Of a stretch of DNA of 64,000 nucleotides, positions 1-64,000 are shown in pieces. The stretch lies in the sequence record KX130864. The stretch is one strand, 5' to 3'. A model generated the notes under the pieces. That model did no database searches. It saw nothing but the letters and a program-made list of their open reading frames with translations, and had not been told where the DNA came from. This DNA is from Shigella phage SHBML-50-1. Numbering within the stretch: the first letter of the stretch is position 1; the number at the start of each line of letters is the position of its first letter. Both the position numbers and the translations under genes were made by a program.

Positions 1-1
1 A

Positions 2-1177
<1,176 letters not shown>

Positions 1178-1205
1178 TATTAAAGCATATTAAAGAGGAT
1201 TAAAA

Positions 1206-3185
1206 ATGACTTTATTATCTCCGGGCATTGAGCTCAAAGAAACTACGGTTCAAAGCACCGTGGTTAATAACTCTACTGGTACAGCAGCTTTGGCCGGTAA
1301 ATTCCAGTGGGGTCCTGCTTTTCAGATTAAACAGGTTACAAATGAAGTAGATTTAGTTAATACTTTTGGTCAACCAACCGCTGAAACTGCTGACTATTTT
1401 ATGTCTGCGATGAATTTCTTGCAGTACGGAAATGACTTACGAGTAGTTCGTGCTGTTGATAGAGATACCGCTAAAAACTCATCTCCGATTGCTGGTAATA
1501 TTGAATACACAATTTCTACCCCAGGTAGTAACTACGCGGTTGGAGATAAAATCACGGTCAAATATGTTTCAGATGATATTGAAACTGAAGGTAAAATTAC
1601 TGAAGTAGACGCAGATGGAAAAATTAAGAAAATTAATATTCCTACTGCAAAAATTATCGCTAAAGCGAAAGAAGTCGGTGAATATCCAGCACTAGGTTCT
1701 AACTGGACTGCAGAAATTTCTTCGTCTTCCTCTGGTTTAGCTGCAGTAATAACTCTTGGAAAAATTATTACTGATTCTGGTATTTTATTAGCTGAAATTG
1801 AAAATGCTGAAGCTGCTATGACAGCGGTTGACTTTCAAGCAAATCTCGAAAAATACGGAATTCCAGGAGTAGTAGCTCTTTATCCAGGCGAATTAGGCGA
1901 TAAAATTGAAATTGAAATCGTATCTAAAGCTGACTATGCAAAAGGAGCTTCTGCATTACTCCCAATTTATCCAGGTGGTGGTACTCGTGCATCTACTGCC
2001 AAGGCAGTGTTTGGATATGGACCGCAGACTGATTCACAGTACGCTATTATAGTTCGTCGCAATGATGCTATTGTTCAAAGCGTTGTTCTTTCAACTAAGC
2101 GTGGTGAAAAAGATATTTACGATAGTAACATTTATATCGATGACTTTTTCGCAAAAGGTGGTTCAGAATATATTTTTGCAACTGCACAAAACTGGCCAGA
2201 AGGCTTCTCTGGAATTTTAACTCTTTCTGGTGGATTATCATCAAATGCTGAAGTTACAGCAGGAGATTTGATGGAAGCTTGGGACTTCTTTGCTGACCGT
2301 GAATCCGTTGATGTTCAACTGTTTATTGCGGGTTCTTGTGCCGGTGAATCTTTAGAAACAGCATCTACTGTCCAAAAACACGTCGTTTCAATTGGGGATG
2401 CTCGCCAGGATTGCTTAGTATTGTGCTCACCACCGCGTGAAACTGTAGTTGGAATTCCTGTAACTCGCGCTGTTGACAACTTAGTCAACTGGAGAACCGC
2501 AACAGGTTCATACACTGATAATAACTTTAATATCAGTTCAACCTATGCAGCAATTGATGGTAACTACAAATATCAGTATGACAAATACAATGATGTCAAT
2601 CGCTGGGTTCCATTAGCAGCTGATATTGCCGGTTTATGTGCAAGAACCGATAACGTTTCTCAGACTTGGATGTCTCCAGCTGGTTATAATCGCGGCCAGA
2701 TTCTTAACGTTATTAAACTTGCTATTGAAACTCGCCAAGCTCAGCGCGACCGTTTATACCAAGAAGCTATCAACCCAGTGACTGGTACAGGTGGTGATGG
2801 TTACGTATTATATGGTGATAAAACAGCTACTTCTGTTCCTTCTCCATTTGATCGTATTAACGTTCGTCGTCTGTTTAATATGTTGAAAACGAATATCGGA
2901 CGTAGTTCAAAATATCGTTTGTTCGAATTAAACAATGCGTTTACTCGTTCATCATTCCGCACAGAAACTGCCCAATACTTACAGGGAATTAAAGCTCTCG
3001 GTGGAATTTATGAATATCGTGTAGTTTGCGATACAACAAATAACACTCCGTCAGTAATTGATAGAAATGAGTTTGTTGCAACATTCTACATCCAACCGGC
3101 GCGCAGTATAAATTATATTACTTTGAATTTCGTCGCAACTGCTACTGGTGCAGATTTCGATGAGTTAACTGGTCTTGCAGGTTAA
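1206..3185 (+). CDS. 18: contractile tail sheath protein gp18
   Basis: 659 aa ORF, T4 gp18-like sequence and size; late promoter box upstream; canonical position after gene 17. Confidence 0.95.
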   Translation: MTLLSPGIELKETTVQSTVVNNSTGTAALAGKFQWGPAFQIKQVTNEVDLVNTFGQPTAETADYFMSAMNFLQYGNDLRVVRAVDRDTAKNSSPIAGNIEYTISTPGSNYAVGDKITVKYVSDDIETEGKITEVDADGKIKKINIPTAKIIAKAKEVGEYPALGSNWTAEISSSSSGLAAVITLGKIITDSGILLAEIENAEAAMTAVDFQANLEKYGIPGVVALYPGELGDKIEIEIVSKADYAKGASALLPIYPGGGTRASTAKAVFGYGPQTDSQYAIIVRRNDAIVQSVVLSTKRGEKDIYDSNIYIDDFFAKGGSEYIFATAQNWPEGFSGILTLSGGLSSNAEVTAGDLMEAWDFFADRESVDVQLFIAGSCAGESLETASTVQKHVVSIGDARQDCLVLCSPPRETVVGIPVTRAVDNLVNWRTATGSYTDNNFNISSTYAAIDGNYKYQYDKYNDVNRWVPLAADIAGLCARTDNVSQTWMSPAGYNRGQILNVIKLAIETRQAQRDRLYQEAINPVTGTGGDGYVLYGDKTATSVPSPFDRINVRRLFNMLKTNIGRSSKYRLFELNNAFTRSSFRTETAQYLQGIKALGGIYEYRVVCDTTNNTPSVIDRNEFVATFYIQPARSINYITLNFVATATGADFDELTGLAG

Positions 3186-3190
3186 TTGAT

Positions 3191-3841
3191 ATGGGGCTTC
3201 GGCCCCTATTCTCGAGGAATCAAGTGATTATTTCTAAATTTATTAAAGTGAAAATTGTACCATCAAATTTTAAACATTATCAATCAAAGGGTTATAAATT
3301 AACACCTCTTGGAGCGGTTAAACATGGATTTAGGTATTATGAAATTGATGTTAAAGTTGAAGACATTAAAGGTAGTACCGCGTATGTAAAATGCCGTTGC
3401 GATAAATGTGGAATTGAATATAACCAACGCATTGGAAGAAACACTGATATTTGTCGTGATTGCCGTCATAAAGATAAAATGCGCAATAATTCATATGATT
3501 CCGCGAATAAAGGAAAAACAGTAGAATGTATGCATGGCGTAAATCATCCAAGATGGAACCCAAATAAATCTGAAATGCGTGAATATATTTCATTGGTATA
3601 TAAAGAAACTCGTAAGCATAAGAAAATTTGGTCAAAATGGCCAAATGCTGATAAAATAGGAGTGTGTGGTACAAAAGGCGCTTACCAACTTGATCATAAG
3701 GTATCTATCAAATACGGTTTTGATAATTTAATTCCTGCTAAAATAATTGGCGGTATTAATAATTTAGAAATAATCACTTGGGAATCTAACCGAGAAAAAT
3801 CAAAAAGAAATAGTGTAGATCTTTGGGATTTACTAGAATGA
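3191..3841 (+). CDS. putative freestanding HNH-family (H-N-N variant) endonuclease with N-terminal Cys4 cluster
   Basis: 216 aa ORF inserted between genes 18 and 19; CRCDKCG...CRDCRHKDK Cys cluster; C-terminal QLDHKVSIKYGF...GGINNLEIITWESNREKSKRN resembles the HNH beta-beta-alpha-metal core; AT-rich relative to flanks; alternative GTG start near 3224 possible. Confidence 0.5.
   Translation: MGLRPLFSRNQVIISKFIKVKIVPSNFKHYQSKGYKLTPLGAVKHGFRYYEIDVKVEDIKGSTAYVKCRCDKCGIEYNQRIGRNTDICRDCRHKDKMRNNSYDSANKGKTVECMHGVNHPRWNPNKSEMREYISLVYKETRKHKKIWSKWPNADKIGVCGTKGAYQLDHKVSIKYGFDNLIPAKIIGGINNLEIITWESNREKSKRNSVDLWDLLE
3193..3206 (+). terminator. GC-rich UUCG-tetraloop hairpin after gene 18 (overlaps the start codon of the inserted ORF)
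   Basis: GGGGC-TTCG-GCCCC. Confidence 0.5.
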
Positions 3842-3848
3842 TTCTAAA

Positions 3849-3866
3849 GGCCTGTTTCGGCAGGCC
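3849..3866 (+). terminator. hairpin after the HNH-like ORF
   Basis: GGCCTG-TTTCGG-CAGGCC. Confidence 0.45.
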
Positions 3867-3867
3867 A

Positions 3868-3875
3868 TATAAATA
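3868..3875 (+). promoter_or_regulatory. late promoter box TATAAATA (distal) upstream of gene 19
   Basis: Exact TATAAATA in the 18/19 spacer, just after hairpin 3849-3866. Confidence 0.55.
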
Positions 3876-3926
3876 CACTATATCCTTAATTCTTTAATTC
3901 TATATGCCCTAGGTTAAACATAGGGA

Positions 3927-3934
3927 TATAAATA
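3927..3934 (+). promoter_or_regulatory. late promoter box TATAAATA (proximal) upstream of gene 19
   Basis: Exact TATAAATA about 15 nt before the gene 19 ATG. Confidence 0.6.
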
Positions 3935-3948
3935 CTACAGAGGCTAAT

Positions 3949-4440
3949 ATGTTTGTAGATGATGTAACACGAGCGTTTGAATCTGGTGATTTTGCTCGAC
4001 CTAACTTATTCCAAGTAGAAATTTCTTATCTTGGACAAAATTTTACGTTTCAATGTAAAGCCACTGCTTTACCAGCTGGTATTGTAGAAAAAATTCCAGT
4101 CGGATTTATGAACCGTAAAATTAACGTAGCAGGCGATCGTACATTCGATGACTGGACTGTTACAGTAATGAACGATGAGGCACATGATGCTCGCCAGAAG
4201 TTTGTTGATTGGCAAAGCATTGCTGCTGGGCAAGGGAACGAAATTACTGGTGGAAAACCAGCAGAGTATAAAAAGAGCGCTGTTGTTCGCCAATATGCTC
4301 GTGATGCTAAAACTGTAACAAAAGAAGTCGAAATTAAAGGCCTGTGGCCTACTAACGTGGGTGAACTTCAATTAGATTGGGATTCAAACAATGAAATCCA
4401 AACCTTTGAAGTAACTCTTGCTCTCGATTATTGGGAATAA
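3949..4440 (+). CDS. 19: tail tube protein gp19
   Basis: 163 aa, T4 gp19-like sequence and size; two late promoter boxes upstream. Confidence 0.95.
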   Translation: MFVDDVTRAFESGDFARPNLFQVEISYLGQNFTFQCKATALPAGIVEKIPVGFMNRKINVAGDRTFDDWTVTVMNDEAHDARQKFVDWQSIAAGQGNEITGGKPAEYKKSAVVRQYARDAKTVTKEVEIKGLWPTNVGELQLDWDSNNEIQTFEVTLALDYWE

Positions 4441-4446
4441 AATGAA

Positions 4447-6097
<1,651 letters not shown>

Positions 6098-6098
<1 letters not shown>

Positions 6099-6340
6099 TG
6101 GAAGGTTTAATTGAAGCTATTAAATCAAACGACCTCGTAGCCGCTCGTAAATTCTTTGCTGAAGCCATGGCTGCAAGAACGATTGATTTAATTAAAGAAG
6201 AAAAAATCGCTATCGCTCGCAATTTCTTAATCGAAGGTGAAGAACCTGATGAAGATGACGAAGACGAAGACGAGGATGATGAAGACGACAAAAAAGACAA
6301 AGACTCTGATGAAGATGACGAAGACGAGGATGATGAATAA
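6098..6340 (+). CDS. 67: prohead core protein gp67 with poly-acidic C-terminal tail
   Basis: 80 aa; stop/start overlap with gene 20; [17 protein letters not shown]...[10 protein letters not shown] tail; T4 gene order. Confidence 0.85.
6246..6337 (+). repeat. direct repeat encoding the poly-Asp/Glu tail of gp67
   Basis: CTGATGAAGATGACGAAGACGA occurs twice (about 6246 and 6306), each followed by GGATGATGAA. Confidence 0.7.
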
Positions 6341-6765
6341 TGCTTCTGATCCCTGAAACTCATGAATTAGTTCTCGAGAATGTCGAAGCACTTATTCCTG
6401 AAGCACAGGGTCGCTTTGACGAATTGTCTTCTGCTTTAAATAAAGACGATATAAATACAATTGTCGAGAATATGCTTGATGATGAAACTGATTTAGCGAT
6501 TGCATTAGCTTCTATTAATGAAGATATGCCGCTAAATGAATTCATCGTTAAACATGTTTCTGCTCGTGGTGAAATTACACGTACCAAAGACCGCAAAACG
6601 CGTGAACGTAATGCATTTCAAACCACTGGGCTGTCTAAAGCAAAACGTAGACAAATTGCTCGCAAAGCTACCAAAACGAAGATTGCCAACCCAGCAGGTC
6701 AATCTCGTGCTCAGCGTAAGCGTAAAAAAGCTCTTAAACGCCGTAAAGCATTAGGATTAAGCTAA
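6340..6765 (+). CDS. 68: prohead core protein gp68
   Basis: 141 aa; overlaps gp67 stop; basic C-terminus; canonical position before gene 21. Confidence 0.85.
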
Positions 6766-7403
6766 TGAATGAACCCCAATTACTAATTGAAACTTGGGGT
6801 CAACCTGGCGAAATTATTGATGGCGTACCAATGCTTGAATCTCATGATGGAAAAGACTTAGGTTTAAAACCAGGTTTATACATCGAAGGAATATTCATGC
6901 AAGCGGAAGTCGTCAATAGAAATAAACGTCTTTATCCAAAACGCATATTAGAAAAAGCGGTAAAAGACTATATTAATGAGCAAGTTTTAACTAAACAAGC
7001 TCTCGGAGAATTAAATCATCCTCCACGCGCTAATGTTGACCCGATGCAAGCCGCTATCATTATAGAAGATATGTGGTGGAAAGGAAATGACGTATACGGA
7101 CGAGCTCGTGTTATTGAAGGTGACCATGGTCCTGGAGATAAATTAGCAGCTAATATTCGTGCCGGATGGATTCCAGGAGTTTCTTCTCGTGGATTAGGTT
7201 CATTGACTGACACAAATAAAGGTTATCGTATCGTAAACGAAGGATTCAAATTAACTGTAGGTGTTGATGCAGTATGGGGTCCAAGTGCTCCAGATGCATG
7301 GGTAACTCCTAAGGAAATTACCGAATCACAGACGGCGGAAGCCGATACAAGTGCCGATGACGCCTATATGGCTCTCGCAGAGGCCATGAAAAAAGCGTTA
7401 TAA
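6765..7403 (+). CDS. 21: prohead core scaffold protein and protease gp21
   Basis: 212 aa, T4 gp21-like sequence and size. Confidence 0.95.
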   Translation: MNEPQLLIETWGQPGEIIDGVPMLESHDGKDLGLKPGLYIEGIFMQAEVVNRNKRLYPKRILEKAVKDYINEQVLTKQALGELNHPPRANVDPMQAAIIIEDMWWKGNDVYGRARVIEGDHGPGDKLAANIRAGWIPGVSSRGLGSLTDTNKGYRIVNEGFKLTVGVDAVWGPSAPDAWVTPKEITESQTAEADTSADDAYMALAEAMKKAL

Positions 7404-7406
7404 ATA
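7399..7406 (+). promoter_or_regulatory. late promoter box upstream of gene 22 (overlaps the gene 21 stop)
   Basis: Exact TATAAATA. Confidence 0.6.
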
Positions 7407-7433
7407 TTATTATCTAAACAACAGGACTACAAA

Positions 7434-8243
7434 ATGCTTAAAGAACAACTGATTGCTGAAGCGCAAAAAATTGATGCTTCCGTTGCTCTTGATAGTATTT
7501 TCGAATCAGTTAATATTTCTCCGGAAGCAAAAGAAACTTTCGGCACTGTATTCGAAGCTACCGTCAAGCAGCACGCCGTTAAATTAGCTGAATCTCATAT
7601 CGCTAAAATTGCTGAAAAAGCAGAAGAAGAAGTAGAAAAAAATAAAGAAGAAGCCGAAGAAAAAGCTGAGAAGAAAATCGCTGAGCAAGCTTCTAAATTC
7701 ATCGACCATCTTGCGAAAGAATGGCTCGCTGAAAATAAATTAGCAGTTGATAAAGGTATCAAAGCCGAACTGTTTGAATCCATGCTTGGTGGATTAAAAG
7801 AGCTCTTTGTTGAACACAACGTTGTTGTTCCAGAAGAATCAGTTGATGTTGTAGCTGAAATGGAAGAAGAGCTGCAAGAACATAAAGAAGAATCAGCTCG
7901 TCTGTTCGAAGAACTCAATAAGCGTGACGCATATATCAATTATGTGCAGCGTGAAGTGGCATTGAGCGAAAGTACTAAAGATCTGACTGAGTCTCAAAAA
8001 GAAAAAGTCTCTGCTCTGGTCGAAGGTATGGATTATTCAGATGAATTCTCAAGTAAATTGAGTGCCATCGTAGAAATGGTGAAGAAGTCTAATAAAGATG
8101 AAAGCACTATTACTGAGGGTATAAATACTCCTGATACTGAAGCAGCCGGACTGAATTTCGTCACTGAAGCTGTAGAAGATAAAGCTGCACCTGGTGCAGA
8201 AGATATTGTAAGTGTATATGCGAAAGTCGCATCTCGTTTCTAA
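7434..8243 (+). CDS. 22: prohead core scaffold protein gp22
   Basis: 269 aa, acidic, coiled-coil-rich; T4 gp22-like; late promoter upstream; the gene 23 late promoter sits inside its 3' end. Confidence 0.92.
   Translation: MLKEQLIAEAQKIDASVALDSIFESVNISPEAKETFGTVFEATVKQHAVKLAESHIAKIAEKAEEEVEKNKEEAEEKAEKKIAEQASKFIDHLAKEWLAENKLAVDKGIKAELFESMLGGLKELFVEHNVVVPEESVDVVAEMEEELQEHKEESARLFEELNKRDAYINYVQREVALSESTKDLTESQKEKVSALVEGMDYSDEFSSKLSAIVEMVKKSNKDESTITEGINTPDTEAAGLNFVTEAVEDKAAPGAEDIVSVYAKVASRF
8120..8127 (+). promoter_or_regulatory. gene 23 late promoter (P23) inside the 3' end of gene 22
   Basis: GGGTATAAATACTCCTGATACTG, matching the classical T4 P23 context as I recall it. Confidence 0.75.
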
Positions 8244-8261
8244 TTTTAAAGGTTAACACAA

Positions 8262-9827
8262 ATGACTATCAAAACTAAAGCTGAACTTTTGAACAAATGG
8301 AAGCCATTACTGGAAGGTGAAGGTTTACCGGAAATTGCTAATAGCAAACAAGCGATTATCGCTAAAATCTTTGAAAACCAGGAAAAAGATTTCCAGACAG
8401 CTCCAGAGTACAAAGACGAAAAAATCGCTCAGGCGTTCGGTTCTTTCTTAACAGAAGCTGAAATCGGTGGTGACCACGGTTACAACGCTACTAACATCGC
8501 TGCTGGTCAGACTTCTGGCGCAGTAACTCAGATTGGCCCAGCTGTTATGGGTATGGTACGTCGTGCTATTCCTAACCTGATTGCTTTCGATATTTGCGGT
8601 GTTCAGCCGATGAACAGCCCGACTGGCCAGGTATTCGCACTGCGCGCAGTATATGGTAAAGACCCAATCGCTTCCGGTGCTAAAGAAGCATTCCACCCAA
8701 TGTATGGTCCAGATGCAATGTTCTCTGGTCAGGGTGCTGCTAAGAAATTCGCTGCTTTGAAAGCAAGTGATACTCTTGAAGTTGGAACTATTTACACCCA
8801 CTTCTTCCAGGAAACTGGTACTGTATATCTGCAAGCTACAGAAGCTAAACAAATTGATTCTACTGCATCTGACGCAGCTAAATTAGATGCTGAAATTAAG
8901 AAACAAATGGAAGCTGGTGTACTGGTAGAAATCGCTGAAGGTATGGCTACTTCTATCGCTGAACTTCAGGAAGGTTTCAACGGTTCTACCGATAACCCAT
9001 GGAATGAAATGGGCTTCCGTATCGATAAACAAGTTATCGAAGCTAAATCTCGTCAGCTGAAAGCTGCTTACTCTATCGAATTAGCACAAGACCTCCGCGC
9101 TGTTCACGGTATGGATGCTGATGCTGAACTGTCTGGTATTCTGGCTACCGAAATCATGCTGGAAATCAACCGTGAAGTTGTTGATTGGATTAACTACTCA
9201 GCTCAGGTTGGTAAATCTGGTATGACCCTGACTCCGGGTTCTAAAGCTGGTGTGTTTGACTTCCAGGATCCAATTGATATTCGTGGTGCTCGCTGGGCGG
9301 GTGAATCCTTTAAAGCTCTGTTGTTCCAGATTGACAAAGAAGCAGTTGAAATTGCTCGTCAGACCGGTCGTGGTGAAGGTAACTTCATTATCGCTTCCCG
9401 TAACGTAGTTAACGTTCTGGCTTCAGTTGATACTGGCATTTCTTATGCTGCACAGGGTCTGGCTACCGGCTTTAACACTGATACTACCAAGTCAGTATTT
9501 GCTGGTGTTCTGGGTGGTAAATACCGTGTATATATCGACCAGTATGCTAAACAGGATTATTTCACTGTAGGTTATAAAGGTCCGAACGAAATGGATGCTG
9601 GTATTTACTACGCTCCATATGTAGCTCTGACTCCGCTGCGTGGTTCCGATCCGAAGAACTTCCAACCAGTAATGGGATTCAAAACTCGTTACGGTATCGG
9701 TATCAACCCATTTGCAGAATCCGCTGCTCAGGCTCCGGCTTCTCGCATCCAGAGCGGTATGCCTTCTATTCTGAATAGCCTTGGTAAAAACGCTTACTTC
9801 CGCCGTGTATATGTTAAAGGTATCTAA
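8262..9827 (+). CDS. 23: major capsid protein gp23 (precursor)
   Basis: 521 aa; near-identical over most of its length to T4 gp23 as I recall it; strong hairpin terminator downstream. Confidence 0.97.
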   Translation: MTIKTKAELLNKWKPLLEGEGLPEIANSKQAIIAKIFENQEKDFQTAPEYKDEKIAQAFGSFLTEAEIGGDHGYNATNIAAGQTSGAVTQIGPAVMGMVRRAIPNLIAFDICGVQPMNSPTGQVFALRAVYGKDPIASGAKEAFHPMYGPDAMFSGQGAAKKFAALKASDTLEVGTIYTHFFQETGTVYLQATEAKQIDSTASDAAKLDAEIKKQMEAGVLVEIAEGMATSIAELQEGFNGSTDNPWNEMGFRIDKQVIEAKSRQLKAAYSIELAQDLRAVHGMDADAELSGILATEIMLEINREVVDWINYSAQVGKSGMTLTPGSKAGVFDFQDPIDIRGARWAGESFKALLFQIDKEAVEIARQTGRGEGNFIIASRNVVNVLASVDTGISYAAQGLATGFNTDTTKSVFAGVLGGKYRVYIDQYAKQDYFTVGYKGPNEMDAGIYYAPYVALTPLRGSDPKNFQPVMGFKTRYGIGINPFAESAAQAPASRIQSGMPSILNSLGKNAYFRRVYVKGI

Positions 9828-9840
9828 TCTTTGACGATTT

Positions 9841-9860
9841 AAGGGACCTTCGGGTCCCTT
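9841..9860 (+). terminator. intrinsic terminator after gene 23
   Basis: AAGGGACC-TTCG-GGTCCCTT followed by a T-rich tract. Confidence 0.7.
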
Positions 9861-9875
9861 TAGTTGTTTTTATGG

Positions 9876-9883
9876 TATAAATA
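9876..9883 (+). promoter_or_regulatory. late promoter box upstream of gene 24
   Basis: Exact TATAAATA between the gene 23 terminator and the gene 24 start. Confidence 0.6.
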
Positions 9884-9910
9884 AATCATATAAACCAAAA
9901 GGAAAGCGCA

Positions 9911-11194
9911 ATGGCTAAAATCAACGAACTTCTGCGCGAATCAACCACAACGAATAGCAACTCAATCGGTCGCCCAAATCTCGTTGCTTTGACTCGCGCT
10001 ACCACTAAATTAATATATTCTGACATTGTAGCAACGCAAAGAACTAATCAACCTGTTGCTGCTTTTTATGGTATCAAATACCTTAACCCAGATAACGAAT
10101 TTACATTTAAAACTGGTGCTACTTACGCTGGCGAAGCTGGATACGTAGACCGAGAACAAATCACAGAATTAACAGAAGAGTCTAAATTAACTCTCAATAA
10201 AGGCGATTTATTCAAATATAATAATATCGTTTATAAAGTATTAGAAAATACACCATTTGCTGATATTGAAGAAAGTGATTTAGAATTAGCTCTTCAGATT
10301 GCAATTGTTCTTTTAAAGGTTCGTCTATTTTCTGATGCTGCAGTAACAAGCAAATTTGAAAGCTCTGATAGTGAAATTGCGGATGCTAGATTCCAGATTA
10401 ATAAATGGCAAACCGCAGTTAAATCTCGTAAACTTAAAACTGGCATTACAGTTGAATTAGCACAAGATTTAGAAGCAAATGGATTCGATGCTCCTAATTT
10501 CTTGGAAGATTTGCTTGCAACCGAAATGGCAGATGAAATCAATAAAGATATTCTGCAGTCTTTGATTACAGTGTCAAAACGCTATAAAGTTACAGGAATT
10601 ACTGATACTGGATTCATTGATTTGAGTTATGCATCTGCACCTGAAGCTGGTCGTTCATTATACCGAATGGTGTGTGAAATGGTTTCGCATATCCAAAAAG
10701 AATCAACTTATACTGCAACGTTCTGTGTTGCTTCAGCTCGTGCCGCTGCGATTCTTGCTGCATCAGGTTGGTTAAAACATAAACCAGAAGATGACAAATA
10801 TCTTTCACAAAATGCCTACGGGTTCTTAGCTAATGGTTTACCGCTTTATTGCGATACCAACAGCCCATTAGATTATGTAATCGTTGGCGTAGTAGAAAAT
10901 ATCGGTGAAAAAGAAATTGTTGGATCAATTTTCTATGCTCCGTATACAGAAGGTCTTGACTTAGATGACCCTGAACATGTAGGTGCATTTAAAGTTGTTG
11001 TTGATCCAGAAAGCTTACAACCGTCTATCGGTTTATTAGTTAGATATGCTTTATCAGCAAATCCTTATACCGTAGCAAAAGATGAAAAAGAAGCAAGAAT
11101 AATTGACGGTGGAGACATGGATAAAATGGCGGGTCGTTCAGATTTGTCTGTTTTATTAGGTGTTAAATTACCAAAAATTATTATTGATGAATAA
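9911..11194 (+). CDS. 24: capsid vertex protein gp24
   Basis: 427 aa, T4 gp24 size and position; late promoter box upstream. Confidence 0.95.
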   Translation: MAKINELLRESTTTNSNSIGRPNLVALTRATTKLIYSDIVATQRTNQPVAAFYGIKYLNPDNEFTFKTGATYAGEAGYVDREQITELTEESKLTLNKGDLFKYNNIVYKVLENTPFADIEESDLELALQIAIVLLKVRLFSDAAVTSKFESSDSEIADARFQINKWQTAVKSRKLKTGITVELAQDLEANGFDAPNFLEDLLATEMADEINKDILQSLITVSKRYKVTGITDTGFIDLSYASAPEAGRSLYRMVCEMVSHIQKESTYTATFCVASARAAAILAASGWLKHKPEDDKYLSQNAYGFLANGLPLYCDTNSPLDYVIVGVVENIGEKEIVGSIFYAPYTEGLDLDDPEHVGAFKVVVDPESLQPSIGLLVRYALSANPYTVAKDEKEARIIDGGDMDKMAGRSDLSVLLGVKLPKIIIDE

Positions 11195-11197
11195 AAC

Positions 11198-11219
11198 AAA
11201 GGGACCGAAAGGTCCCTTT
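11198..11219. terminator. bidirectional terminator between gene 24 (+) and rnlB (-)
   Basis: AAAGGGACC-GAAA-GGTCCCTTT, palindromic with A/T runs on both sides. Confidence 0.65.
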
Positions 11220-11223
11220 TTAT

Positions 11224-12231
11224 TTAGCTCACCAACTCAATCCAAGCTGGACGAAGTACATCTTGTACCATTTTAACTAATTCCTTTTTAATCAAAGAAG
11301 GATTATCTGCTTGAGTTAGAGTAATACCTTCACGAGAAGTTTCTTCCAAAATATCTTGAACAGTTAGCCCCATCACCTTTCCAAAATCCTTTGGACCAAT
11401 TTCGCCAATTTTAGAAATAACGTTATTTACGCGGTTTAGTGTAACGTAACAAGCTAAAATTCCAACCAATTTGTTATCAGCTTCTGATAGCTCAACTTTA
11501 GCTTTAATAGGCTTATCAGACTTTTTCTTTTCACTAAATTTAGAGTTCTTGCATTTAATCGCTACACGAGCACCGTTTGGCAGCCATTTAGGGAAACAAG
11601 GCTTCAGAACATAACCTTCTGCAGTATTATCACCAATAACATTAGCATCAAATACACAATTATTTGCTTCGACAAGGTCTTCCGATGCCGTAACGTTATA
11701 AGCGGCTAAGACGGAATCAAGGTCGTTTGGAATCATGATAAGAGCATCAAATGTTCCACGTCCAAGCATTGGTGCCATTTTAAAACCAAACGTATTACAG
11801 AAATCTTGCATTTCGTAATCACTCATGTAATAAGTATCACCGCTTTCCGTGTTTATGATGATATCGAATACATAGAAATCTTTTTCACCGTAGTCAACAC
11901 CTTTCTGAATTCCACCACCAGCGAATTCACCAAAGACTTGATATGTCACCGGCACTGAAGTTGAAATACTGTCCATGACTTCTTGAACGCCTTTAATAGC
12001 TTTATCATACTTTTTGAGTACTATTTCATAGCCATAAAAATCTTCTGCTGGAAGAATAGGGCCAGTACGTTTAGCGCAAGTTACTTTATCACGCTCAATA
12101 ATCAATGAGAAATTTGTACCATGAATCTTTTCACGAGCTACCCACTCCCCACCAGTCAATCCCAAGCTATAAAGTTTTTCAATAAATTTAGAGTTATAAT
12201 GATTTTCAAGACTGCTATACTTTTTAAACAT
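11224..12231 (-). CDS. rnlB: RNA ligase 2 (Rnl2)
   Basis: 335 aa; [16 protein letters not shown]... with KIHGTN nucleotidyltransferase lysine motif; T4 Rnl2-like size and position after gene 24. Confidence 0.9.
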
Positions 12232-12240
12232 AATTAATCC

Positions 12241-12519
12241 TCAAAATGTAATTTCTAACCAATCACCATCACGCTGATCACTATTAACTTTAAAGCTGAA
12301 TCCTTCTTTTCTCAGCCAATCACCAATTTCTTCAGTAATCAATTTATCGCGAGCAGTACAATAATAACTAAAATATGTTTTACCTTGTTCAGCTGCTTTA
12401 TTAGCAAGTTCTGAAAAATCTTTAATAAAACACTCTAGCTTAAACTGTTTACTTTTTAATGCTTTTTCGCGTAATTGATTAGCAAAAGATTCATTTTCAT
12501 AAAGATCATACTGTTCCAT
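12241..12519 (-). CDS. hypothetical protein (T4 24.2-like position)
   Basis: 92 aa ORF in the same-strand operon, overlapping the upstream ORF. Confidence 0.6.
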   Translation of the reverse strand: MEQYDLYENESFANQLREKALKSKQFKLECFIKDFSELANKAAEQGKTYFSYYCTARDKLITEEIGDWLRKEGFSFKVNSDQRDGDWLEITF

Positions 12520-12721
12520 TTTTCACCTTTTTATTGATATGTCTTTTTCTATAGACAACTTTTTCTCGAGTTTCAAATTTATTCTTAGCAGTCATAGCTC
12601 GAGCCCATAATACAGCAACTTCTTTTGCCTGTAAGTTTAATTCACGAGCAATTTCAATGAATGACTTTCCAGACTCATGAAGAGTAAACACCACAACCTC
12701 AGTTCTCATAATCAATCTCAT
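12506..12721 (-). CDS. small putative DNA-binding protein (helix-turn-helix-like; T4 24.3-like position)
   Basis: 71 aa; SFIEIARELNLQAKEVAVLWARAM segment resembles a sigma region 4 / HTH motif. Confidence 0.5.
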   Translation of the reverse strand: MRLIMRTEVVVFTLHESGKSFIEIARELNLQAKEVAVLWARAMTAKNKFETREKVVYRKRHINKKVKNGTV

Positions 12722-12787
12722 GTTATCGAGTTGTTGCCATTATATACATCATTTTCTGATTGTGTTTTGTGTGCTTTCAAAATGAAG

Positions 12788-12807
12788 AAAGGGGCCGAAG
12801 CCCCTTA
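12788..12807 (-). terminator. hairpin downstream of hoc
   Basis: GGGGC-CGAA-GCCCC. Confidence 0.5.
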
Positions 12808-12810
12808 TGA

Positions 12811-13941
12811 TTATGGATAGGTATAGATGATACCAGTTTCTAAAGCAGTTTTATGAATGATGTATCCATTACGTGATTCTTGGACATCAACTTCTGGATA
12901 GTCTTTCATCATCTTCTGAAGAGTGTAACGATGCAGGTAGTATTTACTATCTGGGTCTTCAGTTTTCCAATCTTTACCTTCTTCAGTCATTTTTTGAATT
13001 TCATCCATAACCCACCAACCGCACCAGATGTAAGCTGAGCTACGGTGTGGAAGAGGATGAACATAAGGTAATTCACCTTCTGGTTCTGGAGCAACTTTAT
13101 CAGTTACCTGAACTTGACCTTCTGCCGTAATAGTTTTGCTATCATAATCAGCAGCAGTAACAGTTGCAGTAACTTCAATAGTTTGACTTCCAATAGATGA
13201 GGTATCAACGGTGTATACATTAGTTGACCCTTCTACAGGAGAAGAATCTTTCTTCCATGAATACTCAATTTGCGCTTCTTCTGGAGCATCCGTAACATTA
13301 GCAGTAAATGTAGCCGAAGCATCTTGCTGAACGTTAATAGAAGGAGGAGTCAATGTAACCTGTGGATTCATTGTCTTCTTATTAACTGTTAATGATACTT
13401 CATTAGAAGTAACTGTTTTTGCGTCATAATCTGTTGCTGTTACTTGCGCTACGCATTTAATTCTTTTTACTCCACTTGTAGTTGGAGTATAGCTAAATGT
13501 AGCAGAAGTCGCTTCACCAATTTGAGAATCATCTACATACCACTGATACGTAGCAGATGCCCCATCAGGTTGAGAAGCTAAGGCAGCAGTAAATTCAACG
13601 GCTGTTCCAATCACTCCAGCATCAGGGCTACCAGGAGTTACAGCTAAAGTAGTTGTTTGTGTCTTATTTTGAACTGTGATAGTTGTACTAATTTCAGCTG
13701 TTTCAGCTTCAGAATCAGGAACTGGATTTGTTGCAACTACCTTAATAGTCTTTTGTCCAGCAGGACCTTTTAGTACATAACTAAAAGTTGCAGACGTTTC
13801 TTCCTGCGGTGCATCATCAACAGTCCAAGCATAGGTAATAGGTCCATCTCCAGTTTGACCACTGGGCGTAGCAGTAAACTGCTTAGTCTCATCTATAACT
13901 CCAGTAGGTGTTTTAGGAGTTATATCAACTGTAAAAGCCAT
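12811..13941 (-). CDS. hoc: highly immunogenic outer capsid protein Hoc (tandem Ig-like domains)
   Basis: 376 aa; repeated Thr/Val-rich beta-strand segments (YxW..., ATxxAxDYD...KTxT); T4 Hoc size and position. Confidence 0.9.
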   Translation of the reverse strand: MAFTVDITPKTPTGVIDETKQFTATPSGQTGDGPITYAWTVDDAPQEETSATFSYVLKGPAGQKTIKVVATNPVPDSEAETAEISTTITVQNKTQTTTLAVTPGSPDAGVIGTAVEFTAALASQPDGASATYQWYVDDSQIGEATSATFSYTPTTSGVKRIKCVAQVTATDYDAKTVTSNEVSLTVNKKTMNPQVTLTPPSINVQQDASATFTANVTDAPEEAQIEYSWKKDSSPVEGSTNVYTVDTSSIGSQTIEVTATVTAADYDSKTITAEGQVQVTDKVAPEPEGELPYVHPLPHRSSAYIWCGWWVMDEIQKMTEEGKDWKTEDPDSKYYLHRYTLQKMMKDYPEVDVQESRNGYIIHKTALETGIIYTYP

Positions 13942-13950
13942 AAGTTATCC

Positions 13951-14631
13951 TTATTTTAATGTTACGAAAGAAGAATTACGTGTTTCACGAATTAGAACTG
14001 ATCCGTCGCGATTAATGTAATAAATTAAGCTAAATAAAGTTTGGTGCGCCGACGCGTGTTCAAAACTAGTTGGGTGAGATTTCCAATCCGGAGTTTCAGC
14101 AATCCACTGGTAAATCCACCAAGGAACGGTGCAGAATCCTGGATTTTTTCCAATCAGCTGAAGATTCGGACTAAAGTTTTCCGGAAGAGTAAATACAGAC
14201 GGCTTTTCAGATTCAATAATCTCAGCTACAGCCTGCTCGAATTTTTCTTCAACAAAAGGAGTATCTTCAATCAAAACATCGGTATTTTCAGGAATTTTAT
14301 CCGTTTCTACTACTTCAATTTTAATGTCAGATTTAACCGGAGAATCAATCAGAAGTGCTGCCTCTGGATTGACTTCTTCATCGTCATATTTTAATCCGTC
14401 TGCAGCATCAGCAGCATCAATTAAGTCTTTAATAGATAACCCATCAGTCTCTGGCATAGGTTCACTAGCGAGCTTCTGGAGGGCTTCTTCAATATCATTA
14501 ACGATATTATCAAAAGATTTATTCTTTTTGACTTTTATACCAAACTGTTCAGCATATTCAGCTAATTTAGCTTTAGCTTCTTTATTATCATCAAGAGCCT
14601 TCAGCTCTGCAATATAATCTTTATCTATCAT
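13951..14631 (-). CDS. inh: Inh, inhibitor of prohead protease
   Basis: 226 aa ORF immediately upstream of hoc on the same strand; T4 inh size and position. Confidence 0.8.
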   Translation of the reverse strand: MIDKDYIAELKALDDNKEAKAKLAEYAEQFGIKVKKNKSFDNIVNDIEEALQKLASEPMPETDGLSIKDLIDAADAADGLKYDDEEVNPEAALLIDSPVKSDIKIEVVETDKIPENTDVLIEDTPFVEEKFEQAVAEIIESEKPSVFTLPENFSPNLQLIGKNPGFCTVPWWIYQWIAETPDWKSHPTSFEHASAHQTLFSLIYYINRDGSVLIRETRNSSFVTLK

Positions 14632-14644
14632 AATATTTCCTCAG

Positions 14645-14652
14645 TATAAATA
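14645..14652 (+). promoter_or_regulatory. late promoter box upstream of uvsW
   Basis: Exact TATAAATA about 30 nt before the uvsW ATG. Confidence 0.55.
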
Positions 14653-14681
14653 TAGATATATTTATTACATGGTATTTAGAC

Positions 14682-16193
14682 ATGACTGACATTAAAGTAC
14701 ATTTTTATGATTTTAGTCACGTGAGAATTGATTGTGAAGAAAGTACATTTCATGAACTCCGTGATTTCTTTAGCTTTGAAGCTGATGGATATCGTTTTAA
14801 TCCGAAATACAAATATGGTCACTGGGATGGACGAATCCGTCTTTTAGATTATAATCGCCTTCTTCCATTCGGCTTGGTCGGGCAAATTAAAAAGTTCTGC
14901 GATAACTTTGGCTATAAATCCTGGATTGACCCACAGATTAACGAAAAAGAAGAATTATCAAGAAAAGATTTTGATGAATGGCTTTCTAAATTAGAAATCT
15001 ATTCAGGAAATAAAAGAATTGAACCACACTGGTATCAAAAAGATGCAGTGTTCGAAGGATTAGTTAATCGTCGTAGAATTCTTAATCTTCCAACATCCGC
15101 AGGTAAATCTTTAATTCAAGCTTTGCTTGCTCGGTATTATTTGGAAAATTATGAAGGTAAAATTCTTATCATTGTTCCAACAACTGCTCTGACAACTCAG
15201 ATGGCTGATGACTTTGTTGACTATCGTTTATTCAGTCATGCAATGATAAAGAAAATCGGCGGTGGAGCATCAAAAGATGATAAATATAAAAATGATGCAC
15301 CAGTCGTTGTTGGTACATGGCAAACTGTAGTAAAACAACCGAAAGAATGGTTCTCACAGTTTGGAATGATGATGAATGATGAATGCCATCTTGCTACAGG
15401 AAAAAGTATTTCATCTATCATATCAGGTTTAAATAACTGTATGTTTAAATTTGGTCTATCAGGTTCATTACGTGATGGCAAAGCCAATATCATGCAGTAT
15501 GTTGGAATGTTTGGTGAAATATTTAAGCCAGTAACGACTTCTAAGTTAATGGAAGATGGACAAGTAACTGAGCTAAAAATTAATAGTATTTTTCTTCGCT
15601 ATCCCGATGAGTTCACTACTAAATTAAAGGGAAAAACTTATCAAGAAGAAATAAAAATTATTACTGGGCTTAGTAAAAGAAATAAATGGATCGCTAAATT
15701 AGCTATTAAGCTTGCGCAAAAAGATGAAAACGCTTTTGTCATGTTTAAACATGTATCACATGGTAAAGCTATTTTCGATTTAATTAAAAATGAATACGAT
15801 AAAGTTTATTACGTATCAGGGGAAGTTGATACCGAAACCCGCAATATAATGAAAACCTTAGCTGAAAATGGTAAAGGAATAATTATAGTAGCTAGTTATG
15901 GTGTATTTTCTACTGGTATTTCAGTTAAAAATCTGCATCACGTTGTTTTAGCGCACGGTGTTAAATCAAAAATCATTGTATTACAAACAATCGGTCGTGT
16001 ATTACGTAAGCATGGTTCTAAGACAATAGCAACAGTCTGGGACCTCATAGATGATTGTGGCGTTAAGCCAAAATCTGCTAATACGAAAAAGAAATATGTT
16101 CATTTGAACTATCTTTTAAAACACGGCATTGATCGTATTCAGCGCTACGCAGATGAAAAATTTAATTACGTAATGAAAACAGTTAATTTATAA
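14682..16193 (+). CDS. uvsW: UvsW RNA-DNA and DNA-DNA helicase (SF2)
   Basis: 503 aa; Walker A LPTSAGKS and DECH box (NDECHLA); T4 UvsW-like sequence. Confidence 0.95.
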   Translation: MTDIKVHFYDFSHVRIDCEESTFHELRDFFSFEADGYRFNPKYKYGHWDGRIRLLDYNRLLPFGLVGQIKKFCDNFGYKSWIDPQINEKEELSRKDFDEWLSKLEIYSGNKRIEPHWYQKDAVFEGLVNRRRILNLPTSAGKSLIQALLARYYLENYEGKILIIVPTTALTTQMADDFVDYRLFSHAMIKKIGGGASKDDKYKNDAPVVVGTWQTVVKQPKEWFSQFGMMMNDECHLATGKSISSIISGLNNCMFKFGLSGSLRDGKANIMQYVGMFGEIFKPVTTSKLMEDGQVTELKINSIFLRYPDEFTTKLKGKTYQEEIKIITGLSKRNKWIAKLAIKLAQKDENAFVMFKHVSHGKAIFDLIKNEYDKVYYVSGEVDTETRNIMKTLAENGKGIIIVASYGVFSTGISVKNLHHVVLAHGVKSKIIVLQTIGRVLRKHGSKTIATVWDLIDDCGVKPKSANTKKKYVHLNYLLKHGIDRIQRYADEKFNYVMKTVNL

Positions 16194-16207
16194 GGGCTTC
16201 GGCCCTT
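16192..16207 (+). terminator. hairpin after uvsW (UUCG loop)
   Basis: AAGGGC-TTCG-GCCCTT overlapping the uvsW stop. Confidence 0.5.
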
Positions 16208-16218
16208 TGGAGAAAAAG

Positions 16219-16449
16219 ATGTTACTAGAATTTAAACAATTTCTTTATGAAGCTTCTATTGATGAATTTATGGGTAAAATTGCCTCTTGTCAAACATTAG
16301 AAGGTTTAGAAGAACTTGAAGCTTATTATAAGAAAAGAGTCAAAGAAACTGAATTAAAAGATACTGATGACATCTCTGTGAGAGATGCTTTGGCAGGAAA
16401 AAGAGCTGAATTAGAAGATTCAGACGATGAAGTAGAAGAAAGCTTTTAA
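16219..16449 (+). CDS. uvsW.1: UvsW.1 small acidic protein
   Basis: ATG at 16219 preceded by GGAG; the track ORF begins at a TTG 12 nt upstream; 76 aa from the ATG. Confidence 0.7.
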   Translation: MLLEFKQFLYEASIDEFMGKIASCQTLEGLEELEAYYKKRVKETELKDTDDISVRDALAGKRAELEDSDDEVEESF

Positions 16450-16504
16450 ATTAAAAAAGGCCCAACCAAAAAGGAAGGGCCAAAACTATAGACTAAAGGT
16501 CACA

Positions 16505-16672
16505 CTATAGCAAAAGTTGTGTTTCATTTAATTGTTCTTCCGAACTTTCTGAAACTGGTAGTTCTTTAATGTAATTATAGCAAGGCCCAGGATGTACAGG
16601 ACCTTTGTCTGTTTCAACAACCAATGCAGAATCGATTGGAGTTTTACAGACAACGCAAATCTTATCTGACAT
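16505..16672 (-). CDS. small CxxC protein (T4 uvsY.-2-like position); below the ORF-track size cutoff
   Basis: Hand-translated 55 aa ORF MSDKICVVCKTPIDSALVVETDKGPVHPGPCYNY... with GAGGAG RBS before the ATG. Confidence 0.45.
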   Translation of the reverse strand: MSDKICVVCKTPIDSALVVETDKGPVHPGPCYNYIKELPVSESSEEQLNETQLLL

Positions 16673-16700
16673 GATTGTCTCCTCTAAATTATATATCTAT

Positions 16701-16925
16701 TTATATAACTCTCATATGCATATCAATGCCCATATCTTTAGAATAAAAATATTCATCAAGATATCCGGCAAATTTTCCTTTAACATAAAGTACATCTTCA
16801 CCGCATGGATGGTCGGCCAGGATACGAATATCTTGACGCTTGAGATTATACTTTTTCATTAAGAATTGAATTTCCGTTTCGAATTCTTCTTCATAATTAA
16901 AAGCATCATCAATGCTATATCTCAT
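16701..16925 (-). CDS. hypothetical protein (T4 uvsY.-1-like position)
   Basis: 74 aa ORF directly downstream of uvsY, stop/start overlap. Confidence 0.65.
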   Translation of the reverse strand: MRYSIDDAFNYEEEFETEIQFLMKKYNLKRQDIRILADHPCGEDVLYVKGKFAGYLDEYFYSKDMGIDMHMRVI

Positions 16926-17338
16926 TATTTTCCAGCCTCAAATGCTCGCATGTCTTGAATATGCTTAATAGCAAATCCGCGTGATTTAATAGCATCAAGA
17001 GCTCCGCTACAGAAATCCAATAAAATCCCCCAATACTGTAACGAGGTATCAACCTTTAAAACATCCTTATCAGCTGATAGAACTGTTTTCATTTCTGATT
17101 TCTCGTAACGATCCATACTAAATTCATCACCATCTCCTCGTCCCGAGTAGTAGTCTAATTTAGCTTTAAGAGCAACTTTTTTCTGTGCATCAATTCTAAG
17201 CATTTCCTTTTTAATACTTGAATGCTTATTAAGCCATTTACTATATAACATCACATTATTAGCTGCTTCATACTGTAATTTAGTCGAATCTATAAACACA
17301 TCTTTCTTCAATTCTTCTTGAAGATCTTCTAATCTCAT
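16925..17338 (-). CDS. uvsY: UvsY recombination mediator protein
   Basis: 137 aa; T4 UvsY-like sequence and size. Confidence 0.92.
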   Translation of the reverse strand: MRLEDLQEELKKDVFIDSTKLQYEAANNVMLYSKWLNKHSSIKKEMLRIDAQKKVALKAKLDYYSGRGDGDEFSMDRYEKSEMKTVLSADKDVLKVDTSLQYWGILLDFCSGALDAIKSRGFAIKHIQDMRAFEAGK

Positions 17339-17378
17339 ATTGTTCTCTATTCAATTGTTATTGGATGGACTTAGATTC

Positions 17379-17405
17379 ATTATACCACGTTTATACGTGA
17401 AGCAT
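17379..17405 (-). promoter_or_regulatory. candidate middle (MotA-dependent) promoter for uvsY
   Basis: Minus strand reads GCTTCA - 13 nt - TATAAT, resembling a MotA box plus -10; low certainty. Confidence 0.35.
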
Positions 17406-17803
17406 TATACTCTATTACTAGAAGCCAGTTGTAGTTTTATCTGCTCAATATCATCAGGGTTATCGATGACTGAAAAGCGTATTTCTACTATCAGAGTATA
17501 ATCATCATAAACCGGTATCACATTAACTGATAATTTATCAATACGTGGCTCATAATTTCTTACTGCGCTTTCGATGTTACGCTCAACTGTGTCAGCAGTA
17601 AGAGGAGTCATATTTTCAAAAAGCTGGTCTGATAAATCACATCCAAATTCAGGGTCAAACGGTCTTGAACCTTTTCTTGTTGTAATAATTCCCAAAAGAC
17701 TGTTTTTAATTGACCTTAATCCAAGCGATCTGGAAACGTCTTTGTCCCAGTCCATTTTCATTTCTGGGTCGATGTCAGAATAAAGCTTATTAATATTTGC
17801 CAT
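17405..17803 (-). CDS. 25: baseplate wedge protein gp25
   Basis: 132 aa; T4 gp25-like; start overlaps the gp26 stop (TAATG). Confidence 0.92.
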   Translation of the reverse strand: MANINKLYSDIDPEMKMDWDKDVSRSLGLRSIKNSLLGIITTRKGSRPFDPEFGCDLSDQLFENMTPLTADTVERNIESAVRNYEPRIDKLSVNVIPVYDDYTLIVEIRFSVIDNPDDIEQIKLQLASSNRV

Positions 17804-18429
17804 TATAGTAACTCAAAGAACTCTTTGAGGCCTCTTATTACATGAGCATGGGTTTTTCCACACTCTGGACATTTAATTGGAACAGCCAAATAAACGGTAG
17901 GCTTTAAAAGCATATCTTTTATAGCTACAATATCTGACTCTGTGATGATAGAATATAAATCTTCTAGTTCCTTTTCATTTAAGTCTTCAACTGGAATGCT
18001 TTCCCCGTTAGCATGAATCGTTTCTATGCATGATACTATCATGTGGGCTATATTTTTATCATCAAAAATTTTAGGGTATCGGAATTTAATTTTAATGTCA
18101 CCTAGTGTATACCAGAGGTCTTCTGGTGCATCTATTTGTGTATGTAATAGATTTATATGGGTTGGTATTTCAGTTCCACAGGTGCACTTCCAGGAGTTTT
18201 CGTGATTAACTTCACCAAGAGAATGTGCCCATAAATGAATCAACAGTAGTTCTGATTCTTGGCGGTTTAAATCTTTTGCATTTGTGCAGTCTTTGATTAG
18301 CTTTTTAACAATTACTTCTACAGAACCATTATTTTTGGCAGTAATAAGTTCTAGATATTCTTTAAGCGTGAATGCGCGACAGTTGATTATTTTAGAACCA
18401 ACTCTCACATCAAATTTGTATTCATACAT
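17803..18429 (-). CDS. 26: baseplate hub protein gp26
   Basis: 208 aa; T4 gp26 size and position; late promoter box upstream on the minus strand. Confidence 0.9.
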
Positions 18430-18450
18430 ATTTAGCTCCTTTATTTATCA

Positions 18451-18462
18451 TATTTATAAATA
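18451..18462. promoter_or_regulatory. divergent back-to-back late promoter boxes between gene 26 and gene 51
   Basis: TATTTATAAATA contains TATAAATA on both strands within the 50-bp divergent spacer. Confidence 0.6.
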
Positions 18463-18479
18463 GAATAAAAGGAGCATCT

Positions 18480-19229
18480 ATGGCAAACATTATTCGTTGT
18501 AAATTACCAGATGGTGTTCATCGTTTTAAACCATTTACGGTAGAAGATTATCGAGATTTTTTGTTAGTTCGAAACGATATAGAACATCGGTCACCACAAG
18601 AACAAAAAGAAGTAATTGCTGATTTAATTGCTGATTATTTTGGAGACTATCCAAAGACTTGGCAACCATTTATATTTTTGCAGGTATTTGTAGGGTCAAT
18701 AGGTAAAACTAAAGTACCAGTCACATTTGTATGTCCAAAATGTAAAAAAGAAAAGACAGTTCCATTTGAAATATACCAAAAAGAATTAAAGGAGCCTGTT
18801 TTTGATATAGCTAATGTTAAAATTAAATTAAAGTTTCCTTCTGAGTTTTATGAAAATAAAGCAAAGATGATTACTGAAAATATTCATTCTGTTCAAGTAG
18901 ATGAAATATGGTATGATTGGAAGGAAATTAGCGAATCAAGTCAAATAGAACTTGTTGATGCCATCGAGATAGAAACATTAGAAAAAATTCTCGATGCAAT
19001 GAATCCTATTAATTTAACATTGCACATGTCGTGTTGTAATAAGTATGTAAAAAAATACACTGATATAGTAGATGTGTTTAAGCTATTAGTTAACCCAGAT
19101 GAAATATTTACTTTTTATCAAATTAATCACACACTCGTAAAAAGTAATTATAGCTTAAATTCAATAATGAAAATGATTCCTGCCGAGCGCGGATTCGTAT
19201 TAAAACTGATTGAGAAGGATAAACAATAA
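18480..19229 (+). CDS. 51: baseplate hub assembly protein gp51
   Basis: 249 aa; transcribed divergently from 26/25 as in T4. Confidence 0.9.
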
Positions 19230-20404
19230 TGAGTATGTTGCAACGCCCGGGATATCCAAATCTCAGCGTTAAATTATTTGATAGCTACGACGCTTGGAGT
19301 AATAATAGATTTGTTGAATTAGCTGCTACTATTACCACATTAACTATGCGGGATTCTCTTTATGGACGAAATGAAGGAATGCTGCAGTTTTATGATTCTA
19401 AAAATATCCACACAAAAATGGATGGAAATGAAATAATTCAAATTTCTGTAGCTAATGCAAACGATATTAATAATGTTAAAACACGAATTTATGGATGTAA
19501 GCATTTTTCCGTGTCAGTAGATTCAAAAGGCGATAACATCATTGCTATTGAATTGGGAACTATTCATTCTATAGAAAATCTTAAATTTGGTAGACCGTTT
19601 TTCCCTGATGCAGGTGAATCTATAAAAGAAATGCTTGGCGTCATTTATCAAGACCGTACATTATTAACTCCAGCTATAAATGCTATAAATGCTTATGTTC
19701 CTGATATTCCGTGGACTAGCACATTTGAAAACTATTTGTCATATGTAAGAGAAGTTGCTCTAGCTGTAGGAAGTGACAAATTTGTATTTGTGTGGCAAGA
19801 CATCATGGGAGTTAACATGATGGACTATGATATGATGATAAATCAAGAACCGTATCCAATGATTGTCGGTGAGCCATCTTTAATAGGTCAATTCATCCAA
19901 GAATTAAAATATCCATTAGCATATGATTTCGTTTGGTTGACTAAATCGAATCCTCATAAACGCGACCCAATGAAAAACGCTACTATCTATGCTCATTCAT
20001 TTTTAGATTCTTCATTGCCAATGATTACTACAGGAAAGGGAGAAAACTCTATTGTAGTGTCAAGGTCAGGTGCTTATTCTGAAATGACTTATAGGAATGG
20101 ATATGAAGAAGCTATTCGTCTTCAAACTATGGCACAATACGATGGCTATGCTAAATGTTCTACTGTCGGTAATTTTAACTTGACTCCTGGCGTTAAAATT
20201 ATTTTTAATGATAGTAAAAACCAATTTAAAACAGAATTTTACGTTGATGAAGTTATCCACGAATTATCTAATAATAATTCAGTAACTCATCTATATATGT
20301 TCACTAATGCAACGAAACTGGAAACAATAGACCCAGTTAAGGTTAAAAATGAATTTAAATCTGATACTACCACTGAAGAAAGTAGTTCTTCCAATAAGCA
20401 ATAA
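19229..20404 (+). CDS. 27: baseplate hub protein gp27
   Basis: 391 aa; T4 gp27 size and position. Confidence 0.92.
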
Positions 20405-20882
20405 AGAAGTTTCTATTCCTAAAATGGGTCTTAAACATTATAACATTTTAAAAGATGTTAAAGGTCCTGATGAAAATTTAAAACTTCTTATTGATTCTAT
20501 TTGCCCGAATTTATCACCAGCAGAAGTTGATTTCGTTTCCATTCATTTATTGGAATTTAATGGAAAGATTAAATCTCGTAAAGAAATAGATGGTTATACT
20601 TATGACATTAATGATGTTTATGTATGTCAAAGATTAGAATTTCAATACCAAGGAAATACATTTTATTTTAGACCTCCTGGAAAATTTGAACAATTTTTAA
20701 CGGTGAGCGATATGTTATCCAAATGCTTGCTTAAGGTCAATGATGAAGTTAAAGAAATTAATTTTCTTGAGATGCCAGCATTCGTTTTAAAATGGGCAAA
20801 TGATATTTTTACAACTTTAGCAATTCCTGGCCCTAATGGTCCAATAACCGGAATTGGCAATATTATTGGATTATTTGAATGA
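20349..20882 (+). CDS. 28: baseplate hub distal protein gp28
   Basis: 177 aa; 56-nt out-of-frame overlap with the gene 27 3' end. Confidence 0.85.
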
Positions 20883-22651
20883 AAAAGCCACAAGAAATGC
20901 AAACGATGCGTAGAAAAGTTATTTCAGATAATAAACCAACACAGGAAGCGGCTAAATCCGCTTCCAACACTTTATCTGGACTTAACGATATATCTACGAA
21001 ATTGGATGATGCTCAAGCTGCCTCTGAATTAATAGCTCAAACTGTCGAAGAAAAATCGAATGAAATAGTTGGAGCAATTGATAACGTTGAAAGCGCAGTG
21101 AGTGATACTACCGCAGGTTCTGAGTTAATTGCCGAGACTGTTGAAATTGGCAATAATATCAATAAAGAAATAGGCGAATCACTCGGAAGCAAATTAGATA
21201 AATTAACGAGTTTATTAGAACAAAAAATTCAGACAGCTGGAATTCAACAGACGGGAACTAGTTTAGCCACGGTTGAAAGCGCTATTCCTGTTAAAGTTGT
21301 TGAGGATGATACAGCCGAATCTGTGGGTCCTTTATTACCGGCCCCCGAAGCAGTTAATAATGATCCTGATGCTGATTTTTTCCCGACCCCTCAGCCAGTT
21401 GAGCCAAAGCAAGAATCACCAGAAGAAAAACAGAAAAAAGAAGCATTTAACTTAAAATTATCTCAAGCTTTAGATAAATTAACAAAGACAGTTGATTTTG
21501 GATTTAAGAAATCCATTTCAATTAGTGATAAAATATCAAGCATGTTATTTAAGTACACCATCAGTGCTGCTATTGAAGCTGCTAAAATGACTGCAATGAT
21601 ATTGGCTGTTGTTGTTGGAATAGACCTGTTGATGGTTCATTTTAAATACTGGTCAGATAAATTTTCAAAAGCCTGGGATTTATTTAATACTGACTTTACT
21701 AAATTCTCTAGCGAAACCGGAACATGGGGTCCTTTATTACAGAGCATCTTTGATTCTATTGATAAAATTAAACAACTTTGGGAAGCGGGAGATTGGGGCG
21801 GATTGACAGCAGCTATCGTAGAAGGACTCGGAAGTGTTCTTTTTAATTTAGGAGAGCTTATTCAATTAGGTATGGCTAAATTATCTGCTGCAATTCTTCG
21901 AGTCATTCCTGGCATGAAGGATACTGCTGATGAAGTAGAAGGAAGAGCACTAGAAAATTTCCAAAATTCTACTGGAGCATCTCTCAATAAAGAAGACCAG
22001 GAAAAAGTTGCAAATTATCAAGATAAACGAATGAATGGAGACCTTGGTCCGATAGCAAAAGGATTAGATAAAATTGCTAATTGGAAAACTCGTGCATCTA
22101 ATTGGATTCGTGGGGTTGATAATAAAGAAGCACTAACTACCGACGAAGAACGTGCAGCAGAAGAAGAAAAATTAAAGCAACTTTCACCTGAAGAAAGAAA
22201 AAATGCTTTAATGAAGGCTAATGAAGCACGTGCCGCGATGATTCGTTTTGAAAAATATGCCGATTCAGCTGATATGAGTAAAGACTCAACGGTTAAATCA
22301 GTTGAAGCTGCCTATGAAGACCTTAAAAAACGGATGGATGACCCGGATTTAAATAATTCACCGGCAGTTAAAAAAGAACTTGCTGCTAGATTTTCTAAAA
22401 TTGATGCTACTTATCAAGAGCTCAAGAAAAATCAGCCTAATGCCAAACCTGAAACTTCTGCTAAATCACCAGAAGCAAAACAAGTCCAGGTAATAGAAAA
22501 GAACAAAGCACAACAAGCTCCTGTTCAACAAGCATCTCCTTCGATCAATAATACTAATAATGTTATTAAGAAAAATACTGTCGTTCATAATATGACACCT
22601 GTCACAAGCACAACTGCTCCTGGTGTATTTGATGCGACTGGAGTTAATTAA
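20879..22651 (+). CDS. 29: baseplate hub protein / tail length determinant gp29
   Basis: 590 aa; extended helical, Ala/Glu/Lys-rich; T4 gp29 size. Confidence 0.9.
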   Translation: MKKPQEMQTMRRKVISDNKPTQEAAKSASNTLSGLNDISTKLDDAQAASELIAQTVEEKSNEIVGAIDNVESAVSDTTAGSELIAETVEIGNNINKEIGESLGSKLDKLTSLLEQKIQTAGIQQTGTSLATVESAIPVKVVEDDTAESVGPLLPAPEAVNNDPDADFFPTPQPVEPKQESPEEKQKKEAFNLKLSQALDKLTKTVDFGFKKSISISDKISSMLFKYTISAAIEAAKMTAMILAVVVGIDLLMVHFKYWSDKFSKAWDLFNTDFTKFSSETGTWGPLLQSIFDSIDKIKQLWEAGDWGGLTAAIVEGLGSVLFNLGELIQLGMAKLSAAILRVIPGMKDTADEVEGRALENFQNSTGASLNKEDQEKVANYQDKRMNGDLGPIAKGLDKIANWKTRASNWIRGVDNKEALTTDEERAAEEEKLKQLSPEERKNALMKANEARAAMIRFEKYADSADMSKDSTVKSVEAAYEDLKKRMDDPDLNNSPAVKKELAARFSKIDATYQELKKNQPNAKPETSAKSPEAKQVQVIEKNKAQQAPVQQASPSINNTNNVIKKNTVVHNMTPVTSTTAPGVFDATGVN

Positions 22652-22659
22652 GGAATAAT

Positions 22660-23754
22660 ATGGCAATTGTTAAAGAAATAACTACTGATTTAATTAAAAA
22701 GTCCGGTGAGAAAATTTCAGCTGGACAGAGCACTAAATCAGAAGTAGTAACTAAAACATACACAGCCCAGTTTCCAACTGGGCGTGCTAGTGGTAATGAC
22801 ACTACAGGGGACTTCCAGGTAACAGATTTATATAAGAATGGATTATTATTTACTGCATACAATATGTCATCTAGGGATTCTGGAAGTCTTAGATCGATGA
22901 GATCTAACTACTCTTCTTCATCTTCGAGTATTTTAAGTACAGCTAGAAACACTATTAGTAGTACAGTATCAAAACTATCAAATGGATTAATATCAAATAA
23001 TAATTCAGGAACAATAAGTAAAGCTCCTGTCGCAAACATTCTTTTACCGAGATCTAAATCTGATGTTGATACATCATCACATAGATTTAATGATGTTCAA
23101 GAAAGTCTTATCAGCAGAGGCGGAGGTACTGCTACTGGTGTGCTAAGTAATATTGCTTCAACCGCAGTATTTGGGGCACTGGAAAGTATAACACAAGGTA
23201 TAATGGCTGATAATAATGAGCAGATTTATACGACAGCCAGAAGTATGTACGGTGGCGCTGAAAATAGAACTAAAGTGTTTACATGGGATTTGACTCCACG
23301 CTCAACAGAAGATTTAATGGCTATTATTAATATCTATCAATATTTTAACTATTTTTCTTATGGTGAAACGGGTAAATCTCAATATGCTGCTGAAATAAAG
23401 GGGTATTTAGATGATTGGTATCGTTCTACATTAATTGAACCTTTATCTCCGGAAGACGCAGCTAAAAATAAAACACTATTTGAGAAAATGACAGCAAGTT
23501 TAACGAACGTTCTTGTAGTTTCAAACCCGACAATTTGGATGGTGAAAAACTTTGGTGCAACATCTAAGTTTGATGGAAAAACGGAAATATTTGGTCCATG
23601 CCAAATACAAAGCATTAGATTTGATAAAACGCCTAATGGTAACTTTAACGGATTAGCTATTGCTCCAAACCTCCCTAGTACATTTACTCTCGAGATTACT
23701 ATGAGAGAAATTATCACGTTAAACCGTGCTTCTTTATATGCGGGGACTTTTTAA
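22660..23754 (+). CDS. 48: baseplate tail-tube junction protein gp48
   Basis: 364 aa; T4 gp48 size and position. Confidence 0.9.
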   Translation: MAIVKEITTDLIKKSGEKISAGQSTKSEVVTKTYTAQFPTGRASGNDTTGDFQVTDLYKNGLLFTAYNMSSRDSGSLRSMRSNYSSSSSSILSTARNTISSTVSKLSNGLISNNNSGTISKAPVANILLPRSKSDVDTSSHRFNDVQESLISRGGGTATGVLSNIASTAVFGALESITQGIMADNNEQIYTTARSMYGGAENRTKVFTWDLTPRSTEDLMAIINIYQYFNYFSYGETGKSQYAAEIKGYLDDWYRSTLIEPLSPEDAAKNKTLFEKMTASLTNVLVVSNPTIWMVKNFGATSKFDGKTEIFGPCQIQSIRFDKTPNGNFNGLAIAPNLPSTFTLEITMREIITLNRASLYAGTF

Positions 23755-24719
23755 TGTATTCTTTAGAGGAATTTAATAATCAAGCAATAAACGCAGATTT
23801 CCAGCGTAATAATATGTTTAGCTGCGTTTTTGCGACAACTCCATCAACTAAAAGCTCTTCGTTGATAAGTTCAATTAGCAACTTTTCTTATAATAACTTG
23901 GGTCTAAATTCAGACTGGTTAGGATTGTCTCAAGGCGATATTAATCAGGGAATTACCACGCTAATTACTGCTGGCACACAAAAACTGATAAGAAAATCAG
24001 GGGTTAGTAAATATCTTATTGGTGCCATGAGTCAACGTACAGTTCAAAGTTTATTGGGCTCATTTACAGTTGGTACATATTTAATTGACTTCTTTAATAT
24101 GGCATATAACTCATCTGGATTGATGATATATTCTGTAAAAATGCCAGAGAATAGATTATCCTATGAAACTGACTGGAACTATAATTCTCCTAATATTCGT
24201 ATAACCGGAAGAGAATTAGACCCTTTGGTTATTTCATTTAGAATGGATTCAGAAGCTTGTAACTATCGTGCAATGCAAGACTGGGTTAACTCTGTTCAAG
24301 ACCCAGTAACTGGATTGCGTGCTTTGCCACAGGATGTCGAGGCAGATATTCAGGTTAATCTTCATGCTCGTAATGGATTACCTCATACTGCGGTGATGTT
24401 CACCGGATGCATTCCAGTGTCAGTGAGCGCTCCTGAGTTATCATATGATGGAGATAACCAAATAACTACATTTGATGTTACTTTTGCGTATAGAGTCATG
24501 CAGGCTGGGTCGGTTGATAGACAAGCTGCGCTTGAGTGGCTTGAATCTGCTGCTATAAATGGCATTCAAAGTGTTCTCGGAAATAGTGGAGGTGTTACTG
24601 GATTATCTAATTCGCTTTCACGACTTAGTAGATTAGGAGGAACTGCTGGAAGCATTTCAAACATTAATACTATGACGGGAATTGTCAACTCGCAAAGTAA
24701 AATATTAGGAGCAATATAA
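23754..24719 (+). CDS. 54: baseplate tail-tube initiator gp54
   Basis: 321 aa; T4 gp54 size and position; bidirectional hairpin downstream. Confidence 0.9.
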   Translation: MYSLEEFNNQAINADFQRNNMFSCVFATTPSTKSSSLISSISNFSYNNLGLNSDWLGLSQGDINQGITTLITAGTQKLIRKSGVSKYLIGAMSQRTVQSLLGSFTVGTYLIDFFNMAYNSSGLMIYSVKMPENRLSYETDWNYNSPNIRITGRELDPLVISFRMDSEACNYRAMQDWVNSVQDPVTGLRALPQDVEADIQVNLHARNGLPHTAVMFTGCIPVSVSAPELSYDGDNQITTFDVTFAYRVMQAGSVDRQAALEWLESAAINGIQSVLGNSGGVTGLSNSLSRLSRLGGTAGSISNINTMTGIVNSQSKILGAI

Positions 24720-24722
24720 CAA

Positions 24723-24742
24723 TGGGGACCGAAAGGTCCCCA
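24723..24742. terminator. bidirectional terminator between gene 54 (+) and the alt region (-)
   Basis: TGGGGACC-GAAA-GGTCCCCA followed by TTTTTATTT. Confidence 0.6.
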
Positions 24743-24747
24743 TATTT

Positions 24748-25038
24748 TTATTTACGGAATGAAATAAAAGCAGCAACTGAAGCAACTAAACTGTCTTCAA
24801 TATAAACTTCAATTTTTACCGGAGCTTCTGACTCAAATTTACCTGTTACTACACCTTGGAAAATGCTTTCAGTCTGCTGTGGCTTTGAAAAATTTTCAGA
24901 AGGAAAAATTCCGAACTTTTTATCTGTTCCAAAAATTTTGATAAATTCATCATAAACTGCTTCATTAAAAGCGTTATCAGCAGGAATAACGCCTTCAACT
25001 ACAAGTTCTTGACCTAAAAAGCGTAAAGAAGATTTCAT
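24748..25038 (-). CDS. hypothetical protein downstream of the Alt paralogs
   Basis: 96 aa ORF, same strand as alt. Confidence 0.6.
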   Translation of the reverse strand: MKSSLRFLGQELVVEGVIPADNAFNEAVYDEFIKIFGTDKKFGIFPSENFSKPQQTESIFQGVVTGKFESEAPVKIEVYIEDSLVASVAAFISFRK

Positions 25039-25098
25039 TTTGTGTTCCTCATGTTATGTCAGTAAGATTACTATAACACAACACGAGGGACTTGTAAA

Positions 25099-27156
25099 CT
25101 ACATCTTGAACTTTTTAGACATTCCGTTGATGTTAACCAAAGAAGCCAAGATTTGAGAAACTTCGTTTTCCTCTTCTTTTGATTCTTCTACGAGGAATTG
25201 ATTAAACCCAGCCATTGGACGAACTTCGCCAGTTTCCATTAGATGATCGCCATCATATACCGATTCTTCTAATTGTTCAGAAGGAGGAACGATTGTGCCT
25301 TCGATTAGATACTTGTTATAAGCAGTTTCTTTCATAAAGTAAGTACTTACTTTATTAATCTTCAGTAAAATTCCACGTGGTAGAATAACTTCAGCTTCTG
25401 ATGGAAATCCTGATAAATGACCTGGAACGATAACTTTGATTCGCTCAGCTCCTTTAATTACCATACCCACGCTAGTTTCAGCATCTTCATTAGCATATGT
25501 AGAATGACTACCCATATGCATCAAATCTTCTGCATCAATGGAACCTTCTCCTTCACCAGAAAATACTGCGCCGGAATCATCTAGAGCCATATAGTTTTTA
25601 CCATGCTCACCGAAGATATTTGGTTTAAGCGATGTTGATACGAAGTTCTTGAAATAGAACATTTTATTTTCAATGTTATGACGCAAAGTTTTAAAGGTAA
25701 CTTCTTGCCCACGATAAAGAGTAGTTCCTGGAGGAAGAACTGAACCTTTAGCAAATGCAGAATCCAACGTCTCGATGTGTTTAATAGCTCGTTCCATATA
25801 TTCTTCACGGGTAGAATCAGGTTTACCTAAAAGGAACGAGTTCATTTCAACATATGAATCTGCACAATAATCTTCAATTACATCAGACTCAGCCTGAGTT
25901 AATCCTTTTGGAGTTACTTCAGTGCTTGCGTATTCATATGCCTGAGCGGCAGATTCATTAATCAATTTATAAATGCCATTCATGACAAATTGAATAATAG
26001 CTGTCTTTTCATCTGGTGTAGCTTTAGAACCTTTAACTAAATCATTGATAATTTTCTTAATAACATCAAAGCTATTAGAAATATTAATGTCAGCAAGATC
26101 GCTTAAAATTTTATCAGTTTTATAATCAAAGAATTCTTTATTCTTTAAATATTCTTGAGAACCTTGATATGTTATATCGCTCTGCAACTTGATAGATGGA
26201 TCACGTAAACGTGCATGGGCTAATGCAATATGATTTCGGAAACTTTCTAGTTCATAATCGTTAGATTTAAAACGAGAAGCACTTCTCATACCACCGATAG
26301 CTCCTTTGCTGAAGTTGGAACCAATCTGAATAACGCCAGAGTTCATCGGACCTTCTGCTTTATATACAGGAACTTTAGATTCAAACTCTTGATATTTCTT
26401 GGCAGCGAAGCTATCACCCTGAAGTGAAGCATCGACAGTAGAATATTGAGCTTGTGCTGCTAATCGACGACTAATTTTAGTTTTCTGAATAACAGCTTGA
26501 TCCGTGCGCTTATCATTTTCTAAGGCAATAGAAGCAGCAACAGCAACAGCTTTAGGAACAGCATTACCTGTTTTAACATCCACATAAACATCACCAACCT
26601 TTGATTCAACTTTTGTGAATAACTCAGTTGAAATAGGAGGTACACCTGGAATGTCTTCTAAATTGGCATTTTTACGGTAAACCATAATATATGCATACTT
26701 TTTATCATAATCCCAGATTTCCTTTAAAAGAACATATCGACCTGCTCCTTTAGTACGTACTAAACGGTCAGCAATAACTTGCATTTGACGAGCTGCGCCA
26801 TTTGTTTTACTTTTTAGTACGCGGAATAAGCATGCATCAATTTTATACTGTTTCATTGTTTGAAGAGCAGTATCAAAAACGGCATTAATGACACCAATTG
26901 GATTTCCACCTAAGTTTTTAAGTTTAACTAATGATAGTTTCTCATTGACACCTATCATTACGATATGCATCATTTTATCGCCTGGCTTAACGTTTTTATT
27001 TGTATCACCACCAGAGGTGTATGTACAAAATCTAAATCCAGGAAGCACACTTTCTTCGCCGGCTTGAATAGCAAAAATTTGAGGTATTTTATGCTTAGGA
27101 TTTAAGTTAACAACCGGCGCCGAAGCGCCGTCAAATAATTCTGTAATAAGTTCCAT
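25099..27156 (-). CDS. Alt-like mono-ADP-ribosyltransferase paralog (downstream copy)
   Basis: 685 aa; N-terminal ~230 aa and C-terminal ~200 aa similar to the adjacent Alt; R (YRGQ), S-T-S (FVSTSL) and E (SEAEVILPRG) ART motifs present; central region divergent. Confidence 0.85.
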   Translation of the reverse strand: MELITELFDGASAPVVNLNPKHKIPQIFAIQAGEESVLPGFRFCTYTSGGDTNKNVKPGDKMMHIVMIGVNEKLSLVKLKNLGGNPIGVINAVFDTALQTMKQYKIDACLFRVLKSKTNGAARQMQVIADRLVRTKGAGRYVLLKEIWDYDKKYAYIMVYRKNANLEDIPGVPPISTELFTKVESKVGDVYVDVKTGNAVPKAVAVAASIALENDKRTDQAVIQKTKISRRLAAQAQYSTVDASLQGDSFAAKKYQEFESKVPVYKAEGPMNSGVIQIGSNFSKGAIGGMRSASRFKSNDYELESFRNHIALAHARLRDPSIKLQSDITYQGSQEYLKNKEFFDYKTDKILSDLADINISNSFDVIKKIINDLVKGSKATPDEKTAIIQFVMNGIYKLINESAAQAYEYASTEVTPKGLTQAESDVIEDYCADSYVEMNSFLLGKPDSTREEYMERAIKHIETLDSAFAKGSVLPPGTTLYRGQEVTFKTLRHNIENKMFYFKNFVSTSLKPNIFGEHGKNYMALDDSGAVFSGEGEGSIDAEDLMHMGSHSTYANEDAETSVGMVIKGAERIKVIVPGHLSGFPSEAEVILPRGILLKINKVSTYFMKETAYNKYLIEGTIVPPSEQLEESVYDGDHLMETGEVRPMAGFNQFLVEESKEEENEVSQILASLVNINGMSKKFKM

Positions 27157-27159
27157 GAT

Positions 27160-29253
27160 TTATCCTTGAACGAACTTGTAAGGCATGTTTGTAATATCTA
27201 TGCAAGACGCAATAATTCCAAGAGATGATTCTACTTTTTGTTTAACATTTGATGAAACAAATGATGCAAAGTCAACTCTGTCTTCTATTTCAATATCACC
27301 TGTCATTGCAACTACTTCGCCGGTTTCCATTAGACGGTCACCGTCATAAATTACTGATTCGGTGAGTTCTTCCGTAGTCATAACTTCAGCTTGAATGAGT
27401 TTTGTATTATTAGATGTTGTTCCGTCATTATTAGAAGCATCAGTTATTTTATTAACTTTGACCATCAATCCGCGTGGTAGAATAACTTCAGCTTCTGTTG
27501 CTATTCCGAGACTTCCTGGATATACAACATTAACTTTATGAGCTCCATCAATTGCCCATCCTATTTGAACTTTAACGTATTCAGGATTTTCTTTATACGC
27601 TCTTATTTCGTTTGGATTAATAGTTATTCCTTCTTCATTTTTATCAACTGTCAATTCATTACGAGCTTCTGGTTCTAAAAGACCAATACCAGCATGCGTA
27701 ATTCCAAAACGTCCAAAAATGATAGGAGTTAAAGAAGTAGATACAAAATTTCTGAAATAGAATACTTTATTTTTAACTAATGCTTCGTATATAGGAGCAG
27801 TCATGCTTTGAGCACGATAAACTGTAATGCCTTCTGGTATACGGTCACCGTTTTCAAAAGCTGAATCTAAGTTATTTATAGCAGATTCAATTTCTTTTTC
27901 ACTCATTACATCATATCGTTCTGGATTGTAACGACCCAAAAGAAGATTATTGATGTCAGTATATCCTGATCCACAATACTCTCTAATGCCGCGCTTTTGT
28001 GATGGAGTATATTTAGAACCATCACGGGCAATAGTAATATCAATCATTGGACCTGCACCAATTCCAGAAAAACTATAAATCATTCTTTTGAGGAATTTAG
28101 TTTTTGCTGCGTTCCAGGAATTTTTAGTCATTTCTTCCCAGACTTCATCTGGCTGCCCTTTACGAGTTTTATTATGTTTATCAAGCCAATTATCTTTATA
28201 TTCTTCAAAGAGTTGATTAACAGCTGCTGCGTATTTCTCTAAACATTTTATTGAAGTAGTTGGTTCATTTTTAATCGCATTAAGAATTACATCTTTAATT
28301 TTTTCTGAAACTTCATCAACCTCACTTTTTGAAAAGAATTTATAGTCATAGTGAAGTTCATCTGCAGTTCCTTCGGCAATAATTTTTGCTGCCTTAGTTT
28401 TAGAAGCTAATGAATTAATTCCAAGCTTCATTTCTTCTGCTTCGGGAATTAAAGGAGCGGTAGCAGGTTTATTAAAATTAGCTGCTGTAGATTCATACTT
28501 CTGGAATAATTCACTTTCAAATCTAGAAGATTCCAATGATTGACTTTGCGCAATTGCTCTACGGGAAATTTTAACTTTAACGATTACAGCTTGGTCAGAA
28601 CGTTTATCATTTTCTTGTGCAATAGATGCTGCAATTGCCTCATTTTTAGTTACTTGAGCTCCAGTATCTTTATTGATATAAACATCACCAACCTTCGATT
28701 CAACTTTAGTAAAGAGCTCGGTACTAATTTCAGGAACTCCTGGAATGTCTTCTAATGATACGTTTTTGCGATGTATAAGAATATATGCATACTTTTTATC
28801 GTAATCCCAGAGTTCCTTAAGAAGGACGTATCTGCCACCTGAACGACTACGGATAAGTCTATCAGCAATAACTTGAATTTGTCGAGCTTGGCCAGCAGTT
28901 TTAGACTTAAGAATACGAAGCATACAAGCATCAATTTTATATTGACGCATTGTTTGCATTGCAACAGTAAAAACTGAATTGATATAATTAATTGGGCTTG
29001 GACCAAGACCTTTTAATTTAGCAATTGAACCTTTAGCAGTTAATGTAAAAGGAACAATATGCATCATTTTATCGCCCATCTTTAAATCACGATTAGTATC
29101 ACCTCCAGATGTATAGGTACATAAACGAAAGCCTGGTTGTTCAATTGCATCATCAACATGAACTGAAAAAATTTGTGGTATTTTCTTCTTTGGATTTAAG
29201 TTTGTAATCGGAAGAGTAGTATCTTCGTCAAATAATTCTGTAATGAGTTCCAT
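27160..29253 (-). CDS. alt: Alt ADP-ribosyltransferase (packaged RNA polymerase-modifying enzyme)
   Basis: 697 aa from the second ATG (MELITELFDEDTTLP...); R (YRAQ), STS (FVSTSL), E (TEAEVILPRG) motifs; late promoter box upstream on the minus strand. Confidence 0.9.
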   Translation of the reverse strand: MELITELFDEDTTLPITNLNPKKKIPQIFSVHVDDAIEQPGFRLCTYTSGGDTNRDLKMGDKMMHIVPFTLTAKGSIAKLKGLGPSPINYINSVFTVAMQTMRQYKIDACMLRILKSKTAGQARQIQVIADRLIRSRSGGRYVLLKELWDYDKKYAYILIHRKNVSLEDIPGVPEISTELFTKVESKVGDVYINKDTGAQVTKNEAIAASIAQENDKRSDQAVIVKVKISRRAIAQSQSLESSRFESELFQKYESTAANFNKPATAPLIPEAEEMKLGINSLASKTKAAKIIAEGTADELHYDYKFFSKSEVDEVSEKIKDVILNAIKNEPTTSIKCLEKYAAAVNQLFEEYKDNWLDKHNKTRKGQPDEVWEEMTKNSWNAAKTKFLKRMIYSFSGIGAGPMIDITIARDGSKYTPSQKRGIREYCGSGYTDINNLLLGRYNPERYDVMSEKEIESAINNLDSAFENGDRIPEGITVYRAQSMTAPIYEALVKNKVFYFRNFVSTSLTPIIFGRFGITHAGIGLLEPEARNELTVDKNEEGITINPNEIRAYKENPEYVKVQIGWAIDGAHKVNVVYPGSLGIATEAEVILPRGLMVKVNKITDASNNDGTTSNNTKLIQAEVMTTEELTESVIYDGDRLMETGEVVAMTGDIEIEDRVDFASFVSSNVKQKVESSLGIIASCIDITNMPYKFVQG

Positions 29254-29276
29254 CATATCCTCTCTAGTGTTTATTC

Positions 29277-29284
29277 TATTTATA
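29277..29284 (-). promoter_or_regulatory. late promoter box upstream of alt
   Basis: Minus strand reads TTTTATAAATAGAAT about 20 nt before the alt ATG. Confidence 0.55.
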
Positions 29285-29289
29285 AAATT

Positions 29290-29307
29290 AAAGGCCCGAA
29301 GGCCTTT
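29290..29307 (-). terminator. hairpin between the small ORF after ligase and the alt promoter
   Basis: AAAGGCC-CGAA-GGCCTTT. Confidence 0.5.
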
Positions 29308-29494
29308 AATAATCTATTGGTAAGAGAGTACGATATATTTCAAACTTTGGACCTTTTTCATAGGCATCAAATGTTTCTGTGAATTTATTATAAGCATATG
29401 CATCTACAAATTCGAGAATGACTTGTGATACAGAAGTAGAAACATCTCCACCTTCTTTTTGAGCAATGACAATTGTTTCTAAGTAAGCTTTCAT
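29306..29494 (-). CDS. small hypothetical protein between ligase and alt
   Basis: 62 aa ORF whose start overlaps the gene 30 stop. Confidence 0.55.
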   Translation of the reverse strand: MKAYLETIVIAQKEGGDVSTSVSQVILEFVDAYAYNKFTETFDAYEKGPKFEIYRTLLPIDY

Positions 29495-30954
29495 AGACCA
29501 GTTACCTCATGAAAATCGCCAAATACATCCTCGAATGTATTAGCTTTAGTTTTATCTTCACGTAAACGAATCGCAATCGGAAGAAATAATTTAACGTAAT
29601 CGGTGCGGCCATCAGATTTTAACCAACCATTGCATTCGCACTCTAGAATTTTTCCAATATAATAATTTTGGTTTTCCATAATGCGAGTACGGTCAAGTTC
29701 ATGCGATTTTACACCGGCTTTATCTTTTAAGCCTGAACCAGCATTTACTTTAATTTTTCCACACTCTGATTCAAGAATAAATCCACCCGCTTTAGTAGGG
29801 TCTTTACGGTGAGGATAAATTCCTACAATTTTTAAATCAACATCAATTACTTCTTTAAATTTATAAAGATTTTTTGAACGAGCATTTTCCCATAATCCAT
29901 CGATATTTTTGAGAATAATACCTTCAAGACCTTGGTCAATATACTTTTTATAAATTACCTTAGCTTCATCTAGGTTATTTACTACCTGGTTTTCAATTAA
30001 AATTACTTTATCATATCCTGATGTCATTTGTTCTAGTTTAGAAAAACGTACATCATATTTTAAACGAAACGCCGGAAGACCGTATATTTCTACCAACGGG
30101 ACATAATCCCAAACCTGAAACTTCATGCATTGAGCTTCTTTTTCTGAAATAGTTCCCTTTAAAGATTTATTGGCGATGCCATTAGATGCAGTACGTGATT
30201 CAGCTACTTCGGCGAATTCTTTAGCTTTACTAATTTCAGGATAAGCATCAAAAAGAAAATCTAGGCCTTCTGGCTCTTTTTTAACTTGCTCATGGTATAC
30301 CAATTCGCCATCAATTAACACACCTTCTGGATGAATCTGGCGGGCTTCAGCAGTCATTTTGATTAACTCTTCCTTAAGAAGATCTAATCCTAGATATTCA
30401 TTACCCGCTCGTGATAAAAGACGAACATCATCTAATTCATCGCCTCGGACTTCAGCAAAACACCGGGCTCCATCTGCTTTTAACTGCGCAAAGGCTGGAA
30501 ACTTGATATTCTTACTAATGCCCTTTTCATCATAAGAACTTGCCAGCATTTGAGGTTGTTCAGGAATTAAACCTGGCCAAACTTTATTTGCAATAGATAC
30601 TGAAGCACCGCATTCAAGGTCTCGCATCATCACTCGACGCAAAACTTCAACATCATCTTTTTTACCATCAGTGATATATCCAGTTAATTCCTCAATTGCA
30701 GCATTTCCAGTCAATTTCCGAGTAGCTAACGTGAATTCAATGAAATCAAGCATATCGGTAATGGTCAGCATTCCAAAACTCTGGGTAGCAATACCAGGTT
30801 TAGGCCATTTCTTGATATAATACTGTAACCCACGAGAATAAGTCAGACGATATACTCGTTTAAGCAATTCATTATCTTTATTCTTTTCAAGAATTGCTTG
30901 CTTCTGCTTAGTTGAACCAATAGATGCTATTTCGTTTAGAATTTTAAGAATCAT
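29491..30954 (-). CDS. 30: ATP-dependent DNA ligase gp30
   Basis: 487 aa; KADGAR adenylation motif; T4 DNA ligase-like sequence and size. Confidence 0.95.
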   Translation of the reverse strand: MILKILNEIASIGSTKQKQAILEKNKDNELLKRVYRLTYSRGLQYYIKKWPKPGIATQSFGMLTITDMLDFIEFTLATRKLTGNAAIEELTGYITDGKKDDVEVLRRVMMRDLECGASVSIANKVWPGLIPEQPQMLASSYDEKGISKNIKFPAFAQLKADGARCFAEVRGDELDDVRLLSRAGNEYLGLDLLKEELIKMTAEARQIHPEGVLIDGELVYHEQVKKEPEGLDFLFDAYPEISKAKEFAEVAESRTASNGIANKSLKGTISEKEAQCMKFQVWDYVPLVEIYGLPAFRLKYDVRFSKLEQMTSGYDKVILIENQVVNNLDEAKVIYKKYIDQGLEGIILKNIDGLWENARSKNLYKFKEVIDVDLKIVGIYPHRKDPTKAGGFILESECGKIKVNAGSGLKDKAGVKSHELDRTRIMENQNYYIGKILECECNGWLKSDGRTDYVKLFLPIAIRLREDKTKANTFEDVFGDFHEVTGL

Positions 30955-31220
30955 TGTTCATCCTTTAGAGTTTGGTTTACAGCTCTATTATAAATCAATT
31001 CATCATTAAGCTCAGTCAAAGACATGTGGTACGTGGTTCTAACTTTATTTCCTTGCATCCAGTGCTTGACGTAAATGAAACCTTGCTCTACACATTTTTT
31101 AAAAATTCGTTCGTCTTTTTGAGCTCGAAATTCTGGATTGCATCTAAAAAATTGATTTACGTGACCGTAATCACGTGTAGTATTACCTTCATTTTCATAA
31201 ATAGTGTGAACGACAAACAT
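30951..31220 (-). CDS. hypothetical protein (T4 30.1-like position)
   Basis: 89 aa ORF overlapping its neighbours by 1-4 nt. Confidence 0.6.
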   Translation of the reverse strand: MFVVHTIYENEGNTTRDYGHVNQFFRCNPEFRAQKDERIFKKCVEQGFIYVKHWMQGNKVRTTYHMSLTELNDELIYNRAVNQTLKDEQ

Positions 31221-32056
31221 TAGAATGCTCCTTGGAAAATATTATCACCACCAGTAGGTCTATTATACAAATACTCTATGCCACCAGGTTTAATATAGTT
31301 CCATGTCTGAAACGGATGCGTCTGATATGGATGATATGGATTATAAGGATTAAATCCAGGAGTTCTCCAGGTAGTATTCCAACGAAAAGAATCGTTTTTA
31401 ATCATCTTCTCGATTGCATCTTTTATAGCTTTTTCACTATCAAAACTTTCTTTATTTTCCTTCGATGGAAAAAGCTTATTCTCTACATCATTCCATGTAT
31501 AAACTCGCTGTGCAGTTTTTGGAATACTGTCACGCTCCCCTCGAGCCATCCAATAAACAGGAACATTTAATATTTCACTCGCGTGATCGCAGTGGTGAGC
31601 GAGATCGTCAATATAACAAATTACGTTATATTTCTCTTTTGCCTTTTTGAACAGCTCTTCTTTTGAAGAATCATGACTACACATCAGTACTTCTGAGAAG
31701 GCACCAGGAAAAAGAGCATTCAAATTAAATTGACGATTCAGCAGAGCGTCAATAGAATCACCCAATGCTGTAACAGCTACAAAATTATAATCTTCTTTTA
31801 ATTTGTTAATTACACACAGGGCATCTTTATATGGAGACAAGTAACGAATAAAATCTGAACGATTATATTTTTCAATTAACTTGACACCAAGTTCTTCATC
31901 ACAATTAAAGAGTTTACCAGGAGAAATAAATTTCTCATCTTGGATCATTTTTAAAATATGTTCTAACGGAAGATTATATTTCTGAGCAAAATAAGGAAGG
32001 CCTGATTGCCAGCTTAAACATACTCCATCAATATCAGTTAAAATAGTAGGCTTCAT
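31220..32056 (-). CDS. putative HAD-superfamily hydrolase with Pro/Tyr-rich C-terminal tail (T4 30.2-like position)
   Basis: 278 aa; N-terminal ILTDIDGV (DxDG motif I); C-terminal NPYNPYHPYQTHPFQ low-complexity segment. Confidence 0.6.
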   Translation of the reverse strand: MKPTILTDIDGVCLSWQSGLPYFAQKYNLPLEHILKMIQDEKFISPGKLFNCDEELGVKLIEKYNRSDFIRYLSPYKDALCVINKLKEDYNFVAVTALGDSIDALLNRQFNLNALFPGAFSEVLMCSHDSSKEELFKKAKEKYNVICYIDDLAHHCDHASEILNVPVYWMARGERDSIPKTAQRVYTWNDVENKLFPSKENKESFDSEKAIKDAIEKMIKNDSFRWNTTWRTPGFNPYNPYHPYQTHPFQTWNYIKPGGIEYLYNRPTGGDNIFQGAF

Positions 32057-32517
32057 AGAGAGTCTCTTAATAGGTTTAACACATCAATAAATTCAGCTTC
32101 GGTTAGTATTGTATCATCTTTTGTTAGACCACTAGCCATGCTGTGCTTCAAAACTTTTCCTTTCGAGGCTTGTAATGCATCACGAAAGCCCTTGTTTTGA
32201 ATCGCTGCTTCAAAATATGCATTTGTGTATAATTCTTTCCACGCCGGGGAGTATCTTGAAAACGGAACTCCAAGCCAGAAGAGGGTCCCACGGTCCTGAG
32301 CTCTAGCATAAGACCTTCCAGCTTGTTGAGCGGCAAGCCCGGATAACCCAAATATACGACGTTGTTGTTCAACGTTTTTCACCTTGCATCCTTGGAGGAA
32401 TCCTTCAAGACCTCCAAATTGAATACCATCCATAACGAAAGGCCATTGGGCGAAATTACTTAATGCACATGATGGCCACCTAAAATTACTTCTAATCTCT
32501 AACTCAGACATTTTCAA
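32053..32517 (-). CDS. putative NADAR/YbiA-like (DUF1768) protein (T4 30.3-like position)
   Basis: 154 aa; ALSNFAQWPF..DGIQFGGLEGFLQGCK resembles the NADAR signature (LSNF...EHYFQA-type). Confidence 0.55.
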   Translation of the reverse strand: MKMSELEIRSNFRWPSCALSNFAQWPFVMDGIQFGGLEGFLQGCKVKNVEQQRRIFGLSGLAAQQAGRSYARAQDRGTLFWLGVPFSRYSPAWKELYTNAYFEAAIQNKGFRDALQASKGKVLKHSMASGLTKDDTILTEAEFIDVLNLLRDSL

Positions 32518-32710
32518 TGCTTATAATTTCAACATCAGCCCAATGACCATAGCAAGGAAGACGAAATTCAACTGGCCAGTTAGGGTCCTTTTCTAATATA
32601 ATAGACTCAACTCGTGGTTCTTCATGTTCATCAGTATATGGATTTTTATCTGTTACTTTATATGTGACCTTAATGTACTGAATTCCAAAAATCTTATTAA
32701 TTATATTCAT
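32504..32710 (-). CDS. hypothetical small protein
   Basis: 68 aa ORF in operon context. Confidence 0.5.
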   Translation of the reverse strand: MNIINKIFGIQYIKVTYKVTDKNPYTDEHEEPRVESIILEKDPNWPVEFRLPCYGHWADVEIISIENV

Positions 32711-32904
32711 ACTAATTCCTTTAATCCGTAAATAGGAGATAATTCATCACCCATGCGAAGGTCTTCATTTCCATCTACCCAGGAAACAATATAAGCCTCT
32801 TTTATTTGAATACCACTCCATTTAAATGGAGGTAGAACCTTAGAAATTAATCCAGGTATACCAACTCCCTTTAATTCAACAGTTTGGCCTAAAAAGAATT
32901 TCAT
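32707..32904 (-). CDS. hypothetical small protein
   Basis: 65 aa ORF in operon context. Confidence 0.5.
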   Translation of the reverse strand: MKFFLGQTVELKGVGIPGLISKVLPPFKWSGIQIKEAYIVSWVDGNEDLRMGDELSPIYGLKELV

Positions 32905-33191
32905 TAGAACCTCATCTGAAAACCGTGCGATTTAACATTACCGCCACCAATATCAGAAATGTTAATTTCACGCGCAATTGAAGGGTCAATGTCAATTTCA
33001 CGATTAAGTTTAGTGATAGCTAAAGTATCGCGCCCATTTACAGTACGGAACTCTAAAGGACATACTACATTAACGTAGTTTTTAATCGATTCACTGGTAG
33101 GTTGCAAATGAACAGGAAGGTCTTTAGGCGCCTTTGAGAAAACCACTTCACAGAAATTTTTGCGGGTATCAAAATAAGTAGTCATAAACAT
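32904..33191 (-). CDS. hypothetical protein
   Basis: 95 aa ORF in operon context. Confidence 0.55.
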   Translation of the reverse strand: MFMTTYFDTRKNFCEVVFSKAPKDLPVHLQPTSESIKNYVNVVCPLEFRTVNGRDTLAITKLNREIDIDPSIAREINISDIGGGNVKSHGFQMRF

Positions 33192-33206
33192 AGTATTTTC
33201 CTCAGT

Positions 33207-33224
33207 AAGGGGCCGAAGCCCCTC
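33207..33224 (-). terminator. intra-operon hairpin in the 30.x cluster
   Basis: AGGGGC-CGAA-GCCCCT. Confidence 0.45.
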
Positions 33225-33232
33225 ATTTTATT

Positions 33233-33610
33233 TTAAATATCAAATTCGTTAAGAACTACATCAAAGATTGCTTCAAGATGCTCAGGTTTAGCTCTGTTAC
33301 TCAGAATATGACGAATCCAAGTTTTAACCAGAAGCTTGCGATTAACGCCATTCCAGCAAGGATGAGTCCCTAAATCGCGTTGACGAAAATCATCATCCAA
33401 AGCGATTTTGAAGTTGGAACCTTCCATTGTGATTGAAACCGTGATACCGTTTTCAAATCGCATATAAACGTAATTAGGAGTCATATACTGTTCAATTTCG
33501 CATACTGAACCATTTTGATGTTTCCAGAGGCAAATAGTATCAATAGAACCTGCAATACCATTAGAAACATATTTACGTTCAAAGTTAATGTAGTTCATTT
33601 TATTCTCCAA
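33233..33610 (-). CDS. hypothetical protein
   Basis: 125 aa ORF; start may be the internal MNYINF methionine. Confidence 0.55.
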   Translation of the reverse strand: MENKMNYINFERKYVSNGIAGSIDTICLWKHQNGSVCEIEQYMTPNYVYMRFENGITVSITMEGSNFKIALDDDFRQRDLGTHPCWNGVNRKLLVKTWIRHILSNRAKPEHLEAIFDVVLNEFDI

Positions 33611-33665
33611 GATGTTTAATTGCGGTACAGGTATATAATATCATATCCTGTACCAAAGTAAACAA

Positions 33666-33998
33666 TTATTTTACTACTTTCCAATGCTGCATGTCAAGTT
33701 TACCAACTTTTTTCATCTTCTCAATTAAGCGTTCGGCACGTTGGCGAGCTGTAACATAATACCATTCACCTAATTCATTTTGTTCAATTTTTCCAACGAT
33801 TACTGTATTCAATTCATAAATCCAACCAGTAAAGAAATTATGAACTTGAATTGTAAAGGTGAAATCTGTTCCCATACCTTCTGTTGTTTCTACTTCAATA
33901 ATATCACCTTCAACTGCCATTAAGAACCACATAGTTTCATCATATTTACCATTGAAGCATTTAGTTTTAACTGTAGCGTTCAGATTAATCGTTTTCAT
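33666..33998 (-). CDS. hypothetical protein
   Basis: 110 aa ORF preceded (minus strand) by a GTTTAC...TAGTAT early-promoter-like element. Confidence 0.55.
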   Translation of the reverse strand: MKTINLNATVKTKCFNGKYDETMWFLMAVEGDIIEVETTEGMGTDFTFTIQVHNFFTGWIYELNTVIVGKIEQNELGEWYYVTARQRAERLIEKMKKVGKLDMQHWKVVK

Positions 33999-34025
33999 TT
34001 TATTCTCCTTTGTTTGTGTAAGATA

Positions 34026-34055
34026 ATACTATCACAAAGGAACCATACTGTAAAC
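34026..34055 (-). promoter_or_regulatory. candidate early promoter for the 30.x to ligase operon
   Basis: Minus strand GTTTAC - 18 nt - TAGTAT upstream of ORF 33666..33998; resembles the T4 early -35/-10 pattern. Confidence 0.35.
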
Positions 34056-34084
34056 AACTTTATGCAATCTTTGGAAAATAAAAA

Positions 34085-34104
34085 AGGACTCCCGAAGGAG
34101 TCCT
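34085..34104 (-). terminator. hairpin downstream of the small basic-protein ORF
   Basis: AGGACTCC-CGAA-GGAGTCCT preceded by an A-run. Confidence 0.5.
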
Positions 34105-34108
34105 CAAC

Positions 34109-34327
34109 TTATGCTTTCTGCTTACCAAAACGAGAAGCATCATCTCGAAGAACCGCACGTGCTCGGCGCATGATCTTCTCAACAGTTTGATTGATACGAG
34201 AGTTCGACCCACGCTTGTAGCCAGCGCGTTTAGAATCACCAACTTTCTTTTCAACTGCTTTCTTTGCTTTAGCTTGTTTTGCCATTATAAATTCTCTTTT
34301 AAATGAAAATGCAGGACTTATTGGCAT
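34109..34327 (-). CDS. small Lys/Arg-rich basic protein (possible nucleic-acid binding)
   Basis: ORF with likely true start at MAKQAKAKKAVEKK (about 34285, AAGAG RBS); hairpin terminator downstream. Confidence 0.5.
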   Translation of the reverse strand: MPISPAFSFKREFIMAKQAKAKKAVEKKVGDSKRAGYKRGSNSRINQTVEKIMRRARAVLRDDASRFGKQKA

Positions 34328-34530
34328 TGCCTGCGCAAGCCCTCAAGGGGAACATAGGTTTTTGGATATTTAACGACCAGGATAACCATAAACCCGTCAT
34401 CATTCACATTCAAGAGGTACACCGTAAAACTGCCGGGGTCTTAAAACTATAATGATTCGCAAATCATTAATCAGACAGTTCGACGGCTCCTCGATTTTAG
34501 CTCACACTAAGGCAGTGAATCTCCAATAAA

Positions 34531-34779
34531 TTACTTCAGTGTTACCACAAAGTGACGAACTGCTTTTCGTGCAGCAGAAGCCAGAGGCTTAGCATATTTA
34601 AGTTCATCTTTTTCCTGAAGCTCAGCAGCTAATGCAGTTTGAGCAGGATTCAGATGTTTGAAATAACGCAGGATTTCAAGAGCTTCGGCTTCAACATCAA
34701 TAGATGCGCCATAGTTTTCGTGACCATTATTCCATGCGTTTCGTTGCAGTTCAAGAGCGTGTTGTAATTGTTTAATCAT
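34531..34779 (-). CDS. rIII: RIII lysis inhibition accessory protein
   Basis: 82 aa MIKQLQHALELQRNAWNNGHENYG...; T4 rIII-like sequence and size. Confidence 0.9.
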   Translation of the reverse strand: MIKQLQHALELQRNAWNNGHENYGASIDVEAEALEILRYFKHLNPAQTALAAELQEKDELKYAKPLASAARKAVRHFVVTLK

Positions 34780-34926
34780 TTAAAAATTCTCGTTAGAGAT
34801 TAAAACTCGGTAGTCACGTTCTTCTGAATTTCATCTTCTTTCGACAGATCTCTCAGTTGTAGACTACCACATAGAATTGTTCGGTTAACTTATTATTCCG
34901 ACACCCAATTCATATTATTATTTATA

Positions 34927-35262
34927 TCACTTATAAAGACACGGAATAGCTTTATAGTGACAAGTAACGAATTTTTGTTTAATTTCTTTTGGCTGCTTAA
35001 GACCCAGAGCTACAAAAGGATGCGGAACATTTCGAATTTGACCAACTGGAAGAGAAGTCAAATCACCAACTTCGCAGAAACCTTCAGGAACATCAGGACC
35101 GACAGAGTGAACTACACATAGTTCAGGAACTTCACCTTGAACACGTTTACCGATAATAAGTCCTGATTCTGTAACTTCTTCATCACCGGCTTGTGCAGGT
35201 TCAGAAACTAAAATAACATATTCACCGACAGCACGAATTGGTAGCTGTTGTACTTCAGACAT
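34927..35262 (-). CDS. 31: gp31 co-chaperonin (GroES analogue) for capsid protein folding
   Basis: 111 aa; T4 gp31-like sequence and size. Confidence 0.92.
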
Positions 35263-35318
35263 CGTTTTTCCTTTTTGTTAACAGATGAATTAATAATAAC
35301 AAATAATTCTTAAAGCAT

Positions 35319-35627
35319 TTATTTACCAATAAATTGGAGTAAATGCTCAACTTTCATACCATTAACAGAAATCAATTTGTCAATAGAAAAACCTCGCCAC
35401 TCGCCAAGCTCAACATCAAATACTGGAATCATGTCAGTAGATTCTTTCCGAGCAGATTCAGTCAATTTACCAGTTTGCATGGTTGGCGTAAAGTCAGCAT
35501 CGCGAGTACCTTTCATAGTACGAATAGTACCATCAGACTTTTCAAAAACTACGTTTGAAATACCCATGGACAATTTAGTTTTCAAAATTTCACGAATTGC
35601 CACTTTCTGTTCAGTTGTCAGTTTCAT
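35319..35627 (-). CDS. hypothetical protein (T4 31.1-like position)
   Basis: 102 aa ORF. Confidence 0.6.
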   Translation of the reverse strand: MKLTTEQKVAIREILKTKLSMGISNVVFEKSDGTIRTMKGTRDADFTPTMQTGKLTESARKESTDMIPVFDVELGEWRGFSIDKLISVNGMKVEHLLQFIGK

Positions 35628-35864
35628 TTATTTACCTATTACAGTTTTAATATGAGTTGTTCCACGTTCTTTAAGGGTGGAAAGTAATTTTTGGCATTTT
35701 TCTAAATCAGATTTCCAACTATACGGTCTATCAATACTAGTCCAATCAGTTTTATAATACTGTTTCCATTTAGAGAAAAAATATTTCTTATACTCTACAG
35801 CAAATGAAATATTCTCGTTAGAATAAGAACTAATTGCTGTGAGTTGTACCAAACGAAATTTCAT
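35628..35864 (-). CDS. hypothetical protein (T4 31.2-like position)
   Basis: 78 aa ORF. Confidence 0.55.
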   Translation of the reverse strand: MKFRLVQLTAISSYSNENISFAVEYKKYFFSKWKQYYKTDWTSIDRPYSWKSDLEKCQKLLSTLKERGTTHIKTVIGK

Positions 35865-36445
35865 TATTCACCACAGAATTCGTTGATATTTTCCCAGTTT
35901 AACTTATTCAAGTTTTTCTTAGGAACATTAAACACTTCAATACCCGCATTTCGCAGAATATCATCCCAGCCAGGTTTATTTTTATCGTATGTTTCACAAT
36001 AAACCAGCTTTTTAATACCAGATTGAGCTATCGCTTTTGCACAATCTGGGCAAGGAGAAAGTGTTACATACATAGTAGCACCTTCAATAGAAGAACCATT
36101 TCGTGCAGCAAACAAAATTGCATTTAGTTCAGCATGAATTTCATTTTTAGACGACCATTCCGAGTGAGCGCTACGGTGTTCTTTCGCCAAGACAAAGCGA
36201 TCAGTTGAACCAAATGATACGCATTCAGGCTTATGGCCTTGAATGATAGTATGTTTAGGCTTATTCAGCAACCAACCTTGCTCAGCAGCATAATCACAAC
36301 AGTTCACACCTCCTGCCGGTGAACCATTATATCCGGTAGAAATAATACGTCCATTCTTTTCAATTACTGCTCCTACCTTCCAGGAGCAACATTTTGATTC
36401 TTGTGATACTAAATATGCAATTTGAAGTACTGTACTCGCTTTCAT
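35864..36445 (-). CDS. cd: dCMP deaminase
   Basis: 193 aa; zinc-binding HAELNAI and PCPDCA cytidine/dCMP deaminase motifs. Confidence 0.92.
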   Translation of the reverse strand: MKASTVLQIAYLVSQESKCCSWKVGAVIEKNGRIISTGYNGSPAGGVNCCDYAAEQGWLLNKPKHTIIQGHKPECVSFGSTDRFVLAKEHRSAHSEWSSKNEIHAELNAILFAARNGSSIEGATMYVTLSPCPDCAKAIAQSGIKKLVYCETYDKNKPGWDDILRNAGIEVFNVPKKNLNKLNWENINEFCGE

Positions 36446-36780
36446 TTCATAATCACCAGATAAGCAGATTTAGCAGTTTCAACACGATAAATTTCGTGAC
36501 GAAGTTTAGTTATACTTTTAATAACAGAACTAATTATATTCTGCCCATCTTTAAAGCGGTTTTTCTTATCAATAAAAATTGCACCAGCCATCTTTTTGTG
36601 AAGCTCAACTGGATACTTCGTCACAATAATAGCATCATACACAGAAGGATGAATACTATTCACTAGAGTGTCATTCATTAAAGTTATTCTAATGAACTGT
36701 GCTGTGTCAGAGTCAAGCGCTCTATGATCGCCAGTATCATTTTCAAGACAATTATCAATTATATCAGTTAAATTCATCAT
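36442..36780 (-). CDS. hypothetical protein (cd.1-like)
   Basis: 112 aa ORF overlapping the cd start. Confidence 0.55.
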   Translation of the reverse strand: MMNLTDIIDNCLENDTGDHRALDSDTAQFIRITLMNDTLVNSIHPSVYDAIIVTKYPVELHKKMAGAIFIDKKNRFKDGQNIISSVIKSITKLRHEIYRVETAKSAYLVIMK

Positions 36781-37109
36781 AGTACGCCATACACCCTTTG
36801 TGCTTCAACTAATCCATCAAAATCCAATTTGAGATGTGTTATTTGGTCACCATCACCTGGATTCACAATTACTAATACTGAACGAGGAATTTCGGTAATA
36901 ACACGAACCGATGTTTCTGGAAATCGTTCAGAAACCTTATTTACCAATTCCTGAGCAAATAGTTTAACTTTTTCTTGGAATTCTTTAACAGTAATCGGTT
37001 TTTCACTTAGCATTTTGTTTTCCTCATTTGTTTGGTAGAGCCATAATATCACAACTCTACCATAAAGTAAACTATTAAATCGCTTTGAATTCCGCAGTTT
37101 GAGATTCAA
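36777..37109 (-). CDS. hypothetical protein (cd.2-like)
   Basis: 110 aa ORF. Confidence 0.55.
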   Translation of the reverse strand: MNLKLRNSKRFNSLLYGRVVILWLYQTNEENKMLSEKPITVKEFQEKVKLFAQELVNKVSERFPETSVRVITEIPRSVLVIVNPGDGDQITHLKLDFDGLVEAQRVYGVL

Positions 37110-37350
37110 AGCGAATGTCGCCTTTGATAACTAACTCAGCATCAAGACCGAATACGACAATGATATGCGCGGAACCTGGATACAGCGTAATGGCAACAGA
37201 ATCCACCTGGTCTGGAAGCAAAGTGTTCAATACATGAGTCACTTGAGCATGAATTCGAAGCTCGGCTGCGTTATCAAGCTTTTCAAACATATTATTAGCG
37301 ATAATTTGACTAAACACTACTTCTACGATTTTAGAATAAGTCGGAAACAT
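37075..37350 (-). CDS. hypothetical protein (cd.3-like)
   Basis: 91 aa ORF. Confidence 0.5.
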   Translation of the reverse strand: MFPTYSKIVEVVFSQIIANNMFEKLDNAAELRIHAQVTHVLNTLLPDQVDSVAITLYPGSAHIIVVFGLDAELVIKGDIRFESQTAEFKAI

Positions 37351-37352
37351 AT

Positions 37353-37545
37353 TTACCTCACATAATTTTCTTCAAGCCAATCAATAACATCCAACGCATT
37401 ATCAAAAGTTGAACCATCTACTTTGTCTTCTGTTTCATAATCAAGAACATCTAAACCTACTCTTCCATCAACAATAGGCCATAAACAAAATAGATATTTC
37501 TTTTCTTTTTCAATTTTATCACAAAGACGATAAATCTTTTCTAGG

Positions 37546-37553
<8 letters not shown>
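37353..37553 (-). CDS. hypothetical protein (cd.4-like)
   Basis: 66 aa ORF. Confidence 0.5.
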
Positions 37554-38943
<1,390 letters not shown>

Positions 38944-38947
<4 letters not shown>

Positions 38948-39174
38948 TTATTTTTCTCAACCAATGATTGAATATAATCATGCAGGTCTTTAGATGCTTT
39001 ACCCCACTTATTTTGATATTCATTTTTGAGATTAGCGCGTGATTGAGCTAATAAAACATCATTAGTTGGAGGTAAAGATTCTAATCGTTGAATCTTGCGT
39101 CCATAAATCATTGCGGCCATCTCAGATTCATAAATCAATCCTTTGAGATGTTCAAATTGATGCCATGAAATCAT
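38944..39174 (-). CDS. hypothetical protein
   Basis: 76 aa ORF. Confidence 0.5.
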
Positions 39175-39470
39175 TTACATTTATCCTCTTTTAACTCTTG
39201 ACGATAATAACATATCATAGTTTTCTGGTCATGTACATATCGTTTTACATCATTAAGCCAAATACGAAATTCCTGAGAATCTTCAAATGGCATACCGACC
39301 CAAGCTTTACCATCAATAACTTTAACTTGCCAAGATAGTTTGGCTTCGTCATATGACTTTATTTGCACAGGCCAATTAGGATGAACTGTTTCTTTCTTTA
39401 CTTCTAGAGGCTTTGTAGAACAACCAACTAGAAGACCAATAGATAATATTACTGCTGATAGTTTAATCAT
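39171..39470 (-). CDS. putative o-spanin (outer-membrane lipoprotein, Rz1 equivalent)
   Basis: 99 aa; signal peptide with lipobox LLVGC; sits directly downstream of a TM/coiled-coil ORF with a 4-nt overlap. Confidence 0.7.
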   Translation of the reverse strand: MIKLSAVILSIGLLVGCSTKPLEVKKETVHPNWPVQIKSYDEAKLSWQVKVIDGKAWVGMPFEDSQEFRIWLNDVKRYVHDQKTMICYYRQELKEDKCK

Positions 39471-39820
39471 TTAGAAAGGTCCTGGATGTCTTCTGCGAAC
39501 TTGTTGAAGGAGTTGTTGATTTGTTTTTCAACCAATCCTGGCTTACGAGCCACCACATCCGCCTTCTTTGCATCTTTGCGCAGTTTTTCATTTTCACGCT
39601 CAATAGCAGCAATCGCCTCACGATTTTTATTATTCATCGCATCAATATAATTATACTGAATTCGCAAATTATTTAATGCTAAGGCGTTTTCATTGGCCGT
39701 TTTTGTAATTTCTACAACAGACGTTTCTAATCTTTCAATTTTATTTTTTAAAATTAAAGAAGTTCCGCCTAATGCAATTACAATTAATAGCAAACCTGCT
39801 GTCGTATTACTTAATTGCAT
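39467..39820 (-). CDS. putative i-spanin (inner-membrane, Rz equivalent)
   Basis: 117 aa; N-terminal TM helix (TAGLLLIVIALGGTSLIL) followed by a coiled-coil-like region. Confidence 0.7.
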   Translation of the reverse strand: MQLSNTTAGLLLIVIALGGTSLILKNKIERLETSVVEITKTANENALALNNLRIQYNYIDAMNNKNREAIAAIERENEKLRKDAKKADVVARKPGLVEKQINNSFNKFAEDIQDLSK

Positions 39821-40314
39821 AAAGTTTTAATAACCTCTATAATATCGTCTTGAGAAAGACCGTTAATTAAAATATGATGTTCCGCCGGAGATTTAGAAAT
39901 TTTAAAGCATGCCGCAACATCTTCTGCCATATCCGATGCACTACGATTTGGATTACTAATACCAAGGCGGTGTTTTCCCGTCAAAGGATTAACGATGATA
40001 TAGCATTTGCAGCTATTGATATGAACATTGGGTTGAGTCTGATTAATGAACACTTCACAATCATACTTAGCGAGTTGATTTTCTAAAAAGACTTTCATCT
40101 CTTCAACCGCATCAGGAAGCATATCACGGGCTTGCTCAAGACGACGATTTCGATATTCTTTAATGGTCGTTTTCCGCTTGACTTGCTTAGCTAAATCTTT
40201 CTTAAGATCGGTGATATATCCAACTCGACGATTTCCTTTGAATACAGAAATCCCATCTGTAGTATCACCGTATGCTTCAACGACCATTTCAGTAGTAATA
40301 AGCTGTAAATCCAT
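39811..40314 (-). CDS. alc: Alc, host transcription shut-off protein (inhibits elongation on cytosine-containing DNA)
   Basis: ORF of about 167 aa from the second Met; T4 alc size and position between the spanin pair and rnlA. Confidence 0.75.
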   Translation of the reverse strand: MDLQLITTEMVVEAYGDTTDGISVFKGNRRVGYITDLKKDLAKQVKRKTTIKEYRNRRLEQARDMLPDAVEEMKVFLENQLAKYDCEVFINQTQPNVHINSCKCYIIVNPLTGKHRLGISNPNRSASDMAEDVAACFKISKSPAEHHILINGLSQDDIIEVIKTLCN

Positions 40315-40378
40315 CATAAAGTCCTCATGTTATGTCAGTAAGTCTACTATAACACAACACGAGGGACTTGTAAACAGC

Positions 40379-41966
<1,588 letters not shown>

Positions 41967-41973
41967 AATAAAA

Positions 41974-41989
41974 TGGGCCTTGCGGCCCA
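41974..41989 (-). terminator. hairpin between nrdB and denA
   Basis: TGGGCC-TTGC-GGCCCA. Confidence 0.45.
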
Positions 41990-41993
41990 CTCC

Positions 41994-43172
41994 TTAAAAA
42001 TATTTTTTAAAACTCATCATAACTTTATCATCAACATCATTATCAATCTGTGCAACAAGGTAAGATGACAGTTCTACTTCTTGCGGCGCGGATTGAACAT
42101 TATCAGAATTAAGGTATTCACGAATCCAAGGATATGGATGTTTAACCGGAGCATCGGTAATTGGGCATGGAAGACCGCACTGTTTCATACGAGATACAGT
42201 TAAGTAATCAATAAAGCTCCACATGCTATTTGTATTTAATCCAGGAACATCGCCATCTTTAAATAAATGAACTGCCCAATCTTTTTCTTGGCGGTTAACT
42301 TCCATGAAAATATCAACTGCTTCTTGTTCACACTCTTTGGCAATTTTAACCCATTCATCACCATCAGTGCCAAGTTGAAGTTGACGAATAATATATTGTG
42401 TACCTTTAAGATGAAGCTGCTCATCACGTGCAATGAACTTCATAATCTTGGCATTACCTTCCATGATTTCCATATTCTTGTGGAAGTTAAAGGTACATGC
42501 AAAAGATACATAAAAACGAATAGCTTCCAATGCGTTGATTACGTGCAGGCAGAGGTAAAGAGAGCGCATTAGTTCACGTTTCCAATACATTTCATGCTCT
42601 ATGGCATCTTTAATATCATCTTCGTCTGCGTTAATTTCTTTTTGGTACTCAATATCAGCTTTAGCATTCTGCCAATATCTAGTTTTCTCAATAACATCAT
42701 CATAATAACGACCAATAGATTCAGCACGTTTCATGATAGCTTTATCTAATACAATCTCATCAAATACCTTTGACGGATCAGTATAAAGATTTCGCATAAT
42801 ATGAGTGTATGAACGACTGTGAATAGTTTCACTAAAAGTCCATGTAGCAACCCATGTATCAAGGCTTGGGTCTGAAATTAATGACATAAGTACAGCAGAC
42901 GGCGCACGACCCTGAATGCTATCTAGAAGTGATTGATACTTCAGGTTGTTAGTAAAAATATCTTGCTGATATTGAGGAAGCTTGTTAAATTGCGCAGCAT
43001 CCATCATTAAGTTTACTTCTTCAGGGCGCCAGAAAAATGACAACTGCTTTTCGGTTAAATCTTCAAAAACTTTATGACGTTGAATATCATAACGCGCAAT
43101 ACCAAGACCTGAACCAAAAAACATAGGTTCTTTTAAAACATCAACTGGATTTGTATTAAAAACTGTGCTCAT
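41994..43172 (-). CDS. nrdB: aerobic ribonucleotide reductase small subunit NrdB (uninterrupted)
   Basis: 392 aa continuous ORF with T4 NrdB-like sequence; no intron-like interruption. Confidence 0.95.
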   Translation of the reverse strand: MSTVFNTNPVDVLKEPMFFGSGLGIARYDIQRHKVFEDLTEKQLSFFWRPEEVNLMMDAAQFNKLPQYQQDIFTNNLKYQSLLDSIQGRAPSAVLMSLISDPSLDTWVATWTFSETIHSRSYTHIMRNLYTDPSKVFDEIVLDKAIMKRAESIGRYYDDVIEKTRYWQNAKADIEYQKEINADEDDIKDAIEHEMYWKRELMRSLYLCLHVINALEAIRFYVSFACTFNFHKNMEIMEGNAKIMKFIARDEQLHLKGTQYIIRQLQLGTDGDEWVKIAKECEQEAVDIFMEVNRQEKDWAVHLFKDGDVPGLNTNSMWSFIDYLTVSRMKQCGLPCPITDAPVKHPYPWIREYLNSDNVQSAPQEVELSSYLVAQIDNDVDDKVMMSFKKYF

Positions 43173-43223
43173 AAATTTTCCACTTAGTTAATAGATAGTG
43201 ACTCGTCCATGAGTCAAATTATA

Positions 43224-45488
43224 TCATAATTTACAGGATGAACAATCTTCAGCTTTTGGAGTTTCTATTTCATAATCATCAGTACCAGAACCATCACGGG
43301 TATTATGATAATAGAAATTTTTTCCGCCAAAATACCAAAAATACAAAAGGTCATCAATCATTATTGACATTGGAACCTTTCCTTTTGGAAAAATCTGTGG
43401 GTCATAATATGTATTCGCCGAAGCTGATTGACAAACCCATTTCAGCATAATAGCTACCTGCGTAAGATAAGGTTTATTACCTTTCTTAGCTAATTTCCAT
43501 GTATAATCATAGAGGTCTATGTTATGCTCAATATTGGGCACGACTTGATTAAAGGAGCCCTCTTTTGATTCTTTAACAGAGACTGGTCCACGTGGAGGCT
43601 CGATACCGTTTGTACTGTTAGAAACTTGGGAAGATGACTCACATGGCATAAGTGCTGATAATGTGCTATTACGGATGCCAAAGAGCTTAAGGTCTTCCCG
43701 CAGCGACGACCAGTCACAAACGTATTTTGGAGCTGCGATTTGGTCAATCTTTTTATTGTACCAGTCGATAGGTAATTCGCCTCGAGACCAACGAGTGTCT
43801 GAATAATATTCGCAAGGTCCTTTTTCTTTGGCGAGCTTAATGGATGCTTTAATGAGTCCATACTGTAATCTCTCAAATAGTTCATGTGTTAAATCGTTAG
43901 CATCTTCATAAGAAGCAAAGTTACTTGCCAGCCAAGCTGCATAGTTAGTAACACCTACACCAAGGTTTCGACGCTTTTTAGCTTTTTCTGCTTCAGGAAC
44001 TGGATATCCTTGGTAATCCAAAAGATTATCAAGAGCACGAACTTGAACTTCTGCCAATTCATTAATTTTATCTTGGTCTTGCCAGTCAAAATTATCTAGC
44101 ACAAATGCAGATAACGTGCACAATCCAATTTCAGCATCGGGGCTATTCACATCATTTGTTGGAATAGCAATTTCACAGCACAAGTTACTCTGACGAATAG
44201 GTGCCTTTTCACGAATAAATGGAGTATAGTTATTCGTATTATCAATGAACTGCACATAAATCCTTGCTGTTCCTGAGCGTTCAGTCATGAGCAATTCAAA
44301 TAGTTCACGGGCTTTAATGCGCTTTTTACGAATATTAGGGTCTTTTTCTGCTGCTTCGTATAATTCACGGAAACGGTCTTGGTCTTTAAAATAAGAATAA
44401 TAAAGCTCGCCACCCATTTCATGCGGACTGAACAAAGTAATGTAGTCGTTCTTTCCAAAACGTTCCATCATTAGATCATTCAGTTGAACACCATAATCCA
44501 TATGACGAATGCGGTTTTCTTCTACACCTTTGTTATTTTTCAAAACAAGAAGATTTTCAACTTCCAAATGCCAAATAGGATAATAAGCAGTAGCAGCGCC
44601 GCCACGAATTCCACCTTGTGAGCATGATTTAACAGCAGTCTGAAAATGTTTCCAAAAAGGAATAACACCAGTATGACGTACTTCACCCATGCCAATCTTA
44701 GAACCTTCGGCACGAATCATACCAACGTTAATACCAATTCCAGCGCGTTTAGAGATATATTCAACAATTGAAGCGGAAGCCTTATTGATAGACTTTAATG
44801 AATCACCTGCCTCAATAACAACACATGAACTAAACTGTCGAGTCGGAGTACGACAACCAGCCATAATAGGAGTTGGTAATGAAATCTGTCGAGTAGATAC
44901 TGCTTCATAAAAACGGATAACGTGTTTTAATCTATCAACAGGTTCATCTTGATGCAATGCCATTCCAATAGTCATAAATGCAAACTGTGGAGTTTCATAA
45001 ATTTGACCAGTGGTTTTATCTTTAACTAGATATTTTTCTTTTAATTGCATCGCCCCGGAATAAGTAAATTCCATATCCCGCTCGTGCTTAATTTTTGATT
45101 CTAAAAATGTAATTTCTTCTGCTGAATATTTTGACAATAATTCAGGGTCATATTTACCTGCATTTACACAATAAGAAATATGGTCAATAAATGAACGTGG
45201 TTCATATTGTCCGTAAACATGCTTACGAAGAGCGAACATTAAACAACGTGCAGCTACATATTGATAATCAGGCTCTTCAACCGAAATAGAATTCGCAGCA
45301 GCCTTAATGACAATAGTCTGAATATCGTCAGTTGTCATTCCATCACGGAGATAAGATTTAATATTTTCATATAATTCATAAGGATCTACTGATGTTCCTT
45401 CAGCTGCCCAAGATAAAACTTTAATAATTTTTTGTGGGTCAAAGCTCTGAGAAACACCACTACTTTTGATAACATTAATTAATTGCAT
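43224..45488 (-). CDS. nrdA: aerobic ribonucleotide reductase large subunit NrdA
   Basis: 754 aa; T4 NrdA size; class I RNR large subunit. Confidence 0.95.
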   Translation of the reverse strand: MQLINVIKSSGVSQSFDPQKIIKVLSWAAEGTSVDPYELYENIKSYLRDGMTTDDIQTIVIKAAANSISVEEPDYQYVAARCLMFALRKHVYGQYEPRSFIDHISYCVNAGKYDPELLSKYSAEEITFLESKIKHERDMEFTYSGAMQLKEKYLVKDKTTGQIYETPQFAFMTIGMALHQDEPVDRLKHVIRFYEAVSTRQISLPTPIMAGCRTPTRQFSSCVVIEAGDSLKSINKASASIVEYISKRAGIGINVGMIRAEGSKIGMGEVRHTGVIPFWKHFQTAVKSCSQGGIRGGAATAYYPIWHLEVENLLVLKNNKGVEENRIRHMDYGVQLNDLMMERFGKNDYITLFSPHEMGGELYYSYFKDQDRFRELYEAAEKDPNIRKKRIKARELFELLMTERSGTARIYVQFIDNTNNYTPFIREKAPIRQSNLCCEIAIPTNDVNSPDAEIGLCTLSAFVLDNFDWQDQDKINELAEVQVRALDNLLDYQGYPVPEAEKAKKRRNLGVGVTNYAAWLASNFASYEDANDLTHELFERLQYGLIKASIKLAKEKGPCEYYSDTRWSRGELPIDWYNKKIDQIAAPKYVCDWSSLREDLKLFGIRNSTLSALMPCESSSQVSNSTNGIEPPRGPVSVKESKEGSFNQVVPNIEHNIDLYDYTWKLAKKGNKPYLTQVAIMLKWVCQSASANTYYDPQIFPKGKVPMSIMIDDLLYFWYFGGKNFYYHNTRDGSGTDDYEIETPKAEDCSSCKL

Positions 45489-45805
45489 AAGTCCTCAACT
45501 TGAAAATCGTCTTTAAACAATCGGTTAACTATATGAGCTATTATATCACCATGACACGGCTTTGGTTTACATGTGCATCCTAGCCTCATTCCACGTAAAG
45601 GCTCTAAATGTTCTTTAGTTATTTCTCCGGATTTAATTCGACGTATAAAATCTTTTTTGAATAATTCAATGGCAGCCTCCCGGCTGCCAGCATCTTTACC
45701 GACGTAATTTCCCCAAAATGTACCACGGTGAATATTAACATCAAAGTCGGATTTATATTTATTCACTACCCGGCATAGACGGCCCGCGCTGGAATAATTC
45801 GTCAT
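45479..45805 (-). CDS. hypothetical Cys/His-containing protein (nrdA.1-like position)
   Basis: 108 aa; [17 protein letters not shown] motif. Confidence 0.6.
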
Positions 45806-46034
45806 ATTGTTTTTCCGTTAATACAGTAATATCATAGTAACAATCGGAAGAAGTTTTAACTGTGGAAATTTTATTATCAAAATACTCACGAGTCATTTTA
45901 TGAGTATAGTATTTTTTACCATAAATGGTAATAGGCTGTTCTGGTCCTGGAACTTCTAACTCGCTTGGGTTAGGAAGTGTAAAAAGAACGGCACCAGAAG
46001 TATCTTTAAATCGTAAAATCATATATCCTCGCAA
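45759..46034 (-). CDS. hypothetical protein (nrdA.2-like position)
   Basis: 91 aa ORF. Confidence 0.55.
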
Positions 46035-46042
46035 TAATAAAA

Positions 46043-46903
46043 TTACACCGCCATCTTTCCTTTAATAGGAGGGTGTGATTCATAGTTGTTAAGAACAAAA
46101 TTATGTGGCTTTGCGAATTGACTCAACCAAAATACCTGCGATTCTGTGTCCCATTCATCAAATTCATCTGGAAATTTTAATTGCAATTCGCATAAATCCA
46201 TAGGTTCACGACATAAAATTTCTTTACATTGTTCTACGTGATTCATATAGATATGAGTATTACCACCAGAAAATATCAAATCTCCCGGAATAAGATTACA
46301 CATCTTAGCTACAATATGAACTAACGTAGCATATGATGCAATATTAAATGGAAGACCGAGGAAAACATCTACCGAACGTTGATACCACTGAAGGTCAAGG
46401 TATCCATTACGCACATTAAACTGATAGAACATATGACAAGGCGGTAATGCCATATATTTAAGTTCAGCTGGATTCCACGCAGAAACAATTTGACGCCTAT
46501 CATTTGGCAGTTTTTTAATACGATCAATAACTTCTATAATTTGATCTACACCGCCAAAATCACGCCACTGTTTTCCATAAATTGGACCAAGTTCACCGCT
46601 ATGGTATCCTAAATCTTTTGCTTGATTTTCGTAATTTTCATCCCAGACTGTTTTGCCTTGAATTAATGAATCATGTTGAATTAATCGCAAATCATTGACA
46701 TTTGTGCTTCCTGATAAAAACCATATTAGCTCAGCAATGCATGCATTCCAGGCGAGCTTTTTAGTTGTTACTGCAGGAAAACCTTTGGTTAAATCCCAAC
46801 GCAATTTAGTACCGAACAAAGCAATTGTTCCTGTGCCCGTTCGGTCATCGGTTTCATAGCCATTTTCAAAAATGTCTTTAATTAAATCTTGGTATTGTTT
46901 CAT
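46043..46903 (-). CDS. td: thymidylate synthase (uninterrupted, no intron)
   Basis: 286 aa continuous ORF; catalytic PCH motif ([10 protein letters not shown]); T4 TS size. Confidence 0.95.
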
Positions 46904-46940
46904 TTAGTACCTTATATAAATTATAATACATTTTATGAAG

Positions 46941-47294
46941 CTAAATAATCAACGGTTTAGCATCAAATTTTCTCTCAATTTCAGGCGTGAAATATAATTC
47001 TTTACCGCGTTTGGAAAAGCGACCAATAATATGATAATTATTCTCATCAAACGTGATATTACCAATATCCATAGCTTTCAACCAAATATCGATATTTCTA
47101 TCCAGCTTTATGTCAAAATTCCAATACGGAGAACTATTACCGAAAATACTACAAGCGGATTCAGTGAAACAACTGCTATAAATCTTGTCTTTAGGAACTA
47201 CTAATTGATAGACACCTTTAATAAACTGAGGACCCTGCCACTTTGGCTGTTTCTCATCTTTTTCTAATAGAATAGGGTAATAATTAAAATTCAT
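46941..47294 (-). CDS. hypothetical protein inserted between frd and td
   Basis: 117 aa ORF; KGVYQLVVPKDKIYSS is weakly reminiscent of a GIY-YIG N-terminal motif, but the protein is too short for a full Seg-type enzyme. Confidence 0.5.
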   Translation of the reverse strand: MNFNYYPILLEKDEKQPKWQGPQFIKGVYQLVVPKDKIYSSCFTESACSIFGNSSPYWNFDIKLDRNIDIWLKAMDIGNITFDENNYHIIGRFSKRGKELYFTPEIERKFDAKPLII

Positions 47295-47313
47295 ATTTCC
47301 GCCGCGCGTTATT

Positions 47314-48272
<959 letters not shown>

Positions 48273-48325
48273 TTTTTAAAGCATTGCATAATAGAATTCA
48301 TCATTCATAAACTCAAATACAAAAA

Positions 48326-48685
48326 TTATATTATCTCCCATCGAAAAGGGTCAGGAGCATATCCGATAGAGTTAATCATTTTAACTAAAGTTACCATTCC
48401 TTTGTTAACTGCTTGTGCGATTTCATCAAAAACTTCATCGCTATCATCATAAAGGTCATTAAAAAGTTCTAACACGTTCTTCTGAACTTTTAATTTATGA
48501 CCAACAATCTCGCCTACAGTAAATTCGTTTCCGCCGATTCCAGTGTAAAACGTAATTACACCAGTTAACAGACTTTCGCGAGAATCTAGGTCATGTGATA
48601 AATTAATATAAGCCATCCCGGGTGCAGTTTTAAGTTGGCAACGAATTCTTACTTGGGTAATTCCGGTTACATGAATGTCGGACAT
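48326..48685 (-). CDS. hypothetical protein
   Basis: 119 aa ORF. Confidence 0.55.
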   Translation of the reverse strand: MSDIHVTGITQVRIRCQLKTAPGMAYINLSHDLDSRESLLTGVITFYTGIGGNEFTVGEIVGHKLKVQKNVLELFNDLYDDSDEVFDEIAQAVNKGMVTLVKMINSIGYAPDPFRWEII

Positions 48686-48695
48686 ATTATTTTCC

Positions 48696-48938
48696 TCAAA
48701 TAGACTTTTTCACAATTTTCCAATCAGCTTTAAACTGATCAACGTCAGAATGGTAAATCCAGAATCCTGCGCTTTCTCCGTCTTCATAAAGAGGACATCC
48801 ATCGCATTCATCTTCCCATCCCATATCACGTAAAAGATGTTCAGCTTTTTCAATGAGTTCAGAATCTTTACCGATGATATTAAAATACCATTTACCTCTA
48901 ACTTCTGAATCTTTGATGCTCTGGCGTTGTAATCTCAT
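48696..48938 (-). CDS. hypothetical protein
   Basis: 80 aa ORF with CDGC motif. Confidence 0.5.
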   Translation of the reverse strand: MRLQRQSIKDSEVRGKWYFNIIGKDSELIEKAEHLLRDMGWEDECDGCPLYEDGESAGFWIYHSDVDQFKADWKIVKKSI

Positions 48939-48998
48939 TTTATTCTCCTCAGTAGTTGATAGGGTAATAGTATCACACTACTACCCTGTTGTAAACAA

Positions 48999-49292
48999 TT
49001 ATTTTTGAATTTTATCGAGCCACTTACCAAGCTTAATCATTTCTTTAGTAGCCTTTTCCATACTTCTGAACTTAACCAATAGAGGATAGGTATCGACACC
49101 AATAACTAAACTGGTTACAAGACTGTGTTCACCCACAAGCCATAACGAATACGTTTGAATATCGAGCCCGTAATTTCTGTCTTTGTGGACCCGTACACCC
49201 ATCACTTCAAATTTCTCACTAGCTTTTTCTACCGCATCCAGGAAATCGTCTTTAGTCATATTAGGCCTTAAAAGTTTTTCGCAAAAGTTCAA
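48999..49292 (-). CDS. hypothetical protein
   Basis: 97 aa ORF; true start may be the internal MTKDD Met (about 49259). Confidence 0.5.
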   Translation of the reverse strand: MNFCEKLLRPNMTKDDFLDAVEKASEKFEVMGVRVHKDRNYGLDIQTYSLWLVGEHSLVTSLVIGVDTYPLLVKFRSMEKATKEMIKLGKWLDKIQK

Positions 49293-49626
49293 TGATTTCG
49301 TCTACATTGTTTTCATCTACAATGCAGTGAATTTTTGTTACGCCAGAAACCTTGTCTTTGACTTCATCTTCTTCAGAAGTCGGTTCTTTATACTCGCGAA
49401 AACAATGAAATTCGTCTTCACAAACGTTAAAGTAAAAATGCTTTCCATTTGCGCATTCAATGTGTTTTATTACTCTAAATCCATCAACAAAGAAAGCTTC
49501 TTTAACTTCAAACCATCCGCCGTTTTCTTGAATAATTTTAACTATTGATGAATTAGAACGTGGGCGATAATTAATAAATGTATCAATAAGTCTTGGAACA
49601 AGCTCATACTTTTTGCCGATATACAT
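49261..49626 (-). CDS. hypothetical Cys/His-rich protein
   Basis: 121 aa from MYIGKKYEL (GAGGAAA RBS upstream); track ORF begins earlier at a non-ATG codon. Confidence 0.5.
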   Translation of the reverse strand: MYIGKKYELVPRLIDTFINYRPRSNSSIVKIIQENGGWFEVKEAFFVDGFRVIKHIECANGKHFYFNVCEDEFHCFREYKEPTSEEDEVKDKVSGVTKIHCIVDENNVDEIIELLRKTFKA

Positions 49627-49646
49627 TACGGTTTCCTCATTTTGAT

Positions 49647-49666
49647 AGGGGCTTGATAGAGCCCCT
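49647..49666 (-). terminator. hairpin in the frd-32 small-ORF cluster
   Basis: GGGGC-TTGATAGA-GCCCC. Confidence 0.4.
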
Positions 49667-49672
49667 TGATAA

Positions 49673-49900
49673 TTATTGTTCAATCAGTCCCATGTAAAAT
49701 TCTGCGTCTTCAGAATCCATGCCATCACAATATTCATTAGCCATAAAGCGGGTGAGGTCTTCAAGAGGACCTTCAATAACAATTTGAATACTCCAAAACT
49801 TAGAATCTTGTACGCTTGTGATACTAAGTTCAGGATAACGATTACGAATAATCTCTTCAATATATTCAAAATCAACGATGTCAATATCAACTTTAGCCAT
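49673..49900 (-). CDS. hypothetical small acidic protein
   Basis: 75 aa from [11 protein letters not shown] (AGAGGA RBS 8 nt upstream); track ORF extends upstream. Confidence 0.5.
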
Positions 49901-50004
49901 ATTATTTTCCTCTTTAATCATCAGCAGTATTGCCGATAGTTGTATAGTACCATGGAAGGACAAGGATGTAAACAGCTTTGTGAAAAAATTTTTGAAATAA
50001 AAAA

Positions 50005-50023
50005 GGGGACCTCTAGGGTCCCC
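50005..50023 (-). terminator. terminator downstream of gene 32
   Basis: GGGGACC-TCTAG-GGTCCCC flanked by A/T runs. Confidence 0.6.
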
Positions 50024-50045
50024 AATTAATTAGTAATATAATCTG

Positions 50046-50954
50046 TTAAAGGTCATTCAAAAGGTCATCCAGGTCCGTGTCATCAGCACTAGATGAACTG
50101 CCAGAGCTTGAGCTCATAAAATCATCTTCAGTTTTTGTTTTGAAGTCATCAACATTGAATGCATCCAAATCATCAGCAACTTTATCAGCTTTCTTAGCGG
50201 CAGTTGCTGCGGCACCACCCATAGCAGCAGTTCCCATAACTTGACTGAACTTAGTGCTCAGTTCTTCAAACGATTTGAATTTATCTTTAGAAGTCATTTC
50301 AGAAAGGTCAACCATTTGTTCGAACAGTTCTTTCTGGAAAGATTCATCGTCAATGTTTGGAATCGCAGATTGATTCAGGAATTTAGATTCATCGTAGTTA
50401 CTAAATCCAGAAACCTGTTTAACTTTCAGTACAAAGTTAGCACCTTCCCACGGACAAGTTACATCAACTGGAGTTTCACCCATTTCAACATCAACCGCAA
50501 TCATCGCGTTGATTTTATCCCAGATTTTCTTACCGAAACGATATTTAAATACTTTACCTTCGTTTTCTGGAGCAGCTGGGTCTTTTACAACAAGAATGTT
50601 AGCCCAGTAAGAAGTTTTACGTTTAACAAGACTGTACTCTTTATTGTCAGTGTTGTACAGATCATTTTTACTGATGTATTGACATACTGGGCAAGAATCG
50701 TAATCACCATGGGTAGATGAACATGTTTCAATATACCATTTACCATTTTTCTTGAAACCGTGATTTACAAGAATTGCGAATGGTGCTTGTTCATCATTTT
50801 TAGACGGAAGAAAACGAATTACTGCTTGACCGTTACCCGCATTATCGAGTTTCAGTTTCCACTCGCCTTTATCTTCAGAAGAAAAACCACCTTTATTTCC
50901 AGCCAGTTTAGCCATTTGTGCAGCGAGTTCAGCAGTAGATTTACGTTTAAACAT
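50046..50954 (-). CDS. 32: single-stranded DNA-binding protein gp32
   Basis: 302 aa; [17 protein letters not shown]...; acidic C-terminal tail [21 protein letters not shown]; T4 gp32-like. Confidence 0.95.
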
Positions 50955-51030
50955 TTTTATTTCCTTTTTAATTTAATTAACAGTTGGTGCTATGACGATG
51001 TATGACCTCATAGCTGGTCAGTGAGATAAT
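50955..51030 (-). promoter_or_regulatory. gene 32 autoregulatory translational operator (pseudoknot plus A/U-rich gp32 binding tract)
   Basis: 5' UTR on minus strand reads UGACCAGCUAUGAGGUCAUACAUCGUCAUAGCACC (two interleaved stems) then AACUGUUAAUUAAAUUAAAAAGGAAAUAAAA-AUG; matches the T4 gene 32 operator as I recall it. Confidence 0.6.
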
Positions 51031-51037
51031 TATAATA

Positions 51038-51045
51038 TATTTATA
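51038..51045 (-). promoter_or_regulatory. late promoter box for gene 32
   Basis: Minus strand TATAAATA upstream of the gene 32 leader. Confidence 0.5.
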
Positions 51046-51053
51046 ATAAGCAA

Positions 51054-51707
51054 TTAATACTTGCAAGATTTCACAGTTTCAATAAAAACACTTTTAGCTT
51101 TCTGTGAATCAATATTTAAAATTTTTCTATAAGCCTTTAACTTTATAGAATAATTATTCCAGACCAAATTATCAGTCTGTTCATCATGTTTATCGATTAT
51201 ATTTAAAAACGAATCAAGCAAGATAAACGTTTCAAACGAAATTATATTCGATTGAAGTAGTTTAAAAATATAACTTGATTGAACTTTTGGATTATACTCG
51301 AAGATTTCTTTAAAAGCAGAAACTTCAACTTTTTTACTAAAATAATAAATGTTGCGAATATCTTCTTCAAACTTAAATTTAATTTGCTTTAAGCGTCCGA
51401 TATATTCACGATAAAACACAAGTGCATCAGCGTCAGAGATGTCACCAATCCAAGCATCTTGGTTAGCAACAAGATTGCTTATAAAGATTAAAGCAAGTTC
51501 CTTTAATTTATATTTTTCTGATAACTTCTGGAAAAAATACTTATCCCTTCGCTTTTGATAAGCGGCATCAGACACCCGCATGCACCAATTATACTTAATA
51601 ACATCATACTTTCCATTCATATGTTGTTTTATCATTAAGTATAATTTATAAACTGATTTACCATCAATGTATCTTTCACCACCAGCAGGCATGCGGAGTT
51701 TAATCAT
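51054..51707 (-). CDS. 59: gp59 helicase loader
   Basis: 217 aa; T4 gp59 size and position. Confidence 0.92.
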   Translation of the reverse strand: MIKLRMPAGGERYIDGKSVYKLYLMIKQHMNGKYDVIKYNWCMRVSDAAYQKRRDKYFFQKLSEKYKLKELALIFISNLVANQDAWIGDISDADALVFYREYIGRLKQIKFKFEEDIRNIYYFSKKVEVSAFKEIFEYNPKVQSSYIFKLLQSNIISFETFILLDSFLNIIDKHDEQTDNLVWNNYSIKLKAYRKILNIDSQKAKSVFIETVKSCKY

Positions 51708-52042
51708 AGTAGAAAATCTAATGTATTAGTTTTTTCACAACGAACAACAGAAGGACGTAAAAGATTTTCGTCGATAGCTTCTGACTGAATTTTTTCAATT
51801 ATACCCGAAGGAATAAATTTAGCAAATTGAGTTTCAGGAATAGAGTTTTCTTCTAAGAATGCTGTCGTAGCTTCAAGATAACTCATTCCAAACTCTTCTA
51901 CCATTTTTTCAATAATAAATCCATTTTCTTGACGATCAAGAAGCTTTGCTATTTCATCCTTTTCTTTCTTGATTGAAAGTTCTTTTTCTGAAAGACCGGT
52001 CTCATCGACCGGACGAATATCATTTAGAGAAAACTGTGTCAT
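51704..52042 (-). CDS. 33: gp33 late transcription co-activator
   Basis: 112 aa from MTQFSLNDIRPVDE...; overlaps the gene 59 start. Confidence 0.85.
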   Translation of the reverse strand: MTQFSLNDIRPVDETGLSEKELSIKKEKDEIAKLLDRQENGFIIEKMVEEFGMSYLEATTAFLEENSIPETQFAKFIPSGIIEKIQSEAIDENLLRPSVVRCEKTNTLDFLL

Positions 52043-52289
52043 AAAGTTCAACTACCTCTTCGGTTTCAGCTTCAAACACATCACGGTTATCTTTATGATA
52101 TAGAGCCAAAAGACGATTAAACATCTTGCCATCAACACCAAGTTCATCTTTAGCACGAATTCGAATATCTTTAATCAATTCATTATAACCGGAAATTTTC
52201 AGTTTATGATCAGATGCTTCTTTAATAAATTTAGCCAAGTCTTCGCCGTGGATAGCTTCATCAAATTCAACCATTTCTTTTTTAGCCAT
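52020..52289 (-). CDS. dsbA: DsbA double-stranded DNA-binding protein (late transcription enhancer)
   Basis: 89 aa ORF at the T4 dsbA position. Confidence 0.8.
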   Translation of the reverse strand: MAKKEMVEFDEAIHGEDLAKFIKEASDHKLKISGYNELIKDIRIRAKDELGVDGKMFNRLLALYHKDNRDVFEAETEEVVELYDTVFSK

Positions 52290-52297
52290 TATTCACC

Positions 52298-53215
52298 TCA
52301 AAATTCATTAATGCTATTAGTTAATTTAGAAAGACCCGCTTTTACAAAATATGAATAAATTTTGCCACGCGGTGGTAATTTATATGAATTATAGTAATTC
52401 ACAATGTTTGAAGCAATATTATCAGGAATATAATCAAAATCAATTAGAACTAAATTTTCTTTATAACGATTATATTCAGATTCTGTGAGAAGCACCTTAG
52501 CTTGCTCACGGTCATTAGCAATAGCTTCAACGATTGAAGTTTTCATTGAAGGGGTTCGTTCACCTTCAACTTTGGTAAACCAAAAGTCAGATCGTACTTT
52601 AACTGAAGCAACGTTATCCTTTTTATCGCCTTTAAGGATTTTAGTCATACAGTCAATTTCAGCAGAACCGCTTTTAATTTTAACCCATTTCTTGTGCATC
52701 GGTGACCATTGCTTAACATTTGGGTATTTGTGAAGTTGAGTAAAGTCACCATCCGATGAAATGATTAAAATCTTGTGTCCTTCTAAAGAGAGCTTTTTAA
52801 CAAGAACGGCAATATGGTCATCTGCTTCATACTTATCAATATCCATAACGATGTATGGCATATAAGCTTTCAATTCATCTATAACTTTGTGGCTGGATTC
52901 AAAATAACCTTCCCAGTCCCAAGTCGATTCTTCTCGTGCTTTTCCACGGTTTTTCTTATAATAATACGCGAAATCACGACGCCAGTATCCAGATTTCGCG
53001 TTATCAATACACAGTACAATTTTAGTGTATCCAAGCGTTTTTGCTTTTTTGACATTAAACTTAATTGAGTTCAATATCAAATGACGAACCATTGATAAAT
53101 TAATTTTTTCTTTATCTGGGAAGTTTACTAAAGCAGTTGAAAGCGCAATTTGACTAAAGTCAATTAAGCAGATTCCTTCTTTGTAATCTTCATCCAGCAT
53201 CATTTCTAAATCCAT
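52298..53215 (-). CDS. rnh: RNase H (5'-3' exonuclease / flap endonuclease)
   Basis: 305 aa from the first ATG (MDLEMMLDEDYKEG...); T4 RNase H size; track ORF starts at an upstream TTG. Confidence 0.9.
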   Translation of the reverse strand: MDLEMMLDEDYKEGICLIDFSQIALSTALVNFPDKEKINLSMVRHLILNSIKFNVKKAKTLGYTKIVLCIDNAKSGYWRRDFAYYYKKNRGKAREESTWDWEGYFESSHKVIDELKAYMPYIVMDIDKYEADDHIAVLVKKLSLEGHKILIISSDGDFTQLHKYPNVKQWSPMHKKWVKIKSGSAEIDCMTKILKGDKKDNVASVKVRSDFWFTKVEGERTPSMKTSIVEAIANDREQAKVLLTESEYNRYKENLVLIDFDYIPDNIASNIVNYYNSYKLPPRGKIYSYFVKAGLSKLTNSINEF

Positions 53216-53277
53216 ATGAACCTCGTTCAATTAGTGAGATTTCTATTATATACCATCCGAATCTTAAAGTAAACAAG

Positions 53278-53285
53278 TATAAATA
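53278..53285 (+). promoter_or_regulatory. late promoter box upstream of gene 34
   Basis: Exact TATAAATA about 35 nt before the gene 34 ATG. Confidence 0.6.
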
Positions 53286-53319
53286 CTTATTATTGAAAAC
53301 ACAATAGGAGCCCGGGAGA

Positions 53320-56300
53320 ATGGCCGAGATTAAAAGAAAGTTCAGAGCAGAAGATGGTCTGGACGCAGGTGGTGATAAAATAATCAACGTAGCTTTAGCT
53401 GATCGTACCGTAGGAACTGACGGTGTTAACGTTGATTACTTAATTCAAGAAAACACAGTTCAACAATATGATCCAACTCGTGGATATTTAAAAGATTTTG
53501 TAATCATTTATGATAACCGCTTTTGGGCTGCTATAAATGATATTCCAAAACCAGCAGGAGCTTTTAATAGCGGGCGCTGGAGAGCATTACGTACTGATGC
53601 TAACTGGATTACAGTTTCATCTGGTTCATATCAATTAAAATCCGGTGAAGCTATTTCGGTTAACACTGCAGCTGGTAATGATATTACATTTACTTTACCA
53701 TCTACTCCAATTGACGGTGATACTATCGTTCTCCAAGATATTGGAGGAAAACCTGGAGTTAACCAAGTTTTAATTGTAGCTCCGGTGCAAAGTATTGTAA
53801 ACTTTAGAGGTGAACAGGTACGCTCAGTACTAATGACTCATCCAAAGTCACAGCTAGTTTTAATTTTTAGTAATCGTCTGTGGCAAATGTATGTTGCTGA
53901 TTATAGTAGAGAAGCTGTAATTGTAACACCAGCGAATACTTATCAAGCGCAATCAAATGATTTTATCGTACGTAGATTTACTTCTGCTGCACCAATAAAT
54001 ATTAAACTTCCAAGATTTGCTAATCATGGCGATATTATTAATTTCGTCGATTTAGATAAACTAAATCCGCTTTATCATACAATTGTTACTACATACGATG
54101 AAACGACTTCAGTACAAGAAGTTGGAACTCATTCCATTGAAGGCCGTACATCGATTGACGGTTTCTTGATGTTTGATGATAATGAGAAATTGTGGAGATT
54201 GTTTGACGGGGATAGTAAAGCGCGTTTACGCATTATAACGACTAATTCTAATATTCGTCCAAACGAAGAAGTTATGGTATTTGGTGCGAATAACGGAACA
54301 ACCCAAACAATTGAGCTTCAGCTTCCAACTAATATTTCTGTTGGTGATACTGTTAAAATTTCCATGAATTACATGAGAAAAGGACAAACAGTTAAAATCA
54401 AAGCTGCCGGTGAAGATAAAATTGCTTCTTCAGTTCAATTACTGCAATTCCCAAAACGCTCAGAATATCCGCCTGAAGCTGAATGGGTTACAGTCCAAGA
54501 ATTAGTTTTTAACGGTGAAACTAATTATGTTCCAGTTTTGCAACTTGCTTACATAGAAGATTCTGATGGAAAATATTGGGTTGTACAGCAAAACGTTCCA
54601 ACCGTAGAAAGAGTAGACTCTTTAAATGATTCTACTAGAGCAAGATTAGGCGTAATTGCTTTAGCTACACAAGCTCAAGCTAATGTCGATTTAGAAAATT
54701 CTCCACAAAAAGAATTAGCAATTACTCCAGAAACATTAGCTAACCGTACTGCTACAGAAACTCGTAGAGGTATCGCAAGAATAGCAACTACTGCTCAAGT
54801 GAATCAGAACACCACATTCTCTTTTGCTGATGATATTATCATCACTCCTAAAAAGCTGAATGAAAGAACTGCTACAGAAACTCGCAGAGGTGTCGCAGAA
54901 ATTGCTACGCAGCAAGAAACTAATACAGGTACTGATGATACTACAATCATTACTCCTAAAAAGCTTCAAGCTCGTCAAGGTTCTGAATCATTATCTGGTA
55001 TTGTAACTTTTGTATCTACTGCAGGAGCTACTCCAGCTTCTAGTCGTGAATTAAATGGTACAAATGTTTATAATAAAAACACTAATAACTTAGTTGTTTC
55101 ACCTAAAGCCTTGGATCAGTATAAAGCTACGCCTACTCAACAGGGTGCAGTAATTTTAGCAGTTGAAAGTGAAGTAATTGCTGGACAAAGCCAAGAAGGA
55201 TGGGCAAATGCGGTTGTAACGCCAGAAACGTTACATAAAAAGACATCAACTGATGCAAGAATTGGTTTAATTGAAATTGCTACGCAAAGTGAAGTTAATA
55301 CAGGAACTGATTATACTCGTGCAGTCACTCCTAAAACTTTAAATGACCGTAGAGCAACTGAAAGTTTAAGTGGTATAGCTGAAATTGCTACACAAGTTGA
55401 ATTCGACGCAGGCGTCGACGATACTCGTATCTCTACACCATTAAAAATTAAAACTAGATTTAATAGTACTGATCGTACTTCTGTTGTTGCTCTATCTGGA
55501 TTAGTTGAATCAGGAACTCTCTGGGACCATTATACCCTTAATATTCTTGAAGCAAATGAGACACAACGTGGTACACTTCGTGTAGCTACACAAGTTGAAG
55601 CTGCTGCAGGAACACTAGATAATGTTTTAATAACTCCTAAAAAGCTTTTAGGTACTAAATCTACCGAATCGCAAGAAGGTGTTATTAAAGTTGCAACTCA
55701 GTCTGAAACTGTGACTGGAACGTCAGCAAATACTGCTGTATCTCCAAAAAATTTAAAATGGATTGTGCAGAGCGAACCTACTTGGGCAGCTACTACTGCG
55801 ATAAGAGGCTTTGTTAAAACTTCATCTGGTTCAATTACATTCGTTGGTAACGATACAGTTGGTTCAACGCAGGACTTAGAGTTATATGAGAAAAATAGCT
55901 ATGCAGTATCACCATATGAATTAAACCGTGTATTAGCAAATTATCTGCCGTTAAAAGCAAAAGCTGTAGATAGTAATTTATTGGATGGTCTAGATTCATC
56001 TCAGTTCATTCGTAGGGATATTGCACAGACGGTTAATGGTTCACTAACCTTAACCCAACAAACGAATCTGAGTGCCCCTCTTGTATCATCTAGTACTGCT
56101 ACGTTTGGTGGATCAGTCACAGCAAATAGTACATTAACTATTTCTAATACTGGTACGTCTTCTTCTCGATTTACATTTGAGAAGGGTCCTGCTTCTGGTA
56201 GTAATGCTGATTCTGCACTGCATGTTCGTGTATGGGGTAATAAGTACAGCGGCGGTTCTGATGTAACTCGCGCAACGATTATAGAATTCTATGATGCATC

Positions 56301-57192
56301 CGGCACTCATTTCTATTCTCAAAGAGATACGTCAAATAATGTGTTGTTCAACATTTTAGGTACGATGCAATCAGTCCATGCTAACGTTCGTGGTGTTCTG
56401 AACGTTACAGGTGTCTCAACGTTTAATAGTTCAGTTACTGCTAATGGCGAATTTATCAGTAAATCGTCGAATGCTTTTAGAGCAATAAATGGTGATTATG
56501 GATTCTTTATTCGCAATGATGGATCAGTAACGAATTTTATGCTTACTGCATCCGGCGATCAGACTGGTGGATTTAATGGATTACGTCCTTTAGCTATTAA
56601 TAATGCATCTGGCCAAGTAACGATTGGTGAAAGCTTAATCATTGCCAAAGGTGCTACTATAACTTCAGGTGGTTTAACTGTTAACTCGAGAATTCGTTCT
56701 CAGGGTACTAAAACATCTGACTTATATACCCGTGCGCCAACATCTGATACTGTAGGATTCTGGTCAATAGATATTAACGATTCAGCCACTTATAACCAGT
56801 TCCCAGGTTATTTTAAAATGGTTGAAAAAACTAACGAAGTGACTGGACTTCCGTACTTAGAACGTGGCGAAGAAGTTAAATCTCCTGGTACATTGACTCA
56901 GTTTGGTAACACACTTGATTCGCTTTACCAAGATTGGATTACTTATCCAACGACTCCAGAAGCACGTACCACTCGCTGGACCCGTACATGGCAGAAAACC
57001 AAAAACTCTTGGTCGAGTTTTGTTCAGGTATTTGATGGAGGTAACCCTCCTCAGCCGTCTGATATCGGTGCTTTACCATCTGATAATGCTACAATGGGGA
57101 ATCTTACTATTCGCGATTTCTTACGAATTGGTAATGTTCGCATTATTCCTGACCCAGTGAATAAATCTGTTAAATTTGAATGGATTGAATAA
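53320..57192 (+). CDS. 34: long tail fibre proximal subunit gp34
   Basis: 1290 aa; six copies of a ~30 aa fibre repeat motif (ETRRG.A.IAT...TP..L); late promoter box upstream. Confidence 0.95.
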   Translation: MAEIKRKFRAEDGLDAGGDKIINVALADRTVGTDGVNVDYLIQENTVQQYDPTRGYLKDFVIIYDNRFWAAINDIPKPAGAFNSGRWRALRTDANWITVSSGSYQLKSGEAISVNTAAGNDITFTLPSTPIDGDTIVLQDIGGKPGVNQVLIVAPVQSIVNFRGEQVRSVLMTHPKSQLVLIFSNRLWQMYVADYSREAVIVTPANTYQAQSNDFIVRRFTSAAPINIKLPRFANHGDIINFVDLDKLNPLYHTIVTTYDETTSVQEVGTHSIEGRTSIDGFLMFDDNEKLWRLFDGDSKARLRIITTNSNIRPNEEVMVFGANNGTTQTIELQLPTNISVGDTVKISMNYMRKGQTVKIKAAGEDKIASSVQLLQFPKRSEYPPEAEWVTVQELVFNGETNYVPVLQLAYIEDSDGKYWVVQQNVPTVERVDSLNDSTRARLGVIALATQAQANVDLENSPQKELAITPETLANRTATETRRGIARIATTAQVNQNTTFSFADDIIITPKKLNERTATETRRGVAEIATQQETNTGTDDTTIITPKKLQARQGSESLSGIVTFVSTAGATPASSRELNGTNVYNKNTNNLVVSPKALDQYKATPTQQGAVILAVESEVIAGQSQEGWANAVVTPETLHKKTSTDARIGLIEIATQSEVNTGTDYTRAVTPKTLNDRRATESLSGIAEIATQVEFDAGVDDTRISTPLKIKTRFNSTDRTSVVALSGLVESGTLWDHYTLNILEANETQRGTLRVATQVEAAAGTLDNVLITPKKLLGTKSTESQEGVIKVATQSETVTGTSANTAVSPKNLKWIVQSEPTWAATTAIRGFVKTSSGSITFVGNDTVGSTQDLELYEKNSYAVSPYELNRVLANYLPLKAKAVDSNLLDGLDSSQFIRRDIAQTVNGSLTLTQQTNLSAPLVSSSTATFGGSVTANSTLTISNTGTSSSRFTFEKGPASGSNADSALHVRVWGNKYSGGSDVTRATIIEFYDASGTHFYSQRDTSNNVLFNILGTMQSVHANVRGVLNVTGVSTFNSSVTANGEFISKSSNAFRAINGDYGFFIRNDGSVTNFMLTASGDQTGGFNGLRPLAINNASGQVTIGESLIIAKGATITSGGLTVNSRIRSQGTKTSDLYTRAPTSDTVGFWSIDINDSATYNQFPGYFKMVEKTNEVTGLPYLERGEEVKSPGTLTQFGNTLDSLYQDWITYPTTPEARTTRWTRTWQKTKNSWSSFVQVFDGGNPPQPSDIGALPSDNATMGNLTIRDFLRIGNVRIIPDPVNKSVKFEWIE
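54740..55760 (+). repeat. six tandem copies of a ~30-codon fibre repeat motif within gene 34
   Basis: Repeated peptide ETRRG(I/V)A.IAT...(T/S)P(K)KL visible in the gp34 translation. Confidence 0.7.
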
Positions 57193-57200
57193 GAGGTATT

Positions 57201-58316
57201 ATGGAAAAATTTATGGCAGAGTTTGGACAAGGATATGTCCAAACGCCATTTTTATCGGAAAGTAATTCAGTAAGATATAAAATAAGTATAGCGGGTTCTT
57301 GCCCGCTTTCTACTGCAGGACCATACGTTAAATTTCAAGATAATCCTGTTGGAAGTCAAACATTTAGCGCAGGTCTTCATCTAAGAGTTTTTGACCCTTC
57401 CACCGGAGCATTAGTTGATAGTAAGTCATATGCTTTTTCTACTTCAAATGATACTACATCGGCTGCTTTTGTTAGTTTCATGAATTCTTTGACGAATAAC
57501 AGACTTGTTGCTATATTAACTAGCGGAAAGGTTAATTTTCCTCCTGAAGTAGTATCTTGGTTAAGAACCGCCGGAACGTCTGCTTTTCCATCTGATTCTG
57601 TATTGTCAAGATTCGACGTATCATATGCTGCCTTTTATACTTCTTCTAAAAGAGCTATTGCATTAGAGCATGTTAAACTGAGTAATAGAAAAAGCACAGA
57701 TGATTATCAAACTATTTTAGATGTTGTATTTGACAGTTTAGAAGATGTAGGAGCTACTGGGTTTCCAAGAAGAACGTATGAAAGCGTTGAACAATTCATG
57801 TCAGCTGTTGGTGGAACTAATAACGAAATTGCGAGATTGCCAACTTCAGCTGCTATAAGTAAATTATCTGATTATAATTTAATTCCTGGAGATGTTCTTT
57901 ATCTTAAAACACAGCTATACGCCGATGCCGATTTACTTGCGCTTGGAACTACGAATATATCCATTCGATTTTATAATGCATCTAACGGATATATTTCCTC
58001 GACACAAGCTGAATTTACCGGGCAAGCTGGATCTTGGGAATTAAAGGAAGATTATGTAGTTGTTCCAGAAAACGCTGTAGGATTTACGATATACGCACAG
58101 AGAACTGCACAAGCTGGCCAAGGTGGCATGAGAAATTTAAGCTTTTCTGAAGTATCAAGAAACGGCGGTATTTCAAAACCTGCTGAATTTGGCGTCAACG
58201 GTATTCGTGTTAATTATATCTGTGAATCCGCTTCACCTCCGGATATAATGGTACTTCCTACGCAAGCATCGTCTAAAACTGGTAAAGTGTTTGGGCAAGA
58301 ATTTAGAGAAGTTTAA
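57201..58316 (+). CDS. 35: long tail fibre hinge connector gp35
   Basis: 371 aa; T4 gp35 size and position; hairpin terminator downstream. Confidence 0.92.
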   Translation: MEKFMAEFGQGYVQTPFLSESNSVRYKISIAGSCPLSTAGPYVKFQDNPVGSQTFSAGLHLRVFDPSTGALVDSKSYAFSTSNDTTSAAFVSFMNSLTNNRLVAILTSGKVNFPPEVVSWLRTAGTSAFPSDSVLSRFDVSYAAFYTSSKRAIALEHVKLSNRKSTDDYQTILDVVFDSLEDVGATGFPRRTYESVEQFMSAVGGTNNEIARLPTSAAISKLSDYNLIPGDVLYLKTQLYADADLLALGTTNISIRFYNASNGYISSTQAEFTGQAGSWELKEDYVVVPENAVGFTIYAQRTAQAGQGGMRNLSFSEVSRNGGISKPAEFGVNGIRVNYICESASPPDIMVLPTQASSKTGKVFGQEFREV

Positions 58317-58320
58317 ACTG

Positions 58321-58345
58321 AGGGAGCCTTCGGGTTCCCTTTTTC
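58321..58345 (+). terminator. intrinsic terminator after gene 35
   Basis: GGGAGCC-TTCG-GGTTCCC followed by TTTTTC. Confidence 0.6.
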
Positions 58346-58347
58346 TT

Positions 58348-58355
58348 TATAAATA
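58348..58355 (+). promoter_or_regulatory. late promoter box upstream of gene 36
   Basis: Exact TATAAATA following the gene 35 terminator hairpin. Confidence 0.6.
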
Positions 58356-58378
58356 CTATTAAAATAAAGGGGCATACA

Positions 58379-59044
58379 ATGGCTGATTTAAAAGTAGGTT
58401 CAACAACTGGAGGCTCTGTCATTTGGCATCAAGGAAATTTTCCATTGAATCCAGCCGGTGACGATGTACTCTATAAATCATTTAAAATATATTCAGAATA
58501 CAATAAACCGCAAGCGGCTGATAACGATTTCGTTTCTAAAGCTAACGGTGGTACTTATGCATCAAAGGTAACATTTAATGCTGGTGTTCAAGTACCATAT
58601 GCTATAAACAATACAAACCAAAGTGGTATTTATCCTGGTAATGGAGATGCAGCTACTTTTGTTACAGCAAATATTGATATTGTTTCATGGTATGGCGTAG
58701 GATTTAAATCATCACAAGGATCTGCCGGTAGAACTGTAGTAATTAATACACGCAATGGTGATATTAGCACAAAAGGTGTTGTGTCGGCAGCTGGTCAAGT
58801 AAGAAGTGATGCGGCTGCTCCTATAGCAGCGAATGACCTTACTAGAAAGGACTATGTTGATGGAGCAATAAATACTGTTACAGCAAATGCAAACTCTAGA
58901 GTGTTGCGTTCTGGTGACACTATGACGGGAAACTTAACCGCACCAAACTTTTTCTCACAGAATCCTGCGTCTCAACCTTCTCACGTTCCGCGATTTGATC
59001 AAATCGTAATTAAGGATTCTGTTCAAGATTTCGGCTATTATTAA
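58379..59044 (+). CDS. 36: long tail fibre distal connector gp36
   Basis: 221 aa; T4 gp36 size; late promoter box upstream. Confidence 0.92.
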
Positions 59045-59052
59045 GAGGACTT

Positions 59053-62000
59053 ATGGCTACTTTAAAACAAATACAATTTAAAAGAAGCAAAACTGCAGGT
59101 CAACGTCCTGCTGCTTCAGTATTAGCCGAAGGTGAATTGGCTATAAACTTAAAAGACCGTACTCTTTTTACTAAAGATGACTCGGGAAATATTATTGATT
59201 TAAGCATTACCGCTGGCGGTAATATTAGTGGAAATATCACTCAAACTGGCGATTATACACAGACTGGAAAATTTAATTTAATTGGTCCGCAAATTGTAGC
59301 AAGCGGTGGATATATTGAGTTTAATTATCGTACTACTGGAAGTGGGGCTTGGTCTGGTCAACACACTGCAAAAGCTCCAATTTTTGTAGATTTAAGCTCA
59401 GCTACTTCCACATCTGAATATAATCCTATAATTAAACAGCGCTTTAAAGATGGAACTTTTTCATTAGGTACTTTAGTTTCTGAAGGTTCGTTGAAGATTC
59501 ATTATATCAATGAATCTGGCGATTCGAAATATTGGACGTTTCGACGTGACGGCGGATTTGTTGTTGACGGTGGAGGTTTAGCAGTATCAGGAGGTAGTAT
59601 AACTACATCTGGAAATATTGCAGCTCTCGGAAATATTACTTCGCCTCAGATTAATACTAAAAATATTATTTTAGATACAAAAGCATTTGGACAATACGAT
59701 TCGCAATCATTAGTTCAATATGTTTATCCTGGAACAGGTGAAGAAAATGGTATAAACTATCTTCGTAAAGTTCGAGCTAAATCAGGCGGAACCATTTACC
59801 ATGAAATCGCTTCAGCTCAAACCGGTAAAAATGATGAAATTTCTTGGTGGACCGGAAATACACTTACTACTAAATTAATGGGTCTTCGTAATGATGGCGC
59901 AATGGTATTACGTCGTTCACTTGCTATTGGCACAATTACCACTGACGAAAATACTAACAACTATGGTTCTCCTACTCCAATGGGAGAAAGATATATTGCT
60001 TTGGGCGATGCTGCCACTGGTTTAAAATACATTAAGCAGGGTGTTTATGATTTAGTAGGTAATTGGAATTCTGTTGCTTCTATTACTCCTGATAGTTTCC
60101 GTAGTACTCGTAAAGCGTTATTTGGACGTTCAGAAGACCAAGGCGGAACCTGGACAATGCCTGGAACGAACGCTGCCTTTTTATCAGTTCAAACACAGGC
60201 TGATGAAAACACTGCTGGAGACGGCCAGACGCATATTGGCTATAACTCAGGCGGAAAAATGAACCACTATTTCCGTGGTAAAGGCAAAACTAATATTAAT
60301 ACTCAGGAAGGTATGGAAGTTAATCCGGGTATTTTGAAATTGGTAACTGGCTCTAATAATGTAATGTTTTATGCTGATGGCGGTATTACATCTGTTAAGC
60401 AGCTTTCAATATATAATGGCATATATTTAGCAGCTAATAATTCTACTGCTGGGCTAACATTCGCTCCAACTACTACAATTGATGGCACTAAGCAAATTTT
60501 GTGGGAAGGCGGTACTCGTGCTGGTCAGAATAAAAGCTATGTAACTGTTAAAGCATGGGGTAATTCATTTAATGCATCTGGCGATCGTGCTCGTGAAACA
60601 GTTTTTGAAGTATCAGATGGACAAGGATATTATTTTTATTCACAGCGTGTGGCTCCAAGTGGCTCTGAAACTACTGGGCCTGTTGTAACCCAGTTCAATG
60701 GACAAGTTAATGCTAGAGGAAGTATTATTACTGACGGAAGTTTTAAAGTTAATGGATTAAGCACTTTAGTCGGTAATGTTACCATGTCTAATGGTTTGTT
60801 TGTCCAAGGTGGTTCTTCTATTACTGGACAAGTTAAAATTGGCGGAACAGCTGATGCATTAAGAATTTGGAATGCTGAATACGGGGCTATTTTCCGTCGT
60901 TCTGAAGATAAGCTTTATATTATTCCAACTCCACAGAATGCTGGTGAATCAGGTGGTATTTCTAATTTACGTCCGTTCTATATTACATTAAGTAATGGTA
61001 AAGTTTCCATGGATCATGATGTAGATATCGGTGGAGGTAGATTTAAAGTAGAAGTGGCTGGAACTACTGCTAATCAACGCATAACAGTAAATATGGCATC
61101 AGATGCTATTAGAATAAATGCTCCAACACAAGAGTCTTCTAACTTCATTCAAGGACGTAAAGCAGATGTTCCGAAATGGTATTTAGGTATTGGCGATGGC
61201 GGAAACGTCGTTCGTATGCATAGTTACACCCATTCACATGGTATTGCATTAAACTCTGATACTGTCGATATTACTAAGCCTCTTAAAGTCGGAAATGCCC
61301 AACTAGGAACTGACGGTAATATTACCGGTGGTTCAGGAAACTTTGCTAATTTAAACAGTACAATTGAATCATTAAAAACCGATATTGTTTCAAGTTATCC
61401 TATTGGAGCTCCTATTCCATGGCCAACGGATACTCCTCCTGACGGTTACGCTATTATGGAAGGCCAGACTTTTGATAAGTCTGCATACCCAAAATTGGCT
61501 ATGGCTTACCCATCTGGCGTAATTCCAGATATGCGCGGGCAAACTATTAAAGGTAAACCAAGTGGTCGAGCTGTATTAAGCGCAGAAGCCGATGGTGTTA
61601 AGGCTCATAGCCATAGTGCATCGGCTTCAAGTACTGACTTGGGTACTAAAACTACATCAAGCTTTGATTATGGTACTAAAACATCTTCAAGCTTTGATTA
61701 TGGCACGAAGGGAACTAACAGTACTGGTGGTCATTCTCACTCTGTAAATGGTACAACAAGTGCCGCTGGCAACCACGCTCACCACTTAGGTCTGTTATTA
61801 GTTAACGGTGGTGATGCTTTGTACGGGTATACAACCGTTGGTAACAGCCTCCCTAGAACACTTGACTGGCTTGACAGAAGAGACAATAAATTCCCCAACA
61901 CTAACACAACTGGTAACCATACACATACATGGTCTGGCACTACAAGCGGTGCTGGTGCTCATACACATACTGTAGGTATTGGTGCTCATACACATACTGT

Positions 62001-62130
62001 AGGTATTGGTGCTCATACTCACTCGGTAGCAATTGGTTCGCATGGTCATACTATCACTGTAAATAGTACAGGTAATACAGAAAACACGGTTAAAAACATT
62101 GCTTTTAACTATATCGTTCGTTTAGCATAA
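59053..62130 (+). CDS. 37: long tail fibre distal subunit gp37 (receptor-binding tip with His-x-His repeats)
   Basis: 1025 aa; C-terminal HSHS / HAHH / HTHT / GAHTHTVGI repeats; ends [11 protein letters not shown] as in T4 gp37. Confidence 0.95.
61642..61701 (+). repeat. 30-bp tandem duplication in gene 37 ([10 protein letters not shown] x2)
   Basis: GGTACTAAAACTACATCAAGCTTTGATTAT and GGTACTAAAACATCTTCAAGCTTTGATTAT adjacent. Confidence 0.8.
61957..62037 (+). repeat. 27-bp perfect tandem repeat (x2 plus a degenerate third copy) encoding GAHTHTVGI His-box units in gene 37
   Basis: GGTGCTCATACACATACTGTAGGTATT repeated exactly twice, then GGTGCTCATACTCACTCGGTAGCAATT. Confidence 0.85.
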
Positions 62131-62160
62131 GGAGAGGGGCTTTGGCCCCTTCTAAATATG
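62129..62160 (+). promoter_or_regulatory. gene 38 split ribosome-binding site: SD, hairpin, AUG
   Basis: AAGGAG at 62129-62134, hairpin GGGGC-UUUG-GCCCC at about 62136-62149, ATG at 62158; hairpin folding would restore SD-AUG spacing. Confidence 0.6.
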
Positions 62161-62709
62161 AAAATATATCATTATTATTTTGACACTAAAGAATTTTACA
62201 AAGAAGAAAATTACAAACCGGTTAAAGGCCTCGGTCTTCCTGCTCATTCAACAATTAAAAAACCTTTAGAACCTAAAGAAGGATACGCGGTTGTATTTGA
62301 TGAACGTACTCAAGATTGGATTTATGAAGAAGACCATCGCGGCAAACGAGCATGGACTTTTAATAAAGAAGAAATTTTTATAAGTGACATTGGAAGCCCG
62401 GTTGGTATAACTTTTGATGAGCCCGGCGAATTTGATATATGGACTGATGGCGGTTGGAAAGAAGACGAAACATATAAGCGAGTTTTAATTCGTAATAGAA
62501 AAATTGAAGAATTATATAAAGAGTTCCAAGTTTTAAATAATATGATTGAAGCTTCTGTCGCCAATAAAAAGGAAAAATTTTATTATAAAAACCTTAAGCG
62601 GTTCTTTGCTCTTTTAGAAAAGCATGAGCATTTAGGTGGTGAATTCCCTTCATGGCCTGAAAAAGAACAGAAGCCTTGGTATAAGCGTTTATTCAAGCAT
62701 TACGTATAA
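62158..62709 (+). CDS. 38: gp38 tail fibre assembly chaperone (T4 type)
   Basis: 183 aa; T4 gp38-like sequence; hairpin sits between the Shine-Dalgarno and the ATG. Confidence 0.9.
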   Translation: MKIYHYYFDTKEFYKEENYKPVKGLGLPAHSTIKKPLEPKEGYAVVFDERTQDWIYEEDHRGKRAWTFNKEEIFISDIGSPVGITFDEPGEFDIWTDGGWKEDETYKRVLIRNRKIEELYKEFQVLNNMIEASVANKKEKFYYKNLKRFFALLEKHEHLGGEFPSWPEKEQKPWYKRLFKHYV

Positions 62710-62712
62710 ATA
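62705..62712 (+). promoter_or_regulatory. late promoter box upstream of holin gene t
   Basis: Exact TATAAATA about 18 nt before the ATG, followed by AAGGAGG RBS. Confidence 0.6.
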
Positions 62713-62729
62713 TCTTAAAAGGAGGGTCT

Positions 62730-63386
62730 ATGGCAGCACCTAGAATATCATTTTCGCCCTCTGATATTCTGTTTGGTGTTCTAGATCGCTTGTTCAAAGA
62801 TAACGCTACCGGGAAAGTTCTTGCTTCCCGGGTAGCTGTCGTAATTCTTTTATTTATGATGGCGATTGTTTGGTATAGGGGAGATAGTTTCTTTGAGTAC
62901 TATAAGCAATCAAAGTATGAAACATACAGTGAAATTATTGAAAAGGAAAGAAATGCACGCTTTGAATCTGTCGCCCTGGAACAACTCCAGATAGTTCATA
63001 TATCATCTGAGGCAGACTTTAGTGCGGTGTATTCTTTCCGCCCTAAAAACTTAAACTATTTTGTTGATATTATAGCATACGAAGGAAGATTACCTTCAAC
63101 AATAACTGAAAAATCACTTGGAGGATATCCTGTTGATAAAACTATGGATGAATATACAGTTCATTTAAATGGACGTCATTATTATTCTGACTCAAAATTT
63201 GCTTTTTTACCAACTAAAAAGCCTACTCCCGAAATAAACTACATGTACAGTTGTCCATATTTTAATTTGGATAATATCTATGCTGGAACGATAACCATGT
63301 ACTGGTATAGAAATGATCATATAAGTAATGACCGCCTTGAATCAATATGTGCTCAGGCGGCCAGAATATTAGGAAGGGCTAAATAA
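62730..63386 (+). CDS. t: holin T
   Basis: 218 aa; single N-terminal TM segment (VAVVILLFMMAIVWY) with a large periplasmic domain; late promoter box upstream. Confidence 0.9.
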   Translation: MAAPRISFSPSDILFGVLDRLFKDNATGKVLASRVAVVILLFMMAIVWYRGDSFFEYYKQSKYETYSEIIEKERNARFESVALEQLQIVHISSEADFSAVYSFRPKNLNYFVDIIAYEGRLPSTITEKSLGGYPVDKTMDEYTVHLNGRHYYSDSKFAFLPTKKPTPEINYMYSCPYFNLDNIYAGTITMYWYRNDHISNDRLESICAQAARILGRAK

Positions 63387-63659
63387 TTATTTGTTCGTAT
63401 ACATCTCTAGATATCGATATACACCCTCAAAACCCTCGTTGAATTCGTCGATGAGGGTTTTCTTATCTTCTTGGGTTAATTCAGAAACAATTTTACGGAA
63501 TGAATTTTGATTTAACTTTCTACCTTCATGCGTTACTCCAATCTCATTCAGAAATGCAATAAAATTAGCACGATTTTCAACAATATCTTCTCTGGAAAAT
63601 TTAATCAAAATAGACGCAACAGTAATAATTTCACGAACTGTATCAATGTTTTTATTCAT
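63387..63659 (-). CDS. asiA: AsiA anti-sigma-70 factor
   Basis: 90 aa MNKNIDTVREIITVASILIKFSRED...; T4 AsiA-like sequence and size. Confidence 0.9.
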   Translation of the reverse strand: MNKNIDTVREIITVASILIKFSREDIVENRANFIAFLNEIGVTHEGRKLNQNSFRKIVSELTQEDKKTLIDEFNEGFEGVYRYLEMYTNK

Positions 63660-63671
63660 TAACTATACCAC

Positions 63672-63824
63672 TCAATTAGTTGACTTTGTTATAATATCAT
63701 CAGACGTTTGATTTGTAAACTGGTCTGTATTATTTTCTTCAAAAATTTTTTCTACGAATTCTTTGAACGACTCACGTTCCTGAGCTACATTATGCTCGAT
63801 TACTTTTTCAAGATTATGACTCAT
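63672..63824 (-). CDS. possible small ORF upstream of asiA (50 aa), below the track cutoff
   Basis: Hand-translated MSHNLEKVIEHNVAQERESFKEFVEKIFEENNTDQFTNQTSDDIITKSTN; its start overlaps the stop of an upstream partial ORF (ATGA). Confidence 0.35.
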   Translation of the reverse strand: MSHNLEKVIEHNVAQERESFKEFVEKIFEENNTDQFTNQTSDDIITKSTN

Positions 63825-64000
63825 TCGAAATAATCTTCAATTTCATAATCATGGACATAAATCATTATAGTTTTTAATACATCATCGATACTTTTTCCTG
63901 GAGCTGGAATTACGTAAAAATATCCTGCTTTTGAGAGGTCTTTATAAGTTCCAATCAAGAAATCATTATTCTCAAGATGTAGTTCTTCAACTAATTCATT
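63821..64000 (-). CDS. partial hypothetical ORF (C-terminal part; start beyond window end)
   Basis: Open minus-strand frame ending ...YVHDYEIEDYFE-stop at about 63821. Confidence 0.3.
   Translation of the reverse strand, partial: NELVEELHLENNDFLIGTYKDLSKAGYFYVIPAPGKSIDDVLKTIMIYVHDYEIEDYFE

Follow-up and report, generated by a model that had tools for sequence, protein, structure and literature searches.

The 64,000-nt stretch of DNA analyzed here (the window) derives from a T4-like phage, a Tequatrovirus, and carries two adjoining open reading frames on its minus strand, at positions 25099-27156 (685 aa, Alt-B) and 27160-29256 (698 aa, Alt-A), exactly where an initial annotation had placed adjacent same-strand genes of 685 and about 697 aa (Table 1). 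The gene order is that of T4, with the pair lying between gene 30/alt.1 and alt.-3/gene 54, and neither a third Alt-like or Mod-like gene nor a tRNA was found in the window. Since both genes bear the label "Alt-like RNA polymerase ADP-ribosyltransferase" in RefSeq and Alt paralogs of this kind have been described in two papers (2006; 2026, PMC13600099), the tandem pair is an already known, annotated and published feature, not a discovery. What the present analysis adds concerns selection on the two genes, their cleavage motifs, their apparently shared promoter, the Alt-A allele, natural hybrids and the family-wide hypervariability of the middle region.

Table 1. Features of the tandem Alt locus (coordinates are those of the window)
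Feature	Coordinates	Strand	Remarks
Alt-A	27160..29253	-	697 aa (698 aa with start at 29256); position of T4 alt
Alt-A N-terminal alpha/beta domain (aa 1-239)	28537..29253	-	AlphaFold2 model, pLDDT about 80-93
Alt-A all-helical middle domain (aa ~240-415)	28009..28536	-	pLDDT about 96
Alt-A ART catalytic domain (aa ~416-626)	27376..28008	-	variable insert ~510-560
Alt-B	25099..27156	-	685 aa; intact counterpart of T4 fragments alt.-1 and alt.-2
Alt-B N-terminal alpha/beta domain (aa 1-238)	26443..27156	-	Pfam PF26846 'Tevenvirinae_ADPRT' region
Alt-B all-helical middle domain (aa ~239-415)	25912..26442	-	
Alt-B ART catalytic domain (aa ~416-625)	25282..25911	-	low-confidence insert 519-554
Alt-B predicted C-terminal propeptide (aa 632-685)	25102..25263	-	predicted prohead-protease removal after LEE-631
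GC-rich hairpin TAAAGGCC-TTCG-GGCCTTTA then ATTTT	29289..29308	-	terminator-like, upstream of alt; overlaps alt.1 stop codon
T4 late-promoter consensus TATAAATA	29277..29284	-	21 nt upstream of first ATG of Alt-A
AAGGA ribosome-binding site for Alt-B	27163..27167	-	within last Alt-A codons
alt.-3 (96 aa, DUF5498)	24748..25038	-	downstream neighbour
Bidirectional hairpin terminator	24722..24743	.	between alt.-3 and gene 54; annotated terminator in G50 and OE5505

The second ATG is the more likely start of Alt-A, because it is better spaced from the GAGAGGA ribosome-binding site and because T4 Alt starts with MELITE. The late-promoter consensus TATAAATA matches the window 20 times, against 9.3 matches expected, and one of these matches lies directly upstream of Alt-A. 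At the Alt-A/Alt-B junction, no separate late promoter for Alt-B was found, the nearest match being located about 720 nt upstream, within Alt-A. Only 3 nt separate the Alt-A stop codon from the Alt-B ATG, which suggests that Alt-B is cotranscribed with Alt-A, and the two genes appear to have one late promoter in common. Phages G50 and OE5505 have a terminator annotated at the position of the hairpin upstream of alt, and a conserved terminator upstream of alt has been noted previously (Nolan 2006). At the other end of the locus, the hairpin following alt.-3 is likely the end of the alt transcription unit; alt.-3 also has an early-type promoter-like site of its own (25070-25098). Scans of the window for sigma-70 promoters and terminators showed no enrichment over shuffles.

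Both proteins match the Alt family phrog_802 from end to end (E values of 1e-256 and 2e-273) and have its full layout of N-domain, middle domain, ART domain and C-tail. They also match Pfam PF03496 (ADPrib_exo_Tox; E values of 5e-20 and 7.5e-38), with scores of 72 bits for Alt-B and 130 bits for Alt-A where membership was set at the curated cutoff of 23.4 bits, and have the ART fold of PF03496-type R-S-E mono-ADP-ribosyltransferases. The PF26846 assignment in Table 1 was precomputed on close homologues, and NCBIfam returned no match for either protein. Sequence searches found no solved Alt structure; Alt-A gave weak matches to toxin ARTs and Alt-B none, and a search with a family profile matched ARTs only. 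The catalytic residues are R480, S505/S507 and E587/E589 in Alt-A and R482, S507/S509 and E587/E589 in Alt-B. [quoted passage not shown] The second glutamate of E-x-E aligns with E165 of ModA; activity is lost upon substitution of these residues, by E165A in the case of ModA and by E577A in the case of T4 Alt (PMC11404850). The initial annotation had proposed a duplicated Alt-like enzyme, a proposal to be abandoned if one copy lacked the catalytic glutamate. Because R / S-T-S / E-x-E is intact in both copies, each a full-length Alt-family member, the proposal is supported. As for the acceptor residue, the E-x-E motif, which is only predictive, points to arginine.

Relative to the early enzymes ModA and ModB of T4, the pair has the R-S-ExE signature in common, aligned column for column, while its ART domain is only 21% identical to ModA and 17% to ModB. 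ModA and ModB are about 200 aa long, are made early, consist of the ART domain only, are not packaged and lack the N-domain, middle domain and propeptides of the Alt pair. With about 690 aa, extra domains and a late promoter, neither Alt-A nor Alt-B belongs to this class.

Overall, Alt-A and Alt-B are 41% identical (BLASTP, E value of 2e-162), and a sliding identity profile revealed that this similarity is distributed very unevenly. The N-terminal domains (aa 1-238) are about 68% identical, in line with the shared ~230 aa originally reported, and the ART domains (~417-620) about 44%; every motif quoted earlier for the conserved regions was found. Identity falls to about 17%, that is, to background, over residues ~240-415, and a second unalignable insert lies inside the ART domain at ~520-575. 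The C-terminal tail (YDGDxLMETGE) is partially conserved. The earlier description of an unrelated center of ~250 aa therefore needs qualification: profile comparison detected no remote homology between the A-type and B-type middle domains (hhalign probability of 0.9%), but the divergent center is about 180 aa long and is not the only variable segment, as the insert within the catalytic domain shows. Moreover, both middle domains are predicted to be all-helical with a similar helix order, so that "unrelated" is true of their sequence but not necessarily of their architecture. The B-type middle domain is related to that of another group of the family (hhalign probability of 95.8%). Going by the predicted structures, the two middle domains could be fast-diverged versions of a single scaffold with a nonspecific role. 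The N-domain has a predicted fold resembling GNAT acetyltransferases, a signal that sequence comparison did not confirm, which raises the possibility that this domain itself binds a ligand or acts as an enzyme.

How do the two genes relate to their counterparts in T4? Alt-A shares with T4 Alt (gpAlt, UniProt P12726) its genomic position, the catalytic motifs, two gp21 cleavage motifs and the late promoter. The N-domains of the two proteins are 100% identical and the C-propeptides 91%, whereas identity is 34% in the middle domain, 65-81% in the ART core and 33% in the ART insert; at the DNA level, similarity to T4 is absent across 28018-28446, within the Alt-A middle. Alt-B is 41-42% identical to T4 Alt overall and 16-46% in the middle, insert and ART parts, and a profile of the T4-type/Alt-A middle domain has no detectable homology to that of Alt-B. 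Neither protein has the high identity in substrate-facing parts that would make it a strict orthologue of T4 Alt. In its middle and catalytic regions, Alt-A represents an allele distinct from that of T4, so that the targets known from T4 are not simply transferable, and Alt-A and Alt-B may have targets unlike those of T4 Alt. The second copy survives in T4 only as the fragments alt.-1 and alt.-2, annotated there as remnants of an alt duplication. These fragments match Alt-B residues 1-55 and 62-118 nearly residue for residue, and their PHROG families fit Alt-B better (E values of 2e-40 and 3e-38) than Alt-A (1e-21 and 2e-19). The remainder of the gene, about 1.69 kb and equivalent to 25119-26808 of the window, is deleted from T4; in the window, the gene is intact.

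Most of the 498 records in the phage collection (about 400) have the intact pair, and a minority (91) have the T4-type deletion. An Alt-B with 90% identity or more is present in about 400 phage records. Both genes are under strong purifying selection, with a whole-gene dN/dS of 0.019 in Alt-A and of 0.02-0.05 in Alt-B. T4, the reference for injected phage ADP-ribosyltransferases, thus carries a minority, degraded version of the locus; most of its relatives encode, and perhaps deliver, two Alt enzymes, and in many of them the first-copy allele differs from that of T4 in its substrate-facing parts. Given this atypical T4 locus and the divergent alleles, conclusions on Alt targets drawn from T4 may not transfer to therapy or collection phages. 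Alt-B is a strongly conserved putative effector. Family-wide, the N-domain is confined to Alt-like proteins (69 clusters among 1.84 billion proteins searched with phmmer) and is accompanied by an ART domain in 59 of 61 clusters scanned. The middle region is hypervariable throughout the family, the middle domains of 61 sequences splitting into 40 groups that BLAST does not link. In a tree of ART domains, Alt-B clusters with other lineages and not with Alt-A, which points to an old and maintained divergence.

Natural single-gene hybrids join the Alt-A N-domain to the Alt-B body at four different breakpoints; they are among the chimeric database proteins P0003-P0006, two of which (P0003 and P0006) were checked. 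Gene conversion within a retained pair was considered as an explanation for these proteins. On a 109.8-kb ENA contig that includes both flanks (L003), however, a single hybrid gene lies between alt.1 and alt.-3, so that this case is a fusion-deletion. On the Logan contig L002, the hybrid directly follows alt.1 and the contig stops just beyond the gene. For hybrids known from Logan only, assembly error cannot be fully excluded.

Taken together, we consider it probable (roughly 70%) that the two paralogs of this locus are Alt-type mono-ADP-ribosyltransferases that are made late, packaged, trimmed, injected and arginine-modifying, and that probably cover a wider range of targets as a pair. Both enzymes would be produced late in infection from the single late promoter, incorporated into the prohead core via their common N-terminal domain and terminal propeptides, and processed at ITE-6 and LxE-~631 by the prohead protease gp21, which would leave proteins of about 69-70 kDa. 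They would then enter the next host together with the injected DNA and move ADP-ribose from NAD+ onto arginine residues of host proteins. In such a scheme, delivery and chemistry would be handled by the conserved parts, namely the N-domain, catalytic core and C-propeptide, and the recognition of host proteins would most likely be set by the nonhomologous helical middle domain and the variable ART insert, from which we infer that the pair probably widens the target range. That the diversified middle alters the target range is plausible and agrees with the data; for a related phage, the same idea was put forward in 2026 (PMC13600099).

It is tempting to go further and to speculate, tentatively, that the Alt locus is a modular effector-delivery cassette with a swappable "warhead" between a packaging N-domain conserved in the lineage and the C-propeptide, its two enzymes having largely nonoverlapping targets and neither being equal to T4 Alt. 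The warhead, exchanged as such by recombination, may consist of the helical targeting domain together with the ART domain and its variable insert. Possibly, one of the paralogs is then directed at a host defense or toxin system and not at RNA polymerase.

Alternatively, the two copies might be redundant, modifying essentially the same host proteins (e.g., RNA polymerase alpha), with the second copy contributing dose or robustness and the middle domain being a fast-drifting spacer. We regard this as unlikely. The strong purifying selection on both genes extends to the middle domains, which lack detectable homology, and the ART insert differs as well; the position of Alt-B in the ART tree likewise speaks for a divergence that has been maintained. 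Still, the catalytic residues are identical in both copies, Alt is nonessential in T4 (PMC9026906), and natural genomes survive either the loss of Alt-B (the 91 records with the T4-type deletion) or fusion of the pair into a single hybrid gene. As either copy has thus been lost in nature, the phages can do without either one, and the two may be partly redundant.

The preferred reading of two injected enzymes further depends on both proteins reaching the virion. T4 Alt is cut by gp21 at ITE-6 and LTE-619, both sites having been mapped experimentally and the latter by mass spectrometry (PMC5694885), and [LIV]xE motifs are retained at both positions in 52 of 56 family members. The motifs are ITE-6 and LTE-632 in Alt-A and ITE-6 and LEE-631 in Alt-B. 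Judged by these motifs, Alt-B is most likely packaged as well. The single dataset bearing on virion detection of the second paralog that we found in the literature, a shallow proteome of phage SH7 (13 proteins, 2 peptides), contains the upstream copy only, with no Alt-B peptides detected. This could mean that Alt-B is not injected and instead acts late in the producing cell, or that it is mainly a structural component of the prohead core, Alt having been described as both core protein and enzyme (PMC11404850). Such a role is quite improbable, however, given that Alt-B retains the N-terminal domain, ITE-6 and LxE-631, the marks of the packaged and gp21-processed T4 Alt, and that the hybrids show the Alt-B body to function at the alt locus when fused to the N-domain of Alt-A. 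Finally, the idea that one of the genes is decaying into a pseudogene or encodes a catalytically dead protein, suggested by the remnant in T4, is refuted at the sequence level by two intact reading frames with all catalytic residues and dN/dS values of 0.05 or less.

The C3-like and binary-toxin ARTs (Vis, C3bot, Iota/CPILE-a, VIP2 and Certhrax) belong to the bacterial exotoxins, have delivery domains of other kinds and show sequence identities of only 14-28%. The head-packaged phage effectors, namely the CTS-tagged internal proteins IPI-III and the MuF-fused ARTs, follow the same logic as Alt, in which a delivery module directs the protein to the prohead, a protease trims it and it is injected along with the DNA. 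The module itself differs in each case: a capsid targeting sequence of 10-20 aa in IPI-III, a MuF domain in the MuF-fused ARTs, and, in Alt, a domain of ~240 aa specific to T4-like phages together with two propeptides.

The initial annotation had described a tandem pair of Alt-like ADP-ribosyltransferase genes, and this was borne out for the upstream and downstream proteins, here Alt-A and Alt-B, by BLASTP (41% identity, E 2e-162), a sliding identity profile, and Pfam and PHROG matches. Both proteins score above the Pfam cut-off for ADPrib_exo_Tox and match the PHROG family "Alt-like RNA polymerase ADP-ribosyltransferase" end to end. In the sliding profile, identity is ~68% over residues 1-238 (the N-domain), ~17%, equal to background, over ~240-415, and ~44% in the catalytic (ART) domain, which is broken by a second unalignable insert (~520-575), while the C-terminal tail is conserved in part. 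The centre is indeed non-homologous, as had been proposed, though closer to 180 aa in length than to ~250 aa; profile-profile comparison did not link one centre to the other (hhalign probability 0.9%). AlphaFold2 predicts helices alone in both, following one another in similar order, and a closing ~30-residue helix that runs into the ART domain.

The window is part of a Tequatrovirus (T4-like) genome, and the gene order around the pair is that of T4. Over the surrounding 4.85-kb region, identity is 99.3% to Citrobacter phage PhiZZ6 and ~97% to several hundred phages of Escherichia and Shigella. The second ATG (29253) is the most likely start codon of Alt-A, giving 697 aa: its distance from the GAGAGGA ribosome-binding site is more favourable, and the T4 protein opens with MELITE.

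Genes at the alt locus of the window
Feature	Coordinates	Strand	Remarks
Gene 30 DNA ligase	29491-30954	minus	
alt.1	29306-29494	minus	Pfam Phage_blade PF24647
Alt-A	27160-29256	minus	698-aa ORF
Alt-B	25099-27156	minus	685-aa ORF
alt.-3	24748-25038	minus	DUF5498 PF17602
Genes 54, 48, 29		plus	converging on the alt.-3 end of the locus

Such a tandem pair is already known, because in hundreds of genomes both genes bear the RefSeq name "Alt-like RNA polymerase ADP-ribosyltransferase", Nolan et al. 2006 listed alt paralogues, among them T4 alt.-1/alt.-2 and a full-length second copy carried by phage 44RR, and a 2026 paper described two paralogous Alt-like proteins (43% identity) in 6phi13 and SHFML-11 and proposed that they expand the target range (PMC13600099). 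Our literature search found no characterisation of the second paralogue or of the non-T4 allele of the first.

In the T4 RefSeq record, two short ORFs, alt.-1 and alt.-2, come after alt (682 aa), with a note that traces them to an ancient duplication of the start of alt. Alt-B residues 1-55 and 62-118 have a counterpart in these ORFs at nearly every position, PHROG families derived from the two ORFs score far better against Alt-B than against Alt-A, and T4 DNA has no equivalent of window 25119-26808 (~1.69 kb). Judged from these alignments, T4 has lost a gene that survives intact as Alt-B. A query spanning the T4 deletion junction matched 498 phage records but ran unbroken through only 91 of them, and Alt-B occurs at ≥90% identity in ~400 records; T4 thus departs from the usual arrangement, which is the pair.

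The upstream gene is itself a mosaic allele relative to T4 alt. Alt-A and T4 Alt are identical in the N-domain and 91% identical in the C-terminal 65 residues, but their identity falls to 34% in the middle domain and 33% in the insert, and to 65-81% in the catalytic core. At the DNA level, the flanks are 96% identical, whereas the ART and C-terminal part reaches only 79%, and the middle domain (window 28018-28446 versus T4 L001:6277-6696) shows zero similarity. Both allele types are common among Tequatroviruses, with ~317 records at ≥90% identity to Alt-A and 212, T4 type included, at 60-80%; OE5505 and SH7 pair the T4-type allele with an intact Alt-B. The RefSeq translation of T4 Alt (L001:5455-7503) has its E-x-E motif at E574-M-E576, with Val at position 577. 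A catalytic mutant has been published as E577A (PMC11404850), a mismatch that probably stems from shifted residue numbering in the expression construct.

When 1.84 billion cluster representatives were searched exhaustively by phmmer with the N-domain of Alt-B, only 69 clusters matched, nearly all of 600-712 aa. An ART domain was present in 59 of the 61 scanned, so the N-domain is private to Alt-like proteins. The middle regions of 61 sequences fell into 40 BLAST-unlinked groups. The middle domain of Alt-B has remote homologues in a separate group of seven family clusters, P0142 among them (hhalign probability 95.8%, E 7e-9), and is not homologous to the Alt-A/T4 type, so that, by sequence comparison, at least two unrelated middle-domain superfamilies circulate among Alt proteins. 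In neighbour-joining trees, which lack support values and are indicative only, Alt-B adjoins Alt-A/T4 by its N-domain and is placed with other lineages by its ART domain. In the hybrid database proteins P0003-P0006, Alt-A-type residues give way cleanly to those of Alt-B type, at four different points inside the N-domain. Among hybrid contigs, which are of metagenomic and Logan origin, the larger (109.8 kb) carries a single hybrid gene between alt.1 and alt.-3 (L003:4001-6061); in the other (L002:4001-6061) the hybrid directly follows alt.1 and the contig stops ~30 nt past the gene. The hybrids appear to have arisen by unequal crossover of one N-domain repeat with the other, at the cost of one gene's worth of DNA. 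Taken together, the restricted N-domain, the diverse middles, the trees and the hybrids fit a conserved delivery chassis, made up of N-domain and propeptides, to which a fast-evolving and exchangeable substrate-facing part is attached.

T4 Alt is a prohead-core protein, present in ~40 copies per head and injected with the DNA (PMC9026906; PMC9958956), and mass spectrometry showed that the prohead protease gp21 cuts it at ITE-6 and LTE-619 to yield a 68.2-kDa mature protein (PMC5694885). At both aligned positions [LIV]-x-E is kept in Alt-A (ITE-6/LTE-632), in Alt-B (ITE-6/LEE-631) and in 52 of 56 family members, far above other such tripeptides; the trimmed forms of Alt-A and Alt-B are predicted at 70.1 and 69.2 kDa. 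The T4 late-promoter consensus TATAAATA lies 21 nt upstream of Alt-A, directly past a hairpin terminator. Since only 3 nt, and no separate late promoter, lie between the Alt-A stop and the Alt-B start, which is preceded by an AAGGA site, the two genes are probably co-transcribed, in a unit ending at the bidirectional terminator 24722-24743. We infer that Alt-B is packaged in the virion; in the sole proteome found, that of phage SH7 (13 proteins), the upstream copy was detected by two peptides and the downstream copy was not.

Most likely, Alt-A and Alt-B are made late, packaged in the head, trimmed by gp21 and injected to act as arginine-specific mono-ADP-ribosyltransferases, a role for which the sequence evidence is good. 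Their unlike middle domains and ART inserts probably direct them to different host targets. Simple redundancy competes with such a division of targets, since loss of either copy is tolerated in nature.

Between the Alt-B stop and alt.-3 lies a good early/sigma-70-type promoter-like site (25070-25098, minus strand; TTTACA, 17 nt, TATAGT, with TG upstream), which suggests that alt.-3 is also expressed early, apart from the late alt transcript. The small conserved ORFs on either side of the pair, alt.1 and alt.-3, both belong to Pfam families of unknown function and accompany the locus whether it has the pair, the T4 deletion or a hybrid.

What the first reader, a model, noticed from the sequence alone, without database searches (positions are those of the whole stretch)
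31220..32517. HAD-like hydrolase and NADAR-like protein encoded next to DNA ligase
ORF 31220-32056 begins with a DxDG motif (ILTDIDGV) typical of HAD phosphatases or nucleotidases and ends in an unusual Pro/Tyr-rich tail. The adjacent ORF 32053-32517 contains an LSNF...DG...GG.EGFLQ pattern reminiscent of NADAR (YbiA-like) domains, which process ADP-ribose-related substrates. Together with two Alt-type ADP-ribosyltransferases about 3 kb away this suggests an ADP-ribose writer/eraser toolkit; a NADAR-like enzyme could also counteract ADP-ribosylating host defence toxins.
Basis: inference. Interest (0 to 1): 0.5.

Follow-up and report, generated by a model that had tools for sequence, protein, structure and literature searches.

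The report
T4 AdfN NADAR plus HAD neighbour
These are the T4 phage genes 30.3 and 30.2: 30.3 is the already characterised AdfN enzyme that strips ADP-ribose off phage DNA to defeat the bacterial DarTG1 defence, and 30.2 is an untested HAD-type phosphatase beside it.

Summary
The window is a Tequatrovirus (T4-like) genome. Both ORFs are real and lie on the minus strand.

**Gene 30.3 (32053-32511).** It is 151/152 identical to T4 gp30.3. That protein is AdfN, a NADAR ADP-ribosylglycohydrolase shown in 2024-2025 to remove guanine-linked ADP-ribose from DNA and to be necessary and sufficient against DarTG1.

**Gene 30.2 (31220-32056).** It is 271/278 identical to T4 gp30.2.
- No Pfam or NCBIfam model hits it.
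- All four HAD motifs are conserved: D8, D10, K132, D150 and D151 are invariant and T96 is nearly so.
- Its relatives most often match Pfam NT5C, the 5'(3')-deoxyribonucleotidase family.
- Its function is untested.

**What published T4 transposon data add.** Gene 30.2 is non-essential and is not needed for DarTG1 resistance. Neither is alt. The proposed Alt writer/eraser pairing is not supported.

**Possibly new.** I found no published mention of this. gp30.3-type NADARs are fused to NT5C-type HAD domains in at least 120 protein clusters, some also carrying KptA. They sit in RNA-repair or ADP-ribose-processing clusters. This hints that T4 30.3 and 30.2 are a split version of one module.

The parts
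32053..32511 (-). Gene 30.3 = adfN, a NADAR-fold ADP-ribosylglycohydrolase of 152 aa. Catalytic Glu36 is at 32404-32406 and Lys43 at 32383-32385. The phage-clade His123 is at 32143-32145.
   Evidence: PF08010 hit at E 2e-70. It is 151/152 identical to T4 gp30.3. The AF2 model has pLDDT 89 and its top Foldseek hits are YbiA 2b3w, GlNADAR 8bat and PnNADAR 8bau. Function is taken from PMC11825919 and PMC11125620.
31220..32056 (-). Gene 30.2, a predicted HAD-superfamily phosphatase of 278 aa, NT5C-like with a C1 cap, followed by a disordered tail.
31457..32056 (-). HAD catalytic core with cap, residues 1-200. Motif I is D8/D10 (32027-32035). Motif II is T96 (31769-31771). Motif III is K132 (31661-31663). 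Motif IV is D150/D151 (31604-31609). The cap helices span residues 16-86.
   Evidence: hhalign against the NT5C domain of the fusion proteins aligns all four motifs.
31223..31396 (-). Pro/Tyr/Asn/Gly-rich disordered C-terminal tail of gp30.2, residues 221-278. It carries the conserved short motif GIEYLYNRPT at about 31253-31282.
   Evidence: pLDDT is below 50. The motif [GS]xEY[LWY]..[QR]PT is found in 16 of 100 homologue clusters whose HAD cores are about 50% identical.
32053..32056 (-). ATGA overlap: the stop of 30.3 and the start of 30.2 share 4 nt, an arrangement typical of translational coupling.
   Evidence: The same 4-nt overlap occurs in 15 of 78 related loci.
30951..31220 (-). Gene 30.1 (DUF3045, 89 aa). 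Its start overlaps the stop of 30.2 (TAATG).
   Evidence: PF11243 at E 3e-63.
29491..30954 (-). Gene 30, the ATP-dependent DNA ligase, last gene of the tightly packed 30.7-to-30 run.
32504..32710 (-). Gene 30.4 (68 aa), directly upstream of adfN and overlapping its start.
   Evidence: phrog_2042; T4 annotation.
32148..32372 (-). ORF 30.3', an out-of-frame internal ORF inside adfN that is annotated in T4.

Best explanation
The region holds genes 30.3 and 30.2 of a T4-like phage. They sit in a tightly packed minus-strand run (30.7 to 30) that ends with DNA ligase.

Gene 30.3 is AdfN. It is a minimal NADAR-fold N-glycosidase. It uses Glu36 and Lys43, and the phage-clade His123 sits where other NADARs have Glu or Asp. 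It hydrolyses the bond between ADP-ribose and guanine N2. During infection of a DarTG1 host it removes the ADP-ribose that the DarT1 toxin puts on phage DNA, so replication can proceed. This is shown experimentally for the 151/152-identical T4 protein.

Gene 30.2, whose start overlaps the stop of 30.3, most likely encodes a Mg2+-dependent HAD phosphomonoesterase of the 5'(3')-deoxyribonucleotidase-like (NT5C-like) branch. The proposed roles are Asp8 as nucleophile, Asp10 as general acid/base, Thr96 and Lys132 holding the phosphate, and Asp150/151 holding Mg2+. Its helical C1 cap implies a small substrate, probably nucleotide-like. This is inferred and was not assayed.

Gene 30.2 is non-essential and is not required for DarTG1 counter-defence. 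Its disordered tail with a conserved GIEYLxxQPT motif probably docks an unknown partner (inference).
For: Identity:
- The stretch is 98% identical at DNA level to Tequatrovirus genomes.
- Gene order is the same as in T4.
- The proteins are 151/152 and 271/278 identical to the T4 proteins.

NADAR (gene 30.3):
- PF08010 at 235 bits.
- A profile search of PDB puts YbiA top.
- The AF2 model has pLDDT 89. Its only matches with Foldseek probability 1.00 are the three solved NADARs; only YbiA 2b3w is below E 1e-3.
- E36, K43 and H123 are present and the C-terminal helix is intact.
- Published experiments on T4 AdfN. It hydrolyses G-ADPr but not T-ADPr DNA in vitro. It is necessary and sufficient against DarTG1. 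E36A and K43A weaken it, and an RB69-type truncation weakens it.
- In Tn-seq, 30.3 has log2FC -7.25 with DarTG1.
- It also acts on G-ADPr RNA.

HAD (gene 30.2):
- D8, D10, K132, D150 and D151 are invariant, and T96 nearly so, in 38 homologues.
- The model has pLDDT above 90 over most of residues 1-190.
- The only HAD hit in sequence or profile searches of PDB is cytosolic 5'(3')-deoxyribonucleotidase.
- 36 of 140 distant relatives hit Pfam NT5C, more than any other family.
- Some GenBank and JGI records call homologues a HAD hydrolase, a phosphatase or a 5'(3')-deoxyribonucleotidase.

Dispensability of 30.2:
- 72 of 72 TA sites are hit.
- log2FC is -0.12 with DarTG1.
Against: - gp30.2 itself matches no Pfam or NCBIfam HAD model.
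- The sequence link to NT5C is weak: PDB profile E 0.025, and hhalign to the fused NT5C domain gives 87.6% probability.
- No activity data exist for gp30.2.
- AdfN fails to rescue DarT1 toxicity in uninfected cells and works fully only in T-even infections. Part of its mechanism is therefore still unknown.
Confidence: 0.88

Rival explanations
1. NADAR-HAD module. gp30.2 is the phosphatase half of a conserved two-part module with AdfN. Where host or competitor transferases ADP-ribosylate guanine in nucleic acids or nucleotides, the NADAR removes the ADP-ribose. The NT5C-like HAD then dephosphorylates an ADP-ribosylated nucleotide or a breakdown product, such as ADPr-dGMP or GMP, AMP or ribose-5-phosphate after Nudix cleavage, or ADPr-1''-phosphate. 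The role is auxiliary and is not needed against DarTG1 in laboratory conditions.
For: - gp30.3-type NADAR is fused, in the order NADAR then HAD, to an NT5C domain in L101 and L102. The same architecture holds for all 120 best clusters of 1831 hits. Their motif I is intact: DMDxV in 116 of 117.
- Some fusions also carry KptA/Tpt1.
- The fusions sit beside an ADP-ribosylglycohydrolase, RNA ligase, an HD-kinase and further NADARs.
- T4-like phages keep 30.3 then 30.2 in the same order. In 37 of 78 loci 30.3 lies within about 1.2 kb upstream on the same strand, and 15 of those share the 4-nt overlap.
- Both genes have nearly the same distribution in phage genomes, 1438 and 1509 records.
- Pierisin-type transferases are reported to modify guanine mononucleotides too.
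Against: - Insertions in 30.2 have no effect with DarTG1.
- 41 of 78 loci with 30.2 have no 30.3 within 6 kb. Most distant 30.3 loci lack 30.2 nearby.
- In the 167,266-bp genome of Serratia phage PS2 the two genes are about 60 kb apart.
- The fused HAD is a different NT5C branch from gp30.2: the A1 profile does not find it at E 1e-3 and BLAST gives E 0.04.
- Co-occurrence in Straboviridae can be simple vertical inheritance.
Confidence: 0.3
2. Independent nucleotide-pool enzyme. gp30.2 is a 5'(3')-deoxyribonucleotidase-type enzyme that trims a particular (deoxy)nucleoside monophosphate in the T4 precursor pool. Its position next to adfN is only inherited gene order.
For: - It is closest to cdN/mdN by sequence and fold.
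- NT5C is the commonest Pfam match among its relatives.
- The locus lies in a region rich in nucleotide and DNA-metabolism genes, including ligase, dCMP deaminase and PNK.
- 30.2 often occurs without a neighbouring 30.3.
- The family is large and mostly stand-alone proteins of about 200 aa: 1309 representatives at E<=1e-3.
Against: - T4 recycles host dNMPs, so a general dNMP phosphatase would be wasteful (established T4 biology, my own knowledge).
- The gene is fully dispensable in rich medium.
- This reading explains neither the conserved tail motif nor the NADAR-NT5C fusions.
Confidence: 0.35
3. Alt writer/eraser toolkit. AdfN, perhaps with gp30.2, reverses or tunes the ADP-ribosylation that the phage's own Alt-type transferases place on host proteins.
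For: - Two Alt paralogues lie 2-7 kb away on the same strand.
Against: - Every activity demonstrated for NADARs in the papers read here is on base-linked ADP-ribose in DNA or RNA. [quoted passage not shown]
- The deletion phenotype is fully explained by DarTG1.
- alt insertions are neutral with DarTG1.
- The gene order is generic T4 synteny.
Confidence: 0.05
4. gp30.2 is the unknown T-even factor that AdfN needs for full activity outside T-even infection.
For: - The AdfN paper infers such a factor.
- The 30.2 start overlaps the adfN stop.
- Fused NADAR-HAD proteins exist.
Against: - In the T4 transposon library challenged with DarTG1, 30.2 insertions are not depleted: log2FC -0.12, p 0.61.
- In the same sheet 30.3 is at -7.25.
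Confidence: 0.04
5. gp30.2 is a polynucleotide-end phosphatase, like the HAD domain of T4 PNK, working with the adjacent DNA ligase in nucleic-acid repair.
For: - There is a weak match to a PHROG polynucleotide kinase family, E 0.005.
- The gene lies two genes from DNA ligase.
- The fused relatives sit in RNA-repair clusters with RNA ligase and kinase.
Against: - The model has a helical C1 cap over residues 16-86. In HAD enzymes such a cap generally restricts access to small molecules (established HAD classification, my own knowledge).
- T4 already encodes PseT, at 37743-38648.
- The best structural matches are mononucleotidases, not PNK-type phosphatases.
Confidence: 0.08

Closest known systems
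T4 AdfN (gp30.3), anti-DarT factor NADAR (Johannesman et al., Nat Commun 2025, PMC11825919; Cihlova et al., Toxins 2024, PMC11125620)
   Same: It is 151/152 identical, with the same length, the same catalytic E36 and K43, the same H123 and the same C-terminal helix. The genomic position between 30.4 and 30.2 is the same.
   Different: One conservative substitution, Met124 here against Ile in T4. The host phage is a different Tequatrovirus, closest to phiD1, Kha5h and the RB3 group.
DarG1, the NADAR antitoxin of DarTG1 (Geobacter lovleyi NADAR, PDB 8bat)
   Same: Same fold (Foldseek probability 1.0, TM 0.61). Same reaction, removal of ADP-ribose from guanine in DNA.
   Different: The phage protein is an orphan with no DarT next to it. 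It lacks the N-terminal extension. It has His where DarG1 has Asp. It does not rescue DarT1 toxicity in uninfected cells.
E. coli YbiA (PDB 2b3w), the housekeeping NADAR
   Same: It is the best structural match (E 2.4e-4, TM 0.67) and the best PDB profile match over the SNF...DG...E..Q segment.
   Different: Only 18% identical. YbiA has Glu in the last strand. It is linked to riboflavin-intermediate N-glycosidase activity and sits in a LexA-controlled operon.
Cytosolic and mitochondrial 5'(3')-deoxyribonucleotidases cdN and mdN (Pfam NT5C, PF06941; PDB 2jao, 2i7d, 1q92) and the Staphylococcus deoxyribonucleotidase-like protein 3bwv
   Same: HAD core plus small helical cap. The motif I context DxDGVxxxW/F is shared. 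They are the only sequence-level PDB hits and give the best TM-scores. Relatives of gp30.2 hit PF06941.
   Different: 14-20% identity. gp30.2 itself is below every Pfam threshold. It has a longer cap insert and a roughly 80-residue C-terminal extension, a helix followed by a disordered tail, that these enzymes lack.
NADAR(PF08010)-NT5C(PF06941) fusion proteins, some with KptA (PF01885), from gut metagenome and IMG/VR contigs (P0123-P0242; L101, L102, L106-L108)
   Same: The same two domain types occur in the same order as T4 30.3 then 30.2. The NADAR half is 34-36% identical to AdfN and keeps the phage-clade His in the sequence.
   Different: They are one polypeptide. The HAD half is a canonical NT5C that the gp30.2 profile does not detect. 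They are embedded in clusters with RNA ligase, a kinase and an ADP-ribosylglycohydrolase rather than next to DNA ligase.

Membership tests
NADAR superfamily, phage gp30.3/AdfN clade (Pfam PF08010) | Significant match to the family profile | tested here: met
   PF08010 at E 2.3e-70 and 235 bits against a cut-off of 36, covering profile positions 1-138 of 138.
NADAR superfamily, phage gp30.3/AdfN clade (Pfam PF08010) | YbiA/NADAR alpha+beta fold | tested here: met
   The AF2 model has pLDDT 89. Its top three Foldseek PDB hits are the three NADAR structures 2b3w, 8bat and 8bau, with TM 0.53-0.67. The next hits have probability at or below 0.04.
NADAR superfamily, phage gp30.3/AdfN clade (Pfam PF08010) | Catalytic Glu and Lys (E36 and K43 in T4 numbering) that contact ADP-ribose | tested here: met
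   Both are present and invariant in 10 homologues, where they appear as E38 and K45 in the TTG-start numbering. Their role is from mutagenesis in PMC11825919.
NADAR superfamily, phage gp30.3/AdfN clade (Pfam PF08010) | His in the last strand where YbiA has Glu and DarG1 has Asp (the phage-clade signature) | tested here: met
   H123, in LKHS, is invariant in the alignment. The signature is described in PMC11125620 and PMC12945103.
NADAR superfamily, phage gp30.3/AdfN clade (Pfam PF08010) | Intact C-terminal helix (the RB69 frameshift that removes it lowers activity) | tested here: met
   The protein is full length at 152 aa, and its C-terminus is identical to T4.
NADAR superfamily, phage gp30.3/AdfN clade (Pfam PF08010) | Match to the general NADAR model PF08719 | tested here: not met
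   No PF08719 hit at E<=1 for the window protein. A fused relative reaches only E 0.001, below the cut-off. PF08010 is a separate Pfam model of the same superfamily, so this does not argue against membership.
NADAR superfamily, phage gp30.3/AdfN clade (Pfam PF08010) | Hydrolysis of guanine-N2-ADP-ribose on DNA, and protection from DarTG1 | not testable with these tools
   Shown for the 151/152-identical T4 protein in the literature.
DarTG1 toxin-antitoxin system (DarG1 antitoxin) | Encoded next to a DarT1 ADP-ribosyltransferase toxin | tested here: not met
   The neighbours are 30.4 and 30.2, followed by 30.1 and ligase. The published description is 'orphan antitoxin'.
DarTG1 toxin-antitoxin system (DarG1 antitoxin) | N-terminal extension on the NADAR core | tested here: not met
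   The 152-aa protein is the core only. The model begins with the first core strand at residue 5. The literature says the same.
HAD (haloacid dehalogenase-like) phosphatase superfamily | Motif I hhhhDxDx[T/V] at the end of strand 1 | tested here: met
   The sequence is TILTDIDGV. D8, D10 and G11 are invariant in 38 homologues. Strand 4-8 is in the model.
HAD (haloacid dehalogenase-like) phosphatase superfamily | Motif II Ser/Thr, motif III Lys, motif IV acidic pair | tested here: met
   T96 is conserved in at least 90% of sequences. K132, D150 and D151 are invariant. All four motifs align to the NT5C domain motifs by hhalign.
HAD (haloacid dehalogenase-like) phosphatase superfamily | Rossmann-like HAD fold with cap | tested here: met
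HAD (haloacid dehalogenase-like) phosphatase superfamily | Significant hit to a curated HAD profile | tested here: not met
   No Pfam or NCBIfam HAD model at E<=1 for gp30.2 itself. The test is met only transitively. Of 140 relatives, 36 hit NT5C, 14 hit Hydrolase and 11 hit HAD_2.
HAD (haloacid dehalogenase-like) phosphatase superfamily | Mg2+-dependent phosphoryl transfer through an aspartyl-phosphate intermediate | not testable with these tools
   No assay of gp30.2 was found in the literature searches.
NT5C family, 5'(3')-deoxyribonucleotidases (PF06941) | Match to PF06941 above the gathering score | tested here: not met
   No hit for gp30.2.
NT5C family, 5'(3')-deoxyribonucleotidases (PF06941) | Closer to NT5C members than to other HAD families | tested here: inconclusive
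NT5C family, 5'(3')-deoxyribonucleotidases (PF06941) | dNMP phosphatase activity | not testable with these tools
   No data available.

The most novel reading that the evidence does not exclude
T4 30.3 and 30.2 are the split form of an old two-domain NADAR-HAD(NT5C) module. In many gut-metagenome phage or bacterial contigs it is a single polypeptide, sometimes also carrying the KptA RNA 2'-phosphotransferase.

On this reading gp30.2 would be the phosphatase that completes the clean-up of ADP-ribosylated guanine nucleotides or of ADP-ribose breakdown products. That would give T4 gene 30.2 its first function. It would also explain what appears to be the most abundant architecture of the gp30.3 family in metagenomes.

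I found no mention of this fusion or of the pairing in the papers I could read. The 2012 paper that defined NADAR could not be read.
Probability: 0.3. Interest if true: 0.45.

Novelty: already known. Interest (0 to 1): 0.22.

Why it matters
The NADAR gene is a published phage counter-defence. AdfN is an enzymatic orphan antitoxin that erases DarT1's ADP-ribose marks from phage DNA. Finding it here only says that this phage should be resistant to DarTG1.

The residual value lies in gene 30.2. About 100 T4 genes still have no function, and 30.2 is one of them. The evidence here makes it a catalytically intact HAD phosphatase of the deoxyribonucleotidase-like kind.

The recurrent fusion of gp30.3-type NADARs to NT5C domains gives a concrete hypothesis that can be tested at low cost: a phosphatase step coupled to removal of ADP-ribose from bases. 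The published transposon data rule out the most tempting idea, that 30.2 is the missing T-even factor AdfN depends on.

Tried and rejected
- **Direct profile searches of gp30.2.** Pfam and NCBIfam gave only noise, thiamine pyrophosphokinase at E 0.09 and 0.015.
- **Single-sequence PDB searches.** Both proteins were near the noise level.
- **gp30.2 as AdfN's missing T-even cofactor.** Rejected on the DarTG1 Tn-seq sheet: 30.2 log2FC -0.12 against 30.3 at -7.25.
- **Obligate gene linkage.** Rejected. 41 of 78 loci with 30.2 lack 30.3 within 6 kb. Most distant 30.3 loci lack 30.2.
- **Tail motif elsewhere in the window.** A six-frame search for GIEY..QPT found nothing outside gp30.2.
- **Tail presence against adjacency to 30.3.** There is no relationship. 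Tailed and tail-less versions occur both with and without a neighbouring 30.3.
- **Context of distant gp30.2 relatives.** P0290 and P0121 were uninformative. The 139-aa ORF upstream of the P0121 HAD is not a NADAR.
- **Promoter and terminator scan of 29200-35000.** Counts were no better than in shuffled sequence.
- **Literature.** A search for any study of gene 30.2 found nothing. The paper that defined NADAR (de Souza and Aravind 2012) is not held, so I cannot exclude that it already lists a NADAR-HAD architecture.
Full report
**What is there**

The window is part of a Tequatrovirus (T4-like) genome. The stretch 30900-32800 is 98% identical to Yersinia phage phiD1, phage Kha5h, the RB3 group and hundreds of other T-even phages. 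The gene order matches the T4 reference record: alt, alt.1, 30 (DNA ligase), 30.1, 30.2, 30.3, 30.4 and onward to rIII, 31, cd and pseT.

Both ORFs in the finding are on the minus strand.

- ORF 31220-32056 is gene 30.2. It is 278 aa and 271/278 identical to T4 gp30.2.
- ORF 32053-32517 is gene 30.3. The TTG at 32517 was picked mechanically. The start annotated in T4 is the ATG at 32511, which gives 152 aa and 151/152 identity to T4 gp30.3.

The genes are tightly packed. The ATG of 30.3 lies 5 nt upstream of the 30.4 stop codon, so the two genes overlap by 8 nt. The stop of 30.3 and the start of 30.2 share ATGA. The stop of 30.2 and the start of 30.1 share TAATG.

**Gene 30.3 is AdfN, a known NADAR**

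The sequence and structure evidence is consistent.

- The protein hits Pfam PF08010 (Phage_30_3) at 235 bits.
- A profile of ten homologues puts E. coli YbiA first in the PDB, aligned over the SNF...DG...E..Q segment.
- An AlphaFold model has pLDDT 89. The three solved NADARs (YbiA 2b3w, Geobacter DarG1-type NADAR 8bat and Phytophthora NADAR 8bau) are the only Foldseek hits with probability 1.00. Only 2b3w is below E 1e-3.

The literature already covers this protein fully.

- Cihlova et al. 2024 call phage NADARs 'gp30.3 proteins' and note a His where other NADARs have Glu or Asp. They show that the phage enzyme hydrolyses guanine-linked but not thymine-linked ADP-ribose on DNA. They also show that it does not rescue DarT1 toxicity in cells.
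- Johannesman et al. 2025 renamed 30.3 adfN. They showed that it is necessary and sufficient for DarTG1 resistance of T-even phages. E36A and K43A weaken it. The RB69 frameshift that removes the last helix inactivates it. The purified protein removes ADP-ribose from DarT1-modified DNA.
- A T4 transposon screen confirms this. Insertions in 30.3 drop by log2FC -7.25 on a DarTG1 host.
- The T4 enzyme also acts on guanosine-ADP-ribose in RNA.

The window protein keeps E36, K43, H123 and the full C-terminus. It should therefore behave like the T4 protein. It is an orphan: no DarT gene is next to it, and it lacks the N-terminal extension of DarG1.

**Gene 30.2 is a HAD-fold enzyme, and the subfamily is probably NT5C-like**

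No Pfam or NCBIfam model matches gp30.2. PHROGs lists it as a family of unknown function. The HAD assignment rests on the following evidence.

- In 38 homologues down to 33% identity, the invariant or nearly invariant residues include the four HAD motifs: D8-x-D10-G11, T96, K132 and D150-D151.
- The AlphaFold model is confident over residues 1-200. It shows the alternating strand-helix core with a helical cap inserted after motif I, at residues 16-86.
- Foldseek finds 114 HAD structures at E<1e-3. The best TM-scores and rmsd values are for the cytosolic and mitochondrial 5'(3')-deoxyribonucleotidases and the Staphylococcus deoxyribonucleotidase-like protein 3bwv.
- At sequence level, the only HAD found in the PDB is mouse cytosolic deoxyribonucleotidase. 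It is found both by the single sequence and by the profile, but weakly, at E 0.9 and 0.025.
- An exhaustive profile search finds 1309 representatives at E<=1e-3. Most are stand-alone proteins of 190-225 aa. Of 140 of them, 36 match Pfam NT5C, 14 match the generic Hydrolase model and 11 match HAD_2.

I therefore file gp30.2 as a HAD-superfamily member with all catalytic motifs. It is probably on the deoxyribonucleotidase-like branch, but membership in NT5C is not demonstrated.

The cap argues for a small substrate. That follows from the general classification of HAD enzymes and is my inference, not a test.

**The tail of gp30.2**

Residues 221-278 are predicted disordered and are enriched in Pro, Tyr, Asn, Gly and Thr.

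- Tails vary greatly among homologues, and 46 of 100 homologue clusters are under 250 aa and so lack a long tail.
- Sixteen of 100 homologue clusters, whose HAD cores are only about 50% identical, end with the same short motif, G-[IV]-E-Y-L-x-x-Q-P-T.
- This looks like a docking peptide for an unknown partner.
- The motif does not occur elsewhere in the window.

**Do the two genes work together, or with Alt?**

Three lines bear on this.

*Synteny.* In 78 viral contigs with a 30.2 homologue, 37 have a 30.3 homologue within about 1.2 kb upstream on the same strand. Of these, 19 overlap or abut and 15 share the exact 4-nt overlap. The other 41 have none within 6 kb. Distant 30.3 homologues mostly lack a nearby 30.2. 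In the GenBank phage collection the two proteins have almost identical distributions, 1438 and 1509 records with the same host spectrum. They can nevertheless be about 60 kb apart, as in the 167,266-bp genome of Serratia phage PS2. The co-occurrence is compatible with simple vertical inheritance in T4-like phages.

*Genetics.* In the published T4 transposon library, 30.2 is fully dispensable, with 72 of 72 TA sites hit. On a DarTG1 host its insertions are not depleted (log2FC -0.12, p 0.61). Insertions in alt are also neutral at -0.01. I identified this sheet as the DarTG1 comparison from its position after the RnlAB sheet and from the -7.25 value for 30.3. This rules out gp30.2 as the 'unknown T-even factor' that AdfN is thought to need. 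It also removes any support for an Alt-AdfN writer/eraser pair in this phenotype.

*Gene fusions.* While checking distant 30.3 loci I found that the NADAR is the N-terminal half of a longer protein in L101 and L102. The C-terminal half matches Pfam NT5C, at E 7e-10 and 8e-15.

- A database search with the L102 protein returned 1831 clusters. All 120 best clusters carry PF08010 plus PF06941. About 20 of them, at 503-508 aa, also carry PF01885 (KptA/Tpt1).
- Motif I is intact (DMDxV) in 116 of 117 fusion sequences in which it was located, and the NADAR half of the two fusions read in full keeps the phage-type His.
- These genes sit next to an ADP-ribosylglycohydrolase, RNA ligase, an HD-plus-kinase protein, a methyltransferase, a WYL regulator and further NADAR genes. 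In L102 the neighbours also include a phage lysozyme, a dual-specificity phosphatase, a PP2C phosphatase and a RelA/SpoT homologue.
- The domain order, NADAR then HAD, is the same as T4 30.3 then 30.2.
- hhalign relates the gp30.2 core to the fused NT5C domain over its full length, with all four motifs aligned (probability 87.6%, E 3.5e-6). The gp30.2 profile alone does not detect the fused domain, so the two are different HAD branches.

This is suggestive evidence of the Rosetta-stone type (two proteins found fused elsewhere) for a functional link between gp30.3-type NADARs and deoxyribonucleotidase-like phosphatases. I found no mention of it in the papers I could read. The 2012 paper that defined NADAR could not be read.

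**Most likely mechanism**

Shown, by identity to the characterised T4 protein: AdfN hydrolyses the N-glycosidic bond between ADP-ribose and guanine N2 on phage DNA modified by DarT1. This restores replication.

Inferred: gp30.2 is an active aspartyl-phosphate phosphatase acting on a small, probably nucleotide-like, phosphomonoester.

Whether it serves the same pathway as AdfN or is an independent nucleotide-pool enzyme is open. In the shared-pathway reading it might dephosphorylate ADP-ribosylated guanine nucleotides, which pierisin-type transferases are reported to make, or products of ADP-ribose breakdown. I put the shared pathway at about 0.30 and the independent enzyme at about 0.35. A polynucleotide-end phosphatase role and the Alt eraser idea are below 0.1 each, and the AdfN-cofactor idea is about 0.04.

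**Verdict**

- The NADAR and anti-toxin reading is right but already published for an almost identical protein.
- The HAD reading is right at fold and motif level. It already appears as an annotation in some database records.
- The Alt toolkit idea is not supported.
- Novelty is 'already known'.
- The one lead worth following is the NADAR-NT5C fusion, as a clue to the function of T4 gene 30.2.

Noticed in passing
L101:5914-6969, L102:3478-4440, L106:6001-6987, L107/L108:6001-7512: gp30.3-type NADAR (PF08010) is fused to an NT5C-type HAD domain (PF06941), and in some proteins also to KptA/Tpt1 (PF01885). All 120 best clusters of 1831 hits have this architecture. The neighbours are an ADP-ribosylglycohydrolase, RNA ligase, an HD-kinase, a methyltransferase, a WYL regulator and more NADARs.
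   Followed up: partly
window 25099-27156 and 27160-29256 (minus strand): There are two full-length Alt-type ADP-ribosyltransferase genes in tandem, 41% identical to each other. The second is the alt orthologue, 70% identical to T4 Alt with a near-identical N-terminal third. The first occupies the place where T4 has only the remnants alt.-1 and alt.-2, which T4's annotation calls an old partial duplication of alt.
   Followed up: partly
window 31253-31282 (gp30.2 residues about 259-268): A short motif, G-I-E-Y-L-x-x-[QR]-P-T, is conserved at the end of otherwise very variable, disordered tails. It occurs in 16 of 100 gp30.2 homologue clusters from phages of different genera. Its partner is unknown, and it is not found elsewhere in the window.
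   Followed up: partly
window 32504-32710 (gene 30.4) and 32707-32904 (gene 30.5): In the published T4 Tn-seq sheet for DarTG1, insertions in 30.4 are also depleted (log2FC -1.79, adjusted p 0.014). Insertions in 30.5 show -3.0, which is not significant. The likeliest cause is a polar effect on the overlapping adfN start. A contribution of 30.4 to AdfN function is not excluded.
   Followed up: no
window 32148-32372 (minus strand): An out-of-frame ORF of 74 aa lies inside adfN. It corresponds to T4's annotated 30.3', described as internal translation in a different frame.
   Followed up: no
Both genes are kept but are unlinked.
   Followed up: no
window 29306-29494 (minus strand): The small gene alt.1, between alt and the DNA ligase gene, matches Pfam PF24647 'Phage blade protein' at E 2e-29.
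   Followed up: no
L099:4736-5308: In one distant phage contig, a weak gp30.2-profile hit (68 bits, with no Pfam match) lies about 700 bp upstream of the NADAR. This is the reverse of the T4 order.
   Followed up: no
window 37743-38648 (minus strand): pseT, the polynucleotide kinase/3'-phosphatase, lies 5 kb upstream of adfN. It carries its own HAD motif [11 protein letters not shown]. The window therefore encodes two HAD-type phosphatases in the same early-gene block.
   Followed up: no

Follow-up and report, generated by a model that had tools for sequence, protein, structure and literature searches.

What is the small gene that separates the dihydrofolate reductase gene frd from the thymidylate synthase gene td in Shigella phage SHBML-50-1? 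In the 64,000-nucleotide stretch of this phage analysed here (from record KX130864; hereafter "the window"), the gene order on the minus strand is frd, then td.1, then td, and td.1 is part of the frd-td-nrdA nucleotide-metabolism cluster (Table 1). The ORF listing confirmed the reading frame that the original prediction had placed between the two genes. The statement that frd and td overlap in T4 was likewise correct, the overlap being 4 nt (frd 7110-7691, td ends at 7113, in the numbering of the T4 segment). The same arrangement as in the window is found in Escherichia phage JLBYU31 (OK272473.1, Tequatrovirus), which matches it at 100% across 2 kb around td.1. In this Tequatrovirus copy, the genes do not overlap: spacers of 19 nt (frd-td.1) and 37 nt (td.1-td) separate them, unlike the compact junctions of other genera. 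Two further small ORFs, at 47892-48272 and 48326-48685 on the minus strand, lie upstream of frd and are the equivalents of RB51ncORF236c and RB51ncORF237c; neither has a match in NCBIfam. In T4 the matching interval has neither of them and holds frd.1 directly.

Table 1. Features of the frd-td region, in window coordinates.
Feature	Position	Strand	Basis or remark
td.1 (RB32ORF229c family, PHROG 1928), coding sequence, 117 aa, ATG start	46941..47294	-	ORF listing, PHROG match
frd (dihydrofolate reductase), upstream neighbour of td.1	47314..47895	-	TGA stop inside repeat copy 1
td (thymidylate synthase), downstream neighbour of td.1, intronless, 286 aa	46043..46903	-	ATG start inside repeat copy 2
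9-bp direct repeat, copy 1, TAAATGAAA, across the frd stop codon	47312..47320	-	Exact match; left edge of the indel relative to T4
9-bp direct repeat, copy 2, TAAATGAAA, across the td start codon	46898..46906	-	Exact match; right edge of the indel relative to T4
frd-td.1 spacer, 19 nt, AATAACGCGCGGCGGAAAT, with presumed ribosome-binding site	47295..47313	-	Kept in RB51 and T6
td.1-td spacer and last td.1 codons, promoter-like site for td	46904..46952	-	Consensus scan
Site of the 2-bp deletion relative to RB51 and T6	46952..46953	-	DNA alignment, protein comparison

This gene already has entries as td.1, RB32ORF229c and PHROG 1928. Its 117-aa product matches phrog_1928 over the full length (E 3.3e-36, residues 4-111 against positions 2-125 of the 126 in the profile), a family annotated as "unknown function". 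In GenBank it is named td.1 in T6 (ABI48938.1) and RB32ORF229c in RB32 and RB51, the RB51 record adding the remark "flanked by 9 bp repeat"; in most other records its product is a "hypothetical protein", and literature searches on td.1 and RB32ORF229c returned no paper treating the gene. The T6, RB32 and RB51 genes encode proteins with 97-99% amino acid identity to the one described here and share with it the position between frd and td and the flanking 9-bp repeat. The present copy differs from those of T6 and RB51 by a 2-bp deletion, through which the C-terminus ...KPY* becomes ...KPLII* and the protein has 117 instead of 115 aa.

The original prediction offered two explanations for this ORF: a degenerate remnant of a GIY-YIG homing endonuclease of the Seg type that once targeted the frd-td junction, or an unrelated small accessory gene. 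The first was founded on a segment near the N-terminus, KGVYQLVVPKDKIYSS (residues 26-41), thought to resemble the GIY-YIG signature. The segment is present, but it reads GVY-x8-IYS, with the wrong spacing and the wrong second half. Among 43 family members, G27 and Y29 are the only conserved residues of the region, positions 38-40 being variable, and the GVY...IYS motif is a chance look-alike on a conserved beta strand. A loose regular expression matched this ORF alone among the 87 long ORFs of the window (0.25 matches expected in shuffles), a result that carries little weight because the pattern was chosen post hoc and tailored to this very ORF. In the 43-sequence alignment, W19, G91, K95 and G97 are invariant, and Q16, G27, Y29, F93 and F102 nearly so; no Glu, Asp, Asn, His, Cys or Arg is invariant, R92 being found in 29 of 43 sequences. 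The catalytic residues of the GIY-YIG enzyme I-TevI are R27, E75 and N90, and the conserved catalytic Arg/Glu/Asn of these nucleases have no counterpart in the td.1 family. What the family does conserve are the motifs Q-x-K-W, G-x-Y and G-R-F-x-K-x-G...F, all of which are found in the window protein (QPKW at 16-19, GVY at 27-29, GRFSKRG at 91-97 and F102).

Profile searches against GIY-YIG domains, which had been proposed as a check, gave the same answer. In Pfam, the td.1 protein had no match at E <= 10 and its 43 relatives showed nothing consistent, with no GIY-YIG domain (PF01541) among their matches; NCBIfam gave no match for td.1, and a comparison by hhalign of the family profile with the aligned catalytic domains of T4 I-TevI and SegG returned a probability of 0.1%. 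A sequence-profile search of the PDB yielded spurious matches to dynein and TagH, at E >= 0.01. The family is devoid of any known domain and of catalytic-looking invariant residues.

An AlphaFold2 model computed from the 43-sequence alignment (pLDDT 91, pTM 0.84) predicts with high confidence a compact, mostly beta-strand fold with one helix: strands at residues 6-12, 27-34, 62-64, 80-82, 86-96 and 99-104, and a single helix at 68-77. This predicted arrangement does not correspond to the alpha/beta sandwich of GIY-YIG domains, in which helices flank a three-stranded sheet. When the model was searched with Foldseek against BFVD, the matches were uncharacterised members of the td.1 family from T4-like phages and nothing else.

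The length and evolution of the family speak in the same direction. A profile search that covered 1.84 billion representative proteins exhaustively yielded 39 clusters at 50% identity, all of 95-139 aa save for one 37-aa fragment, each with a single matched stretch and no fusions. There is no longer form among these proteins of which td.1 could be the remainder. The comparison of frd-td junctions across T4-like genomes suggested by the original prediction found the td.1 family conserved there at full length. Relative to the td.1 of the window, those of T6 and AugustSocin carry 8-9 synonymous changes and 1 non-synonymous change, and that of the Mosigvirus Shf125875 carries 27 synonymous and 10 non-synonymous changes (dN/dS 0.058); within Tequatrovirus dN/dS is 0.02-0.04. 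The corresponding value for frd against Shf125875 was left out since an indel in the ungapped comparison made it unreliable. With a dN/dS of 0.02-0.06, strong purifying selection acts on td.1, as on a genuine coding gene, and this is incompatible with decay.

It is true that td.1 shares several outward features with T4 I-TevI and SegA-G. It is a small gene, present in some T-even phages and absent from others, it contains G-[IV]-Y as a superficial tripeptide (within the GVY...IYS string described above), and it adjoins td, a known target of homing endonucleases. The nuclease reading could also draw on the flanking 9-bp repeat and on the genomes of the BASEL phages AugustSocin, TadeuszReichstein and KarlGJung, in which td.1 is labelled "putative homing endonuclease". 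However, no similarity in profile, motif, catalytic residues or fold accompanies these features. These enzymes have a linked DNA-binding domain and total about 200 aa or more; td.1 is half their size and has no such domain, and its position is kept across genera instead of being sporadic. With profile, motif, residues, model, length and dN/dS all against it, the identity of td.1 as a GIY-YIG remnant is effectively refuted, and we regard it as extremely unlikely. Full-length conservation and the lack of any GIY-YIG relationship support instead the second explanation, that of an unrelated small accessory gene. We conclude, with a probability of about 0.85, that the 117-aa ORF is an intact, conserved accessory gene, td.1, and not the remains of a nuclease.

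How, then, did the nuclease label arise? The BASEL paper states that annotation was refined by whole-genome alignments with reference phages, and it discusses putative homing endonucleases in terms of presence and absence. This is a comparative workflow, and the label of td.1 in these genomes probably reflects its presence/absence polymorphism and not a domain; the wording of the paper suggests this, but does not show it. A second label is found in the JLBYU31 record (OK272473.1), where td.1 is called "putative dihydrofolate reductase". That td.1 might be a second, divergent dihydrofolate reductase, or a fragment of one, finds its sole support in this product name and has a vanishingly small probability: the td.1 protein has no match to PF00186 (DHFR_1) or any other Pfam family, and a BLASTP comparison with the neighbouring Frd gave a trivial best match (E 0.11 over 14 residues). 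Dihydrofolate reductase identity is therefore refuted at the sequence level, and the label has most probably been carried over from the adjoining gene. Neither of the two labels has support from sequence or fold.

Where else does the gene occur? Homologues were found by tblastn in 580 phage records, 361 of which, from Tequatrovirus and some Mosigvirus, are at least 90% identical, while the other 219 fall below 60% identity and belong to T4-like phages of Klebsiella, Enterobacter, Citrobacter, Erwinia, Serratia and Salmonella. The gene that immediately follows frd is a homologue in Kanagawavirus, Klebsiella T4-like phages, Roskildevirus, Moonvirus, Winklervirus, Muldoonvirus and Gelderlandvirus. 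Altogether, td.1 homologues fill the slot from dihydrofolate reductase to thymidylate synthase in at least 8 T4-like genera, and they do so in metagenomic contigs too. These homologues are often arrayed as 2-3 tandem paralogues. In many genomes, the second small gene before td is such a paralogue (hhalign probability 99.2%, E 1e-19) and carries the same motifs, QKxW, HGxY and GRFxKxG...F; within the 64-kb window, a search with the family HMM found no paralogue elsewhere. Outside Tequatrovirus, start and stop codons usually overlap at the junctions of the homologues, which argues for co-transcription and translational coupling of td.1 with frd and td.

Divergent members were placed in their contigs as well. 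Of five that were checked, four are flanked by dihydrofolate reductase and thymidylate synthase genes in T4-like contigs. Two of the four share the metagenomic contig SRR28387184_149, where three tandem paralogues of 148, 106 and 95 aa occupy the slot (approximately 3562-4605); the 148-aa gene is counted as a member because of where it lies and because it resembles the Cronus paralogue. The sole family member seen outside the frd-td slot is P0031 (139 aa; SRR22022328_29912, 3001-3420), which sits at the end of its contig with an NMN-transporter gene upstream of it. The td.1 family is small and confined to T4-like phages, and its ancestral place is the frd-td slot.

We then consider the junction itself. 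In an alignment of four phages, the difference from T4 is a clean indel of 414 bp in the present phage and of 416 bp in RB51 and T6. Both of its ends consist of an exact 9-bp repeat, TAAATGAAA, one copy of which is kept in T4. The original prediction implied that the T4 arrangement is the norm, and this turned out to be wrong. A search with the T4 junction returned 513 records, and junction states were scored in a spread sample with 57 informative records: about 4 of the 57 have the contiguous, overlapping T4-type junction, and these are exclusively T4 and phages close to it. The state with the additional 416 bp containing td.1 is the majority in this sample, and a third state has 206 additional bp with an unrelated 68-aa ORF. 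We infer that the overlapping frd/td junction of T4 is a rare and derived state.

Two histories could produce these states. In one, td.1 would have been lost from T4 through a deletion running precisely from one TAAATGAAA repeat to the other, which would have taken with it the promoter-like site before td. In the other, a mobile cassette would have inserted into a T4-like overlapping junction with duplication of a 9-bp target, and T4 would be the ancestral empty site. The exact direct repeats at both ends fit a target duplication equally well, and the 19- and 37-nt spacers around td.1, which set this locus apart from the overlapping junctions elsewhere, would also be in keeping with insertion. 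So would two observations on exchange at this site, namely that other Tequatrovirus phages, as well as unrelated phages, have the different 68-aa ORF, and that identity around td.1 is mosaic between a Mosigvirus and the present phage.

The first of these observations shows that the slot exchanges cassettes, since the 68-aa ORF at the same site is unrelated to td.1; the junction therefore has three states, namely td.1, the 68-aa ORF and empty. The 68-aa ORF is found at the frd-td junction in approximately 135 Tequatrovirus genomes, and its relatives are 79% identical in T4-like phages of Klebsiella, whereas those of the phAPEC8-like (Phapecoctavirus) group reach about 43%. One example is Shigella phage pSs-1, in which the ORF (MSNKLKVKDVPN...) replaces td.1 (segment positions 507-713, equivalent to window 46904-47313). 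As for the second, comparison of the Mosigvirus Shf125875 with window 46900-47900 gave 93-98% nucleotide identity for the ends of frd and the 5' half of td.1, against 61-76% for the centre of frd and about 75% for td; taken together, the 3' end of frd and the 5' half of td.1 reach 96-98%. This mosaic indicates a recombination tract that crosses the genus boundary.

Insertion into an empty junction is nevertheless hard to reconcile with the distribution of the family. Homologues and tandem paralogues sit in the same slot in at least 8 genera and in distant metagenomic T4-like contigs, which makes the presence of td.1 ancestral for the subfamily, and among the sampled records none but T4 and a few phages close to it has the empty junction. 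Moreover, TAAATGAAA is a typical stop-start junction string that occurs 10 times in the 64 kb against 3.5 expected, so a pre-existing repeat is plausible, and the cassette encodes neither a transposase nor an endonuclease. We thus hold the insertion history to be improbable. Because the td.1 family fills the slot across the subfamily and the T4-type overlap is rare, deletion from T4 is the most parsimonious account, and td.1 is likely to have been lost in T4. Deletions between short direct repeats in T4 were classically described for rII. The frd/td junction of T4 resembles them in that exactly one copy of the 9-bp repeat is left; it differs in that the direction of the event is deduced from the distribution of the states.

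The promoter-like site that such a deletion would have taken is a sigma-70-like match before td, TTGATT-18-TATTAT (46920-46952, minus strand), found in a consensus scan and overlapped by a TATAAT at 46920-46925. In the annotation of phage Lutter, the same td.1-td spacer is marked "promoter", and from its sequence and place we infer that the site may serve td. A candidate MotA-box-like ATTTAGCTTCA was also seen by eye upstream, at 46936-46946. The GC-rich frd-td.1 spacer gave no stable RNA structure upon folding (z = +1.7), and Rfam returned nothing but a chance match (E 0.23) on 46000-48400. The td gene that follows is uninterrupted, lacking the T4 intron. Residues 1-230 of its product share about 99% identity with the T4 exons, and residues from about 231 to 272 form a strongly divergent patch. 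A link between td.1 and the td intron was considered and rejected: the intron occurs without td.1 in T4 and together with it in T6, and the phage studied here carries td.1 alone.

What might td.1 do? The family is mildly basic, with a median pI of 8.8, and its members contain many aromatic residues. OB-fold nucleic-acid-binding domains (HIN-200, RPA/Teb1, Cdc13, S1), which are built as a five-stranded barrel with a helix between strands 3 and 4, were considered, and td.1 could tentatively be seen as a putative OB-like binding module for a nucleic acid or a protein partner, a possible assignment in which we place low confidence. Our best guess is that it would be a putative non-catalytic binding protein co-expressed with Frd and Td. 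It may, with low confidence, be dispensable under laboratory conditions, because T4 lives without it. The fact that td.1 adjoins frd and td argues only weakly for a functional link, as synteny is conserved throughout T4-like genomes. The family is nonetheless a candidate for a non-catalytic subunit or regulator of the phage thymidylate/dNTP-synthesis machinery, a speculative role that we consider rather unlikely; in it, td.1 might tether Frd and Td to one another, or link both to DNA or RNA via an OB-like surface.

The main use of these results lies in the correction of annotations: the two product labels, "putative homing endonuclease" and "putative dihydrofolate reductase", and the view of the frd-td junction, at which T4 is atypical. 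Notable as well is that a family of small proteins, sometimes triplicated, is kept specifically between dihydrofolate reductase and thymidylate synthase across T4-like phages. If td.1 does act as a subunit or regulator, its loss from T4 would explain why it is absent from the classical T4 work.
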